In this document: piece by piece, positions 1 to 42,764 of the stretch
How the letters are laid out: each line of letters opens with the position of its first letter
Numbering within the stretch: position 1 is the stretch's first letter
Assembly (NCBI GenBank): GCA_051893965.1
Contig: JBJFHW010000232.1
Location: 1-42,764 of the forward strand
Direction of reading: 5' to 3'
Source: Acutalibacteraceae bacterium
GTDB taxonomy: Bacteria > Bacillota > Clostridia > Oscillospirales > Acutalibacteraceae
Length of the DNA stretch: 42,764 bases
Made by a program: the position numbers and the translations under genes
Notes under the pieces: generated by a model
What the model was told of the DNA's origin: nothing
Databases searched by the model: none
What the model saw: only the letters and a program-made list of their open reading frames with translations

Positions 1-64
1 ATATTTGTTTAGCCTCAAAACCTTGACTTTTTAATTCAATTTTGATATCTTCAAGTAAGAGCAT
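1..64 (-). CDS. partial CDS (5' end only, continues past left edge), product unknown
   Basis: ATG at 64-62 preceded by GAAAGGAGAAACC RBS. The frame stays open to the window edge, with N-terminus MLLLEDIKIELKSQGFEAKQI. Too short to assign a function. Confidence 0.35.
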   Translation of the reverse strand, partial: MLLLEDIKIELKSQGFEAKQI

Positions 65-178
65 AGGTTTCTCCTTTCACGGTTTGTCTAAGCAACTACC
101 ATTCTGGAGCTTCCTATGCTCTTTTTCAATATTTATTTTTTATTTTTTTAGTTTATTCCCCATCTTTCCGTGAAGAGG

Positions 179-631
179 CTATTTTTCGCGTCTGAGCGAT
201 TTAAAAAATTCCGTCAGAAGCTTCTGACATTCCTCCTGCATATAACCACCGATGATCTGCACCGGACTTTCCGCAATTACCTGCGGCAAATTAACCGCAC
301 TGAAGCACGATCCGGCTCTTTCATCATAGGCGCCGAAAATCACCCTTGAAACTCTGGCATTTATGATTGCACCGGCACACATCGGGCACGGCTCAAGCGT
401 AACATACAGTTCACAGCCGTCAAGCCGCCATGAGCCTGTTTTTTGGCAAGCTTCATGAATGGCTTCCATCTCTGCATGAGCAAGTGCATTTTTTTGTTCT
501 TCCCGCCTGTTTCTTCCGCAGGCGATGATCTTTCCGTTTTTCACGATTACCGCACCGACCGGGACTTCCCCGTCAGCTGCCGCCTCTTTCGCAAGGCAAA
601 TCGCTTTTTCCATCAACTCCCTGTCTGTCAT
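179..631 (-). CDS. tadA: tRNA-specific adenosine deaminase
   Basis: 150 aa with CMP/dCMP-type zinc deaminase motifs HAEMEAI and PCPMCAGAI. Size and motif spacing are typical of TadA. Confidence 0.9.
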   Translation of the reverse strand: MTDRELMEKAICLAKEAAADGEVPVGAVIVKNGKIIACGRNRREEQKNALAHAEMEAIHEACQKTGSWRLDGCELYVTLEPCPMCAGAIINARVSRVIFGAYDERAGSCFSAVNLPQVIAESPVQIIGGYMQEECQKLLTEFFKSLRREK

Positions 632-632
632 A

Positions 633-1664
633 TCAGCCGAGTTTTACATACGCAGAGGTATAGAAAAGCATAACCGCAATTGCGATGATCATTGTCGGGT
701 TAAAAATATATGCCCATGTTTTTTCTCCCGTCGAAAGAGTGCAGCTGCTTCTGTGAAGCGGCGAAACTTCCTTTGCCTTGCGGACATAAAACAGCAGTGA
801 AACAAGACCCGCAATAAGCAGAAAATAAACAATGAAATTATAAAGCAGATTTACGGTGTTCTGGTTCACATTGGAATCGAGCAAATAAGAAAAAATATCG
901 GAAACGAAATTGTTAAGTGCATGAATAAAAATTGCCGGCCATAAGCTCCCGGTTGTGACAGTAATATAACCGAGCCCTAAACCAACAATCAGCGCAAACG
1001 GTGCCTGAATCAGATTGCAGTGCATCAGACCGAATGCACAGGCAGACATGGCAACGGCAAAGCCTTCGCCGTATTTTCTCAGCGGCTGCATAGCACAACC
1101 TCTGAGCGCAATTTCCTCTGTCAAAGCCGCAATGATGCAAACCCGAAGCACAGACAAAATAAAACCTGAAACGCCTGTCGGATTTGCCATTTCGGGCGAT
1201 GAAAGTTTGACGCCGAAAGCAGAAAGAAAAACCGTCAGATACGAAGTAACAATATTCGCAAGCATGCAGATTCCCAGCCCTGCGGGAATGGCAAGCAGAG
1301 AAAGCGATGTGCTGTTCGGCTTTCCCAGCGGAATAAGGTCAACTTCGGGACTTCTCTTTTCCATGACTTTTCCGAAAATATAAAACGGAAGCAAAATGGT
1401 TATAACCGTCAGTAAAATGTCTATACCAAACTGAAAATAGGCATTTTTCATATAGCTGTCGTAAAGACCTGTTAAATATAAAATCAGCGTTGCAAGATTT
1501 TGAAACAGAAACACCAGAAGAATCGCCGCACCGGTAAGCGTGCCGAGAATGCGGATTTCTTTTTTATCGGCATTTTTTCTGATAATGTTTTGCTGAACCA
1601 TCTGATAATATTCGTCCTGACCGTACGGTGGCGGATTATATCCGCCGTTATAATTCTGATACAC
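633..1664 (-). CDS. CPBP family intramembrane glutamic endopeptidase (CAAX protease-like)
   Basis: 343-aa polytopic membrane protein with CPBP motifs EEIALRG, FGLMH and HALNN. It has a Pro/Tyr-rich cytoplasmic N-terminus and a GTG start with a GGTGA RBS. Confidence 0.8.
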   Translation of the reverse strand: MYQNYNGGYNPPPYGQDEYYQMVQQNIIRKNADKKEIRILGTLTGAAILLVFLFQNLATLILYLTGLYDSYMKNAYFQFGIDILLTVITILLPFYIFGKVMEKRSPEVDLIPLGKPNSTSLSLLAIPAGLGICMLANIVTSYLTVFLSAFGVKLSSPEMANPTGVSGFILSVLRVCIIAALTEEIALRGCAMQPLRKYGEGFAVAMSACAFGLMHCNLIQAPFALIVGLGLGYITVTTGSLWPAIFIHALNNFVSDIFSYLLDSNVNQNTVNLLYNFIVYFLLIAGLVSLLFYVRKAKEVSPLHRSSCTLSTGEKTWAYIFNPTMIIAIAVMLFYTSAYVKLG

Positions 1665-1681
1665 CTTTTTTCACCAACCTG

Positions 1682-2467
1682 TTATGAATAGATCATGCCG
1701 ACAATTCTGTTGACGGCGCTCATCGGGAGCACCTTTGAAAGGAAAGCAAAAAGCTTATACTGTGCCCCTGTTGTTGAAAGCGGCTTGACTTTTTTCTTCT
1801 GAGCAAGCTTATATACCGCTTTTGCAATCGCCTCGGGCGTCATGCCGTTTTGTTCGTCGTGTTCCATGGTTTCAATGCTCTTTTTAAGCCTTTCACCATA
1901 GACAGACTGACCTGCGGTTTCTTTTTCGCGCACCTGTGTAAAGGAAGTTTTCACATCACCCGGCATCAGTGCGCAGACGCTGATGCCAAACGTTCTTGTT
2001 TCGTTCGCCAAAGCAAGCGTTAACGAGTTGATGGCCGATTTGGAAGCCGAATAAAACGCCTGAAACGGAATGGGAAGCGGTGCAGCCATGGAACTTATGT
2101 TGATAATTCTTCCGCCGCCGCTTTTTCGCATAAAATCAATCACACTTTTGCAGCAGATGAAACAGCCGAAAAAGTTCACTTCAAATTGCTTTTTCGCCTG
2201 CGCCAGATCGGTAAACTCAACAGCGCCCGAAATTCCGAAGCCGGCATTGTTCACAAGCAAGTCTATTTTGCCCTCCCCGGCAAAAATTTTTTCAAATGTG
2301 CTTTTCACCTGTTCTTCATCGGTCACATCGCATTTCAAATGCCTGATTGTTTCATCTTCGCCGCCTCTTCGGCTCAAAGAATAAACACGCCAGCCGTTTT
2401 CTGAAAAAAGCTTGGCACAGGCAAGTCCGATTCCGCTTGAACCACCCGTTATGACTGCAACTTTCAT
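1682..2467 (-). CDS. SDR family oxidoreductase
   Basis: ORF 1682-2515 trimmed to the ATG at 2467, which has an AAAGGAAG RBS. Contains the TGGSSGIG Rossmann motif, NNAG, and the catalytic YSASK (YxxxK). Confidence 0.85.
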   Translation of the reverse strand: MKVAVITGGSSGIGLACAKLFSENGWRVYSLSRRGGEDETIRHLKCDVTDEEQVKSTFEKIFAGEGKIDLLVNNAGFGISGAVEFTDLAQAKKQFEVNFFGCFICCKSVIDFMRKSGGGRIINISSMAAPLPIPFQAFYSASKSAINSLTLALANETRTFGISVCALMPGDVKTSFTQVREKETAGQSVYGERLKKSIETMEHDEQNGMTPEAIAKAVYKLAQKKKVKPLSTTGAQYKLFAFLSKVLPMSAVNRIVGMIYS

Positions 2468-2534
2468 GAATACTACTTCCTTTAATTTAAACGAAACAAA
2501 AATATTTGCTTGCATTCATATATTTTAAAAAAGC

Positions 2535-3938
2535 TTAATTTTCTTCGCTTTCTTCTTTTCCGCTTTTTCTCAGTGCTGTGCGCTGATTTTTCTTGATTCC
2601 TTCGGTGCTCGACGGAACAAACATAATTTTAAGCGTCATAAGAATCAATCTGAAATCTTCGGTCACGGACTGATTTGCAATATACATCAGATCCATCTGA
2701 ACCTTGTCATAAGGCGGTGTGTTATATTTTCCATAGACCTGAGCATAACCGGTCAGACCCGCTTTTGTCTGAAGTCTGAGTGCAAACTCCGGCATGGTTT
2801 CTTCATATTCCTTTGCAATTTCCGGTCTTTCCGGACGCGGACCGACAATCGACATGGAGCCGGAAAGAATGTTGAACATCTGAGGAAGCTCATCAATGCG
2901 GCATTTTCTGATAAATCTGCCGACTCTTGTTATTCTATCGTCTCCGTCTTCGGCAAGCCTTGCAACACCGTCTTTTTCGGCGTCAACTTTCATGCTTCTG
3001 AATTTGATGATTTTGAACTTTTTGCCGTTTAAAGTGAGCCTTGTCTGCTTATAAAAAACCGGACCACCGTCATCAATCTTGATGGCAATTGCCGTCAGAA
3101 GCATAACCGGACTTAAAGCAATAATGGCAACAAGTGAAAAAACAATATCGCTGAAGCGTTTGATAAAAGCATAAATCAGGCTTGTATCGCTTCGTTTGCA
3201 GCGGTAAACAGGAACGTTCATCAGCTGAATGATTCTGCCGCCGCGGATAATCGTGTCTGAAATTTTCGGCTTAACATAGGCAACCTTTCCGGTGGCAATG
3301 CAGTGCTTGACCACTTCGTTTCGGTAATCCGACGGAACACCGCAAAGGAAAACCGCGTCAACGCTTTTCATATAATCATAAAGCTCTTCAAGGGTCGTTT
3401 TTTCGGAATTGACTGTTCTGACAACACGAAAACGCTGCTCAATGCTTCTGATTCCCTTAATGGAAAGATAGGCATTGACATCGCCGAAAACAACGATAGT
3501 CTTTTTCGGAACATGCATTTTGAAATAGATTGAGTTGACAATCAAAACCCAGACTGCGGCAAAAGCCGAAAACACAAGGAACATAATGACAAACGGCCAG
3601 ACCGAAACCAGTTTGTAGCTTAAAAGTGAAAAAATAATATAAGAAAATGCCTGCAAAAATGCAATTGCAATAATCTGGGAAAAAATGAGATCCGAAACAG
3701 GCGATGTGCCCACAAGAAAGCCTCCATATACCTTGACGAAGCTTATATAAATTACAAGAAACAGCACGCCGAGAAAATAGTTACCGTATCTGAAGAACGG
3801 AACCGGAACATAAGGGTTATAATATCTTGTCCAGCAATAATACATCGCGCCCGCAAAAAGGGCGCTTATCAGTATTTTAAAAAAATAAAGTATCAGTTTT
3901 TCTTTCACATATTTTCTTTTAAACATAAAAGTTTCCAT
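2535..3938 (-). CDS. polyprenyl-phosphate glycosyl-1-phosphate transferase (bacterial sugar transferase, WbaP/EpsL type)
   Basis: 467 aa with N-terminal TM helices and a C-terminal Bac_transf-type domain (KFRSM, DELPQMFNILSGSMSIVGPRPERP). AGGGGA RBS. Confidence 0.85.
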   Translation of the reverse strand: METFMFKRKYVKEKLILYFFKILISALFAGAMYYCWTRYYNPYVPVPFFRYGNYFLGVLFLVIYISFVKVYGGFLVGTSPVSDLIFSQIIAIAFLQAFSYIIFSLLSYKLVSVWPFVIMFLVFSAFAAVWVLIVNSIYFKMHVPKKTIVVFGDVNAYLSIKGIRSIEQRFRVVRTVNSEKTTLEELYDYMKSVDAVFLCGVPSDYRNEVVKHCIATGKVAYVKPKISDTIIRGGRIIQLMNVPVYRCKRSDTSLIYAFIKRFSDIVFSLVAIIALSPVMLLTAIAIKIDDGGPVFYKQTRLTLNGKKFKIIKFRSMKVDAEKDGVARLAEDGDDRITRVGRFIRKCRIDELPQMFNILSGSMSIVGPRPERPEIAKEYEETMPEFALRLQTKAGLTGYAQVYGKYNTPPYDKVQMDLMYIANQSVTEDFRLILMTLKIMFVPSSTEGIKKNQRTALRKSGKEESEEN

Positions 3939-4026
3939 ACTTCCCCTTTGAACTCATTTCAGCAATCCGTTCAAAAGAGAAGTTTCCTTTCCTATTTGCA
4001 TGGTAAACACAGTTTATGTTAAATAT

Positions 4027-5343
4027 TTATCTTTCCATCGGAACCATGGCGCTTTCCACTTGTTTTTTCCATTCAAGCACTTCCTGCTCATTATATTCCT
4101 CCGGAATTGCAAGATATGCCTTCTTTGCAGCGTCGCCCTTTGTTAAAGCGGACGCAGTGCGAAGCAGAACAGGAAGATTTCCCATTCCCTTTGTTGCTCT
4201 GCTGATAATGCTTGAAAATGAAATCGGGCCGCCCTTGTCTCTCCCGAAATTCAAATCGTTTTCGGTGATAATCTGTTTATCGAAAAGATAATCGATTCCG
4301 TCAACGGGCAAACTGATCATAACGTTTTTGAGAATATCAATCGAGGCAAACCCCGCACCGAAATGCTTGATATATTTGACATTATAATCCCAAAGCGTTT
4401 TTGCGCTGAAAACATTGTCTATATCGCTCAGAACGGTTGTTGCAAGAATTTTACCGGCGCGAAGAGCGGCGCAGATTCCCGAACCGTTCATCGGAATGGT
4501 CATATAAGCGCTGTCTCCGACTGCGGCATAGCCGTCGCAAACCATAACGGAAAGCGGAGATCTGATGGGAATATTGCAAAGCTGTCCGCCGCGAAGAAGC
4601 TTTCTTCCGATTTGCGGACTGAACTGTCTCATTTTTTCAAGATTCTCTTCAATTTCCGCTTCCGAAAGCGGCTTCATTCTTCCGATCAGAACATCAACAC
4701 AGTCTTCTTCCGTAACAACCCATGAAATTCCCTTTTCGCCGTTCGGAACAAGAAAGACTTCATAATTACATTCCGGCTCATCACCCGGAACCTTATCAAA
4801 ATATGCCCTGTAAGCATAAAGAGAATCGCCGTAGCCGTAGTCACGGTCAACATTGCAGCAGACAGGAAGATTTTTTCTGACCGGCGAATCAATTCCGGCG
4901 GCGTCGATTACCAGATCACCCAACACCGGACCGTCAACCGTATCAATTCCGACAACCCTGAGCCCCTCCATAACCGGACCGAGAATGACCGTGTTGAAAA
5001 TGAATTTTACTCCTCTTTCCTGAGCAAAATCAATTAAATCATCATAAATTTTCTTTCTTTCAATTTTTGCCGAACCGTTTCCGTTTGCAGGAACCTTTAG
5101 CGGCGCAGACAAAGCCGGATTATAAAAAAGCATGTCGCCGTTTCTTTCAAAAGTTCCCTCTTCGGGAACCGGCAGACCGACCTGTGAGAAGGCATGAAGG
5201 TCAACCGCATCAAGCCAGTCGTAGCCCAATTCGTCTCTCACTTTCTTTTCATAAACCGTCACGTCATATCCTTTTTCGGCAAGCAAAGCACCGGCAACGA
5301 TTCCGCCGTGTCCGGCACCCGCAACAATAATCTTCTTACTCAT
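4027..5343 (-). CDS. NAD(P)/FAD-dependent oxidoreductase (geranylgeranyl-reductase-like fold)
   Basis: 438 aa with an N-terminal dinucleotide-binding motif KIIVAGAGHGGIVAG...YEKK. AAGGGGA RBS. Substrate unknown. Confidence 0.75.
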   Translation of the reverse strand: MSKKIIVAGAGHGGIVAGALLAEKGYDVTVYEKKVRDELGYDWLDAVDLHAFSQVGLPVPEEGTFERNGDMLFYNPALSAPLKVPANGNGSAKIERKKIYDDLIDFAQERGVKFIFNTVILGPVMEGLRVVGIDTVDGPVLGDLVIDAAGIDSPVRKNLPVCCNVDRDYGYGDSLYAYRAYFDKVPGDEPECNYEVFLVPNGEKGISWVVTEEDCVDVLIGRMKPLSEAEIEENLEKMRQFSPQIGRKLLRGGQLCNIPIRSPLSVMVCDGYAAVGDSAYMTIPMNGSGICAALRAGKILATTVLSDIDNVFSAKTLWDYNVKYIKHFGAGFASIDILKNVMISLPVDGIDYLFDKQIITENDLNFGRDKGGPISFSSIISRATKGMGNLPVLLRTASALTKGDAAKKAYLAIPEEYNEQEVLEWKKQVESAMVPMER

Positions 5344-5596
5344 TTCATATTATCCCCTTTTTATAATATAATTATTAAATTAAAAAAAGCTGTTCAAACA
5401 AGAAAGTTTGATTCGCTGCAATCATTTTGATATAACTGTCCTTTAAGCCTGAAACGGAGAAGTTTCAATGCCAATTAATAACAATTATGTATATCAGTTT
5501 AAATTTTACCATAAATTTCAAAAAATGTAAAGGCAGGAGGTTCGCCCGGCTCACTGTAAAGCAAGACAAACAAAAAGGAATTTTTTGCAAAACTCA

Positions 5597-5625
5597 TTGA
5601 CAAAACATTCCTGATATTCTATAAT
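5597..5625 (+). promoter_or_regulatory. sigma-A type promoter (TTGACA-N17-TATAAT)
   Basis: Perfect consensus hexamers at 5597-5602 and 5620-5625 with a 17-nt spacer, about 65 nt upstream of the 5689 start codon. Confidence 0.6.
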
Positions 5626-5688
5626 ACAAATGTATCAGCGAAAGTGTGTCCATTTTCGTACCAACTCAATATAAGGAGGAATATTCTT

Positions 5689-6111
5689 ATGAAAAAAGCA
5701 TTATCATTATTTCTTGCGGTGCTTATGCTCTTCTCCATCAGCGCTGTAACCTTTGCTTCTGCCGAAGGTGAAGAAAAGTTTTATTCAATCACCTTTGTTG
5801 ATTATGACGGAACCGAGCTTGCCGCTCTCACGGTTGCAGAAAGCGGAATTGTTAAGGCTCCCGAAAATCCGACAAGAGCATCAACCGAAACCGTAAATTA
5901 TGTTTTCAAAGGCTGGTCAAGTGACGGTGGCCAGACAATCTATCATGCAAGCACAATTCCCCTTGCAACATCAGATGTTACATACACAGCAATTTACGGC
6001 GAACAAAAGGTTGAAAAGACCACAACATTCTGGAACTTTATCCAATCCATTTTTGCAAGAATCAATGCAGTGTTTGAATATTTTGCAAGAATTTTCGGCA
6101 GAGAAGGCTAA
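5689..6111 (+). CDS. small secreted protein with InlB B-repeat (Listeria-Bacteroides repeat) domain
   Basis: ORF trimmed to the ATG at 5689, which has an AAGGAGGA RBS. Signal peptide MKKALSLFLAVLMLFSISAVTFASA. The repeat signature is YSITFVDYDG...YVFKGWS. Hydrophobic C-terminal tail. Confidence 0.7.
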   Translation: MKKALSLFLAVLMLFSISAVTFASAEGEEKFYSITFVDYDGTELAALTVAESGIVKAPENPTRASTETVNYVFKGWSSDGGQTIYHASTIPLATSDVTYTAIYGEQKVEKTTTFWNFIQSIFARINAVFEYFARIFGREG

Positions 6112-6137
6112 GATTGTAAATTAAAACAAAAATTTTT

Positions 6138-6165
6138 CCCGGCAGCGAATGCCGGGATTTTTTTG
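6138..6165. terminator. intrinsic terminator, probably bidirectional
   Basis: Hairpin CCCGGCA-gcgaa-TGCCGGG followed by ATTTTTTTG on the plus strand and preceded by an A/T run. It sits between convergent genes (5689-6111 plus, 6177-7571 minus). Confidence 0.7.
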
Positions 6166-6176
6166 TTCTGTTTTTG

Positions 6177-7571
6177 TTATGCCTCATTTTCAGAGCCGGT
6201 TGACTCAGCTTCGTCTTTCGGCCCGACCTTTAAAATAACCGTCTTATAAACATGAAGATAAGAAACCAAACTTACAAGCAGTGAAGCAACCTCCGCAATC
6301 GGGAAAGAAAGCCAGACCTTGTTGACATCACCTGTTTTTGAAAGCAGATAAGCTACCGGAATGAGCACAACAAGCTGTCTTGTGAAAGAAACAAGCATCG
6401 AATAATAGCTTTTGCCGATCGCCTGAAAAACCGAGCCCAAAGAAATGCAGCAGCCGGCAACAACAAAGGAGGTGCTGATTATTTTAAGAGCCGGAACACC
6501 GATTGAAAGCATTTCTTCCTTTGCATCGAAAAGCACAAGCATCTGTTCGGGAATCAGCCACATCAGAACCGTTCCGACTGCCATAATCGAGCAGGCAAGA
6601 ATCAGGCTGAAAGAAACCGTTTTTGTCATGCGGTCTTTTCTTTTGCTGCCGTAGTTATAGGCAATAATCGGAACCGTGCCGTTGTTAAGGCCGAAAACCG
6701 GCATGAAGATGAAACTCTGAAGCTTGAAATATACGCCGAAAACAGTTGCCGCCGTTTCGGAAAACGAAAGCAGAATTTTGTTCATCAGATACGTCATAAC
6801 CGAGCCGATTGCCATCATAATAATGGACGGCACACCGATTTTATAAATTTCGGCAATATATTTTGCGCTGGGTCTGAAGCCTTTGATTTGCAGATGAATT
6901 TCTTTATTGAAGAAATGGTTGAGACAAATTCCGACAATGAAAGCCGCAATCTGACCGGTTACCGTTGCAACCGCCGCCCCTTTTGCTTCAAGGCGCGGGA
7001 ACGGGCCGATGCCGAGAATCAAGAACGGATCAAGAATGATGTTGATAATTGCGCCTGTCAGCTGAGAAGCCATGGAAAGAAGCGTTTTGCCCGTTGACTG
7101 CATCAGCCTTTCGCACATCATCTGACCGAACACGCCGAAAGAAAAGATGCAGGCAATTGAAAGATAATCAACACCGTAATCAAATGTCGGCGAATCGGGA
7201 GAAATCTGCGTTTTAAAAAACAGCCTGACTGCGAAGAATCCGAACAGCATGAAAAATGCCGCCATAACAAGGGCAACAAAAAGACCGTTTGACGCCACCT
7301 GATTGGTTTTTTTATAATCCTTTTCTCCGAGACTTCTTGAAACGAGTGCGTTCACGCCGACGCCCGTTCCTCCCGCGAAAGCGATCATCAGGTTCTGAAC
7401 CGGGAATGACAGCGAAACCGCCGTCAGCGCTTCCTGACTGACCTTTGAAACCCAGATGCTGTCAACAACGTTATAAAGAGCCTGAACAAGCATTGAAAGC
7501 ATCATCGGCAGCGACATTGTAATGATAAGCCGTCCTATGGGCATAACGCCCATTTTGTTTTCCTTTTTCAT
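6177..7571 (-). CDS. MATE family efflux transporter
   Basis: ORF trimmed to the ATG at 7571, which has an AGGAG RBS. About 12 TM segments, with an N-terminal signature of MatE type (MPIGRLIITMSLPMMLSMLVQALYNVVDSIWV). Confidence 0.85.
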   Translation of the reverse strand: MKKENKMGVMPIGRLIITMSLPMMLSMLVQALYNVVDSIWVSKVSQEALTAVSLSFPVQNLMIAFAGGTGVGVNALVSRSLGEKDYKKTNQVASNGLFVALVMAAFFMLFGFFAVRLFFKTQISPDSPTFDYGVDYLSIACIFSFGVFGQMMCERLMQSTGKTLLSMASQLTGAIINIILDPFLILGIGPFPRLEAKGAAVATVTGQIAAFIVGICLNHFFNKEIHLQIKGFRPSAKYIAEIYKIGVPSIIMMAIGSVMTYLMNKILLSFSETAATVFGVYFKLQSFIFMPVFGLNNGTVPIIAYNYGSKRKDRMTKTVSFSLILACSIMAVGTVLMWLIPEQMLVLFDAKEEMLSIGVPALKIISTSFVVAGCCISLGSVFQAIGKSYYSMLVSFTRQLVVLIPVAYLLSKTGDVNKVWLSFPIAEVASLLVSLVSYLHVYKTVILKVGPKDEAESTGSENEA

Positions 7572-7961
7572 TTTTATCTCCTGTTTAAATATTTTTATTG
7601 TTATCATTAAAAAAATTATAAGATTTTCAAGTACATTAAAGTTAAGTTCGCATGGAATTCTGACATAATCATTATATCATCTTCATAGTTGCTTATCCAT
7701 ATATTTATTGTAGATTTTACCAATTAGTACAAGGTTGTTTTTGTGCATTATGGCTTTTTCTTGTTGAATTTTAATAAATCCGGCAGTTTGCTTTCGTTAA
7801 TTTTCACGAAATGATTTTTAAGACATTTTAATCTTCATTTGTCGCTTGTTTTGTGGTATAATAACTAAGTTATAAAGGGTATAAAAACGCCGTTATGCCC
7901 GTTTCAAAATTATTTTTAAGAAAAAGCGGAAAGCTTTTTCAAAAGGAGGAAACATTTTCAT

Positions 7962-10900
7962 ATGAAAAAACTCAGAAAAATTCTTGCGGTAGTCCTCTGC
8001 CTTGCCATGCTGACGGGAATTATTCAAATCACTTCCGTTGCGGCAGATGAAAGAACCGTAAGCTCACTTCCCTTTATGTCGGTTTCGGATATTCATTACT
8101 ATCCCGAAAGCCTCATGGGAAACAAAACAGACGACTGGCTTGAGTTCTGCCGTCTCGATTCAAAAATGTATAACGAATCCGAACAGATTCTTCGCACCGG
8201 TCTTGACACAATGGTTGCAAGAGCCAAAAAGCAAGGGGTCAAATATATTCTTGTTCCCGGCGACCTGACAAAAGACAGCGAATATGAAGCGCATGCAGGA
8301 CTTGCCGCGATTTTTGAAGAATATCAGGAAAAATACGGCGTTCAGTTCCTTGTTATCAACGGCAACCACGATGTCAACACAACGAAAGCCTGCACTTTTG
8401 AAAACGACAAAAAAGAAAGCACAAGAGCAATCACTGCCGCCGAATTCCCGCAGGTTTATGCAAAATGCGGGTATGCCGACGCAGTTGACCGTTATGCTTA
8501 TCCGGAAAACGGCGACAAAATTCAGGGTGCCCTTTCCTATGTTTATGACCTTGACGACAACTATCGTCTTATCGTTGTTGACAGCTGCAAATATTCCTTT
8601 GACGAGCCCGGTAAAGATGAAACAGGCGGCAACATTTCTCCCGAACTTATGAGCTGGATTAAGAGCTGGGCAGATAAATCAAAAGAAGACGGCAAAGTTC
8701 CTTTCCTGATGATTCATCACAACATGGCTCCTCACATGGAGGTTGAACCGTCCATCACGTTTGCTTTCCCGCTTGAAGATTATCTTTCCGTTTCCGAACA
8801 GTTTGCTTCATGGGGAATCAACTATACTTTCTCCGGCCATCTTCACACAAACGACATTGCTTCTGTCACGAACGATGACGGCCAAACGCTTTATGACTTT
8901 GAAACCGCCTCTCTCACAGGCTATCCCAACACCTACCGCGAAAATGTCATTTCAAAGAAAGCAAACGGTGAAACCTCCATGCAAAGCACCGCTGTTGACT
9001 TTGATGATGTTGCAAAAATGACCTTTGACGGCATTACATATGACAATAACACTTATAAATACAGAGCCTTTGACCTTTGCTTCGGCGGCGGAATTTCAGA
9101 CAGCGGCAAAGCAGATGTAACCGCTTTCCTTGTCGGTATTGTCAAAAACTATGCCGGTTCTTATATCACTCAGATTAACGAAGCCGGCGGAATTGTTCCG
9201 TTCCTTAAAACAATGGGTATCGACCTTGAACAAATTCTTTCCGACTTCCTTTATCCGTACATCGGAAACGGCTTCAAGATCGGCAGCTATAACATCTTCT
9301 CGGTTGATAATCTGATGTGGTTCATCAATGATTTGTGCGACCAGATTTCCGATCTTTATCTGAAAGAGCCTGAAAAGCTTTATGCACTTCTGACAGATGT
9401 TGTTGATGAGCTGATGAGCATGCAGATTTCAGATGTTCCCTGCACCAAGTTCCTTAACACACTCGGTTTCGGCGACGCTTCAAAGCCCGGTACTCTCGGC
9501 GATGCCGTTTTAACCGCTATGACCTATTGGTACACAGGCAACGAAGACATTTCGGACGATACATTCATCAAAGATGTCATTGATAAGTTTGAAAACGGCG
9601 ACAGCGCAAGCAAGCTTTTCTATAAGCTGATTGACCTTGTTTTGCATGATCTTCTGGAAGACGGAATTCTTTCAAAGCTTGAAATCAGAGTTGACAAGCT
9701 TCTTGCAGACACAAAGATTCAAAAGAAAATGGGCGAAGGCATCAACTATCTGCTCTATTATGTTCTCAAAGGCAACTTCTCCTATATGAACCTGGTTGAC
9801 ACCGTATTCGCACTCGGCGTTCTGCCTTATAAAGATTTGTATGATGTTCTTGACCAGCTTCTTTTTCAAAAATATCTGACAGACAGCCAGCTTGAATCCA
9901 TCGGAATTTTCATCGCTTATGTTCTGAGCGACTTTACAACCGATGAAAACCCGAAACTTCACGGCGACAGCGGCGTAACTTACACAAACAGCGTTGTAAC
10001 AGCCGAAGCAACCCGGGAAAATTACAGACTGCCCACAATGGTAAGCGTCACAATGGGCGAAGATTCCCAGACGCAGGCAACCGTTAACTGGTTCTCAAAA
10101 TACAGCCTTGACGGCGATATTGAAATTTACAAAGCCGACAGTGAGCCGACCTTTACGGGTGTGCCCACAACCGATGCCGATTTCACAATCAGCAAAGAAA
10201 GCAAAACCGTCACAAGATCTTATCCCGGCATTGATCTCGGAATTATCGGTCTTTTCCAATATGCTTTTGAAATGAAGCAGCATACGGTAACGCTTTCCGA
10301 CCTTGAACCCGGCGCAACCTATTACTACCGTGTCGGCAACGCAAAATACGGCTGGTGGAGCGAAACAGGAAAAATCACAACCGCTGACGGTTCAAATAAT
10401 GTAACCTTCTTCCACATGACCGACCCGCAGTCTCAGAACACAAGACAGTATAACAGAGCCTGGAAAAATGTTTTAAACACCGCATTTACCCTTTATCCCG
10501 ACGCTGATTTCATTCTCAACACAGGCGACCTTGTTGACCACGGCGACAACAACAAGCAGTGGCAGTACATGTTCGACTGCGGCGCAGATACGCTCATGAA
10601 CACCTATATGATGCCGGTTTCGGGCAACCATGAAGCGATGGGTACAAATGCAACGGCAAACTATTTTGTTTTGCCGAACATGCCGAAGCAGGACACAACC
10701 TCAGGCGTTTATTATTCGTTTGATTACAACAATGTTCACATTGCCGTTCTGAACACCAACGCTCTTGAAGAGGACGATTCTCTTTCAAAAGAGCAGATTG
10801 AATGGCTCACAAACGATATGAACAGCAGCGATGCGCAGTGGAAGTTTGTTGCACTTCACAAGGCAATTTATTCACAGGGCTCACACTATGACGACGACGA

Positions 10901-11483
10901 TGTTTGCGCACTTCGCACACAGCTGAGTGCTTTGATGCCGACGCTTGACATTGATATGGTGTTCCAGGGTCATGACCATGTTTATATGAGAACCGCTTCC
11001 ATCATCAACAATGAAAAAGCGGCAACCCAAACAACCTATCTGATTAAAGACGGCAACTATTACAAAACACAGATTCAGCCCGAAGGAACATCTTATGTAA
11101 TCACCGGCTGTTCGGGTGTTAAATCCTATATTGCAAACGACAATACAAAAACAGATAAATACTTCCCGAGAGCGGAAAAGATTTATTCTGTTGATTGCCC
11201 GATGTTTGCCGCAGTTCAGATTGAGGACGGCGTTCTTTATTTCGATGCTTACACCGTCAAAGACGGCGAAGCAACCGCAGTGGACCGCTTTGCCATTCAA
11301 AAAGACACAACGCAGGGCGAAGTTGCCGCAGATTATGAAGAAGCCGAACAAGCGGATAATGAAAGCAGTGCAACTTCCTTCCTGAAGACACTGATTGAAT
11401 ACATTCTCAAAGTATTCAAGATTGTCTGGAACATTTTCGCAATTTATATTGTCGGCATTGATGTTAAACAGGTTAACAAATAA
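7962..11483 (+). CDS. secreted, C-terminally membrane-anchored protein with two calcineurin-like metallophosphoesterase domains
   Basis: 1173 aa, AAGGAGGA RBS, signal peptide present.
- Domain 1 motifs: SDIHY, GDLTKD, NGNHD, HHN, GHLH.
- Domain 2 is purple-acid-phosphatase-like: FFHMTDPQ, TGDLVDHGDN, SGNHE, HKAIYS, GHDHVY.
- Hydrophobic C-terminal helix. Confidence 0.85.
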   Translation: MKKLRKILAVVLCLAMLTGIIQITSVAADERTVSSLPFMSVSDIHYYPESLMGNKTDDWLEFCRLDSKMYNESEQILRTGLDTMVARAKKQGVKYILVPGDLTKDSEYEAHAGLAAIFEEYQEKYGVQFLVINGNHDVNTTKACTFENDKKESTRAITAAEFPQVYAKCGYADAVDRYAYPENGDKIQGALSYVYDLDDNYRLIVVDSCKYSFDEPGKDETGGNISPELMSWIKSWADKSKEDGKVPFLMIHHNMAPHMEVEPSITFAFPLEDYLSVSEQFASWGINYTFSGHLHTNDIASVTNDDGQTLYDFETASLTGYPNTYRENVISKKANGETSMQSTAVDFDDVAKMTFDGITYDNNTYKYRAFDLCFGGGISDSGKADVTAFLVGIVKNYAGSYITQINEAGGIVPFLKTMGIDLEQILSDFLYPYIGNGFKIGSYNIFSVDNLMWFINDLCDQISDLYLKEPEKLYALLTDVVDELMSMQISDVPCTKFLNTLGFGDASKPGTLGDAVLTAMTYWYTGNEDISDDTFIKDVIDKFENGDSASKLFYKLIDLVLHDLLEDGILSKLEIRVDKLLADTKIQKKMGEGINYLLYYVLKGNFSYMNLVDTVFALGVLPYKDLYDVLDQLLFQKYLTDSQLESIGIFIAYVLSDFTTDENPKLHGDSGVTYTNSVVTAEATRENYRLPTMVSVTMGEDSQTQATVNWFSKYSLDGDIEIYKADSEPTFTGVPTTDADFTISKESKTVTRSYPGIDLGIIGLFQYAFEMKQHTVTLSDLEPGATYYYRVGNAKYGWWSETGKITTADGSNNVTFFHMTDPQSQNTRQYNRAWKNVLNTAFTLYPDADFILNTGDLVDHGDNNKQWQYMFDCGADTLMNTYMMPVSGNHEAMGTNATANYFVLPNMPKQDTTSGVYYSFDYNNVHIAVLNTNALEEDDSLSKEQIEWLTNDMNSSDAQWKFVALHKAIYSQGSHYDDDDVCALRTQLSALMPTLDIDMVFQGHDHVYMRTASIINNEKAATQTTYLIKDGNYYKTQIQPEGTSYVITGCSGVKSYIANDNTKTDKYFPRAEKIYSVDCPMFAAVQIEDGVLYFDAYTVKDGEATAVDRFAIQKDTTQGEVAADYEEAEQADNESSATSFLKTLIEYILKVFKIVWNIFAIYIVGIDVKQVNK

Positions 11484-11499
11484 GCTTTAACAAAAATCA

Positions 11500-11547
11500 G
11501 CAGTGAAAGAAGCAATTGAAAATCATGCTTCCTTCACTGCTTTTTTT
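11500..11547 (+). terminator. intrinsic terminator
   Basis: 14-bp stem GCAGTGAAAGAAGC / GCTTCCTTCACTGC (1 mismatch) followed by TTTTTTT. Confidence 0.75.
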
Positions 11548-11813
11548 GAAACATAAAAAATTAAGACAACCTCTCAAACATTTATGCGCCTTTTAAAGTA
11601 CACAAATTAATGACGTCTTTATCCGTTAAGCTTTGAAAAAATGGTATCATATGTTTCTTTTGTCAATACCGCAATGTTTTGGTAATCGCCTAAACAAAAT
11701 GTTGCCAAATGCAGGCTGTTGTGCTAAAATGTTTTTGTTTTTGCAATCGGTCGTTCATTTCACCGATGATTTTTTAACTTGTTGTATTTTAAATTTCTAA
11801 AGGACAGACATAA

Positions 11814-13064
11814 ATGGAAACAAAAAAACAAAGGATAATCTGGCTCGACCAGCTGAAAGCAATTGCATTTTTATTTGTCATTATCGGTCATCTTGAAATA
11901 TCGGAAGAATTCAAATCATGGATATATTCATTTCATATGCCGCTTTTTTTCTTTATTTCAGGCTTTACCATGAATATCAAAAAAACATATTCCACACCGT
12001 TTCCTGAATATTTTAAAAAAATTTCTAAACGAATTCTTTTTCCCTATTTTTGGATTTCTCTTGTGATTTTGCCGTTTAAATATTTAAGAGTCGAATATAT
12101 TGAACATCAGGAAATGCCGATTGCAGAAAACATCATGGGCATTTTTGTAAGCCACAGCAGCCTTTGTCAGATGGTTTCGCTCCCACTGTATTTTTTGACA
12201 CTTTTATTTTTGGCGCAGCTTTTGCTCTGGATGCTGATTAAGCTTTCCAAAGGTCAATTTTCAATGGTTTTAATTTTATCAGCTTCTATTCTGCCTGTTA
12301 GCCTTTGCACAATTGATAAACCTATGCCCTGGCATATCAATGTTGTGCCGGCAGCTGTTTTTATGATGTGCATCGGAAAAGTGCTGAAAAATTTATATGT
12401 TTCATATGACGACAAAATTCAAAACTGTTCAATTCCAAAATATCTTCTTGCTGGTTTTCTCTTTTTTTCAGCAGGATATTGGATTTGGAAATATAACGGC
12501 CGAATAAGCATATTCGGTAATATATACGGCGAAGATTTTTTTCTTTGTGTTTTAAGTGCCGCTGCAACAAGCTGTGCTTTGGCAATGATTGTAATGAAAT
12601 TACCCGAAATCAAAGTTTTAACATACTTTGGTCAGAATACCTTGCTTTATCTGGGCATGCATTATGAACTTATACGGCTTTTGGGCAGCTTTGAAGAATA
12701 TGAAAACAAGGCATGGTTCATCGCCGCGGCAACGGTTGTTATATCCGTTTTGCTTGTTCTGATTTCACTGATCATTCAAAAATTTCAGCCCTATGTTATG
12801 GGAATACCGATAAAAAGAGAAACACTGCCGGTTAAAATCGGAAAATACTTTTCTGTTTTTGAAGTTACAGTTGTGTTTTTTATAACAACCGTAAAGAAAG
12901 CTGCAAACGGTTTTTTCAGTTCAAGTATCATAAGCTTTATTTGCTCTTTAATTATTTATCTGAGCCTTTGTTTGCTTGTTACAACAGTTATAAACAAATA
13001 TTTTCCCGTCATTTTCATGCAGTCAAAACAATCAAATAAAATTAAGCAACATTCAATCTTATAA
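11814..13064 (+). CDS. acyltransferase family 3 membrane protein
   Basis: 416 aa, polytopic. The N-terminal IIWLDQLKAIAFLFVIIGH motif is typical of the Acyl_transf_3 family. Confidence 0.75.
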   Translation: METKKQRIIWLDQLKAIAFLFVIIGHLEISEEFKSWIYSFHMPLFFFISGFTMNIKKTYSTPFPEYFKKISKRILFPYFWISLVILPFKYLRVEYIEHQEMPIAENIMGIFVSHSSLCQMVSLPLYFLTLLFLAQLLLWMLIKLSKGQFSMVLILSASILPVSLCTIDKPMPWHINVVPAAVFMMCIGKVLKNLYVSYDDKIQNCSIPKYLLAGFLFFSAGYWIWKYNGRISIFGNIYGEDFFLCVLSAAATSCALAMIVMKLPEIKVLTYFGQNTLLYLGMHYELIRLLGSFEEYENKAWFIAAATVVISVLLVLISLIIQKFQPYVMGIPIKRETLPVKIGKYFSVFEVTVVFFITTVKKAANGFFSSSIISFICSLIIYLSLCLLVTTVINKYFPVIFMQSKQSNKIKQHSIL

Positions 13065-13071
13065 AAAAACA

Positions 13072-13108
13072 AAATCACAGCACGAAAACATGCTGTGATT
13101 TTATTTTT
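13072..13108. terminator. bidirectional intrinsic terminator
   Basis: Stem AAATCACAGCA / TGCTGTGATTT flanked by an A-run upstream and a T-run downstream. Shared by convergent genes. Confidence 0.75.
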
Positions 13109-14141
13109 ACCACTTGTTATAAACCTTTTCACAAAAGGCATACATATCTTTGACTTCAAGCACCGTTCCGTCATCAAGCACCGCTTTGCCGCTCCAGAGC
13201 CCGTGCACCTGATGCGTTTTCATTCCGATAAGTCCGAGCGGCATCATATCGTTGAAGTTGTCATAATACGGAACCATTGTCATATCAAATTTTCCGTTTT
13301 CATCAATGAAGTGCCACGGTTTCATCCAGCTTTCGCCGATTTCTGGGTCTTTTTCCAGCCTGACCGTGCCAAGCTTATGGCAAACACCGTCATAAAAAAT
13401 TGCCGTTTCGGTTGCGTTGCTTTCATCGCCGAAGCCCCATGTCAGCTCAAAGCCGAAAAGCTTGCCGTTAAGAAAAGTACTTCCGTTTGCCCAATACCAC
13501 ATATTGCTGTGCGGCCATACGCCCCTGCCCCAGTCAAGAACAGTAAAGGTCTTTTCGTTTGAAAACTCAATTTTCCTGTCGCCGACCGTTACGGTTCCTT
13601 TTGTGGGCATACAGTTAATTTTCTGCGTATAGAAAAATCTGCCTTTTTGCTCAAACGGTGTTGCAATTGTCAGACTTTCATGACGAAGCTGTTTTTCCAT
13701 TGTCAGATCAATGATAAACGGCTTGCCTTTGGCTTTACCCTCAAAATATAAATGCCTTGAATAAACGCCGACATCGAAAACCGCTTTTCTCCCACCTTTT
13801 GCATATTCAAAATGAGACGGCCGGTCTGCATTTTGATCAAGCGGATTTTTATTCGGTGTGATCAGTTCAAGCGCCATATCCGAAACAAATTCGCCTGTTT
13901 TGAGGTTACGGATTTCCGCGGTGAGCGCCGAAGCAATTGAAATGTTAAAAAAGTTGAGTTGAACCATATATTCGCCGTCAGAGGTCTGATAAAAATCCCA
14001 TTCTTTCAGGCGCCATTTGGATGCGCTGATGTTCTCTTTGTTATAAACAAAAAGGTTGTTTTTGCAATAGCCGGGATTGAAAAGCTGACCGTTATCGGCA
14101 AGCAGCGGTGTTTCATAAGTGATCTGGTTTTGTTTGCTCAT
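13107..14141 (-). CDS. DUF2804 domain-containing protein
   Basis: 344 aa, soluble. Overall pattern (WRLKEWDFYQ, WGRGVWP, WYWANGS, FGFELTWGFGD) recalled as DUF2804 from memory. Not verified by search. Confidence 0.65.
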   Translation of the reverse strand: MSKQNQITYETPLLADNGQLFNPGYCKNNLFVYNKENISASKWRLKEWDFYQTSDGEYMVQLNFFNISIASALTAEIRNLKTGEFVSDMALELITPNKNPLDQNADRPSHFEYAKGGRKAVFDVGVYSRHLYFEGKAKGKPFIIDLTMEKQLRHESLTIATPFEQKGRFFYTQKINCMPTKGTVTVGDRKIEFSNEKTFTVLDWGRGVWPHSNMWYWANGSTFLNGKLFGFELTWGFGDESNATETAIFYDGVCHKLGTVRLEKDPEIGESWMKPWHFIDENGKFDMTMVPYYDNFNDMMPLGLIGMKTHQVHGLWSGKAVLDDGTVLEVKDMYAFCEKVYNKW

Positions 14142-14249
14142 CTCATTGACCCTGCGGCAAAAATTTCTTTGTTTTTCTGCCGTTCCTTTCTTATTCTTTC
14201 TTTATCATCTTATTCATGCTCATAAAATAAGATGAATTTCACAAAGGTT

Positions 14250-14278
14250 ATTGTATAATAATGCAATAAAAAAGTCAA
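14250..14278 (-). promoter_or_regulatory. sigma-A type promoter (TTGACT-N17-TACAAT) for the DUF2804 gene
   Basis: On the minus strand, the -35 element is at 14278-14273 and the -10 at 14255-14250, with a 17-nt spacer. A 10-bp AT-rich hairpin (14205-14235) lies in the predicted leader. Confidence 0.5.
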
Positions 14279-14297
14279 CAAAGATGCAATTAATTTT

Positions 14298-14335
14298 GGT
14301 TAAAATAACAACAGCCGCCCGGTTAAAGGCAGCTG
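14298..14335 (-). terminator. intrinsic terminator after the histidine kinase gene
   Basis: On the minus strand, the stem is CAGCTGCC / GGCGGCTG (1 mismatch), followed by TTGTTATTTT. Confidence 0.5.
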
Positions 14336-14350
14336 ATATGGATTCATTTG

Positions 14351-17158
14351 TTAATTCATCTGTCCTGCATCCTGCTGAGGTTCGTAGGCAAGATTATATT
14401 CAACAACAGCGGTAAACAAATCTCCGTTAATTTCAATGTTCAGCTTTCCGCCCTGCAAGCGGCAGAAGTTTTCCGCAATGGAAAGCCCGAGTCCGTTGCC
14501 GTCGGTTGAACGCGAAGCGTCGCCGCGCACAAATCTTGCCATCAGCTCGCTTGCCGGAATGTTCAGCTGATTTTCGGAAATGTTGCGCAAAACGGTTACG
14601 CCTTTTCCGGCATTTTTGAACACACTGAGATAAACTCTCGTGTTCGGCATGGCATATTTTTTAACATTGCCAAGCAGGTTATCAAGCACTCTATATGCCA
14701 TTTTGCTGTCTGCCGAAACAAAAATGTCTTCGTCCTGTGCATCAATCACAAGCGTCAGATTTTTTGCCGAAAGCTCATCTTCATATTCACCCACAAGCTG
14801 CATCACAAGCTCTTTGAGATTCATCTTGATCAGATTCACATTCACATTGCCTGCCTGCGCTTTTGACGCTTCCACAAGGTCTTCAATCAGCCTTTTCAGC
14901 CTTGCGCTTTTATCTTTGAGAACAGCGATATAATTCTTGGCGTCCTCGTCCTGAATGTCACAGCGTGAAAGCAGGTCAACATAATTGATGATGGAGGTCA
15001 GCGGTGTTTTGAGGTCGTGAGAAACGTTTGTAATCAGCTCTGTTTTGGTTCTCTGCTCCTTGACCGCGTTTTCAACGGCAATTTTCAGTCCGTCATTGAT
15101 GGCATTAACATCGTTTGCATAGGCCTTGATGCTTTGCGGCAACCCGTTTGTGTTGATTCGCACATCATAGTTTCCGTTTCTGATCTGATTGACCGCATAC
15201 AAAACGCCGCGAAGATGATAAGCGTATCGGATCATATAAACCAAAATGAAAATGTCATATATGACAAGCGGAACAGCGAACAGGAATGCTGCACCCCATG
15301 AATCGCCACCGGCAAGAATCAATGCAATCAAACCGATAATCATATTCGGCAAAAGAATGAACAAAACGGTCTTTTTCCTGATGTCCTTATAAATATCCTT
15401 GTAAAACGCAGGCTTTGCATTGCGCTTTTCCATGCGCTTTCGGTGAAGAACACGCATTTTCTTGATGAACCAGACAGTAAATATCGTTTCATGAAAGCTT
15501 TTGTTTTTTAGATTTCTTGTAATATATAACAGCCAGTCTGTTAAAAGAAGAACCGCAACCGCCATGCAAAGTGCAGTACCCAAGCTTAAAAGCTCTTCGT
15601 TTGCATCGGTCAGATGATCGAGAAATTCAATCATGCACGCACCCAGCAGAACGATAAGGCCGCCGTTAATTGCCGTTCGCAGCACAAAGAACATTTTATC
15701 GGTAAACATCATGTGAAGTTCATCGTCGCTGTGTCTTCTGCCGCTTTTGATAATCAGAATCACAATGCACAAAATCGTTATGAGAATGCAGACGGCAAGT
15801 TTAATGATAAACACCGTAAACTGATAATAAACCTCGTCATAGGTCTGCTTCATGGTGCTGAAAACATCGTCTTTTGAAAGCGAAGTGTCAAAGCTTATGC
15901 AAAGGGTGTAATCTCCCGCATTTGCAAGTCTTTCTTCAGTGCTCATGCGAATATATTCGTCATAGACCGAGCAATTGCTTTCACTTTCAAGCTTTGCAAA
16001 AAGCTCACCGCAGCTTTGCGTATTCTTCCCGATGTTCTTGACAACGCTCCATTCATTTTGAAGAAATGCCGCTTCAACCACATCGGGGCTATCTTTTGTG
16101 CTTGTTTTGGAAAGGCTTATGAAAAGAACCTTGTTGCTTTTGTTATCAATGACCGCAGCTGAAAAATTCTTATATTTTTCAAGCTGTTTTTCTGTCCAAA
16201 GATAGCTTTCTCTGAACTCGTCATAGCTTGAAAATTTTTCAAGATAAATACTTCCCGAATAATCCTCATAATCATCTTCGCCGTTTTCTGAAAAATACTC
16301 TTCTTTAACGGCATCGCGGTTGACGGTCAATTTATAATAGCCGTCAAGCAGCTGACCTTGATAAATTGTTCTGCACAAAGCAACAACACCGTTTATATCA
16401 CTGTCGTTTTTCACTTTTTCAATCACATTTTCAGGAACATGAAGCGAATAGAAAATATCACCGATTTTTCCACCCGATAACGAATAAGAGTTCTCGGAAT
16501 TTGCAAAGGTTGTCGGCACAACGATACTTTCGCCGGAATCTTCATCATAATAGGTGGTTTCTTCATATTCTTCGGCACCGTGATAATCGTATTCCCCGTC
16601 GCCTAAATAAAAAAACATATCACCGGCAAAATGGGTTGTGTGATCCTGAATTTTTGAAAGTCTGATGAAGCCCTGTTCAACTTTTTCAAAAAGATCCGGC
16701 AGATAGACATCATCCGAAAAGATTTCTTCAAGCTCTTCATCAATTATTTCGTCAACTCTTTTTTCAAGCTGATCGTTCTGCTCGTTTACGAAAGAGTCAT
16801 AAGCTTTCAGATAATTTTTATAAGCCTGCTTGCTTCCGTCACCGTAAACAAGGGCTTTTTCTGTAATGAGATTGACATAATCTATATACTTCTGAGCAAA
16901 CATTTGGCTTGTTTCAAGCTTGAAGTTTTTGCCCTGTGAAAAAATGTTCTCATAATAGGTATCGTCAATCGGCTGCGTGCTGCAATCTGCGGCATAAGCC
17001 ACTGCGCTGAATGTGCCGTAAAAAACAAAAACGGCAATGAGCAAAAATAAAATTGTTTTTACAAAATAAGAGCTGTCAGATTTTTTCAATTTTGTATCCA
17101 ATTCCCCACACCACCTTAATATACATCGGATTTTTTGTGTCGATTTCAATTTTTTCAC
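14351..17158 (-). CDS. sensor histidine kinase with large extracytoplasmic domain
   Basis: H-box NVSHDLKTPLTSI, an N box and a G box (GNGLGLSIAE). One N-terminal TM, an ectodomain of about 400 aa, then five TM segments and a HAMP-like linker. The GTG at 17158 overlaps the RR gene by 83 nt. An alternative TTG at 17089 is possible. Confidence 0.85.
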   Translation of the reverse strand: MKKLKSTQKIRCILRWCGELDTKLKKSDSSYFVKTILFLLIAVFVFYGTFSAVAYAADCSTQPIDDTYYENIFSQGKNFKLETSQMFAQKYIDYVNLITEKALVYGDGSKQAYKNYLKAYDSFVNEQNDQLEKRVDEIIDEELEEIFSDDVYLPDLFEKVEQGFIRLSKIQDHTTHFAGDMFFYLGDGEYDYHGAEEYEETTYYDEDSGESIVVPTTFANSENSYSLSGGKIGDIFYSLHVPENVIEKVKNDSDINGVVALCRTIYQGQLLDGYYKLTVNRDAVKEEYFSENGEDDYEDYSGSIYLEKFSSYDEFRESYLWTEKQLEKYKNFSAAVIDNKSNKVLFISLSKTSTKDSPDVVEAAFLQNEWSVVKNIGKNTQSCGELFAKLESESNCSVYDEYIRMSTEERLANAGDYTLCISFDTSLSKDDVFSTMKQTYDEVYYQFTVFIIKLAVCILITILCIVILIIKSGRRHSDDELHMMFTDKMFFVLRTAINGGLIVLLGACMIEFLDHLTDANEELLSLGTALCMAVAVLLLTDWLLYITRNLKNKSFHETIFTVWFIKKMRVLHRKRMEKRNAKPAFYKDIYKDIRKKTVLFILLPNMIIGLIALILAGGDSWGAAFLFAVPLVIYDIFILVYMIRYAYHLRGVLYAVNQIRNGNYDVRINTNGLPQSIKAYANDVNAINDGLKIAVENAVKEQRTKTELITNVSHDLKTPLTSIINYVDLLSRCDIQDEDAKNYIAVLKDKSARLKRLIEDLVEASKAQAGNVNVNLIKMNLKELVMQLVGEYEDELSAKNLTLVIDAQDEDIFVSADSKMAYRVLDNLLGNVKKYAMPNTRVYLSVFKNAGKGVTVLRNISENQLNIPASELMARFVRGDASRSTDGNGLGLSIAENFCRLQGGKLNIEINGDLFTAVVEYNLAYEPQQDAGQMN

Positions 17159-17768
17159 GGATTCTTCTGATATGTACGGTTACGGTTTTATCTGACGAAA
17201 TGGCTTCTTCATTCCAGATATGCTCATAAATCTGCGCCGAAGAAAGTGTGCAGCCGAGGTTTTGCATCAGATATTCCACAATTTTATATTCCGTTGCGGT
17301 CAGATGCACCGGCTCGCCGTCAAGCGTGACGGTTCTTTTTCTTGTGTCAACGCTCAGGCCTCCCGTTGTGATAACGCCCTCTTTTGTGCCACCGACACTT
17401 CCGAGCGAAACATACCGCCTGATCTGAGATTTGACTCTTGCAATCAGCTCAAGGGGATTAAAGGGCTTTGTTACGTAATCATCGGCGCCGAAGCCAAGCC
17501 CTGCAATTTTATCCGTGTCTTCGCTTTTTGCAGAAAGAAAGATAATCGGCACATTGCTTTTTTCGCGGATTTTCATTGTTGCAACAATTCCGTCCATAAC
17601 AGGCATCATGATGTCCATAACGATGCAGTGGATTTCATTTTCCTGCTCCTTGCGTATTGCCTGCTCGCCGTTATACGCTTTGATAACAGCGAAATCCTGC
17701 GATCGGAGATAAATTTCAATGGAATCAACAATTGCCTTATCGTCATCGCAAACCAAAACATTATACAT
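17076..17768 (-). CDS. OmpR/PhoB-family response regulator
   Basis: Receiver domain (VLVCDDD ... MDIMMP ... K) plus a winged-helix C-terminus (VHIRRIREKIE, IKVVWGIGYKI). The ORF-track GTG at 17786 was trimmed to the ATG at 17768, giving MYNVLVCDDD. Confidence 0.85.
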   Translation of the reverse strand: MYNVLVCDDDKAIVDSIEIYLRSQDFAVIKAYNGEQAIRKEQENEIHCIVMDIMMPVMDGIVATMKIREKSNVPIIFLSAKSEDTDKIAGLGFGADDYVTKPFNPLELIARVKSQIRRYVSLGSVGGTKEGVITTGGLSVDTRKRTVTLDGEPVHLTATEYKIVEYLMQNLGCTLSSAQIYEHIWNEEAISSDKTVTVHIRRIREKIEIDTKNPMYIKVVWGIGYKIEKI

Positions 17769-17962
17769 AATTTTGCCGTGCGGCACTGTCGAACATCACA
17801 GTGCCCTATCCTTTCATTGAACTTTGAAAAAAACTGAAACCGTTCGACGAGAGAGGAAAGCATTTTCTTTTCCTCTCTTTGGTGATATGATATAGGGTAA
17901 AAGTTACAATATGCGCTCATAATTATAACAAATTTATTACGATTTGAAAAGTCGTTTGAAGC

Positions 17963-17990
17963 ATAAAAAATCCGCCGAAAAACGGCGGGC
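17963..17990 (-). terminator. intrinsic terminator
   Basis: On the minus strand, CCCGCCG-ttttt-CGGCGG followed by ATTTTTTAT, directly after the 18012 stop. Confidence 0.7.
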
Positions 17991-18011
17991 TGAAAAATGT
18001 AATAAATCTTA

Positions 18012-18308
18012 TCATTCAATCTTGATTTCTTTTTTGCAGTTCGGACATTCAACAGTTGTTACACCCTTCATAGCTTTGAAGCTGAAGCGCAGTTTTGCGG
18101 TGAAATATCCGCCGGCTTTACAGTGAGGACATCGGCATGTTTTTGAAGCGAGATAGTTTGACGCTTCAAAAATCACAATCGAAACTAAAAATCCGACCCA
18201 GACAGGAAAAGCCTTTGTCACTTTTGCCGTGACGCATAGCACGATAAGGCCGACCAAAGCCAGAACTGTAATCAGAAAAGAAAGAATGATATTTTTGCGT
18301 TTAATCAT
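18012..18308 (-). CDS. small membrane protein with C-terminal zinc-ribbon (CxxC...CxxC)
   Basis: ORF trimmed to the ATG at 18308, which has a GGAAG RBS. 98 aa with two TM helices, then CRCPHCK ... ECPNCKK. Confidence 0.6.
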   Translation of the reverse strand: MIKRKNIILSFLITVLALVGLIVLCVTAKVTKAFPVWVGFLVSIVIFEASNYLASKTCRCPHCKAGGYFTAKLRFSFKAMKGVTTVECPNCKKEIKIE

Positions 18309-18548
18309 AGGGGTCGCTTCCAAATTAAATTGTTAAGACGAAAAACAATCGTTTTAATGTATATAGTTATAGTCCTTGAGACAGAAAAAATCAAGTGAAA
18401 AAATTAGCGAAAACCGTCAAATTTTAATCGGAAGTTTTATTAATTATGATTAATTTAATTATATTTTTTATATATTTTTACTGTTTATATTCATTAATAT
18501 ATTAGTAAGCACAAAAACAATAAATTATATATAGTAAATTTTGCTGTG

Positions 18549-18576
18549 TTGACAACGCAAAAAAAGCTGTTATAAT
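18549..18576 (+). promoter_or_regulatory. sigma-A type promoter with extended -10 (TTGACA-N16-TGtTATAAT), orphan
   Basis: The -35 element TTGACA is at 18549-18554 and TATAAT is at 18571-18576, preceded by TGT. A strongly AT-rich, UP-like tract lies upstream. No plus-strand CDS lies downstream. Confidence 0.55.
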
Positions 18577-18583
18577 AAATAAA

Positions 18584-18778
18584 AACAATACTATGTGGAA
18601 ACAGATGTGCATTATATATAAAAGCAGAATAAGAACAGGTTATTTGAGGTGGACAATTTCGTAGCGACCACACGCCGATGGTATGACAGGGGAAACCCGA
18701 GAGATGCAGGAGAGTGCTACGCCTGCCAAATAACCGCTTATTTATAAAGCCGCCTTGAAAACAGGCGGCTTTTTCTTT
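18584..18778 (+). ncRNA. candidate small structured RNA (unassigned family), promoter-to-terminator unit of about 195 nt
   Basis: - It is bounded by the consensus promoter above and by the hairpin AGCCGCCT-tgaaaac-AGGCGGCT plus TTTTCTTT (18748-18778).
- A 9-bp closing stem, GGTTATTTG (18638-18646) / CAAATAACC (18727-18735), encloses an 80-nt GC-richer domain.
- That domain contains a GGG-GAAA-CCC hairpin and CGTAGC/GCTACG and GCAGG/CCTGC pairings. Confidence 0.4.
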
Positions 18779-18782
18779 GCTT

Positions 18783-20030
18783 TTAAAGTTTACCTCCGGT
18801 TTTTGTTTTTGCACCGGAAGAAAGCTTGACGCCCTGAAGAACGTTTGAATCAAAAGCATAGGTGATGTTTTCTTCTTCACGTTCACGCTTAAGCGAAAGC
18901 GAAATCATTTTGTCAAGCAGTTTTGCATAGGGTACACCGACAGGCTCCCACAAATAGAACGAAAGCGAGCCGGGAATGGTGTTGATTTCATTGAGCCAGA
19001 TTTCACCCGTTTCGGTGTCCATCATAAAATCAAGGCGTGAAACGCCGCTGCAGCCGAGGCACTTGAACGCTTTGACTGCAAGAGACTGAATGGTTTCTTT
19101 CTGTTCGGCAGTGATGTCGGCGGGAATTTTTCTTTTGAGTGTTGCCATTCCCTTTGAGCCGCCTTTCGTGCCTGCCTTTGCCGGAACTTTTGCGCCCTTT
19201 GCACCTTTTGCACTGCCGTCGCCGATATATTTCTGTGTGAAATCAAGAATTTCACCGCTGTTGACCGGCTCTTCACATTCCGAAGCTTCGGCGCTTTCGT
19301 AATCGCCGAGAACGGAGCAGTTGATTTCTTTCAGATGCTCAACGGCTCTTTCAACAAGCACCTTGCCTGCATAGCTGAAAGCGGTGTCAAGACTCTCCAG
19401 AAGCTCTTTTCTGTTTTTCGCTTTTGAAATTCCGATGGAGGAGCCCAAATTAATCGGCTTGACAATTGCCGGATAGCCGACAGCCTGTTCAATTTCGTCG
19501 GCAACCTTGTCGCAGTCGCTGTCATATTCCTTTGAAGTGAAGCATTTGCAGTCAAGAACAGGGATACCGTTATCTTTCAGCACGGTTTTCATCACATATT
19601 TATCCATTCCGACGGCTGAAGAAACAACATCACAGCCGACATACGGAATGTCAAGCATTTTCAGATAGCCCTGCAAAGTTCCGTCTTCCACATTTGTTCC
19701 GTGAACAACAGGAAAAGCGATGTCAATATAATCCATCACATTGTTGGAAAACTTTTTGAACGGGTATCTGATCAGCTTGACCTTGTTTTCATCTTTAACC
19801 GGAATGACGCGGGTGCTTTTTGCAAGCAGAGCTTTCAGATCGGTATAGCTTTCAATTTTGCCGATGTCTTCACCGACATAAAATTCGTTACCCTTTGTTA
19901 TGTAAATCGGGATAACGTCATATTTTTCTTTGTCAAGATAGCCGATAGCCTGAATTGCGGAAATAATTGATATTTCATGTTCAACGCTTTTTCCGCCGAA
20001 CATAACACCTAATTTGATTTTCATTTTCAT
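18783..20030 (-). CDS. ddl: D-alanine--D-alanine ligase
   Basis: ATP-grasp Ddl signatures (VMFGGKSVEHEISIISA, HGTNVEDGTLQGYL, LNEINTIPGSLSFYLW). ORF trimmed to the ATG at 20030 (or 20024), downstream of the murF stop. Confidence 0.9.
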   Translation of the reverse strand: MKMKIKLGVMFGGKSVEHEISIISAIQAIGYLDKEKYDVIPIYITKGNEFYVGEDIGKIESYTDLKALLAKSTRVIPVKDENKVKLIRYPFKKFSNNVMDYIDIAFPVVHGTNVEDGTLQGYLKMLDIPYVGCDVVSSAVGMDKYVMKTVLKDNGIPVLDCKCFTSKEYDSDCDKVADEIEQAVGYPAIVKPINLGSSIGISKAKNRKELLESLDTAFSYAGKVLVERAVEHLKEINCSVLGDYESAEASECEEPVNSGEILDFTQKYIGDGSAKGAKGAKVPAKAGTKGGSKGMATLKRKIPADITAEQKETIQSLAVKAFKCLGCSGVSRLDFMMDTETGEIWLNEINTIPGSLSFYLWEPVGVPYAKLLDKMISLSLKREREEENITYAFDSNVLQGVKLSSGAKTKTGGKL

Positions 20031-20082
20031 CGCCGTGCGCACAAACTCAAAAAAGTTTTTGCGCTGTTTCCTTTCTTTGAAA

Positions 20083-21669
20083 TCAATAATTGTCGGGCAA
20101 ATCGTTTTCAAGAAGAATGATTTTCTTTTTGCCTTTGCTGTTTAAGGTATAAACGTGCTCGAGAGCCTCATTAATTGTTGAGGCAACAAAAATTTTGCTT
20201 TCATCGTATCCTTTGTCAAGCAGACCGGCCTTGATCGGCACTGCCTGCTTTCTTCCGACAAGAACAACATAATCGGCAACGCTTGCCGCATTGGCGCCGA
20301 ATTCACGGTTGAGTTCGTCTTGCTTTTCGCCAAGTTCAACCATACCCGGCGTTACCAGAATTTTGAAGCCGTCAAAAAGGCTGAGCGCTTCAAGCGCAGC
20401 TTTTGTTCCGCTCGGATTGGAATTATACGCATCATCAATAATGGTTACACCGTTCTTTTCGGAAAGTTCAAGCCTGTGCGGCACACCTTCAAGCTTTCTG
20501 ACCTGACCTTTCAGCTCAGCAAGAGAAATTCCAAGCTGATTGCAAACTGCAATGGCGCCCACAATGTTCAGAACATTGTGTCTTCCGATAAGCCTTGTTG
20601 AATATTTTTCGGTTTCACCGTCGGGCGCTTTGACGCTGAACGAGGTTCCTCTGTCGGAAACAGAAATATCAAATGCCGTATAATCGGCGTTGCCCCCGAG
20701 ACTGTAAGTAAAGGCAGGTCTTTTGCAACCGTAGCTTCTGATGTTTTCATCGTCGCCGTTTAAAAACAGCATGCCGCCCTCGGGAAGCGCGTCTGCCAGT
20801 TCAAACTTTGTTTTTTTAACAGCATCAAGCGTTTTGAACGATTCAAGGTGTTGCGGTCCGATGGAAGTAATAATACCATGGTCCGGGTGAACGATGTCGC
20901 AAAGTTCTTTAATATCGCCGACCCATTTTGCACCCATTTCGCAAATGAAAATTTCATGCGTTGCCTTGAGCGAACCTCTTATTGTTTTCACAACGCCCAT
21001 CGGTGTGTTATAACTTTCGGGTGTCATCAGCACGTTATATTTTGCTCTTAAAAGCGTGTTGAGATAATATTTTACACTGGTTTTGCCGTAACTTCCCGTA
21101 ACGCCGATAACCGTCAGATCTTCGCACTGCGAAAGAATCTTTTTGGCGTCGTTGGTATAGTGACGGTTGATTGAAAGTTCGATCGGCTTATTAATCAGAT
21201 TGGCAAGCAAAACCGCCGCCGGTGACAGCAGATACATCAGCGAATAAACAAGGAAAATGACAGTTTGCTTTGCTCCGATTGAAAAACAGATGCCGCACGG
21301 AACTGCAACGGAAACAGCAAGTAAAATTGAAATTGTAACAAGCATACGCTTCACTCTTGCCGTATAAACAAGCGGCTTTTTTGCCTTTTTCGGTTTTTCC
21401 AAAACGCATGAAATCACAAACAAAACAATGCTCAAAGCCGCTTTCACATAAATATTCATGGAAATGAAAACAACAATCAAAAGCAAAACGGAAAGCATCA
21501 TATGAGAAAGATACCTTGCAATGTTTTCCCTCATCCATTTTGTGTGGGTATCAAAGCGATAGGAATTAAGCTGAAAAAAGTGCATCGAGTCAATGACCGA
21601 AAGCATAAAGCCTATGGCATAAAACACTGTTGAAACAGCCGTCAAGATAATTAGCAGTGTGGTTTTCAT
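20083..21669 (-). CDS. murF: Mur ligase, MurF-like (UDP-MurNAc-tripeptide--D-Ala-D-Ala ligase) with N-terminal membrane domain
   Basis: P-loop VIGVTGSYGKTS, central and C-terminal Mur ligase domains (DDAYNSNP), immediately upstream of ddl. Residues 1 to about 165 form about 5 TM helices in place of the usual soluble N-domain. Confidence 0.75.
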   Translation of the reverse strand: MKTTLLIILTAVSTVFYAIGFMLSVIDSMHFFQLNSYRFDTHTKWMRENIARYLSHMMLSVLLLIVVFISMNIYVKAALSIVLFVISCVLEKPKKAKKPLVYTARVKRMLVTISILLAVSVAVPCGICFSIGAKQTVIFLVYSLMYLLSPAAVLLANLINKPIELSINRHYTNDAKKILSQCEDLTVIGVTGSYGKTSVKYYLNTLLRAKYNVLMTPESYNTPMGVVKTIRGSLKATHEIFICEMGAKWVGDIKELCDIVHPDHGIITSIGPQHLESFKTLDAVKKTKFELADALPEGGMLFLNGDDENIRSYGCKRPAFTYSLGGNADYTAFDISVSDRGTSFSVKAPDGETEKYSTRLIGRHNVLNIVGAIAVCNQLGISLAELKGQVRKLEGVPHRLELSEKNGVTIIDDAYNSNPSGTKAALEALSLFDGFKILVTPGMVELGEKQDELNREFGANAASVADYVVLVGRKQAVPIKAGLLDKGYDESKIFVASTINEALEHVYTLNSKGKKKIILLENDLPDNY

Positions 21670-21687
21670 ATGTTTCTCTCCTGTTTC

Positions 21688-22455
21688 TCAATCAATTTTC
21701 ATAAATGAGGCAAGTACCCGGTTGAAAAGCACCTGCTGTTCAAGAAATGAATAGTGACCGGCGTTGTCAAAGCTGACCAAAGCCGCTTCGGGCATAAGCT
21801 TTTCCATTTTCTGTCCGTCCGAAAGCGGGGTTGCGTCATCGTTTTTGCCCCAGATTAAAAGCGCGGGGCATTTTACATTCGGCATATATTCGCACAAATC
21901 CTCGTTAACGACCTTGACAAGCGTCTGCCTCATAACGGGAGACGCGGCGTTATAATCGGCTGAGCCGTTTTTCTTTCTTAAATTTTCAAGCGCATCGGGA
22001 AAAAGCTTCTGCGCTGCCGTGGTGGAAAGAAGTTTCTTTCCCATTTTATATGTCTTTTGCTTGAATTTCTGCGAAGCGGTTTTTTCGGGCTTTACGCCTG
22101 CGCTGTCAACCAAAATCACCTTTTCCACTTCAAACGGCAATTTTCTTGAACAGAGTTTTATGATTACTCTGCCGCCGAAGGAATGGCCGAGAAGCGTTAT
22201 TGTTTTAAAATCGTAATTTTTCAAAAATTCAAGAATAAAGTCAACATAATCATCAACGCACCACGGCTCTTTCGGCTCGTCGCTTTCGCCGAACCCCGGC
22301 ATGTCGGGAGCAAGAACTCTGTATTTTGAAGAAAGCAGGTCGATCATGTTTTGATGAAGCGTTATATTTGAACCCCAGCCGTGCAGAATCAGAACAAGTT
22401 CACCCTGTCCCTGATCGATATAATTTATGTTAAGACCGCCTATATTGGTTTTCAA
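21688..22455 (-). CDS. alpha/beta hydrolase
   Basis: 255 aa with HGWGS oxyanion region, GHSFGG nucleophile elbow and a late His (AGHYSF). TTG start with an AGGAGG RBS. Confidence 0.8.
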   Translation of the reverse strand: MKTNIGGLNINYIDQGQGELVLILHGWGSNITLHQNMIDLLSSKYRVLAPDMPGFGESDEPKEPWCVDDYVDFILEFLKNYDFKTITLLGHSFGGRVIIKLCSRKLPFEVEKVILVDSAGVKPEKTASQKFKQKTYKMGKKLLSTTAAQKLFPDALENLRKKNGSADYNAASPVMRQTLVKVVNEDLCEYMPNVKCPALLIWGKNDDATPLSDGQKMEKLMPEAALVSFDNAGHYSFLEQQVLFNRVLASFMKID

Positions 22456-22525
22456 GGCAAAAACCTCCTAAAAATCAAAGGTGTGTTCCATTTATATGAG
22501 CAGTTTTGACCGCATAGTCTTATAT

Positions 22526-22554
22526 ATTATATCACAACAAAAGAGATATTTCCA
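22526..22554 (-). promoter_or_regulatory. candidate promoter (TGGAAA-N17-TGaTATAAT) of hydrolase-murF-ddl operon
   Basis: On the minus strand, an extended -10 is at 22534-22526 and a weak -35 is at 22554-22549. It lies between repeat element A and the hydrolase start. Confidence 0.4.
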
Positions 22555-22580
22555 CTTTTTTGCAAAATGTTTATAAAAAT

Positions 22581-22818
22581 GGAGTGTATGACAGTGTGGA
22601 GTTTGGAGGGTGGAGTGTGGAGTTATTTTAACAGAAAGTTTCTGCTCTAATTCCACAAAGTTCCTGACTGTTAAACTATAAAATGATACCTTTGTATTAT
22701 TCAGTAGCATTTTAATCGTTGGCGTTACCGCTTTGTGCGGATACGGCACGCCGTGTTAAGAATGCACAAATTTTAAAATTGGGTTAACTCCACACTCCAA
22801 ACTCCACACTCCAAACTC
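22581..22818 (+). repeat. interspersed element copy A: heptamer-iterated terminal inverted repeats flanking a 161-nt core
   Basis: The left arm (22592-22624) is CAG(TGTGGAG)(TTTGGAG)(GGTGGAG)(TGTGGAG)TT. The right arm (22786-22818) is its reverse complement, with 28 of 33 positions pairing. The element is homologous to copy B at 38908-39110. Confidence 0.8.
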
Positions 22819-22861
22819 AAAAAAGACGCCGCCTAAAAAGACAGCGCCTTGCTATACGGTT

Positions 22862-24886
22862 TTAATAAACGCTTGAAGAAGCCGTGTCAGAGGTTGCCGT
22901 GCTTGTTGTGTATGATGCATCTGTGGCGGCAGTTATGTCGGTCGCTTCGGGCTTTTCAAGCTCGTTTCTCTCAATGGACACAATATCAAGCGCACTGTCT
23001 TCGTGCCTGAACAAAAATTCAATCGAGTCGGCAGTCATCAGCCATGATGAATCATAAATCGCCTTGCCGATTCCGTTTGTGTCGGAATATACCTGCATAC
23101 TGCCGTAACCGGAGGTTGTCTGAAGCGTGCCGTATGTTGCCTGATCTTTTCCGAACAGTCTTCCGCCGCCTGCAATCCACGCATTGAAAAGGCTGTCCTG
23201 AATGGTCACATAATCTTTTCCGAGCAAATCGTCTCGCTTGACAAATTCACCGGTCTCAATTTCAAAGGTATAGCCCTCATAGGTCGTTTCCGGCAAATAA
23301 ACCTCTTCTTCCTGAACCTCGGGAACTGTTGTCTGCGTCTGACTGTAATAAGATGCCGTAGTGGTTTCACTTTCCTGGGCTTTTAATTTTTCTTTTCCTG
23401 TATAAGTGGATTTTCTTTCAAAAATTGAGATGTATCCGTCATCATTATATTTCACGGTCGCAATTACATGCGTATAAAGCGGCAGTGCATCATCGCTTCC
23501 TCCGGCAGCAAGGAAGTTTTCATATCTTTTGTCAACCTTGCTTGTGTCTGTTCTGCCTTTCAGTTCGGTAATGATTGCATCATAAATGCTGTTGATTGTG
23601 ATTGCGGTTGTTCCGTTGTTTTCAAAGCTCGGATATTCAACAACATAATTGGCATAAACTCTTCCGTCGGAAAGCTTTGCACTGAATTTTTCCTGCTTGA
23701 TTTCATAGGCAAGATGATCGCCCGTGCTTTCTTCGGTTATCCTTGCATCCAAATCATCGAAAAGCGGTTCACTCGAAAGATTTTCAAGCACCCATTTCGG
23801 TTCTTCCTGTGTACCGTCGTCAATAACCAAGAAATAAAGCTGCGATTTCGGCTCGGAAATATAGGTTCCGTTTTCGTCCTTTTGTGCGGTTTCATCATAA
23901 AGATCACAGATAACGTAAAAATCGCCGTCACTTGTGCGTTTTGATGAATTGACTTTTATAACGTCTGCATTTTGCTTCTCTTCATCAGCAACATTTTCAA
24001 AATAATATTTTCCGCCGTAATAATAGCATTCAGCCGTGTTGATATCATCATGCGCTTCAAGCCCGAGCGTTTCGGCAAGCGAAGCAATTTCGTCCGACTG
24101 CGCGTCACAGTAGCTAACGCTGCTGCTTTCAAAAACAAATCGCTTTGCCGGATCCGATGTTTCGCTTGTCGGCGTTTTTACACCGTAAAAGGTTGCATAA
24201 AGACCGTTTTCATCTGTCGGATTCATCAGATCAATCACATCGTCAAGAACAGACTTACTGCTGTCATAGCCGTTTTCATAAAGCGGCGCAAGCTTTGCAG
24301 CGTATTCTTCAAAAGATGCAATCTGTTCATCGGAAAGCTTTGACAAGGCAATCGTTCTGTTTCCTGCGGTGTTTTTGAAAATATCAGTTTTTATGCTGAC
24401 AATTGCAAGAGCCGTCATAACAATGGCACAGACACAGGCAATGATTTTGATTGCCTTGTCGGCTTTGATTGATTGCTTACTGTCTTTCGGGGCTGAAACC
24501 GCTTTTGTAATTTTGGGGCGGTTATTTGTTTCTGTTTCATGCTCTTGCGTTCTTTGAATGTTCGGCAAATCAGCCTTTTCCTGCACTGATTTTTGTGCCT
24601 GCGCCTGCGTTTCTTCCTGCGCAGATTCCTGCTGACTTTCTTCCGGCTCAGACGGTTCCTGCCCGGCTTCTGCATTTTCATTCTGTTCTTCACCGCTGAT
24701 GCTTTCGACCGTTTGCGGCGTGTTCAAAGCAGGAGTCTGTGCACTTTCGGATGAAGAATCTTTTCCGAGCTTTTCATCGTCAATATGAAGCACAAACGGC
24801 TTTTTTGTTTCATAAACAGATGCTCCGCAAAACTTGCAGAAAGTGTCGCTATCTCCGATTTCTTTCCCGCATCTTTTACATATCAT
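22862..24886 (-). CDS. zinc-ribbon / single-pass membrane protein with large extracellular domain
   Basis: 674 aa with an N-terminal CKRCGKEI...CKFCG zinc ribbon, an acidic and Gln-rich linker, one TM (IIACVCAIVMTALAIVSI) and an ectodomain of about 500 aa. AAGGAG RBS. Function unknown. Confidence 0.7.
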   Translation of the reverse strand: MICKRCGKEIGDSDTFCKFCGASVYETKKPFVLHIDDEKLGKDSSSESAQTPALNTPQTVESISGEEQNENAEAGQEPSEPEESQQESAQEETQAQAQKSVQEKADLPNIQRTQEHETETNNRPKITKAVSAPKDSKQSIKADKAIKIIACVCAIVMTALAIVSIKTDIFKNTAGNRTIALSKLSDEQIASFEEYAAKLAPLYENGYDSSKSVLDDVIDLMNPTDENGLYATFYGVKTPTSETSDPAKRFVFESSSVSYCDAQSDEIASLAETLGLEAHDDINTAECYYYGGKYYFENVADEEKQNADVIKVNSSKRTSDGDFYVICDLYDETAQKDENGTYISEPKSQLYFLVIDDGTQEEPKWVLENLSSEPLFDDLDARITEESTGDHLAYEIKQEKFSAKLSDGRVYANYVVEYPSFENNGTTAITINSIYDAIITELKGRTDTSKVDKRYENFLAAGGSDDALPLYTHVIATVKYNDDGYISIFERKSTYTGKEKLKAQESETTTASYYSQTQTTVPEVQEEEVYLPETTYEGYTFEIETGEFVKRDDLLGKDYVTIQDSLFNAWIAGGGRLFGKDQATYGTLQTTSGYGSMQVYSDTNGIGKAIYDSSWLMTADSIEFLFRHEDSALDIVSIERNELEKPEATDITAATDASYTTSTATSDTASSSVY

Positions 24887-24903
24887 AAGCTTTTCTCCTT
24901 TGT

Positions 24904-25584
24904 TTAAACGTAGTCGAGAACCTGTCGTATATCCTCAATTTCTGCGGCGACGCCTTGTTTGCCAAGACCTTTGCCTTTAAAATCGCCGTAATTCATTCTA
25001 ATAACCTGCATATCGGCGCCGAGCGCGCCTTCAATGTCATTTATCGGGTGATCGCCGACAAAAAGGGCTTCTTCGTTTCTGATTCCGGCGCGTCTGACCG
25101 CTTCGTCAAAAATTCGCCTGTCGGGCTTATAGATTCCGATGTCACCGGAAACCACAACAACATCAAAAAGCTCTCTGATTCCGGCCGTGTCAAGCTTGAT
25201 GTTCTGCAAAGACGAAACACCGTTTGTAATCGCGCCGAGAATATAGCCTCTTTTTTTAATTTCTTTGAGAACTTCAATTGCGCCCGGAAGCATGACAACA
25301 TGCTTTCCGAAATCAATGTTAAACGAATCATAAAGTTCCTGCATCGGCGGGTGATTTTGCCAGTTCCAAAGCGCAATCATTTCGGGGAAATAGACTTCCC
25401 TGTCTTTATAGCCGCCGTCAACGTGTTCTTCCATTTCGTCAAGCTTTTGCAGTCTTTCTTCTTCGCTGATATTCGGAAAATATTTGCTCAGAAAGTCTTC
25501 GCAATAAAGCCTGTAAGCACCTTTTCTGCTTTGCAGTGTGTCATCGAAATCAAAAAATACACCCTTAACCTTTAATTTACTCAT
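24904..25584 (-). CDS. HAD family hydrolase (phosphatase-type)
   Basis: Motif I FFDFDDTL, motif II TNG, motif IV GDHPINDIEGA. The start overlaps the ribF stop (ATGA). Confidence 0.85.
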   Translation of the reverse strand: MSKLKVKGVFFDFDDTLQSRKGAYRLYCEDFLSKYFPNISEEERLQKLDEMEEHVDGGYKDREVYFPEMIALWNWQNHPPMQELYDSFNIDFGKHVVMLPGAIEVLKEIKKRGYILGAITNGVSSLQNIKLDTAGIRELFDVVVVSGDIGIYKPDRRIFDEAVRRAGIRNEEALFVGDHPINDIEGALGADMQVIRMNYGDFKGKGLGKQGVAAEIEDIRQVLDYV

Positions 25585-26495
25585 GAGTTACATTCCCTAT
25601 TATAAATTTCCTGTGCTTTTTCGGCATCGTTTGCCATCGCCTGAGCCAGCTGATTGAATGACGAAAACTTCTTTTCGTCACGAATAAAATCAAGCAAAAA
25701 AACTTCAATCTTTTCGCCGTATAAATCACCGGAAAAGCCGATAATAAATGTTTCACTGCGAAGACTTTCCGTTCCCACAGTCGGACGGATTCCGATGTTG
25801 GTAACCGCCGGATACCACTGCGAGCCGAGCATCACCTTGGAAGCATAAACACCGTGCCTCGCCGTGACAAAATCATCCGGGAAAAACTGATTGATTGTCG
25901 GAAAGCCCAACAGTCGGCCACGTTCGTCGCCTCTTACGACTTCAAATTGATAAGAAAATTCTCTTCCGAGCATCTGATTTGCTTTTTTTATGCCGCCGCT
26001 TTCAATGGCAAGCCGGATTCTTGTTGAGCTGACGGCTTCGCCTTCAAAATCAACTTCATCAAGCGTGAACAGCTTAATGCCGAGCTTGTCACAGCTTTTT
26101 TTCAGCGTTTCAATGTTTCCTGCCGCATTTTTTCCGTAGTGATAATTAAACCCGCAGCAAATGGCTCTGACATTCATTTTGCAATAAACCTTGAGCACAA
26201 ATTCCTCCGGAGATAGATTTCTGAACTTCTCAAAGCGCACTTTGATAATCCGCAAAGACATGGACCGGAGTTTTTTGTCTCTTGCCTCATCTGTCAGCAG
26301 TCTCGGCGGTCTTTTTGAATCAATAACCGACTTCGGGTGCTCGTCAAAAAGCATGACAGCCGGAACCAGTCCGTTTTCTTTGGAAACTTCAAGCGCTTTT
26401 TTAAGCACTTTCATGTGTCCGAGATGAAGTCCGTCAAAATTACCCAGGGCAAGAACAGTATTTTCACTTTCATTAAAACTTTCAAAAGCAAACAC
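25581..26495 (-). CDS. ribF: bifunctional riboflavin kinase / FMN adenylyltransferase
   Basis: GNFDGLHLGH nucleotidyltransferase motif and a C-terminal riboflavin kinase domain (GFPTIN, PAVTNIG). The ORF-track TTG at 26516 contains the RBS AAGGGAGG, so the start was moved to the GTG at 26495. Confidence 0.9.
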   Translation of the reverse strand: MFAFESFNESENTVLALGNFDGLHLGHMKVLKKALEVSKENGLVPAVMLFDEHPKSVIDSKRPPRLLTDEARDKKLRSMSLRIIKVRFEKFRNLSPEEFVLKVYCKMNVRAICCGFNYHYGKNAAGNIETLKKSCDKLGIKLFTLDEVDFEGEAVSSTRIRLAIESGGIKKANQMLGREFSYQFEVVRGDERGRLLGFPTINQFFPDDFVTARHGVYASKVMLGSQWYPAVTNIGIRPTVGTESLRSETFIIGFSGDLYGEKIEVFLLDFIRDEKKFSSFNQLAQAMANDAEKAQEIYNRECNS

Positions 26496-26539
26496 TTTCG
26501 TGCCTCCCTTTAACAAAATCGTCTTATATAATTAAAACT

Positions 26540-27439
26540 CTATCTTTCAACATAAACCCGTTTGACTTTCAGCACGCCGTCCGAAGAACATTTTTCTCCG
26601 ACGCCCAGAAAGTCACCGTTCGGGGAATAAACGTTATAATATCCGTCGTCTTTTGTTTGGCGTACTCTTTTTAAATCAAGCTCACCGCCGTTTGAAAACC
26701 GCTTGGACTGCGCGTCGCTTACGGTTACCGGCGGATAAGCAATCACACTGTCAACTTTAACAAGAGCGTCAGCAAGATTGTCGTTTTCTTTCATTTTTTC
26801 AAGCTGCTCAAAATCAAAACAGTCTGCAATGTCAACACCGTTTGCGCTTGTTCTTTCAAGAGCCGTCATAACCGCTCCGCAACCCAACACTTCTCCGATG
26901 TCGGAAATGAGCGTTCTTATGTAGGTGCCCGAGGAGCACGAAACATCAATGGTATATTCTGCGCGTTCCTCGTCAGAACCACGAAGCGAAAGCGAATAAA
27001 TGCTGACCTTTCGCTCTTTTCTTTCCACCTCAATACCCTGCCTTGCAAGGTCATAAAGCCGGACGCCGTTTTGCTTGATTGCCGAATACATCGGCGGAAT
27101 CTGAGAGATTTCGCCTTTATACGAAGAAAACGCTTTTTCAACATCGCTTTTTTTGACGTTTACGCTCTTTTCACAAAGCACTTTTCCGGTAATGTCAAGC
27201 GTATCGGTTGTTTTTCCCAGAACAAAAGTGGCTCTGTATGACTTATCGTGATTTTCAATCAGCTCAATAAATCTTGTTGCGCCGCCTAAAGCAACCGGCA
27301 AAACACCCGTCGCCATCGGGTCAAGCGTACCTGTGTGGCCGGTTTTCTTTTCGCCGAAAATTCTGCGTATTTTTGCCGCAGCCGCAAAAGAGGTGATGCC
27401 CTGCGGTTTTTTGACAAAAACAAAACCGGTCATAATCAT
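26540..27439 (-). CDS. truB: tRNA pseudouridine(55) synthase
   Basis: KPQGITS, HTGTLDPMATGVLPV (catalytic Asp) and a PUA-like C-terminus. The start is uncertain (27481 GTG, 27439 ATG or 27433 ATG). Confidence 0.88.
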   Translation of the reverse strand: MIMTGFVFVKKPQGITSFAAAAKIRRIFGEKKTGHTGTLDPMATGVLPVALGGATRFIELIENHDKSYRATFVLGKTTDTLDITGKVLCEKSVNVKKSDVEKAFSSYKGEISQIPPMYSAIKQNGVRLYDLARQGIEVERKERKVSIYSLSLRGSDEERAEYTIDVSCSSGTYIRTLISDIGEVLGCGAVMTALERTSANGVDIADCFDFEQLEKMKENDNLADALVKVDSVIAYPPVTVSDAQSKRFSNGGELDLKRVRQTKDDGYYNVYSPNGDFLGVGEKCSSDGVLKVKRVYVER

Positions 27440-27524
27440 TGCCGCACGAACAAAGTACAAAGCCGAAAATTGAAATTTCACAGCTTTGGCTGTTCGTTCC
27501 TTTCTTATTTTATAAATAAAGTTG

Positions 27525-28472
27525 TTAAATAATCTTACTGATTTCTTCTTTTAATCTGCTTTTTGCTTCTTCCAAAGAGCAGTCAAAGCTGCAGCCGGAA
27601 GCATTTTTGTGTCCGCCGCCGCCGAACTTTGCGCAAAGCGCCGAAGCGTCAATATTACCCGTTGTACGAACGGAGGCTTTGAAGATTCCGTCGTCTTTTT
27701 CTTTGAGCGTAACACCGATTTTCACGCCCTCAATTTGCTTGGAAAGCGCAACAATGCAGTCAAAATCGGATTCCTCACAGCCGGTCTGCTGTGCCATCTG
27801 CTTTGTGATGACAAAAAAGCATACCTTGCCGTCAAAGCAAAGCTCCATGCTGTCAAGGCAAAGTCTTTCCAGTTCAAGGCAGCTTTTTTTCTTGGTTTCA
27901 AACATCACGGTGTTAATCCTGCTATGATCTGCGCCTTGTTCAATCAGGCTTGCCGCAATGCGGTGCGTTCTCGGCGTAACATTGGAATAACGAAAACATC
28001 CCGTATCGGTTGAACAGCCCGTATAAAGACAGTTCGCAATGTCTGCATCCATTTCGGCGCCCAAAGCTTCAATCATATTGAAGATGATTTCACAAGCCGA
28101 AGCGCTGTCGCCCTCAACATAGCTTTCTTTTGCAAAAAGCCGGTTCGATTTGTGGTGGTCAATGGCAAGATCAATTCGGTCTGCATATTTTTCTTCGATG
28201 TTTTTTCCGAGAAGCTTTGTGTCTGCAACGTCAACGCTCACAATAAACTGTGCTTCAAAATCGCAGGGCTTTCCAAGCGAAGTGATGTAATCAAACTGCT
28301 TCGGGAAAGCGTCATTATTGATCACCGCCGCATTTTTGCCCAATTTTTTAAGCGCAAGCATCAGCGCAAAGCTTCCTCCGATGGTGTCTCCGTCGGGTGA
28401 CGCATGAGACAAAATCAGAAAATTATCGTTCTGCAAAAGGCGCGAAACCGCCGTTTTAAAATCAATCATCAT
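27525..28472 (-). CDS. nrnA: DHH/DHHA1 phosphoesterase, NrnA-type oligoribonuclease / pAp phosphatase
   Basis: Motifs SHASPDGDTIGG, DHH and GGGH. ORF trimmed to the ATG at 28472, which overlaps the rbfA stop. Confidence 0.85.
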   Translation of the reverse strand: MMIDFKTAVSRLLQNDNFLILSHASPDGDTIGGSFALMLALKKLGKNAAVINNDAFPKQFDYITSLGKPCDFEAQFIVSVDVADTKLLGKNIEEKYADRIDLAIDHHKSNRLFAKESYVEGDSASACEIIFNMIEALGAEMDADIANCLYTGCSTDTGCFRYSNVTPRTHRIAASLIEQGADHSRINTVMFETKKKSCLELERLCLDSMELCFDGKVCFFVITKQMAQQTGCEESDFDCIVALSKQIEGVKIGVTLKEKDDGIFKASVRTTGNIDASALCAKFGGGGHKNASGCSFDCSLEEAKSRLKEEISKII

Positions 28473-28833
28473 TTTCGTTTTTGTTTCCTTTATGTTCGGC
28501 GTCTGAAAGCTTTTTGAAAATATCAAAGCCTCTTTCCACCGAATCGTCTGCAATAAATTTCAGTTCGGGCGTTTTTCTCAGGTGGAGCCTTGAGCCGACC
28601 TCACGCCGGATATATCCCGTTGCCGCAGTCAAGGCCTTGACCGCTTCTTTTGCGCCGTCAATCCCTTTGATGTCGCTGATATAAACTTTAGCAAAAGAAG
28701 CGTCCGAACTGACTTCAACTCTGACAACCGTGAGCATTTTATCTTTGACCCGCGGGTCTTTCAGCTCACGGATAATTGCTGTAATTTCTCTGCGTATGTC
28801 CTCTGACACACGGCTTACTCTGTAACTTGGCAT
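28462..28833 (-). CDS. rbfA: ribosome-binding factor A
   Basis: About 123 aa with an RbfA-like N-terminus RVSRVSEDIRREI, located directly after infB. Start set to the ATG at 28833 (the ORF-track GTG is at 28842). Confidence 0.88.
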   Translation of the reverse strand: MPSYRVSRVSEDIRREITAIIRELKDPRVKDKMLTVVRVEVSSDASFAKVYISDIKGIDGAKEAVKALTAATGYIRREVGSRLHLRKTPELKFIADDSVERGFDIFKKLSDAEHKGNKNENDD

Positions 28834-28863
28834 AGATAACACCCCGTTTTAGTTTATGGCGGT

Positions 28864-31389
28864 TCAGTCTCTGTATTCTTCCATCATAAACGCTTCAAAG
28901 ATGTCGCCTTCCTTAAAGTCGTTGAACTTTGCAAGACCGATTCCGCATTCAAAGCCCGTTGCCACTTCTTTCACATCGTCTTTCATTCTGCGAAGAGATG
29001 AAATTTCATCTTCTGAAATAACAATACCATCGCGGACAACGCGGATTTGTGCGTTTCTTGTAACCTTACCCTCAAGAACATAGCTGCCTGCAATTTTGCC
29101 GACATTTGAAATGTTGAATACGCTTCGAACTTCAATTCTTCCGAGGCTGACTTCTCTGAACTTGGGCGCAAGCATACCTTTCATGGCGGCCTGAACTTCT
29201 TCAATGCAGTCATAAATAACACGGTACATTCTCATTTCAACGCCGTCACGCTCTGCCGAAACCTGCGCATTGGGATCGGGACGGACATTGAAGCCGACAA
29301 TGATTGCATTGGACGCGTTTGCAAGCATAACGTCCGAATCGTTGATGGCGCCGACGCCGCCGAGAATAACCTTAACACGGACTTCATCGTTAGAAAGCTT
29401 TTCAAGGTTCTGCGTAACCGCTTCCACACTGCCCTGAACATCGGCTTTGACAATGATGTTGAGTTCTTTGATTTCGCCCTCTTTGATCGAATCGAAAAGG
29501 TTATCAAATGTAACTTTATGGAAAGCCTTGAACTGTTCTTCTTTGGCTTTTTGTTTTCTCTGTTCAACAAGCTCACGGGCAAGCTTTTCGTCCGCAACCG
29601 CGTCAAACTGATCGCCTGCATTCGGCGTTTCCGCAAGACCCATCACTTCAACCGGAACAGACGGACCGGCTTCTTTCAGTCGTCTGCCTTTTTCGTTTAC
29701 CATCACACGGACACGTCCGACGGAAGAACCGGCAACAATGATGTCGCCCGCATGAAGCGTTCCGTTCTGAACAAGAAGTGTTGCAATCGGGCCTCTGCCC
29801 TTGTCAAGTCTTGCTTCAATAACAACGCCCTTTGCGGCTCTGTTCGGATTGGCTTTCAGGTCGGAAACCTCGGCAACAAGAAGAATGGATTCAAGCAAAT
29901 CGTCAATACCCATCTGCGTTTTTGCCGAAACGGGAACGCAGATTGTGTCGCCGCCCCATTCTTCGGGAACAAGGCTGTATTCGGTCAGCTGCTGTTTGAT
30001 TCTGTCGGGGTTGGCGCCCTCTTTATCCATTTTGTTGATGGCAACAATAATCTGAACACCTGCCGCTTTGGCGTGGCTGATGGCTTCAACCGTCTGCGGC
30101 ATGATACCGTCATCTGCGGCAACAACAAGCACGGCAATGTCCGTTGCCATGGCGCCTCTTGCTCTCATGGAAGTAAAGGCAGCGTGACCCGGTGTGTCAA
30201 GGAAGGTGATCATTTTGTCGCCGACATTGACTCTGTAAGCGCCGATGTGCTGCGTGATTCCGCCAGCTTCGGTTTCCGTGACAGCCGTGTTTCTGATTGC
30301 GTCAAGAATGGAAGTTTTACCGTGGTCAACGTGACCCATAACAACAACAACCGGATCTCTGGGCTGAAGGTCTTCTTCCTTATCCTCGCTGTCATCAATA
30401 ATTCTTTCTTCAATTGTTACAACAACTTCCTTTTCAACCTTTGCACCGAGTTCCGTTGCAACAATTTCAGCTGTTTCAAAGTCGATAACCTGGTTGACCG
30501 TTGCCATAACGCCGAGCGTGAAGAGCTTTTTGATAACCTCCGCGGAAGTCATATGAAGAAGCGCGGCAAGGTCGCCGACGGAAATTTCTTCGGGAACGGT
30601 GATTGTGATTGTTTTCTTGGCTCTTTCGGCGGCAATTCTTTTGAGCCTTTCAGCTTCGGTTTCTCTTTTTGAAGAACGCATACCCTGCTTTCTGTATTGC
30701 TGGGATTTCTGCTTGATCTTCTGTTTGTTGGAGCTTCTGTCCGCTCTTCTGTCTGTCGGAGCAATTTCTTCATAATGCTCGTTATATTTTTCAAGGTCAA
30801 CGTTGCTGCTTCTTGTGTCAACATGACGTCTTTCGCCCTTTGTTCTTGACTGAATGGGCTTAGCGCTGTTTTCCTGCGGTTTTTTCTTCGCAGGTTTCGC
30901 CTGAGCAGCCTTTTCCTCGGTTGCCTTTGACGCCGCTTTTTCGCCGTCTGCTTTCTTCGGTTTTTCGGCTGCAGTTTTTTCCGCAGGCTTCTTCCGGGGC
31001 TGGGCTTTTGCTTCTTCTTTTACTTTTTCAGCCCTTTGCGCCGGCTCTTTCTTCGGCTCTTCTTTGATTTCTTCGGCGGCAGTCTCTTTTGCGGCTGCCT
31101 CTTCTTCCTTTTTCCTTGCGGCAGACTGCGCTTTTTCGGCTTTTCTTCTTTGTTTTTCAGCCTGTCTTTCTTTCATGATTCTTTTTGCCTGGGCAACATA
31201 TGAATCAAAATTCTTAACCGCCGTTTTTTGCGTGATTGCTTCAAAGAAAAGGTTGGTTTCATGGTCTGTCAGAACCGTTGAAGATTTTCTCTCCTTGGGC
31301 GCAACTTCCCCCAGAATTTCTGTTACATCCTTGCTTTGAAGACCGAAATCCTTTGCTATTTCGTGAACTTTATATTTCTCTTTTGGCAT
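28864..31389 (-). CDS. infB: translation initiation factor IF-2
   Basis: GTPase motifs [13 protein letters not shown] and NKMD, with a Lys/Glu/Ala-rich N-terminal region. ORF trimmed to the ATG at 31389, which has a GAAAGGA RBS ([13 protein letters not shown]). Confidence 0.95.
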
Positions 31390-31483
31390 AGTATCAATCC
31401 TTTCACTGCTCAAAAGCATATGTATTGCGGCTTTTCTGTTCACCGCAGGGTTCATGGTTGAGTATTTATTTTATGGGTTTCTT

Positions 31484-31789
31484 TCAGCTTAAAAGAGACT
31501 CGATTTTTTTGGCAAAGCCCTCGTCATCAACCGTAACAACGGCAGCCTTGATTCCGATGGCCTTTGAAAGCTCTTTCATTTCAAAACTGCATTCGGCGAA
31601 TGCTATATTTTTGTTTTCAAAACGGCAGGCATGTGAAAATTCATTTTTCAGCCTCTGAGAAGCATCGTTGCAAATGATGCAAAGCTTTGCTTTGTTTCTG
31701 ACAATGCTTCCGATTGCCGCATCGTGTCCGGTGCTGAGCATGCCTGCTCTTCTTGCAAGACCGAGGAGGGAAAGAATTTTATTGTTCAC
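31484..31789 (-). CDS. ylxQ: L7Ae/L30e family RNA-binding protein (YlxQ)
   Basis: 101 aa, with position between ylxR and infB conserved in Firmicutes. GTG start with an AGGAGA RBS. Confidence 0.8.
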   Translation of the reverse strand: MNNKILSLLGLARRAGMLSTGHDAAIGSIVRNKAKLCIICNDASQRLKNEFSHACRFENKNIAFAECSFEMKELSKAIGIKAAVVTVDDEGFAKKIESLLS

Positions 31790-32072
31790 TGTCTTTCATC
31801 TCCTGCTCCATTCGGTCATAAACCTCGTCGGGTATTGAGCATTCAAGTGCTCTTTCAAAGCGTTTGGCTTTTCTTGCAATTTTAAGGCACTGTGTTCTTT
31901 TGCAGACATAAGCGCCGCGCCCGGATTTTTTGCCTGTCAGGTCAAGGGAGATTTCATAATCGTCTTCGCTCTGACCTTTGGTTTTCACAACTCTGACAAG
32001 CTCTTTTTTCGGGAACATCTGCATGCAGCCCATACATTTTCGCATCGGAATTTTCTTTTGCGTCATTGGCAT
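31779..32072 (-). CDS. ylxR: YlxR/DUF448 family RNA-binding protein (RnpM)
   Basis: 97 aa with RKCMGC...ELVRVV and GRGAYVC motifs, immediately downstream of nusA. Confidence 0.85.
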   Translation of the reverse strand: MPMTQKKIPMRKCMGCMQMFPKKELVRVVKTKGQSEDDYEISLDLTGKKSGRGAYVCKRTQCLKIARKAKRFERALECSIPDEVYDRMEQEMKDSEQ

Positions 32073-32138
32073 ACCCGCTCCTTTCCTGAGATATAAAAGT
32101 ATAATAAACCGTTTCGCCTTGTCTGACGCCCGAATGAA

Positions 32139-33692
32139 TTATTCTGCGTCGTCAGCCTTAATGTCAATTTTCCAGCCGGTGAGTTTTGCGGCAAGGCGAA
32201 CATTCTGACCTTTGTTGCCGATGGCAAGAGAAAGCTGATCGGCAGGCACCGTTACATGGCACATTTTTTTAGATGCTGAACTTTCGCTGTCAATTTCAAC
32301 GCTTGTCACCTTAGCGGGAGCAAGAGCGGCGGAAATATATTCTTCGGGATTTTCGCTGTAACGGATAATATCAATTTTTTCGCCGCAAAGCGCGTCAATG
32401 ACAACGTTCACTCTCTGACCTCTCGGTCCGATGCAGGCGCCGACGGGATCCACATTTTCATCGTTACTGCTGACGGCAATTTTTGTTCTTGAACCGGGCT
32501 CGCGCGCTGTGGAAACAATTTCAACCGTTCCGTCTGAAATTTCGGTAACTTCCATTTCAAACAGTCTTCTGACAAGACCGGGTTCTTTTCTTGAAATGTT
32601 TGCAAAGCTTGCTTCGCTTTCGCCCTCGCTCTTGGTGACGGAAACAAAAACTTTAATTTCCTGTCCGACTTCAAGCTTTTCGCCCGGAATCTGGTCTGCT
32701 TTGAAAAGGGTAAGCGAACTGTTTTTGCCGATTGAAATTCTTGCATCGCCCGTTTCGGGGTTGACATCAACAACCGTTGCTCTGACAACTTCCTTGTCTT
32801 TTTCAAGAACATCTTTCTTATATTTTCTCTTTTCCTCTTCGCTGATGCCCTGTCTGATAATACCCTTGACATTCATCGCAAAAAGTCTGCCGAGCGTTTT
32901 CGGGTCAAGGTCAATTTCAACATAACCGCCCAGAACGGCGTTACCGTATTTTGACGCCTGTTCAACCGTCATTTCACAGCTGGGGTTGTAAACCTCCTCA
33001 ACAACATGCATCTTGCGGTAAATTCTTACCGTGCGAAACTCCGTGTTGATGTCACAGCAAACGCTTTCTTCTTCTTTTTCTTCTTCAACGGTGTTATTTT
33101 CACGCTCGATTGCCTCATAGACCTCATCGGGATCTCCGCCTGCCTCAATGGCTGCGTTCGCCTTTTCGGCAAGCATTTTTCTTCTTTTGGCACGCTTTTT
33201 CGCTTCCGCCTGCTTTCTTGCTTCTGCGTCCTGTCTTTTGCCTGCTTTGATAACGGATTCTTTGATCTGATCGAAAATAAATTCAATCGGAATATCCTTA
33301 TCCTTGGCAAGAAGCTCAACGGCTGCAAAAAACTCTCTGTTTTTCAGTTCTGCCGCAATTGAACTTTTATCAATCAGACTGATAATTTTTGCAATTCTCT
33401 TCGGATCATATTCAACTTCTGCGATGTTACCGTCGATTTTCGCAGAAGCTTCTTTCGCCTGTTCTTCGGTAATCTGCGATGTCGGATTGGTAACCTCGTC
33501 AACGATATCCATTTTTCTGTAAATAAAAGCTTCGTTTGAATCTGTGTTGAGAGCGCAGAAGAGATTATCGGTTCTTTCACCGGGCAATGCGACTGATTTA
33601 ACTTTTGTAAGCGCCCATTCAAGCACAACATCAATATTTGCATTATTTTTTTCTGCAATACGGTTCAGATCCTTGTATAACTTGTTGCTCAT
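32139..33692 (-). CDS. nusA: transcription termination/antitermination factor NusA (with duplicated N-terminal domain)
   Basis: S1 and two KH domains in the C-terminal half (GACIGPRGQRV, AIGNKGQNVRLA). 517 aa rather than about 350-400, because of an extra NTD-like copy and a charged insert. Confidence 0.92.
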   Translation of the reverse strand: MSNKLYKDLNRIAEKNNANIDVVLEWALTKVKSVALPGERTDNLFCALNTDSNEAFIYRKMDIVDEVTNPTSQITEEQAKEASAKIDGNIAEVEYDPKRIAKIISLIDKSSIAAELKNREFFAAVELLAKDKDIPIEFIFDQIKESVIKAGKRQDAEARKQAEAKKRAKRRKMLAEKANAAIEAGGDPDEVYEAIERENNTVEEEKEEESVCCDINTEFRTVRIYRKMHVVEEVYNPSCEMTVEQASKYGNAVLGGYVEIDLDPKTLGRLFAMNVKGIIRQGISEEEKRKYKKDVLEKDKEVVRATVVDVNPETGDARISIGKNSSLTLFKADQIPGEKLEVGQEIKVFVSVTKSEGESEASFANISRKEPGLVRRLFEMEVTEISDGTVEIVSTAREPGSRTKIAVSSNDENVDPVGACIGPRGQRVNVVIDALCGEKIDIIRYSENPEEYISAALAPAKVTSVEIDSESSASKKMCHVTVPADQLSLAIGNKGQNVRLAAKLTGWKIDIKADDAE

Positions 33693-33734
33693 TTTTTGTG
33701 TATCTTCCTTTCAGTTATTATATATTAATTTTAC

Positions 33735-34202
33735 TTAATCAAAATCATCAAGTTTTATCCAAGATGTTTCTTTTTTTGTAAAGGTAAATCCCGAACCGTC
33801 CCCGGTTCTCAACGTGATGTTTCCGTCGTCGAAGCTTTCAAGAATTCCTTTAAATTCCCTTTTGCCGTCAATGGGTCTTATCATCTTTACCATGATTTTT
33901 GCGCCGACATATTTTTCAAAATGCTCGGGTCTGATCAGTTCCCTTTCCACGCCGGGAGAACTGACCTCAAGGCAATATGCCTGTTCAATCGGATCTGCCT
34001 TGTCAAGCGGCTCATTGATTGCGTGCGTAAGATCAACGCAGTCATCAATGGAAACACCACCGTCCTTGTCGATGAATATGCGCAGATACCACTGCGAACC
34101 CTCTTTTAAAAAACGAATGTCCCAGATTTCAAGCCCAAGCTGTGAAGCAATCGGTTCAACAATGCTTCGCACTGCGGCAACCGTGTTTCCGCCTTTTGCC
34201 AT
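33735..34202 (-). CDS. rimP: ribosome maturation factor RimP
   Basis: ORF trimmed to the ATG at 34202, which has a GGGAGG RBS. 155 aa, with a RimP-like LEVSSPGVEREL motif, upstream of nusA. Confidence 0.88.
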   Translation of the reverse strand: MAKGGNTVAAVRSIVEPIASQLGLEIWDIRFLKEGSQWYLRIFIDKDGGVSIDDCVDLTHAINEPLDKADPIEQAYCLEVSSPGVERELIRPEHFEKYVGAKIMVKMIRPIDGKREFKGILESFDDGNITLRTGDGSGFTFTKKETSWIKLDDFD

Positions 34203-34287
34203 AAAATACCTCCCAATCTGTCCTTTACAATAAAGAAGAGCGGACTTTGGAAAGCCCACTCTGCAAAATACATTACGGATTATTTGT

Positions 34288-34316
34288 ATTATAACACATA
34301 AAAACTGAAATATCAA
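34288..34316 (-). promoter_or_regulatory. sigma-A promoter (TTGATA-N17-TGtTATAAT) of the rimP-nusA-infB operon
   Basis: On the minus strand, the -35 element is at 34316-34311 and the -10 at 34293-34288, with a 17-nt spacer and an extended -10. Confidence 0.6.
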
Positions 34317-34349
34317 GGGGTTTGACACAAAATGTTTTTGGTGAAAATT

Positions 34350-35360
34350 TTATTTTTCACTGCCGTTGTTTTTTGCTTTTTCATTATAAACCGTTTTATA
34401 AATTTCTTTCAGGCGGCTTTCGTCTTTTTTGATTTTCAGCTTTTCGGCGGTCTTGGCAATTTTCTTTTCAACCGCCGGCATTTTCATTTCGGAAAGCACC
34501 TCGCTTCTGTATTCTTCAAAAGCGTCATCATCGTTTCTTGCAATTGTGCAGCGCTCAACCACATAAATGCTTGAGCCGGAAATGACCGGCGCCGCCCTGC
34601 CGTGAGAGATGGTCAGCACCTTTTCAAAAAAGTCATCGGCATACATCGGGTCGCCGTCTTTTGTGAGCGTCACTTCAATGCTGCTTGTTGCAACAAGGTT
34701 TTGCTTTTTGCAATAGGAGGCATAAACCGTATCGATTGATGTTCCGCTATCGACCTTGTTTGCCATGGCACGAAATTCTTCGGTCAGCTTTTCTTTTTCC
34801 GAAGCTGTCATCTCAACAGTTTCTCCCTTGGCGTTGACCTTTGTGAAGGTTCCCTCAAAGGCCTTGAAACCGATATACATTTCAACAAATTTCTGCTTTA
34901 AGTCATCATCGGAAACCGGCTTTTTGCCGTTTTTGCCGTAATAATATTCCAGAAGCTGATTTTTCATCTGCTCATTTTCCGTAATTTCGGTGATGTCGGG
35001 CTTTGTGATGCCGATTGATTGATAATAATCAGAATATAGGCTCCACAGGTTTTCGGTCTGCTGTGCTTTCTCGCTCTTATATTGCTGCTCAAAAACCAGG
35101 CTTTCTTCGTCCATAATATTCTTGCAGGCAACCTTTTGCGCACAAAGCGAAACCGCCGCGGAAATACAGTCTTCTTCGCTGTCGGTCTTGACGCCGTAAG
35201 TCTTTTTGTCGGCAAGCACTCTGTCAAGATAATAGACAAAAACACCGTCCGAGATAATTTTACCGTCAATTTCAAGGCAGTTTGTCTGCGTTTTTGAACA
35301 GGAAGCAAGGCAAATCAAAATGCCGAACAACGCCAGAAGCCCAATAAATTTCTTTTTCAT
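34350..35360 (-). CDS. lipoprotein, possibly SurA/PrsA-like chaperone (function uncertain)
   Basis: ORF trimmed to the ATG at 35360, which has a GGAAAGGGA RBS. Lipobox LASC after the signal peptide MKKKFIGLLALFGILICLASC. No clear parvulin signature seen. Confidence 0.6.
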   Translation of the reverse strand: MKKKFIGLLALFGILICLASCSKTQTNCLEIDGKIISDGVFVYYLDRVLADKKTYGVKTDSEEDCISAAVSLCAQKVACKNIMDEESLVFEQQYKSEKAQQTENLWSLYSDYYQSIGITKPDITEITENEQMKNQLLEYYYGKNGKKPVSDDDLKQKFVEMYIGFKAFEGTFTKVNAKGETVEMTASEKEKLTEEFRAMANKVDSGTSIDTVYASYCKKQNLVATSSIEVTLTKDGDPMYADDFFEKVLTISHGRAAPVISGSSIYVVERCTIARNDDDAFEEYRSEVLSEMKMPAVEKKIAKTAEKLKIKKDESRLKEIYKTVYNEKAKNNGSEK

Positions 35361-35417
35361 AAAGAAAATCCCTTTCCATATAGTATCCTTGCTTATTATA
35401 CACACTTTGAAAGGAAA

Positions 35418-35446
35418 TTGCAAACTGCACGATATACAGTTATAAT
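35418..35446 (+). promoter_or_regulatory. sigma-A promoter (TTGCAA-N17-TATAAT) upstream of ABC transporter genes
   Basis: Hexamers at 35418-35423 and 35441-35446 with a 17-nt spacer. Confidence 0.5.
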
Positions 35447-35465
35447 AAGTTTGCACTGTGTGACA

Positions 35466-35496
35466 GAATTGTAATGAAAAAGTCACCGAATTGTAA
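35466..35496 (+). promoter_or_regulatory. direct repeat pair GAATTGTAA-N13-GAATTGTAA (candidate response-regulator site)
   Basis: Identical 9-mers at 35466-35474 and 35488-35496, 22 bp start to start. They lie just upstream of a second extended -10 (TGtTATGAT, 35505-35513). Confidence 0.35.
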
Positions 35497-35560
35497 GACG
35501 CAACTGTTATGATAAGGGCAGAAAACGGCAATGCGCCGCTTTGAGAAAGGAGTAAGCTTT

Positions 35561-36244
35561 ATGAATATATTAAAAGTTGAGAGCTTAACGAAAATTTACG
35601 GCAAAGGCGACACCATGGTCAAAGCTTTGAACGGTGTTTCTTTCAGCGTTGACAGAGGAGAATTTGTTGCCATTATCGGTCCGTCCGGTTCAGGCAAATC
35701 CACTCTTCTTCACATTCTCGGCGGTGTTGACACCGCAACTTCCGGAAAGGTTATCATTGACGGCACAGACATTTCCACACTTGATGAAACGGCACTTGCC
35801 ATTTTCCGCCGCAGACAAATCGGTCTGATTTATCAGTTTTATAATCTCATTCCGATTCTTACGGTGGAAGAGAACCTGACGCTTCCGCTTCTTCTTGACG
35901 GCAGAAAGGTTGACAAACGGCAAATTGCAGACCTTATCAAAAGGCTCGGTCTTGAAAACAGACTGACACATCTTCCCAATGAGCTTTCCGGCGGTCAGCA
36001 GCAGCGAGTTTCCATCGGCAGAGCGCTTGTGAACAATCCCGCGCTTCTTCTTGCAGACGAGCCGACAGGTAACCTCGACAGTGAAAACAGCCGGGAAATT
36101 GTTTCCCTGCTTCGCAAATTCAACAAAGAAAACGGTCAGACCGTTATCATCATCACGCATGATGAAAAAATTGCTCTTTGCGCCGACAGAGTCATTTCCA
36201 TTGAAGACGGCGTAATCACATCAGACGAGGTGAAACAGCCGTGA
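35561..36244 (+). CDS. ABC transporter ATP-binding protein (MacB/FtsE-like)
   Basis: ORF trimmed to the ATG at 35561, which has an AAAGGAG RBS. Walker A GPSGSGKST, signature LSGGQQQRVSIGRA, Walker B LLLADEPTGNLD. Confidence 0.92.
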   Translation: MNILKVESLTKIYGKGDTMVKALNGVSFSVDRGEFVAIIGPSGSGKSTLLHILGGVDTATSGKVIIDGTDISTLDETALAIFRRRQIGLIYQFYNLIPILTVEENLTLPLLLDGRKVDKRQIADLIKRLGLENRLTHLPNELSGGQQQRVSIGRALVNNPALLLADEPTGNLDSENSREIVSLLRKFNKENGQTVIIITHDEKIALCADRVISIEDGVITSDEVKQP

Positions 36245-38781
36245 ATATCGTAAACACTTTAACCCTGCGTCATTTAAAAGAAAACAAAAGCAGAACGGTT
36301 GTCACAACGCTCGGAATCTGCGTCAGCGTTGCCATGATTACAGCGGTTTTTGTTGCGGCGGCCTCGCTTCTGAATCTGCTCGGTGACCTGACTCTTTTTG
36401 CCGACGGCCGTTATGAAGCAAAAATTAACAGCGTTAGCTATGAGCAATATGAAAAGCTCAAATCAGATGTCCGGATTTCAAATGTCGGCACAAGCGCCGA
36501 GGGCGTTTCGTTTCTTCTTGATGAAAGACAGAGCGACAGAAACGGCACGGGAGACATTTTAAAAGGCAACGCAATGTTTTTCGACCAATGCGTCACCTGC
36601 AAATATGACGGTGTTCTTCCGCAAAAGGAAAACGAAATTGCCGTTGAAAAGCAGCTGATTGAAAAAAACAAGCTTGACTGGAAAGTCGGCGACACAGTTG
36701 AAATTCCGACAGGAATCAGAACGCTTAAAGAAAACGGCGGAGAATGTATTGTTGCCGGTATGTATTGTTCCGGCGAAGAATTTAAAACGCAGGAAACAAA
36801 GGAATATAAAATCACCGCCATTTTAAATTCAAACAATCCGACTTGTTATTCCGGCATTCTGTGCTTTATGAGCGAAGCAGAAAAAAAGGCTGCGCCGTTT
36901 ACTGCCACAATCGAGCTTTCAAAGCTGAATTACCAATCGCTTGATGTCACAAAAGAAATTCTTTCGGACTACGGCTTTGAAGACTATTATATTAACTCAG
37001 ATTATCTTGAAACCTTCCTTGCCGCCGATGAAGACGGTTTTCTTATGAGCGCCGTCATTCCGGCTGCATCAATCGTCCTTGTGCTTATCATCATTGCAAG
37101 CGTTGCCCTGATCTATAACGCTTTTGCCATGTCGCTTTCCGAGCGTGTGCGTTACCTCGGTATGCTCGCTTCCGTGGGCGCAACAAAAAAGCAAAAAAGA
37201 AAATCCATCTATTACGAGGGTTTCATTCTCGGCGCAATCGGAATTCCCGTCGGAATTCTTGCCGGCATTGTCGGAATCGGCATTACGCTTCGCGTTGTCG
37301 GGAACAAAATCATTTCCACCGGAATGATTATGGGAATTTCCGACTCAGATATAAGAATGAAAACCGTTGTTTCACTTCCCGTCATTTTGCTCATTGTCCT
37401 TTTCAGCATCATAACGATTTTCATTTCCTCTTTTATTCCCGCCAAAAAAGCTTCAAAAATCACGCCGATTGACGCAATCAGACAAAACAGCGAAATCAAG
37501 GTTAAAGCAAAAAATCTGAAAGCACCGAAAATCGTCCGCAAAATCTTCGGCTATGAGGGTGAGCTTGCCTACAAGAACATCAAGCGAAACGGCAAAAAAT
37601 CAAGGGTGATCATCGCTTCCATTGCCCTTTCGGTCATTTTGTTCTTCTCGTGCAATTATTTCTGCCAGATTTTCATGCAGGCAAACTCCTATCAGCAGGA
37701 AATTCCTTATCAGGTTGAAGTTTCCGCTGATTATGCGCAGAAAGACTTGTTAAAGCGTGAAATTTCACAGCTGAAAGATGTCAAAGATGTTTACCCGACG
37801 AACTATTCGCTTTATATTTACGGAACCGGGGACAAAAATCTTGACCACAGTCTTGCAGCCGAAAACAACTGCACCACAGCCTATAAAAAGCTTTTCACCG
37901 AGCCGACTTATTTTTATATCAACTATATTGAAGATGATGTTTTCAATGAAATATGCAAAAAGAATTCCATTGATTTTAACAAATGCTATGAAAAAGGTGT
38001 TCTCAAGGGCTTACTGCTTAACAACATCAGCCACAAACAAAACAGCGCTAAGGTTTTCAGCGAAAATATGCTCGGTCAAAAAATTGATTACAACTATGAC
38101 GACTATCATTACTCGGTTGAGCTTACGGATTTTATTGATTATGACAAAAACAATTTTGTTTTTTCGCTCAATCCGAAAAACAATGTGTCTGTTTATGTAC
38201 CCGAAAGCATGTATGACAAGGACTTCAAAGAATCCGGCTTATACAACTTCGGCGTTGTCACCGACAAGCACGAAAGCGTAACAGAAGAAATTGAAAAACT
38301 TATTGATCAGTATTCGCTCGGCAACACGATGGTAATGGATATTGAAGAAAATTTCCGGACAATTGAAACCTTGATTTTTGTTATGGAAGTCTTTATTTAC
38401 GGTTTCATTGCCCTCATTTCAATGATTACCGTTGCCAACATCATCAACACCATTTCCACCGGCATTATGCTCAGACGAAAAGAATTTGCCATGCTCAAAT
38501 CCGTCGGAACAACGCCGAAAGGCTTCAACAAAATTGTGATGCTTGAAAGCGCATTTTATGCAATGAAAGCTTTGGTTTTCGCCATTCCGCTGAGCCTTCT
38601 GTTTGAATTTTTGATTAACAAGATGATTGGTGAAGCACAAATTCCGTTTGTGATAAACATTCCGCTTTATCTTGCAGTAATTGCCGTTGTGTTTGTCATC
38701 ATCGGATTTACAATGCTTTATTCCGTCAGAAAGCTCAAAGACGATTCCATTGTTGAAACGCTGAAAAAAGAGATCAACTGA
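36241..38781 (+). CDS. ABC transporter permease with two FtsX-like domains
   Basis: 846 aa. The GTG start overlaps the ATPase stop. N-terminal TM plus a large extracytoplasmic region, with two 4-TM FtsX modules. Confidence 0.85.
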   Translation: MNIVNTLTLRHLKENKSRTVVTTLGICVSVAMITAVFVAAASLLNLLGDLTLFADGRYEAKINSVSYEQYEKLKSDVRISNVGTSAEGVSFLLDERQSDRNGTGDILKGNAMFFDQCVTCKYDGVLPQKENEIAVEKQLIEKNKLDWKVGDTVEIPTGIRTLKENGGECIVAGMYCSGEEFKTQETKEYKITAILNSNNPTCYSGILCFMSEAEKKAAPFTATIELSKLNYQSLDVTKEILSDYGFEDYYINSDYLETFLAADEDGFLMSAVIPAASIVLVLIIIASVALIYNAFAMSLSERVRYLGMLASVGATKKQKRKSIYYEGFILGAIGIPVGILAGIVGIGITLRVVGNKIISTGMIMGISDSDIRMKTVVSLPVILLIVLFSIITIFISSFIPAKKASKITPIDAIRQNSEIKVKAKNLKAPKIVRKIFGYEGELAYKNIKRNGKKSRVIIASIALSVILFFSCNYFCQIFMQANSYQQEIPYQVEVSADYAQKDLLKREISQLKDVKDVYPTNYSLYIYGTGDKNLDHSLAAENNCTTAYKKLFTEPTYFYINYIEDDVFNEICKKNSIDFNKCYEKGVLKGLLLNNISHKQNSAKVFSENMLGQKIDYNYDDYHYSVELTDFIDYDKNNFVFSLNPKNNVSVYVPESMYDKDFKESGLYNFGVVTDKHESVTEEIEKLIDQYSLGNTMVMDIEENFRTIETLIFVMEVFIYGFIALISMITVANIINTISTGIMLRRKEFAMLKSVGTTPKGFNKIVMLESAFYAMKALVFAIPLSLLFEFLINKMIGEAQIPFVINIPLYLAVIAVVFVIIGFTMLYSVRKLKDDSIVETLKKEIN

Positions 38782-38825
38782 TAATCCAGCCTAACCAACC
38801 TCTTTCCACACATTTTCACATAAAA

Positions 38826-38876
38826 AGCTCCCGCAGTCTTTTCACACCGAGACTGCGGGAGGCTTTTTTATTTTTA
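38826..38876 (+). terminator. intrinsic terminator
   Basis: 11-bp perfect stem CTCCCGCAGTC / GACTGCGGGAG followed by GCTTTTTTATTTTT. Confidence 0.8.
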
Positions 38877-38907
38877 AATCTGCGTACTTTTCAGCGTGAA
38901 ACCTTAT

Positions 38908-39110
38908 CAGTGTGGAGTTTGGAGTTTGGAGTGTGGAGTTGTTTCAACTTGAAAATTTCTGCTGAAAATTTTAACAAAGTTTCTGATTATTAATTTAAAG
39001 AACAGATTATGGTAGGGACACGGCACGCCATGTTCCTACTGCACAAACTTTAATGAGGTTAACTCCACACTCCACACTCCAAACTCCACACTCATATACG
39101 CTCCACACTG
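38908..39110 (+). repeat. interspersed element copy B: heptamer-iterated terminal inverted repeats flanking a 120-nt core
   Basis: The left arm (38908-38940) is CAG(TGTGGAG)(TTTGGAG)(TTTGGAG)(TGTGGAG)TT. The inner right arm (39061-39093) is its complement at 31 of 33 positions. An outer CTCCACACTG (39101-39110) mirrors the left terminus. Core blocks are shared with copy A. Confidence 0.8.
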
Positions 39111-39141
39111 AATATACGCTTCTCGCCAAATAGCTTTTTAT

Positions 39142-40203
39142 TTAAAACCTAAGGCTCTTATCCTCACCAATGCCGCACATGCCGTCAAGAATATATTTGT
39201 TGCCGTCCGGGTCGCAGACATAGCCGCTCAGTTCGCCGAAAGTTATGTGATAGTTGATGTCAATAACGCCTGCCGGAACGCGCATGATGAAGCGGTCGCC
39301 GATGTCGAAAATAATATCCGTCATGCCATAGACATCTCTGATGCGCCATTTGTTATATTCCGGGTGCTCAAAACGAACAGGAGTAAGCAAAGTTGTTTTG
39401 CCCTCAAACCAGATCAGGTTTTCGTTAAAATCATTCTGGTTGACCGACTGATTTCTTGTCAGGTTAAAGCCAAAAAACTGCTTTTCTGAGCCGACCGTGT
39501 TTTTGCCCATGGTCGTTACCCAGTCATAATGTGCCTTATACGGATAATAGCCGCGGTGGTCGTCAATGATTCCCGTGCTGTCCTCGTCAGCTTCATATCT
39601 TACGCCGTTGACTTCTATGTAGCCTGTTGCTTTGAACAGATCCTTTTGCGAATAAAGCGGTCGATTGTCGCCGAACGGAATGGAAACAATGCTCGGAAGC
39701 GAAACTCTTTCAAGCGAAATGTCATAGCTGATTTTTCCTTTTTCCTTGTCGGACGCACTGCCGGATACAAACGCCTGACCGTTTTCAAAATGGTTGACAA
39801 CCTTGAGCTTCACTTTTTTACCCAAAGATTCGGTTACATCACCGTTTAAAAGCGTGTCGGAAATAACGGCGCATTTTTTGGAAAACATATCCTGCCAGAA
39901 AGTGACTTTTTTCTTTTTCTTGTCATAAAGCACGGTAAGACCCGTTCCGAAAATGCCCATGTCGCAAACGGCTGTGAGCAAAATTACATCTTTGAGATTG
40001 ATTTCAACAGCCTCCCAGAGCGTAAGCTTCACCTTGTTGAGCGCATTCGGATAAGGCGTCGGGCGGTTTACTTTCAAAAAATCCATGCGCGGAAATTCTT
40101 TTTCAAAGGTTCCGAAATAAGCGTTTCCGTTTGAATCCACAACATTATCGGGTGTCGCAATTGCTTTTCTTTTTTCGGAAAGTACGTCATAAAATTTTTC
40201 CAT
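39142..40203 (-). CDS. DUF2804 domain-containing protein (second, divergent paralog)
   Basis: ORF trimmed to the ATG at 40203, which has an AAGGAG RBS. 353 aa. Motifs DDHRGYYPYKAHYDW and FGFNLTRNQ recalled as DUF2804-type. Not verified by search. Confidence 0.6.
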   Translation of the reverse strand: MEKFYDVLSEKRKAIATPDNVVDSNGNAYFGTFEKEFPRMDFLKVNRPTPYPNALNKVKLTLWEAVEINLKDVILLTAVCDMGIFGTGLTVLYDKKKKKVTFWQDMFSKKCAVISDTLLNGDVTESLGKKVKLKVVNHFENGQAFVSGSASDKEKGKISYDISLERVSLPSIVSIPFGDNRPLYSQKDLFKATGYIEVNGVRYEADEDSTGIIDDHRGYYPYKAHYDWVTTMGKNTVGSEKQFFGFNLTRNQSVNQNDFNENLIWFEGKTTLLTPVRFEHPEYNKWRIRDVYGMTDIIFDIGDRFIMRVPAGVIDINYHITFGELSGYVCDPDGNKYILDGMCGIGEDKSLRF

Positions 40204-40563
40204 AAATATTTTCTCCTTTTGTTTTTTATTGGCAGATTTTGGCTTCTGCCCCTGATTCAATTATATATTTTTATGATATTTTGTCAACTGCGTAAGATAT
40301 GACTTTCAGCCCGATTTTTTTTGAAAACCACTGTGAAAATTCTGTTTCGTCCAAAACAGCAGAATAGCCCGACATGCACTCTGATTGCATGGTTTACAAA
40401 TCAAAAAATCGTGTGAAACTTTTTAACATTGCATTGTCGATTCTTGATAAATATGATAAATTTTGATTATCATCGGCTCTGAAAAGCTCAATAAAAGAAA
40501 GGAAAAGTTCAAAAAGTCGCTTTGGTTTTTAAAATCGGCTGTATTTGTGCTGCGATTGGTTTT

Positions 40564-42417
40564 ATGAAAACATTTTTCAGAATTTCGGCGTGCTGCTTGC
40601 TCGCTGTTTGTCTTTTGTTTGCCGTGGGTGCAGAAGAAGCGTTTTGCAAAATTCTGCCCGGACAAACCGTAACCGTTTCAGTAAACGGCTATGACACAGC
40701 AGTTGTGGAATTTACTCCTGCCGTTTCAGAAACCTGCTGTTTCACAAGCATCGGTAATTATGACACGGTGGGCTTTGTTTACGATGAGGATTTTAACATT
40801 CTCGCCCAAGATGAAACAAGCGGAGAAAGCTGCAACTTTTTTATCAGATATGATTTTAAGGCGGAAGAAACATATTATCTCGGCGCGAAGCTCAAGTTTA
40901 CCGGATTCAGCGCAAACATTGATATTAAACTTTTTTCCGAAAATCACGTTCATTCCTATCAAACCGAAATGATAAAAAATCCAACCTGCGACACCGAGGG
41001 AATCAAAAAGCTTGTTTGCGAGTGTTCGGACGAAAAAACAGAAACAATCCCTGCGCTCGGACATGACTTTGAAACAACAAAAACAACAGCGACCTGCACT
41101 TTGGCAGGAAAAAGCGTTCTGGTTTGCCGCAGTTGCGGGCTGACCGAAACCAAAGAGGTGCCCGCACTCGGTCACAGTTACAGCGAAAAAACCGTTGTTG
41201 ATAAAGAACCGACCTGTACGGCTCAAGGCAGCAAATCCAATCACTGCATAAGATGCGAAAAAAAGAAGAACGTCACTTCTATTCCGGCTTTAGGGCACGA
41301 CTTTTCAAAAGATTTTACCACTGACAAAGAGCCGACATGCACAGCTCAGGGCATAAAATCACGCCACTGTCTTCGATGCACAAAGGTTACGGACGAAACG
41401 GCAATCGTCGCAAAGGGTCACACCTACGGCAAATATAAAACAACAAAAAATCCCACCTGCACCGCAAGAGGCGAGAAAACAAAGACCTGCTCTGTCTGCA
41501 AGGCTACAAAAAAAGATTATATCAGTGCTCTCGGTCACGCTTATTCAAGCAAATATACCATCGACAAAAAATCAACAACCGATTCTGCCGGTTATCAATC
41601 AAGGCACTGCACCCGATGCAGCAGCAAAACAGATCAGATTACAATTGCCAAAATTAAAAAGCTTGCCCTTTCGGCTGATTCTTTCGTTTATAACGGGAAA
41701 GACAAAAAGCCGGCTTTAACAATCAGTGACAGCAAAGGTGCAAAGCTGAAAGCCGGAAGAGATTATGACGTAAAAATTCCGAAAACTTCAAAGTCAATCG
41801 GGTCTTACAGCGTCACCGTAACTTTCAAAGGAAATTACAGCGGCAAAAAGACGCTGACGTATAAAATTATTCCGCCCGATGTTGCGAGTCTTACTGCAAA
41901 ACAAACGAACACAAGCGTCACACTTTCATGGAAAAAAGCAAGCGGCGGCGTAAAATACAGAGTGTATAAATATTATCTGAAGACCAAGCAATATACCACT
42001 GTTGCCAACACAAGCAAAACAACCTTAAAAATCAACAATCTCAAATCGGGAACGGACTATATTTTTGCCGTCAGAGCCTACAAAACCGTTGGTGAAAAAA
42101 CTTATATCAGCAAAAACTTCACACAGGTCATCACGGCAACCGTGCCGAACGGCGTTTCTCTCAAAGCAAAAAAATCCGGCAATTCGGCACAGCTGACCTG
42201 GAATCCGACAAGTTGCAGCGGCTATATTCTTTATATGTCCCAGTCAAAAGACGGAACTTATAAACAGATTAAAAACATTCAGTCAGTCAGCACAAAAAGT
42301 TATTGTAAAACAAATCTTGCCGCTTCCAAAAAATATTATTTTAAAATCCGCTCTTATAAAAAAGCCGGCGATAAAATTCTTTATTCAAAGCTTTCTGCGC
42401 CCGTTTCGGCGGGATAA
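40564..42417 (+). CDS. secreted multidomain protein: PPC-like domain, six His-Cys3 repeat modules, Ig-like domain, two FN3 domains
   Basis: Signal peptide MKTFFRISACCLLAVCLLFAVGA when starting at the ATG at 40564 (the ORF-track TTG is at 40522). Repeats follow the pattern ALGH-x10-13-PTCTxxG-x5-CxxC. FN3-like segments are present (SLTAKQT..SVTLSWKK, LKAKKSGNSAQLTWNP). Confidence 0.75.
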   Translation: MKTFFRISACCLLAVCLLFAVGAEEAFCKILPGQTVTVSVNGYDTAVVEFTPAVSETCCFTSIGNYDTVGFVYDEDFNILAQDETSGESCNFFIRYDFKAEETYYLGAKLKFTGFSANIDIKLFSENHVHSYQTEMIKNPTCDTEGIKKLVCECSDEKTETIPALGHDFETTKTTATCTLAGKSVLVCRSCGLTETKEVPALGHSYSEKTVVDKEPTCTAQGSKSNHCIRCEKKKNVTSIPALGHDFSKDFTTDKEPTCTAQGIKSRHCLRCTKVTDETAIVAKGHTYGKYKTTKNPTCTARGEKTKTCSVCKATKKDYISALGHAYSSKYTIDKKSTTDSAGYQSRHCTRCSSKTDQITIAKIKKLALSADSFVYNGKDKKPALTISDSKGAKLKAGRDYDVKIPKTSKSIGSYSVTVTFKGNYSGKKTLTYKIIPPDVASLTAKQTNTSVTLSWKKASGGVKYRVYKYYLKTKQYTTVANTSKTTLKINNLKSGTDYIFAVRAYKTVGEKTYISKNFTQVITATVPNGVSLKAKKSGNSAQLTWNPTSCSGYILYMSQSKDGTYKQIKNIQSVSTKSYCKTNLAASKKYYFKIRSYKKAGDKILYSKLSAPVSAG

Positions 42418-42586
42418 ACTCAGCGTACATGCTTCTTTAACACGTTAAACCGATAAATCAAATTTTAAGTTGAATTAAATAAAATTATTAAGTTTGATTA
42501 AAGATGTTTTTTTAAGATTTTTAAGAACCGATACGAAATCGGGGTTCATTTTGAGCGTTCAAAAATCAAACGAAAGGAATTGAAGT

Positions 42587-42764
42587 ATGTATATTTTAAA
42601 GAATGCACTCAGGTGTATCAGCCGCTCAAAGGCACGTAATATTCTAATCGGAATCATTGTTCTTGCAATCACTCTTTCTGCCTGCATCGGTCTATCCATA
42701 AGGCAGGCTGCGCAAAGCGCAAAAGAAGAAGCGTTAAGCAACCTGACCATCACAGGCACCATTT
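42587..42764 (+). CDS. partial CDS (5' end): ABC transporter permease, FtsX/MacB-like N-terminus
   Basis: ATG at 42587 with a GAAAGGAA RBS. MYILKNALRCISRSKARNILIGIIVLAITLSACIG is the typical N-terminal TM of MacB-type permeases. Open to the window edge and not in the ORF track because it has no stop. Confidence 0.6.
   Translation, partial: MYILKNALRCISRSKARNILIGIIVLAITLSACIGLSIRQAAQSAKEEALSNLTITGTI

Follow-up and report, generated by a model that had tools for sequence, protein, structure and literature searches.

On plasmids of the Firmicutes, binding to 7-bp heptads that are arrayed directly or inverted is proven for the ribbon-helix-helix (RHH) protein omega. Heptanucleotide repeats are also, by the account of Mrazek (2007) as summarised in PMC4679880, the commonest long simple-sequence repeats in many prokaryotes. 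TAACTGA repeats have been described from Beggiatoaceae, Cyanobacteria and Bacteroidetes (MacGregor 2015, PMC4679880); repeats of this type form direct arrays that lie mostly just upstream of start codons, with one indirect among the 170 sets of BOGUAY, and RNA-binding proteins have been proposed for them (PMC4679880). Searches of the literature on heptamer repeats in Clostridia returned nothing specific, the heptanucleotide simple-sequence repeats and the TAACTGA direct repeats of PMC4679880 being the nearest descriptions, and the arm sequence considered below was not found in searchable papers. The elements analysed here are at once palindromic intergenic repeats and heptanucleotide simple-sequence repeats, two familiar kinds of sequence in a combination that we did not find described or catalogued. 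They occur in Oscillospirales, which are among the most abundant bacteria of the gut and rumen and are known almost wholly from MAGs.

The window, which is the whole stretch of 42,764 nucleotides that was analysed, represents a chromosome of 42.7% G+C with housekeeping genes, including rimP-nusA-ylxR-infB-rbfA-truB-ribF, murF, ddl, ABC/FtsX genes and a two-component system. Within these 42.8 kb, two non-coding copies of the element lie 16.3 kb apart: copy A, spanning 22580–22822 (element length 238 nt), and copy B, spanning 38908–39110 (203 nt), both read in the sequence at these positions. The two copies and their immediate surroundings comprise the following features.

22526 to 22554, minus strand: sigma-70-type promoter of the hydrolase-murF-ddl operon (TGGAAA-17-TGnTATAAT, 10/12).
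22580 to 22591, plus strand: outer solitary TGGAG and 7-nt spacer TGTATGA of copy A, mirroring the right-end outer unit of copy B.
22592 to 22624, plus strand: left arm of copy A, four in-phase KKTGGAG heptads, with GGAGTT as its end.
22625 to 22785, plus strand: core of copy A, 161 nt, 35% G+C.
22786 to 22822, plus strand: right arm of copy A, AA(CTCCAMA)x4 CTC, then an A-run.
22823 to 22850, minus strand: intrinsic terminator of the zinc-ribbon gene (22862–24886, minus strand), directly abutting copy A.
38828 to 38861, no strand assigned: terminator hairpin, GC-rich and bordered by A/T runs to either side, situated after the FtsX-permease gene and before copy B.
38908 to 38940, plus strand: left arm of copy B, four in-phase heptads.
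38941 to 39060, plus strand: core of copy B, 120 nt, 33% G+C.
39061 to 39110, plus strand: right arm of copy B (39061–39093), outer spacer and an extra CTCCACACTG (39101–39110), kept at the L084 locus.

The left arm of copy A reads CAG(TGTGGAG)(TTTGGAG)(GGTGGAG)(TGTGGAG)TT, and the A-run that ends its right arm is the T-tail of the adjoining minus-strand terminator. When the register of the two arms is shifted by one heptad, they pair at 96% over 24 nt. The arms of copy B (38908–38940 and 39061–39093) are complementary at 31 of 33 positions. An inverted-repeat search matched 22580–22625 with 39060–39105 (46 nt, 89% complementary), and the imperfect inverted repeat between the copies extends to 46–59 nt. 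TRF detected a period of 7 with 4.4–5.3 copies in every one of the four arms. With at most one mismatch, TGGAGTKTGGAGT matched 13 times in the window, always within the four arms, against an expectation of 0.10 (0/100 shuffles in the window scan). Small hairpins occupy the cores, CAGAAAGTTTCTG (22632–22644) and ACGGCACGCCGT (22743–22754) in copy A and GTAGGGACACGGCACGCCATGTTCCTAC (39012–39039) in copy B. Both copies fold very stably on either strand, with z-scores against shuffled sequence of −7.0 to −10.1 and MFE values of −81 to −87 kcal/mol.

Much of this structure had been described in a first-pass annotation of the same DNA. The four in-phase heptads of the copy A left arm, the extra outer GGAG at 22581–22584 and the 161-nt AT-rich core were all found again, as were the ordered core blocks common to the two copies, which flank the arms and align at 81–83% identity over 81–86 nt. 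The pairing of 28 of 33 positions claimed for the copy A arms (22592–22624 and 22786–22818) also stood, while the inner perfect run is 14 nt and not the 13 given; the arm identity of 31/33 between the copies applies to the left arm, the right arm being identical at 30/33. The claim that no ORF is conserved between the copies was borne out by an 85-aa ORF (22492–22749, minus strand) that overlaps copy A, lacks a Pfam family match and is absent from copy B. The two copies are best regarded as diverged members of a single subfamily at species level.

Copy A was confirmed by Pfam identification of its neighbours to lie, as annotated, between the zinc-ribbon gene and the promoter of the hydrolase-murF-ddl operon. 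On the minus strand this promoter follows copy A without overlapping it, its −35 box being ~30 nt further downstream. Copy B is bracketed by the terminator hairpin at 38828–38861 and by the DUF2804 gene, a convergent gene whose stop codon is at 39142. The window ORFs tested against Pfam were either housekeeping or unmatched, with no transposase, recombinase, RAYT or HUH protein among them, in keeping with the annotators' statement that no transposase or recombinase is nearby; an RHH or other regulator gene adjoining copy A or copy B was likewise not found. Neither copy belongs to the control region of a gene in this window, and either would at present most likely act as a passive palindromic spacer, or as a 3′-end hairpin like those of REP/BIME sequences.

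Catalogue searches returned no described family. Rfam, at gathering and at permissive thresholds, gave no family for the window copies or for 16 + 4 related loci, the chance matches to miRNA precursors being far below threshold. Plasmids and phages contained no blastn match to copy B, patterns specific to the A/B core subfamily had no match in viral contigs or JGI metagenomes, and the arm pattern was represented in viral contigs only by single (GGAGTTT)3 runs without a partner. A weak match to CRISPR-DR26 within copy B (14.7 bits, E 8.8) was dismissed. The negative searches of Rfam, plasmids, phages and literature agree with the earlier view that the heptamer termini belong to no known IS or MITE family; the arms do fall into a known class of sequence, the heptanucleotide simple-sequence repeats.

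For a survey of relatives, the arm pattern was scanned against one genome per GTDB species, with counts that are samples and hence lower bounds, and a second pattern requiring the TG variant was scanned against metagenomes, of which at least 120 loci, carrying no taxonomic labels, were examined. The loci examined were 8-kb blocks or short contigs. Mixed GGAGTGT/GGAGTTT arrays were present in at least ~34 loci of rumen and gut Oscillospirales-type MAGs, whereas uniform (GGAGTTT)n arrays occurred, among the matches listed, in many phyla, including Nostoc (up to 43 units), Bacteroidota, Acidobacteriota, Nitrospirota and others. The check for further copies suggested in the first-pass annotation thus yielded the same architecture in at least ~34 MAG loci and at least 120 metagenome loci. 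Among the matches listed, the architecture of copies A and B recurs in Clostridia-type loci in a constant order: an outer AGTGT, (GGAGTKT)n, an inner GGAGTT(A/G/T), a core of 13 to ~450 nt and the mirror arm. The unit repeated in the arms has seven bases, TGGAGTG or TGGAGTT.

The polarity of the arrays was nearly invariant. Of neighbouring pairs within 450 nt among 270 arrays from the matches listed, 54 had GGAG followed by CTCC and 1 had CTCC followed by GGAG. In the same 270 arrays the unit number had its mode at 4 (114 arrays); 100 arrays had 3 units, the fewest that could be detected, 25 had 5, and a sparse tail reached 23. A cultured carrier, Caproiciproducens sp. MSJ-32, has an array of 11 units (L126). 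In contrast to the arms, the cores are unrelated from one subfamily to another, and many relatives among the matches listed have cores of merely 13–30 nt. The core of copies A and B has relatives, among those matches, only in the same strain (L130) and in L084. About half of the arrays in relatives, again among the matches listed, stand alone or face an array built from another heptad (such as CTTAAAA/CTGAAAA, CGGAATG/CGTAATG or CAATTAA), an arrangement that a simple terminal-inverted-repeat transposon model does not predict. As judged from these sequence patterns, copies A and B belong to a large and apparently undescribed superfamily of palindromic, non-coding repeats in the intergenic DNA of gut and rumen Oscillospirales.

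Whole elements recur at unrelated positions. Two different MAGs (L086 and L118) share a 300-nt element at 84.5% identity between non-homologous flanks, and further pairs of MAGs carry similar elements (L077/L112 and L044/L069). Several copies may occupy one contig (at least 4 in L066, 3 in L061 and 2 in L106), and L243, L190 and L112 each have three elements within 4–8 kb. Contigs often break within an element (L130, L084, L032, L045 and L057). An exact-protein look-up of the hydrolase of the window returned only an identical Logan unitig, which breaks within the element, and the same look-up with the DUF2804 gene gave no match.

Occupancy of orthologous sites differed between the two copies. 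The closest public relative is the Acutalibacteraceae MAG L084, at 83–87% nucleotide identity, and there copy B is found at the orthologous site beside the DUF2804 gene, in the same orientation, with an equal unit number and one change at a K position; local identity at this site is about that of the adjoining gene end. The homologues of the hydrolase are labelled Ruminococcus or Acutalibacteraceae. In nine relatives (77–86% amino-acid identity) the spacers upstream of the hydrolase-murF-ddl operon measure 125–470 nt, and the heptad element was missing from those that were read, spacers of 125–230 nt among them; GGAG-7-GGAG was nowhere present in the six 8-kb loci with this operon. In the closest relatives the promoter region can be aligned without the element. 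Absence of copy A from the relatives indicates a lineage-specific addition rather than an ancestral control region of the operon. The orthologous-site comparison thus divided, with copy B kept in L084 and copy A absent upstream of the operon in relatives. The gene upstream of the hydrolase operon differs in every relative, so that no empty site with alignable boundaries is available from which a target-site duplication could be read, and a second candidate filled and empty pair (L114 and L074) could not be aligned because synteny is broken. The first-pass annotation had also proposed a check for target-site duplications, and no direct duplication was found at the ends, which are somewhat ambiguous, of copy A, copy B or the L066/L086/L118 subfamily; the left flank is rich in T and the right one in A, which is palindromic and not a direct repeat. 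Candidates for an autonomous element were sought as long F...R pairs (0.8–4 kb), all of which, among the matches listed, enclose housekeeping genes, and no RAYT gene was present in the fetched loci examined. With no clean filled and empty orthologous pair that has alignable flanks, transposition is a conclusion from dispersal and was not itself seen.

Comparison of arms within and between elements indicated that their pairing is not maintained pair by pair. Complementarity was 25.3/30 for arms of the same element and 25.6/30 for arms of different elements (permutation p 0.85), so this test detected no element-specific covariation; the arms are complementary because both are copies of one consensus. 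Within a single array, in contrast, the variable trinucleotides resemble one another more than at random (likeness 0.616 versus 0.457, p<0.0005), and identity between units i and i+2 equals that between adjacent units, which fits duplications of 7 and 14 nt. Slippage was directly visible in two near-identical strains (L112 and L226, 96.8% identical over 3.2 kb), in which the element differs by a 14-nt indel of two heptads in one arm and by a single G/T substitution at a K position; apart from these, its core and the sequence immediately around it are identical. This indel and the internal homogenisation of arrays indicate that the arms behave as short microsatellites. Since arms built of tandem repeats pair in any register, foldability survives independent slippage of both arms, and the elements illustrate a way for inverted repeats to keep folding in the absence of compensatory changes.

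A second, smaller hairpin accompanies some half-sites, which occur in relatives both as singlets and as doublets. Among the matches listed, a perfect hairpin of at least 5 bp was located 5–10 nt inside the array in ~31% of arrays, compared to 13–15% of controls. The commonest module is GGAGTT-NNGGT-[GTCGGC-loop-GCCGAC]-GGATTTGA, with no GTAG at the foot of the hairpin; copies A and B have only weak AT-rich equivalents. In 22 hairpin modules, compensatory changes were seen at 3 of the 6 stem pairs (19 cells, equalled in 0/500 shuffles), a result to be read as selected, since these modules were picked for having a hairpin. As a separate observation, classical GTAG-hairpin REPIN-like sequences are nested inside L086 and L118.

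With respect to genes, elements usually start 4–20 nt past the upstream stop codon and end 16–45 nt before the next start, which leaves no space for a promoter, so that judging by spacing many of the relatives' elements would have to be co-transcribed. Gene identities were checked by Pfam for L189, L243 and L204, other gene calls being crude. Among the matches listed, 16 elements lay between co-directional, 6 between convergent and 3 between divergent genes, near the background of the same loci. Two ideas on the placement of the arrays were rejected. CTCCACA arrays were considered as 5′-UTR or promoter-proximal signals, and outward-facing gene starts and gene ends proved both to be common, with intergenic types at background. 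An origin of the arrays from Shine-Dalgarno sites of the flanking genes was considered too, and the GGAG-left, CTCC-right polarity is opposite to that expected of divergent genes.

On balance, the best reading of these results is a dispersed, non-autonomous palindromic repeat of MITE/REPIN/BOX-like character with microsatellite-like arms, whose membership of a classical MITE family is not shown, as neither a target-site duplication nor an autonomous partner was found. An element of this kind consists of two mirror-image half-sites across a freely varying core, each half-site being an array, usually of four GGAGTKT units, bounded by an outer AGTGT and an inner GGAGTT and furnished in about one-third of cases with a GC hairpin. 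It would spread, or would once have spread, much as MITEs and REPINs do, without autonomy and by means of a protein encoded elsewhere that would recognise the heptad ends. After insertion, each array would slip alone in steps of 7 or 14 nt, and either the transcript or an extruded DNA strand could form a very stable hairpin in either reading direction. Elements would be tolerated chiefly just downstream of stop codons and, when transcribed, would form REP/BIME-like hairpins. Proximity to stop codons could alternatively reflect function rather than tolerated insertion. Of the options listed in the first-pass annotation, the MITE/REPIN-like one fared best, drawing support from recurrence, from non-homologous insertion sites, from contig breaks and from the absence of copy A in relatives, and none from target-site duplications or an autonomous partner.

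A functional RNA is a possible, if rather unlikely, alternative. The 30-bp heptad stem and its side hairpins would be co-transcribed and act as a 3′-end or intercistronic hairpin, with proposed effects that include a block to 3′-5′ exonucleases, cleavage by RNase III, or modulated translation termination and re-initiation; the 5′ arm would be a Shine-Dalgarno-like GGAG run and the 3′ arm an anti-SD-like CUCC run. The very stable fold of either strand is consistent with this proposal, as are the stop-to-start spacing in relatives and the polarity, which yields an identical RNA for either direction of insertion. Copy B, being located between the DUF2804 stop codon and the shared terminator, would lie in a 3′ UTR on the minus strand, whereas copy A follows a terminator and precedes a promoter. 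Compensatory changes at 3 of 6 pairs also suggest that pairing of the inner hairpin is kept, but the alignment was made from hairpin-selected sequences and the hairpin is present in just 31% of arrays. The arms lack element-specific covariation, and the two heptads lost from one arm were unmatched by the other, which argues that selection is not visibly acting on pairs. Neither orientation nor intergenic type was biased above background, and no Rfam family matches. What survives of the long-stem RNA suggested in the first-pass annotation is that in many relatives the element takes up the intercistronic spacer and must therefore be transcribed.

An unlikely but consequential possibility is that a dedicated protein recognises or cleaves the arrays, either a transposase able to use any TG...CA heptad boundary or an RHH-like protein reading one heptad per dimer. 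Were such a protein to exist, the family would represent a new class of bacterial mobile or chromatin element, with ends tunable by slippage, that has spread through the intergenic regions of one of the major bacterial groups of gut and rumen.

Double-stranded DNA arrays that serve chiefly for protein binding appear improbable. The heptads would then be operator-like, each occupied, as with the omega repressor of pSM19035, by one dimer of an abundant nucleoid-associated, partition or insulator protein of the host, and inversion of the arrays would provide two-fold symmetric binding. Heptad sequence and direction are conserved across genera and pairing and core are not, the unit number is narrowly spread around 4 among the matches listed, and solo and mixed-heptad arrays suit modular binding sites better than transposon ends. 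However, the unit number differs between near-identical strains (L112/L226), several unrelated heptads at the same structural position would need several readers, and positions relative to promoters are inconsistent; no candidate protein was found, and no RHH or regulator gene adjoins either copy. The iteron-type binding array of the first-pass annotation is thus retained only insofar as the arms keep a sequence consensus and not an element-specific pairing.

A similarly doubtful reading is that of a local by-product, in which heptanucleotide repeats arise by slippage in place beside existing palindromes, with neither mobility nor function. The standing of heptanucleotide repeats as the commonest long simple-sequence repeats of many prokaryotes, as far as summarised in PMC4679880, would fit this, as would the (GGAGTTT)n arrays in many phyla, the slippage observed directly between L112 and L226 and the internal homogenisation of arrays. 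Against it, independent expansions would not be expected to give a polarity of 54:1, boundaries fixed at AGTGT outside and GGAGTT inside, or a modal number of 4 units; whole elements, cores included, recur at non-homologous sites, and the arms and the ordered blocks of the core are common to copies A and B across a distance of 16 kb.

Trans-acting recombinases are known in Clostridia (C. difficile RecV), and ~33-nt inverted repeats do flank segments of 120–160 nt, but a phase-variable segment flipped by a recombinase encoded elsewhere, another option of the first-pass annotation, is very improbable and was set aside: copy B lies between convergent gene ends with no target for a switchable promoter and has the identical orientation in its L084 orthologue, the operon beside copy A has its own promoter outside the element, no promoter-like site was found inside either copy (the scanned regions included both), the window has no recombinase, many relatives have cores of only 13–30 nt, and hundreds of sites would need to be invertons.

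The preferred reading, a dispersed non-autonomous palindromic repeat, bears on work with Oscillospirales at large, as a high-copy palindromic repeat that has slippage-prone arms, breaks assemblies and occupies intercistronic spacers has consequences for the quality of assemblies, for the typing of strains and possibly for operon expression. A specific recognising protein is implied by so strict a polarity and by conservation of the heptad where cores are unrelated, and it would be worth finding. Even if the repeat proved to be only neutral, masking and counting this uncatalogued family would be useful in annotation pipelines.

Compared to described systems, the family resembles MITEs such as the Correia/NEMIS elements of Neisseria and ERIC, which are likewise ~100–300 nt in size, non-coding and bounded by terminal inverted repeats, with many intergenic copies that are often co-transcribed, conserved ends, variable interiors and a tendency to break short-read assemblies. 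It differs from these in that its ends are tandem 7-nt arrays of varying number, the arms slip independently and solo half-sites are common; no target-site duplication was seen, and no IS with matching ends was found in the searches made. REP/REPIN-RAYT systems (e.g., the BIMEs of E. coli) have half-sites with a small GC hairpin in singlets and inverted doublets, to which the hairpin-bearing half-sites of the present family may correspond, and they share with it an extragenic location often a few nucleotides past stop codons, a lack of target-site duplications, and hairpin stems that differ between genomes yet still pair. In contrast, the present family has no conserved GTAG beside the hairpin, has the hairpin itself in ~31% of arrays, has no RAYT gene in the fetched loci examined, and possesses a conserved heptad array, which REPs lack. 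The BOX elements of Streptococcus pneumoniae (boxA-boxB(n)-boxC) are also modular intergenic repeats of Firmicutes with a variable number of tandem modules and partly complementary ends that fold into a stem-loop, without coding capacity or an identified mobilising enzyme; their tandem module is 45 nt long and internal, whereas here 7-nt units form the arms, and the two have no sequence similarity. The omega repressor arrays of pSM19035 resemble the arms in being 7-bp units, iterated 2–10 times in direct or inverted order, in Firmicutes DNA, but their heptad is WATCACW, they are known from plasmid promoters only and they have a known RHH reader, while the present arrays are dispersed in chromosomes. 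Finally, the cyanobacterial STRR and TAACTGA repeats (PMC4679880) are reminiscent of the arms in their intergenic tandem 7-nt units, patchy distribution and variation in unit number, and the present family, with head-to-tail 7-nt units beyond chance and variation by slippage, has the properties of heptanucleotide simple-sequence repeats in general. However, STRR and TAACTGA repeats are direct arrays, whereas in the family described here two short arrays of fixed polarity face one another across a core and form a discrete element.

Direct evidence for slippage in the arms of the heptad element, two facing arrays of GGAGTKT units around a variable core, is provided by two near-identical contigs (L112 and L226; 96.8% identity over 3.2 kb) among the related loci (L-numbers) recovered by genome and metagenome pattern scans. 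Within the element (L112:3560-3960 versus L226:800-1180), these differ solely by one G/T change and a 14-nt indel, corresponding to two heptads and confined to one arm. Short-read contigs frequently end inside the arms or core (L130, from the same strain as the window; L084, a related MAG with copy B at the orthologous site; L032, L045, and L057), which points to the element as a frequent source of broken assembly among these MAGs.

In related elements, the arm position is filled by other heptads (CTTAAAA/CTGAAAA, CGGAATG/CGTAATG, CAATTAA, GCAATKC, and CCTGTAA), found at the following loci:
L061:5900-7100
L042:2930-3060
L024:5440-5540
L125:2100-2260
L106:7250-7460
Arms of these heptads are sometimes partnered with a CTCCACA arm, and the two arms are consequently non-complementary. 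Among the matches listed, distant phyla carry arrays that are uniform, either (GGAGTTT)n or (GGAGTTA)n, both in Nostoc (L017, L033, L040, L054, L065, and L073) and at many Bacteroidota and Acidobacteriota loci, the longest reaching 43 units (L054). At some Nostoc loci, arrays of different heptads face each other, 90-180 nt apart.

In a Ruminococcus MAG (L066), a heptad element and its flank are taken in by a 354-nt inverted duplication (4499-4823 and 5794-6147; 88.7%) bracketing a sigma factor–like ORF, an arrangement that might be capable of inversion or recombination.

Features beside copies A and B and elsewhere in the window were as follows:
13107-14141, minus strand: first DUF2804 paralogue
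18639-18734, plus strand: skipping-rope RNA (RF02924; 45.9 bits, gathering score 36.7)
22820-22849: terminator adjoining copy A, a 15-nt unit x2 (AAAAAGACACCGCCT; TRF, 86% matches)
39142-40260, minus strand: second DUF2804 paralogue, flanking copy B
42454-42502: tandem repeat, AT-rich 23-nt unit x2.2
Copy B adjoins the second of two DUF2804 paralogues in the window. The RF02924 match is placed in the spacer immediately past the ddl gene end (18783), where the listed ORFs are all short and unmatched. The 23-nt repeat lies downstream of an fn3-domain gene.

Classical REPIN-like GTAG hairpins (CCGTAGGGGCGCACCCGCGTGTGCGCC ... GGTCGCACACCCGGGTGCGACCCTACGG) occupy the loop of heptad elements at L086:860-1000 and L118:4640-4790, and also at L013, L111, and L122. 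REP-type repeats are thus present in these genomes too, where they have either inserted into the heptad palindromes or been enclosed by them.

Follow-up and report, generated by a model that had tools for sequence, protein, structure and literature searches.

Genomic setting and anatomy of copy B

An intergenic gap between two converging genes contains a palindromic repeat with arms of tandem heptamers, hereafter named copy B, in a 42,764-nt stretch of DNA from an Acutalibacteraceae genome (the whole stretch analysed, named the window; coordinates are those of its forward strand, and L-numbers denote loci fetched from other genomes). To the left lies an operon of an ABC ATPase and an FtsX-type ABC permease, the permease gene of which (36241–38781, + strand) converges on the gap. 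This operon ends in a canonical intrinsic terminator (38828–38876, + strand; stem at 38828–38861, then a T-run) approximately 30 nt left of copy B. To the right is a DUF2804 gene (39142–40203, − strand), with its stop codon 30 nt from the outer right end of the element. The placement of copy B between a terminator and the DUF2804 stop, as proposed in a previous sequence-only reading of the window, was therefore borne out by the stem and T-run on one side and the ORF end at 39142 on the other. The ABC/FtsX terminator is preceded by an A-tract and followed by a T-tract and, by inspection, could end the DUF2804 transcript too, after the transcript has crossed copy B.

The window probably contains two DUF2804 genes, at 13107–14141 and 39142–40203, both on the − strand; Pfam was applied to the latter alone, and the former was assigned via the syntenic 344-aa DUF2804 gene of the sister genome described below (L141 11111–12145). 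Exact-match look-ups of the window DUF2804 protein (two starts) and the ABC ATPase protein returned no record. The sole Rfam family above threshold in the window was the skipping-rope RNA (RF02924) at 18639–18734 on the + strand (45.9 bits, gathering score 36.7), which points to Clostridia. An AT-rich 23-nt tandem repeat of 2.2 copies was also seen near the window end, at 42454–42502.

The left arm of copy B (38908–38940) consists of CAG, the units TGTGGAG TTTGGAG TTTGGAG TGTGGAG and a final TT, and the inner right arm (39061–39093) of AA, the units CTCCACA CTCCACA CTCCAAA CTCCACA and CTC. The two arms can pair at 31 of 33 positions, and with the adjacent TAT/ATA included the repeat finder gave arms of 36 nt, 94% complementary, with a separation of 120 nt. 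Between them is an AT-rich core of 120 nt (38941–39060), in which no ORF or other coding potential was found, with no promoter-like site in or near it. The left-arm heptamers, the 31/33 complementarity and the core length all agreed with the sequence-only reading. The arms consist of heptamers in direct succession, lack C on one strand and contain no internal palindrome, and the GTAG...CTAC of copy B is confined to a core hairpin (39012–39039; GTAGGGACAC-GGCACGCC-ATGTTCCTAC). Within this hairpin lies the 15-mer ACGGCACGCCATGTT (39020–39034), which is also found in the second copy of the window, copy A, with a similar motif in L083. The two ends of the core are partly complementary to each other (GAAAATTTCTGC and TGCACAAACTTT). 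When the 14-mer TGTGGAGTTTGGAG was searched with up to two mismatches, 12 matches were found in the window, where 0.2 would be expected, and every one fell within copies A and B; thus the heptamer arms are not due to chance.

The right arm of copy B is compound. Its outer part (39094–39111) is made up of the spacer ATATACG and CTCCACACTGA (39101–39111), which complements TCAGTGTGGAG (38907–38917) at 11/11 positions. A 9-nt direct repeat, ATATACGCT, occurs at 39094–39102 and again in the flank at 39112–39120, and it had been read as either a target duplication or a slippage scar. The repeat is present; however, it forms the margin of a local tandem repeat of 17/18 nt spanning 39084–39120 (CTCCACACTC-ATATACG followed by CTCCACACTGAATATACG), which argues against a target duplication and fits a slippage scar better. 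Nor were duplications like ATATACGCT consistently found at other copies, among 20 other paired elements.

Folding of the copy B region gave energies of −82.6 kcal/mol for RNA of the + strand, −87.3 kcal/mol for RNA of the − strand and −44.6 kcal/mol for DNA, with z-scores against shuffled sequences of −9.6, −8.4 and −8.8 respectively. No U-tract follows the stem. Searches of Rfam at gathering and permissive thresholds assigned no family to copy A or copy B, and the below-threshold matches were plant and animal microRNA hairpin models only (36.5 bits against a threshold of 211).

Copy A and its comparison with copy B

Copy A (22582–22828) was identified by sequence comparison as a paralogue of copy B in the same orientation. 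From left to right it has an outer GAGTGTATGA, an arm CAG(TGTGGAG TTTGGAG GGTGGAG TGTGGAG)TT, a core of approximately 160 nt and an arm AA(CTCCACA CTCCAAA CTCCACA CTCCAAA)CTC followed by an A-run. Its left end, GGAG-TGTATGA-CAG-TGTGGAG..., has the same compound-arm design as the left end of copy B in the sister genome. Copies A and B are 78% identical across the arms and core with a single 42-nt gap, which sits just upstream of the common ACGGCACGCC(R)TGTT. This alignment supports what had been read from the letters, namely that copy B has the architecture and orientation of copy A and that its core is shorter by approximately 40 nt upstream of the conserved 15-mer. No compensated pairs were found between the two copies (0/45).

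The arms-plus-core unit is duplicated inside one genome, as copies A and B, and because the two have the core and the compound-arm design in common, we conclude that the composite unit was copied. Copies A and B were the only two available with this core. Copy A precedes a hydrolase gene and its promoter-like site, and an intrinsic terminator was predicted next to it (22850–22823, − strand), so that both window copies adjoin a separate canonical terminator. A 15-nt tandem repeat, AAAAAGACRCCGCCT, present twice at 22820–22849, makes up the terminator adjoining copy A. The possibility that the whole interval from A to B is a mobile island was rejected, since its 16.4 kb carries the core genes rimP-nusA-infB-rbfA-truB-ribF.

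Comparison with a sister genome

To compare both sites with a close relative, we used GCA_051880655.1, an Acutalibacteraceae MAG with DNA approximately 92% identical to the window and a DUF2804 protein 98% identical to that of the window. Copy B occupies the same site in this genome, with flanks 91% and 96% identical. Two sister contigs end inside the copy B core, L068 from the right and L143 from the left, and an independent Logan assembly (L144) confirmed the left end of the sister's copy B up to the start of the extra arm. Core orientation is identical in the window, the sister MAG and the Logan assembly.

The right end of the sister's copy B carries the same outer block as the window. Its left arm is 49 nt longer than that of the window and reads CAGTGTGGAG-CGTATAT-GAG(TGTGGAG)3TT-TTTATT-AG(TGTGGAG TTTGGAG TGTGGAG TGTGGAG)TT; its first 27 nt, CAGTGTGGAGCGTATATGAGTGTGGAG, are the exact reverse complement of the right-end 27-mer of the window, CTCCACACTCATATACGCTCCACACTG. 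This mirrored left end shows that the outer segment is part of a compound arm rather than a target duplication, and that the first unit of the 17/18-nt tandem repeat lies inside the palindrome. The idea that the outer terminus is a mere local tandem duplication was overturned by the same finding. The proposal that the outer CTCCACACTG belongs to the element was upheld by this exact mirror and by the same design at the left end of copy A. The window has lost the left counterpart of the outer block via a deletion between TGTGGAG units.

The arms of copy B in the two genomes also differ by G/T flips. Since the flanks show 91% and 96% identity, the arms evolve more rapidly than the sequence around them. 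The comparison shows that copy B was inherited vertically at its site and that its arms were remodelled by unequal recombination or slippage between heptamers, together with the G/T flips.

At the orthologous site, the sister genome lacks copy A. The sister homology halts at window position 22581, the first-base edge of copy A, and on the right it restarts at the terminator of a Zn-ribbon gene. In the intervening stretch the sister carries ABC2-transporter genes together with the end of a gene for a large serine recombinase (L145 5137–5826 and L141 1–2268; the recombinase C-terminal part matches DUF4368 and, faintly, Zn_ribbon_recom), which suggests that the site holds a different integrated mobile element. 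TGTAGG/CCTACA motifs lie close to both junctions of this insertion. Arms serving as attB for the sister's serine-recombinase element were considered and rejected, as arm remnants are absent at both junctions. A clean empty site was not seen, the sister's copy A site being occupied by the other insertion. Relatives at 80–83% identity, found via DUF2804 and the hydrolase, cannot act as empty sites because their synteny is not conserved and the arrays are absent. At the level of sequence, copy A behaves as a discrete presence/absence unit between close relatives. A comparison of the locus in a close relative had been proposed as a check on the element, and against GCA_051880655.1 it gave both the presence/absence of copy A and the arm differences of copy B.

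The wider family of heptamer-armed repeats

We scanned one genome per GTDB species with a query of three and a half CTCCAMA units and obtained at least 118 loci with arrays. Among the matches listed, 34 loci were from rumen or gut Clostridia MAGs or isolates with (TGTGGAG)n...core...(CTCCACA)n elements, their hosts being Ruminococcaceae, Oscillospiraceae, Acutalibacteraceae and one isolate (Caproiciproducens). These 34 loci held 20 inverted pairs and many solo arms among the matches listed; arms in direct repeat also occur. In the Clostridia loci among these matches the same arms enclose differing cores of 21–250 nt. The cores are unrelated between genomes, yet some core families are common to several genomes at unrelated sites; an element of approximately 300 nt, for example, is 84.5% identical in L070 and L096, two different MAGs with unrelated flanks. 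The combination of conserved ends and a variable core noted in the sequence-only reading was thus found both in the A/B alignment and in elements of other MAGs. Its description of a mobile or recombining element likewise accords with the absence of copy A in the sister, the 49-nt arm indel and G/T flips of copy B and the non-orthologous sites elsewhere. Many contigs terminate within arrays, as expected for a high-copy repeat.

Each arm follows the module consensus AG(TKTGGAG)4TT, approximately 32 nt long. Counted with one strict pattern in the Clostridia loci among the matches listed, arrays of two, three, four and five units numbered 17, 8, 34 and 6 respectively, and this peak at four indicates that the arm is a module of approximately four units rather than a free-running simple repeat. 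In the 20 inverted pairs among the matches listed, the K (G/T) positions of facing units agreed in 18/40 cases compared with 54.5% expected if the arms were independent, and in some elements (L032 and L124) the arms are mismatched at every unit. The approximately 83% complementarity of the arms therefore arises because each arm fits the same consensus and not through selection for pairing.

With rough ORF calling in the loci listed, arrays were found in nine of 21 convergent, 17 of 79 tandem and none of 19 divergent gaps, an occupancy near 2:1:0 that tracks the number of gene 3′ ends per gap. Six of 56 arrays in these loci fell within a called ORF, and those ORF calls are taken to be spurious. 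A consistent flanking direct repeat or conserved target was not found at 22 element boundaries; classical DDE transposition is therefore unlikely. Searches for a Y1-transposase/RAYT homologue, by regular expression and by tblastn with approximate IS200/IS608 TnpA queries, gave none in the window or in approximately 1 Mb of 8-kb loci, and no forward and reverse arm pair was seen around a transposase-sized ORF in the fetched 8-kb loci.

Other heptamers form arrays in these genomes (AATGCGT, AAACTTA, AATTACG and others), mostly approximately 4.5 units long, and some of them adjoin GGAG-type arms in mosaic blocks. One array in an Oscillospiraceae MAG (L121 101–349) has approximately 35 copies of AATTACG/AATTGCG, far above the usual 4.5 units. 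In L083, inverted copies at 3613–3838 and 7258–7457, 79% identical, form an approximately 220-nt mosaic of four or five heptamer arrays with a core resembling that of the window; each lies directly upstream of a gene, and the duplicated block takes in the ribosome-binding site. From their translated starts we take these two genes to be cmk and hisF. GC-rich REP-like palindromes with GTAG...CTAC (CCGTAGGGG...CCCTACGG) occur inside or beside heptamer elements in L070 (~930–1030), L096 (~4700–4800), L087 (7360–7440), L095, L108 and L118. A solo arm (three TGTGGAG units) at L013 6414–6450 stops 7 nt before the TTG start codon of what is apparently miaA, its last GGAG occupying the expected position of the ribosome-binding site. 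A full paired element stands upstream of the homologous gene in L088, where the preceding gene differs.

The heptamer unit of the arms also forms arrays in unrelated phyla, frequently simple hairpins or lone arrays. Several in a high-GC actinobacterial (Acidimicrobiia) MAG are apparently intergenic, short-loop, core-less and heptamer-only hairpins of the same design, with TTTGGAG/TTCAGAG facing CTCCAAA/CTCTGAA (L110 1870–1960, 3870–3930 and 5600–5680; L101 830–930; L122 4545–4630). A viral scan gave nine single arrays and no paired elements, and a metagenome scan with GGTTAACTCCAMACTCCAMACTCC gave one match, which was unrelated and high-GC. The same-unit arrays and simple hairpins in unrelated phyla show that part of the heptamer phenomenon is broader than Clostridia, and with arrays of one unit so distributed, the arms could arise from general slippage without a dedicated enzyme.

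Relation to known repeat systems

The family shares much with REP, BIME and REPIN sequences (for REPINs, see PMC3116915; Bertels & Rainey 2011). It is short, non-coding, high-copy and extragenic, occurs as inverted hairpin doublets, singlets and clusters, lies downstream of genes without target duplications, forms mosaics with other motifs (L083 and L087) and breaks assemblies. REPIN-type inverted doublets and decayed singlets in extragenic positions were both found among the loci listed. However, the REP unit is a small palindrome with a conserved GTAG, whereas the arm described here comprises four successive 7-nt units and is not palindromic; no RAYT was found in the 8-kb loci with the approximate queries, and the hosts are Clostridia rather than Proteobacteria.

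In form, the elements resemble MITEs such as Correia/CREE, RUP, ERIC and Nezha, being 100–300 bp long, bounded by terminal inverted repeats, ORF-less and dispersed, with presence/absence between relatives and long hairpins when transcribed. Unlike MITEs, they have no target-site duplication or target motif, their terminal inverted repeat is itself an internal tandem repeat, and their cores are unrelated between genomes; a parent IS with matching ends was not seen in the fetched 8-kb loci. The best-supported reading is thus that copy B resembles a REPIN in behaviour and a MITE in form, yet lacks some defining features of each.

Bacterial heptamer repeats have been treated in the literature for cyanobacteria, Beggiatoaceae and Bacteroidetes, likewise without a settled function (PMC4679880). 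Like the cyanobacterial STRR heptamers, for example TAACTGA (PMC4679880), the arms are tandem intergenic 7-nt units, with many types per genome and a patchy distribution across phyla. They differ from STRRs in being fixed at four units, usually arranged as inverted pairs around a core and copied with it. Copy number in the loci listed does not vary freely, with 34 four-unit arrays compared with eight three-unit and six five-unit arrays. String and keyword searches of the literature found no description of a heptamer-armed repeat, which appears to be previously undescribed.

Interpretation and alternative explanations

We consider copy B to be a member of a dispersed, non-coding, palindromic family of intergenic repeats in an Acutalibacteraceae genome, REPIN/MITE-like and non-autonomous, and would give this reading a probability of approximately 0.55. 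In its anatomy, arm modules of approximately 32 nt stand in inverted orientation around the 120-nt core with its GTAG...CTAC hairpin, and the copy-B sub-family has an extra outer unit (CAGTGTGGAG plus CGTATAT). In the proposed mechanism, each arm would be recognised by sequence and not by pairing, as suggested by the constancy of four units per arm, the conservation of the unit and the absence of any constraint on pairing. A putative trans-acting DNA- or RNA-binding enzyme would then copy or move the unit and so spread the repeat, with copy B itself probably neutral or selfish. Lying in the DUF2804 3′ UTR, copy B would be transcribed and fold into a stem of approximately 33 bp that could serve as an RNase III target or affect mRNA stability, as Correia, ERIC and REP sequences do; this may be a side effect rather than the raison d'être of the element.

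The stem might instead be what is selected, so that the element would be kept for its effect on the transcripts of the flanking genes, as a 3′-UTR or intercistronic hairpin that stabilises the mRNA, provides an RNase III site or terminates transcription without a U-tract. Consistent with such a cis-acting RNA are the confinement of arrays to gaps with a gene 3′ end (2:1:0 in the loci listed, with rough ORF calls), the highly stable fold on both strands and the retention of copy B at its site in the sister, as well as the equal orientation to the upstream gene, by reading of the flanking genes, of the four copies with this core type (A, B and two in L083) and the short-loop hairpins at gene ends in the actinobacterial MAG. 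Compensatory covariation, however, is lacking both at the K positions (18/40 against 54.5% expected) and between copies A and B (0/45), and L032 and L124 have arms mismatched at each unit. The stem also lacks a U-tract while canonical terminators stand separately beside both window copies, copy A is dispensable in the sister genome and the cores are unrelated between genomes. Selection as an RNA is therefore an unlikely explanation. We are similarly doubtful that the repeats are immobile, STRR-like heptamer arrays made in place by replication slippage, with the palindrome and core incidental. Many heptamer types are indeed common in these genomes, arrays of this unit extend across phyla, and a whole-unit indel and unit flips distinguish the copy B arms of the two genomes; heptanucleotides are, according to the part of PMC4679880 that cites Mrazek 2007, the commonest long simple repeats in prokaryotes and are ascribed there to slippage. 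Slippage in place does not readily account for a core and compound-arm design common to A and B, for whole elements recurring at unrelated sites in different MAGs, for a unit number that peaks at four instead of decaying with length, or for a sister homology that ends exactly at the left edge of copy A and restarts at the terminator on its right.

Conservation of the unit, a number fixed at four, the lack of selection for pairing and the existence of solo and direct-repeat arms would all be expected if the arms were arrays of binding sites with 7-nt spacing for a chromosomal, regulatory or RNA-binding protein, the hairpin being irrelevant; some arrays even stop 7 nt before a start codon with the last GGAG as a ribosome-binding site (L013). 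Against this, a candidate protein is lacking, units 7 bp apart do not keep phase with the DNA helix, the contexts are heterogeneous, and the copying of the core along with the arms is left unexplained, so that we regard this reading as distinctly improbable. Gut-bacterial inverton families with common inverted-repeat motifs are known, and inverted repeats of approximately 33 bp around a segment of 120–160 bp recall the 100–200 bp segments bounded by inverted repeats in such systems, in which a site-specific invertase recognising the repeats would flip the segment as an on/off switch. Unlike invertons, the elements lie at gene 3′ ends, copy B being between two converging gene ends, and no promoter-like site is present in or near the core. 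Orientation polymorphism was not seen, the core having the same orientation in the window, both sister assemblies and copies A and B, and the high copy number and solo arms are atypical of invertons. An inverton is the weakest of the rivals and a very improbable one.

Significance of a probable REPIN/MITE-like family

Beyond the REPIN/MITE-like reading of copy B, there is a small chance that AG(TKTGGAG)4TT and the approximately 4.5-unit sister heptamer modules are recognition sites of an undiscovered trans-acting system. Such a system would copy, move or process palindromes in Oscillospirales, with simpler hairpins in other phyla. If true, these repeats would constitute a new class of interspersed element in bacteria, built on a modular 'heptamer grammar' and separate from both REP/RAYT and DDE MITEs.

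The repeats also have practical consequences, as they break MAG assemblies (the two sister contigs ending inside copy B are an instance), and copy A sits at a point of rearrangement, where the sister has a putative mobile-element insertion. Copy B itself is best handled as non-coding repeat DNA in the 3′ region of the DUF2804 gene, and not as a gene or regulator. A defined family would make Oscillospirales genomes from rumen and gut easier to assemble and annotate, supply strain-typing markers and point to whichever enzyme may read four tandem heptamers. Alongside the still unexplained heptamer repeats of cyanobacteria, it would also provide a counterpart from the Firmicutes.
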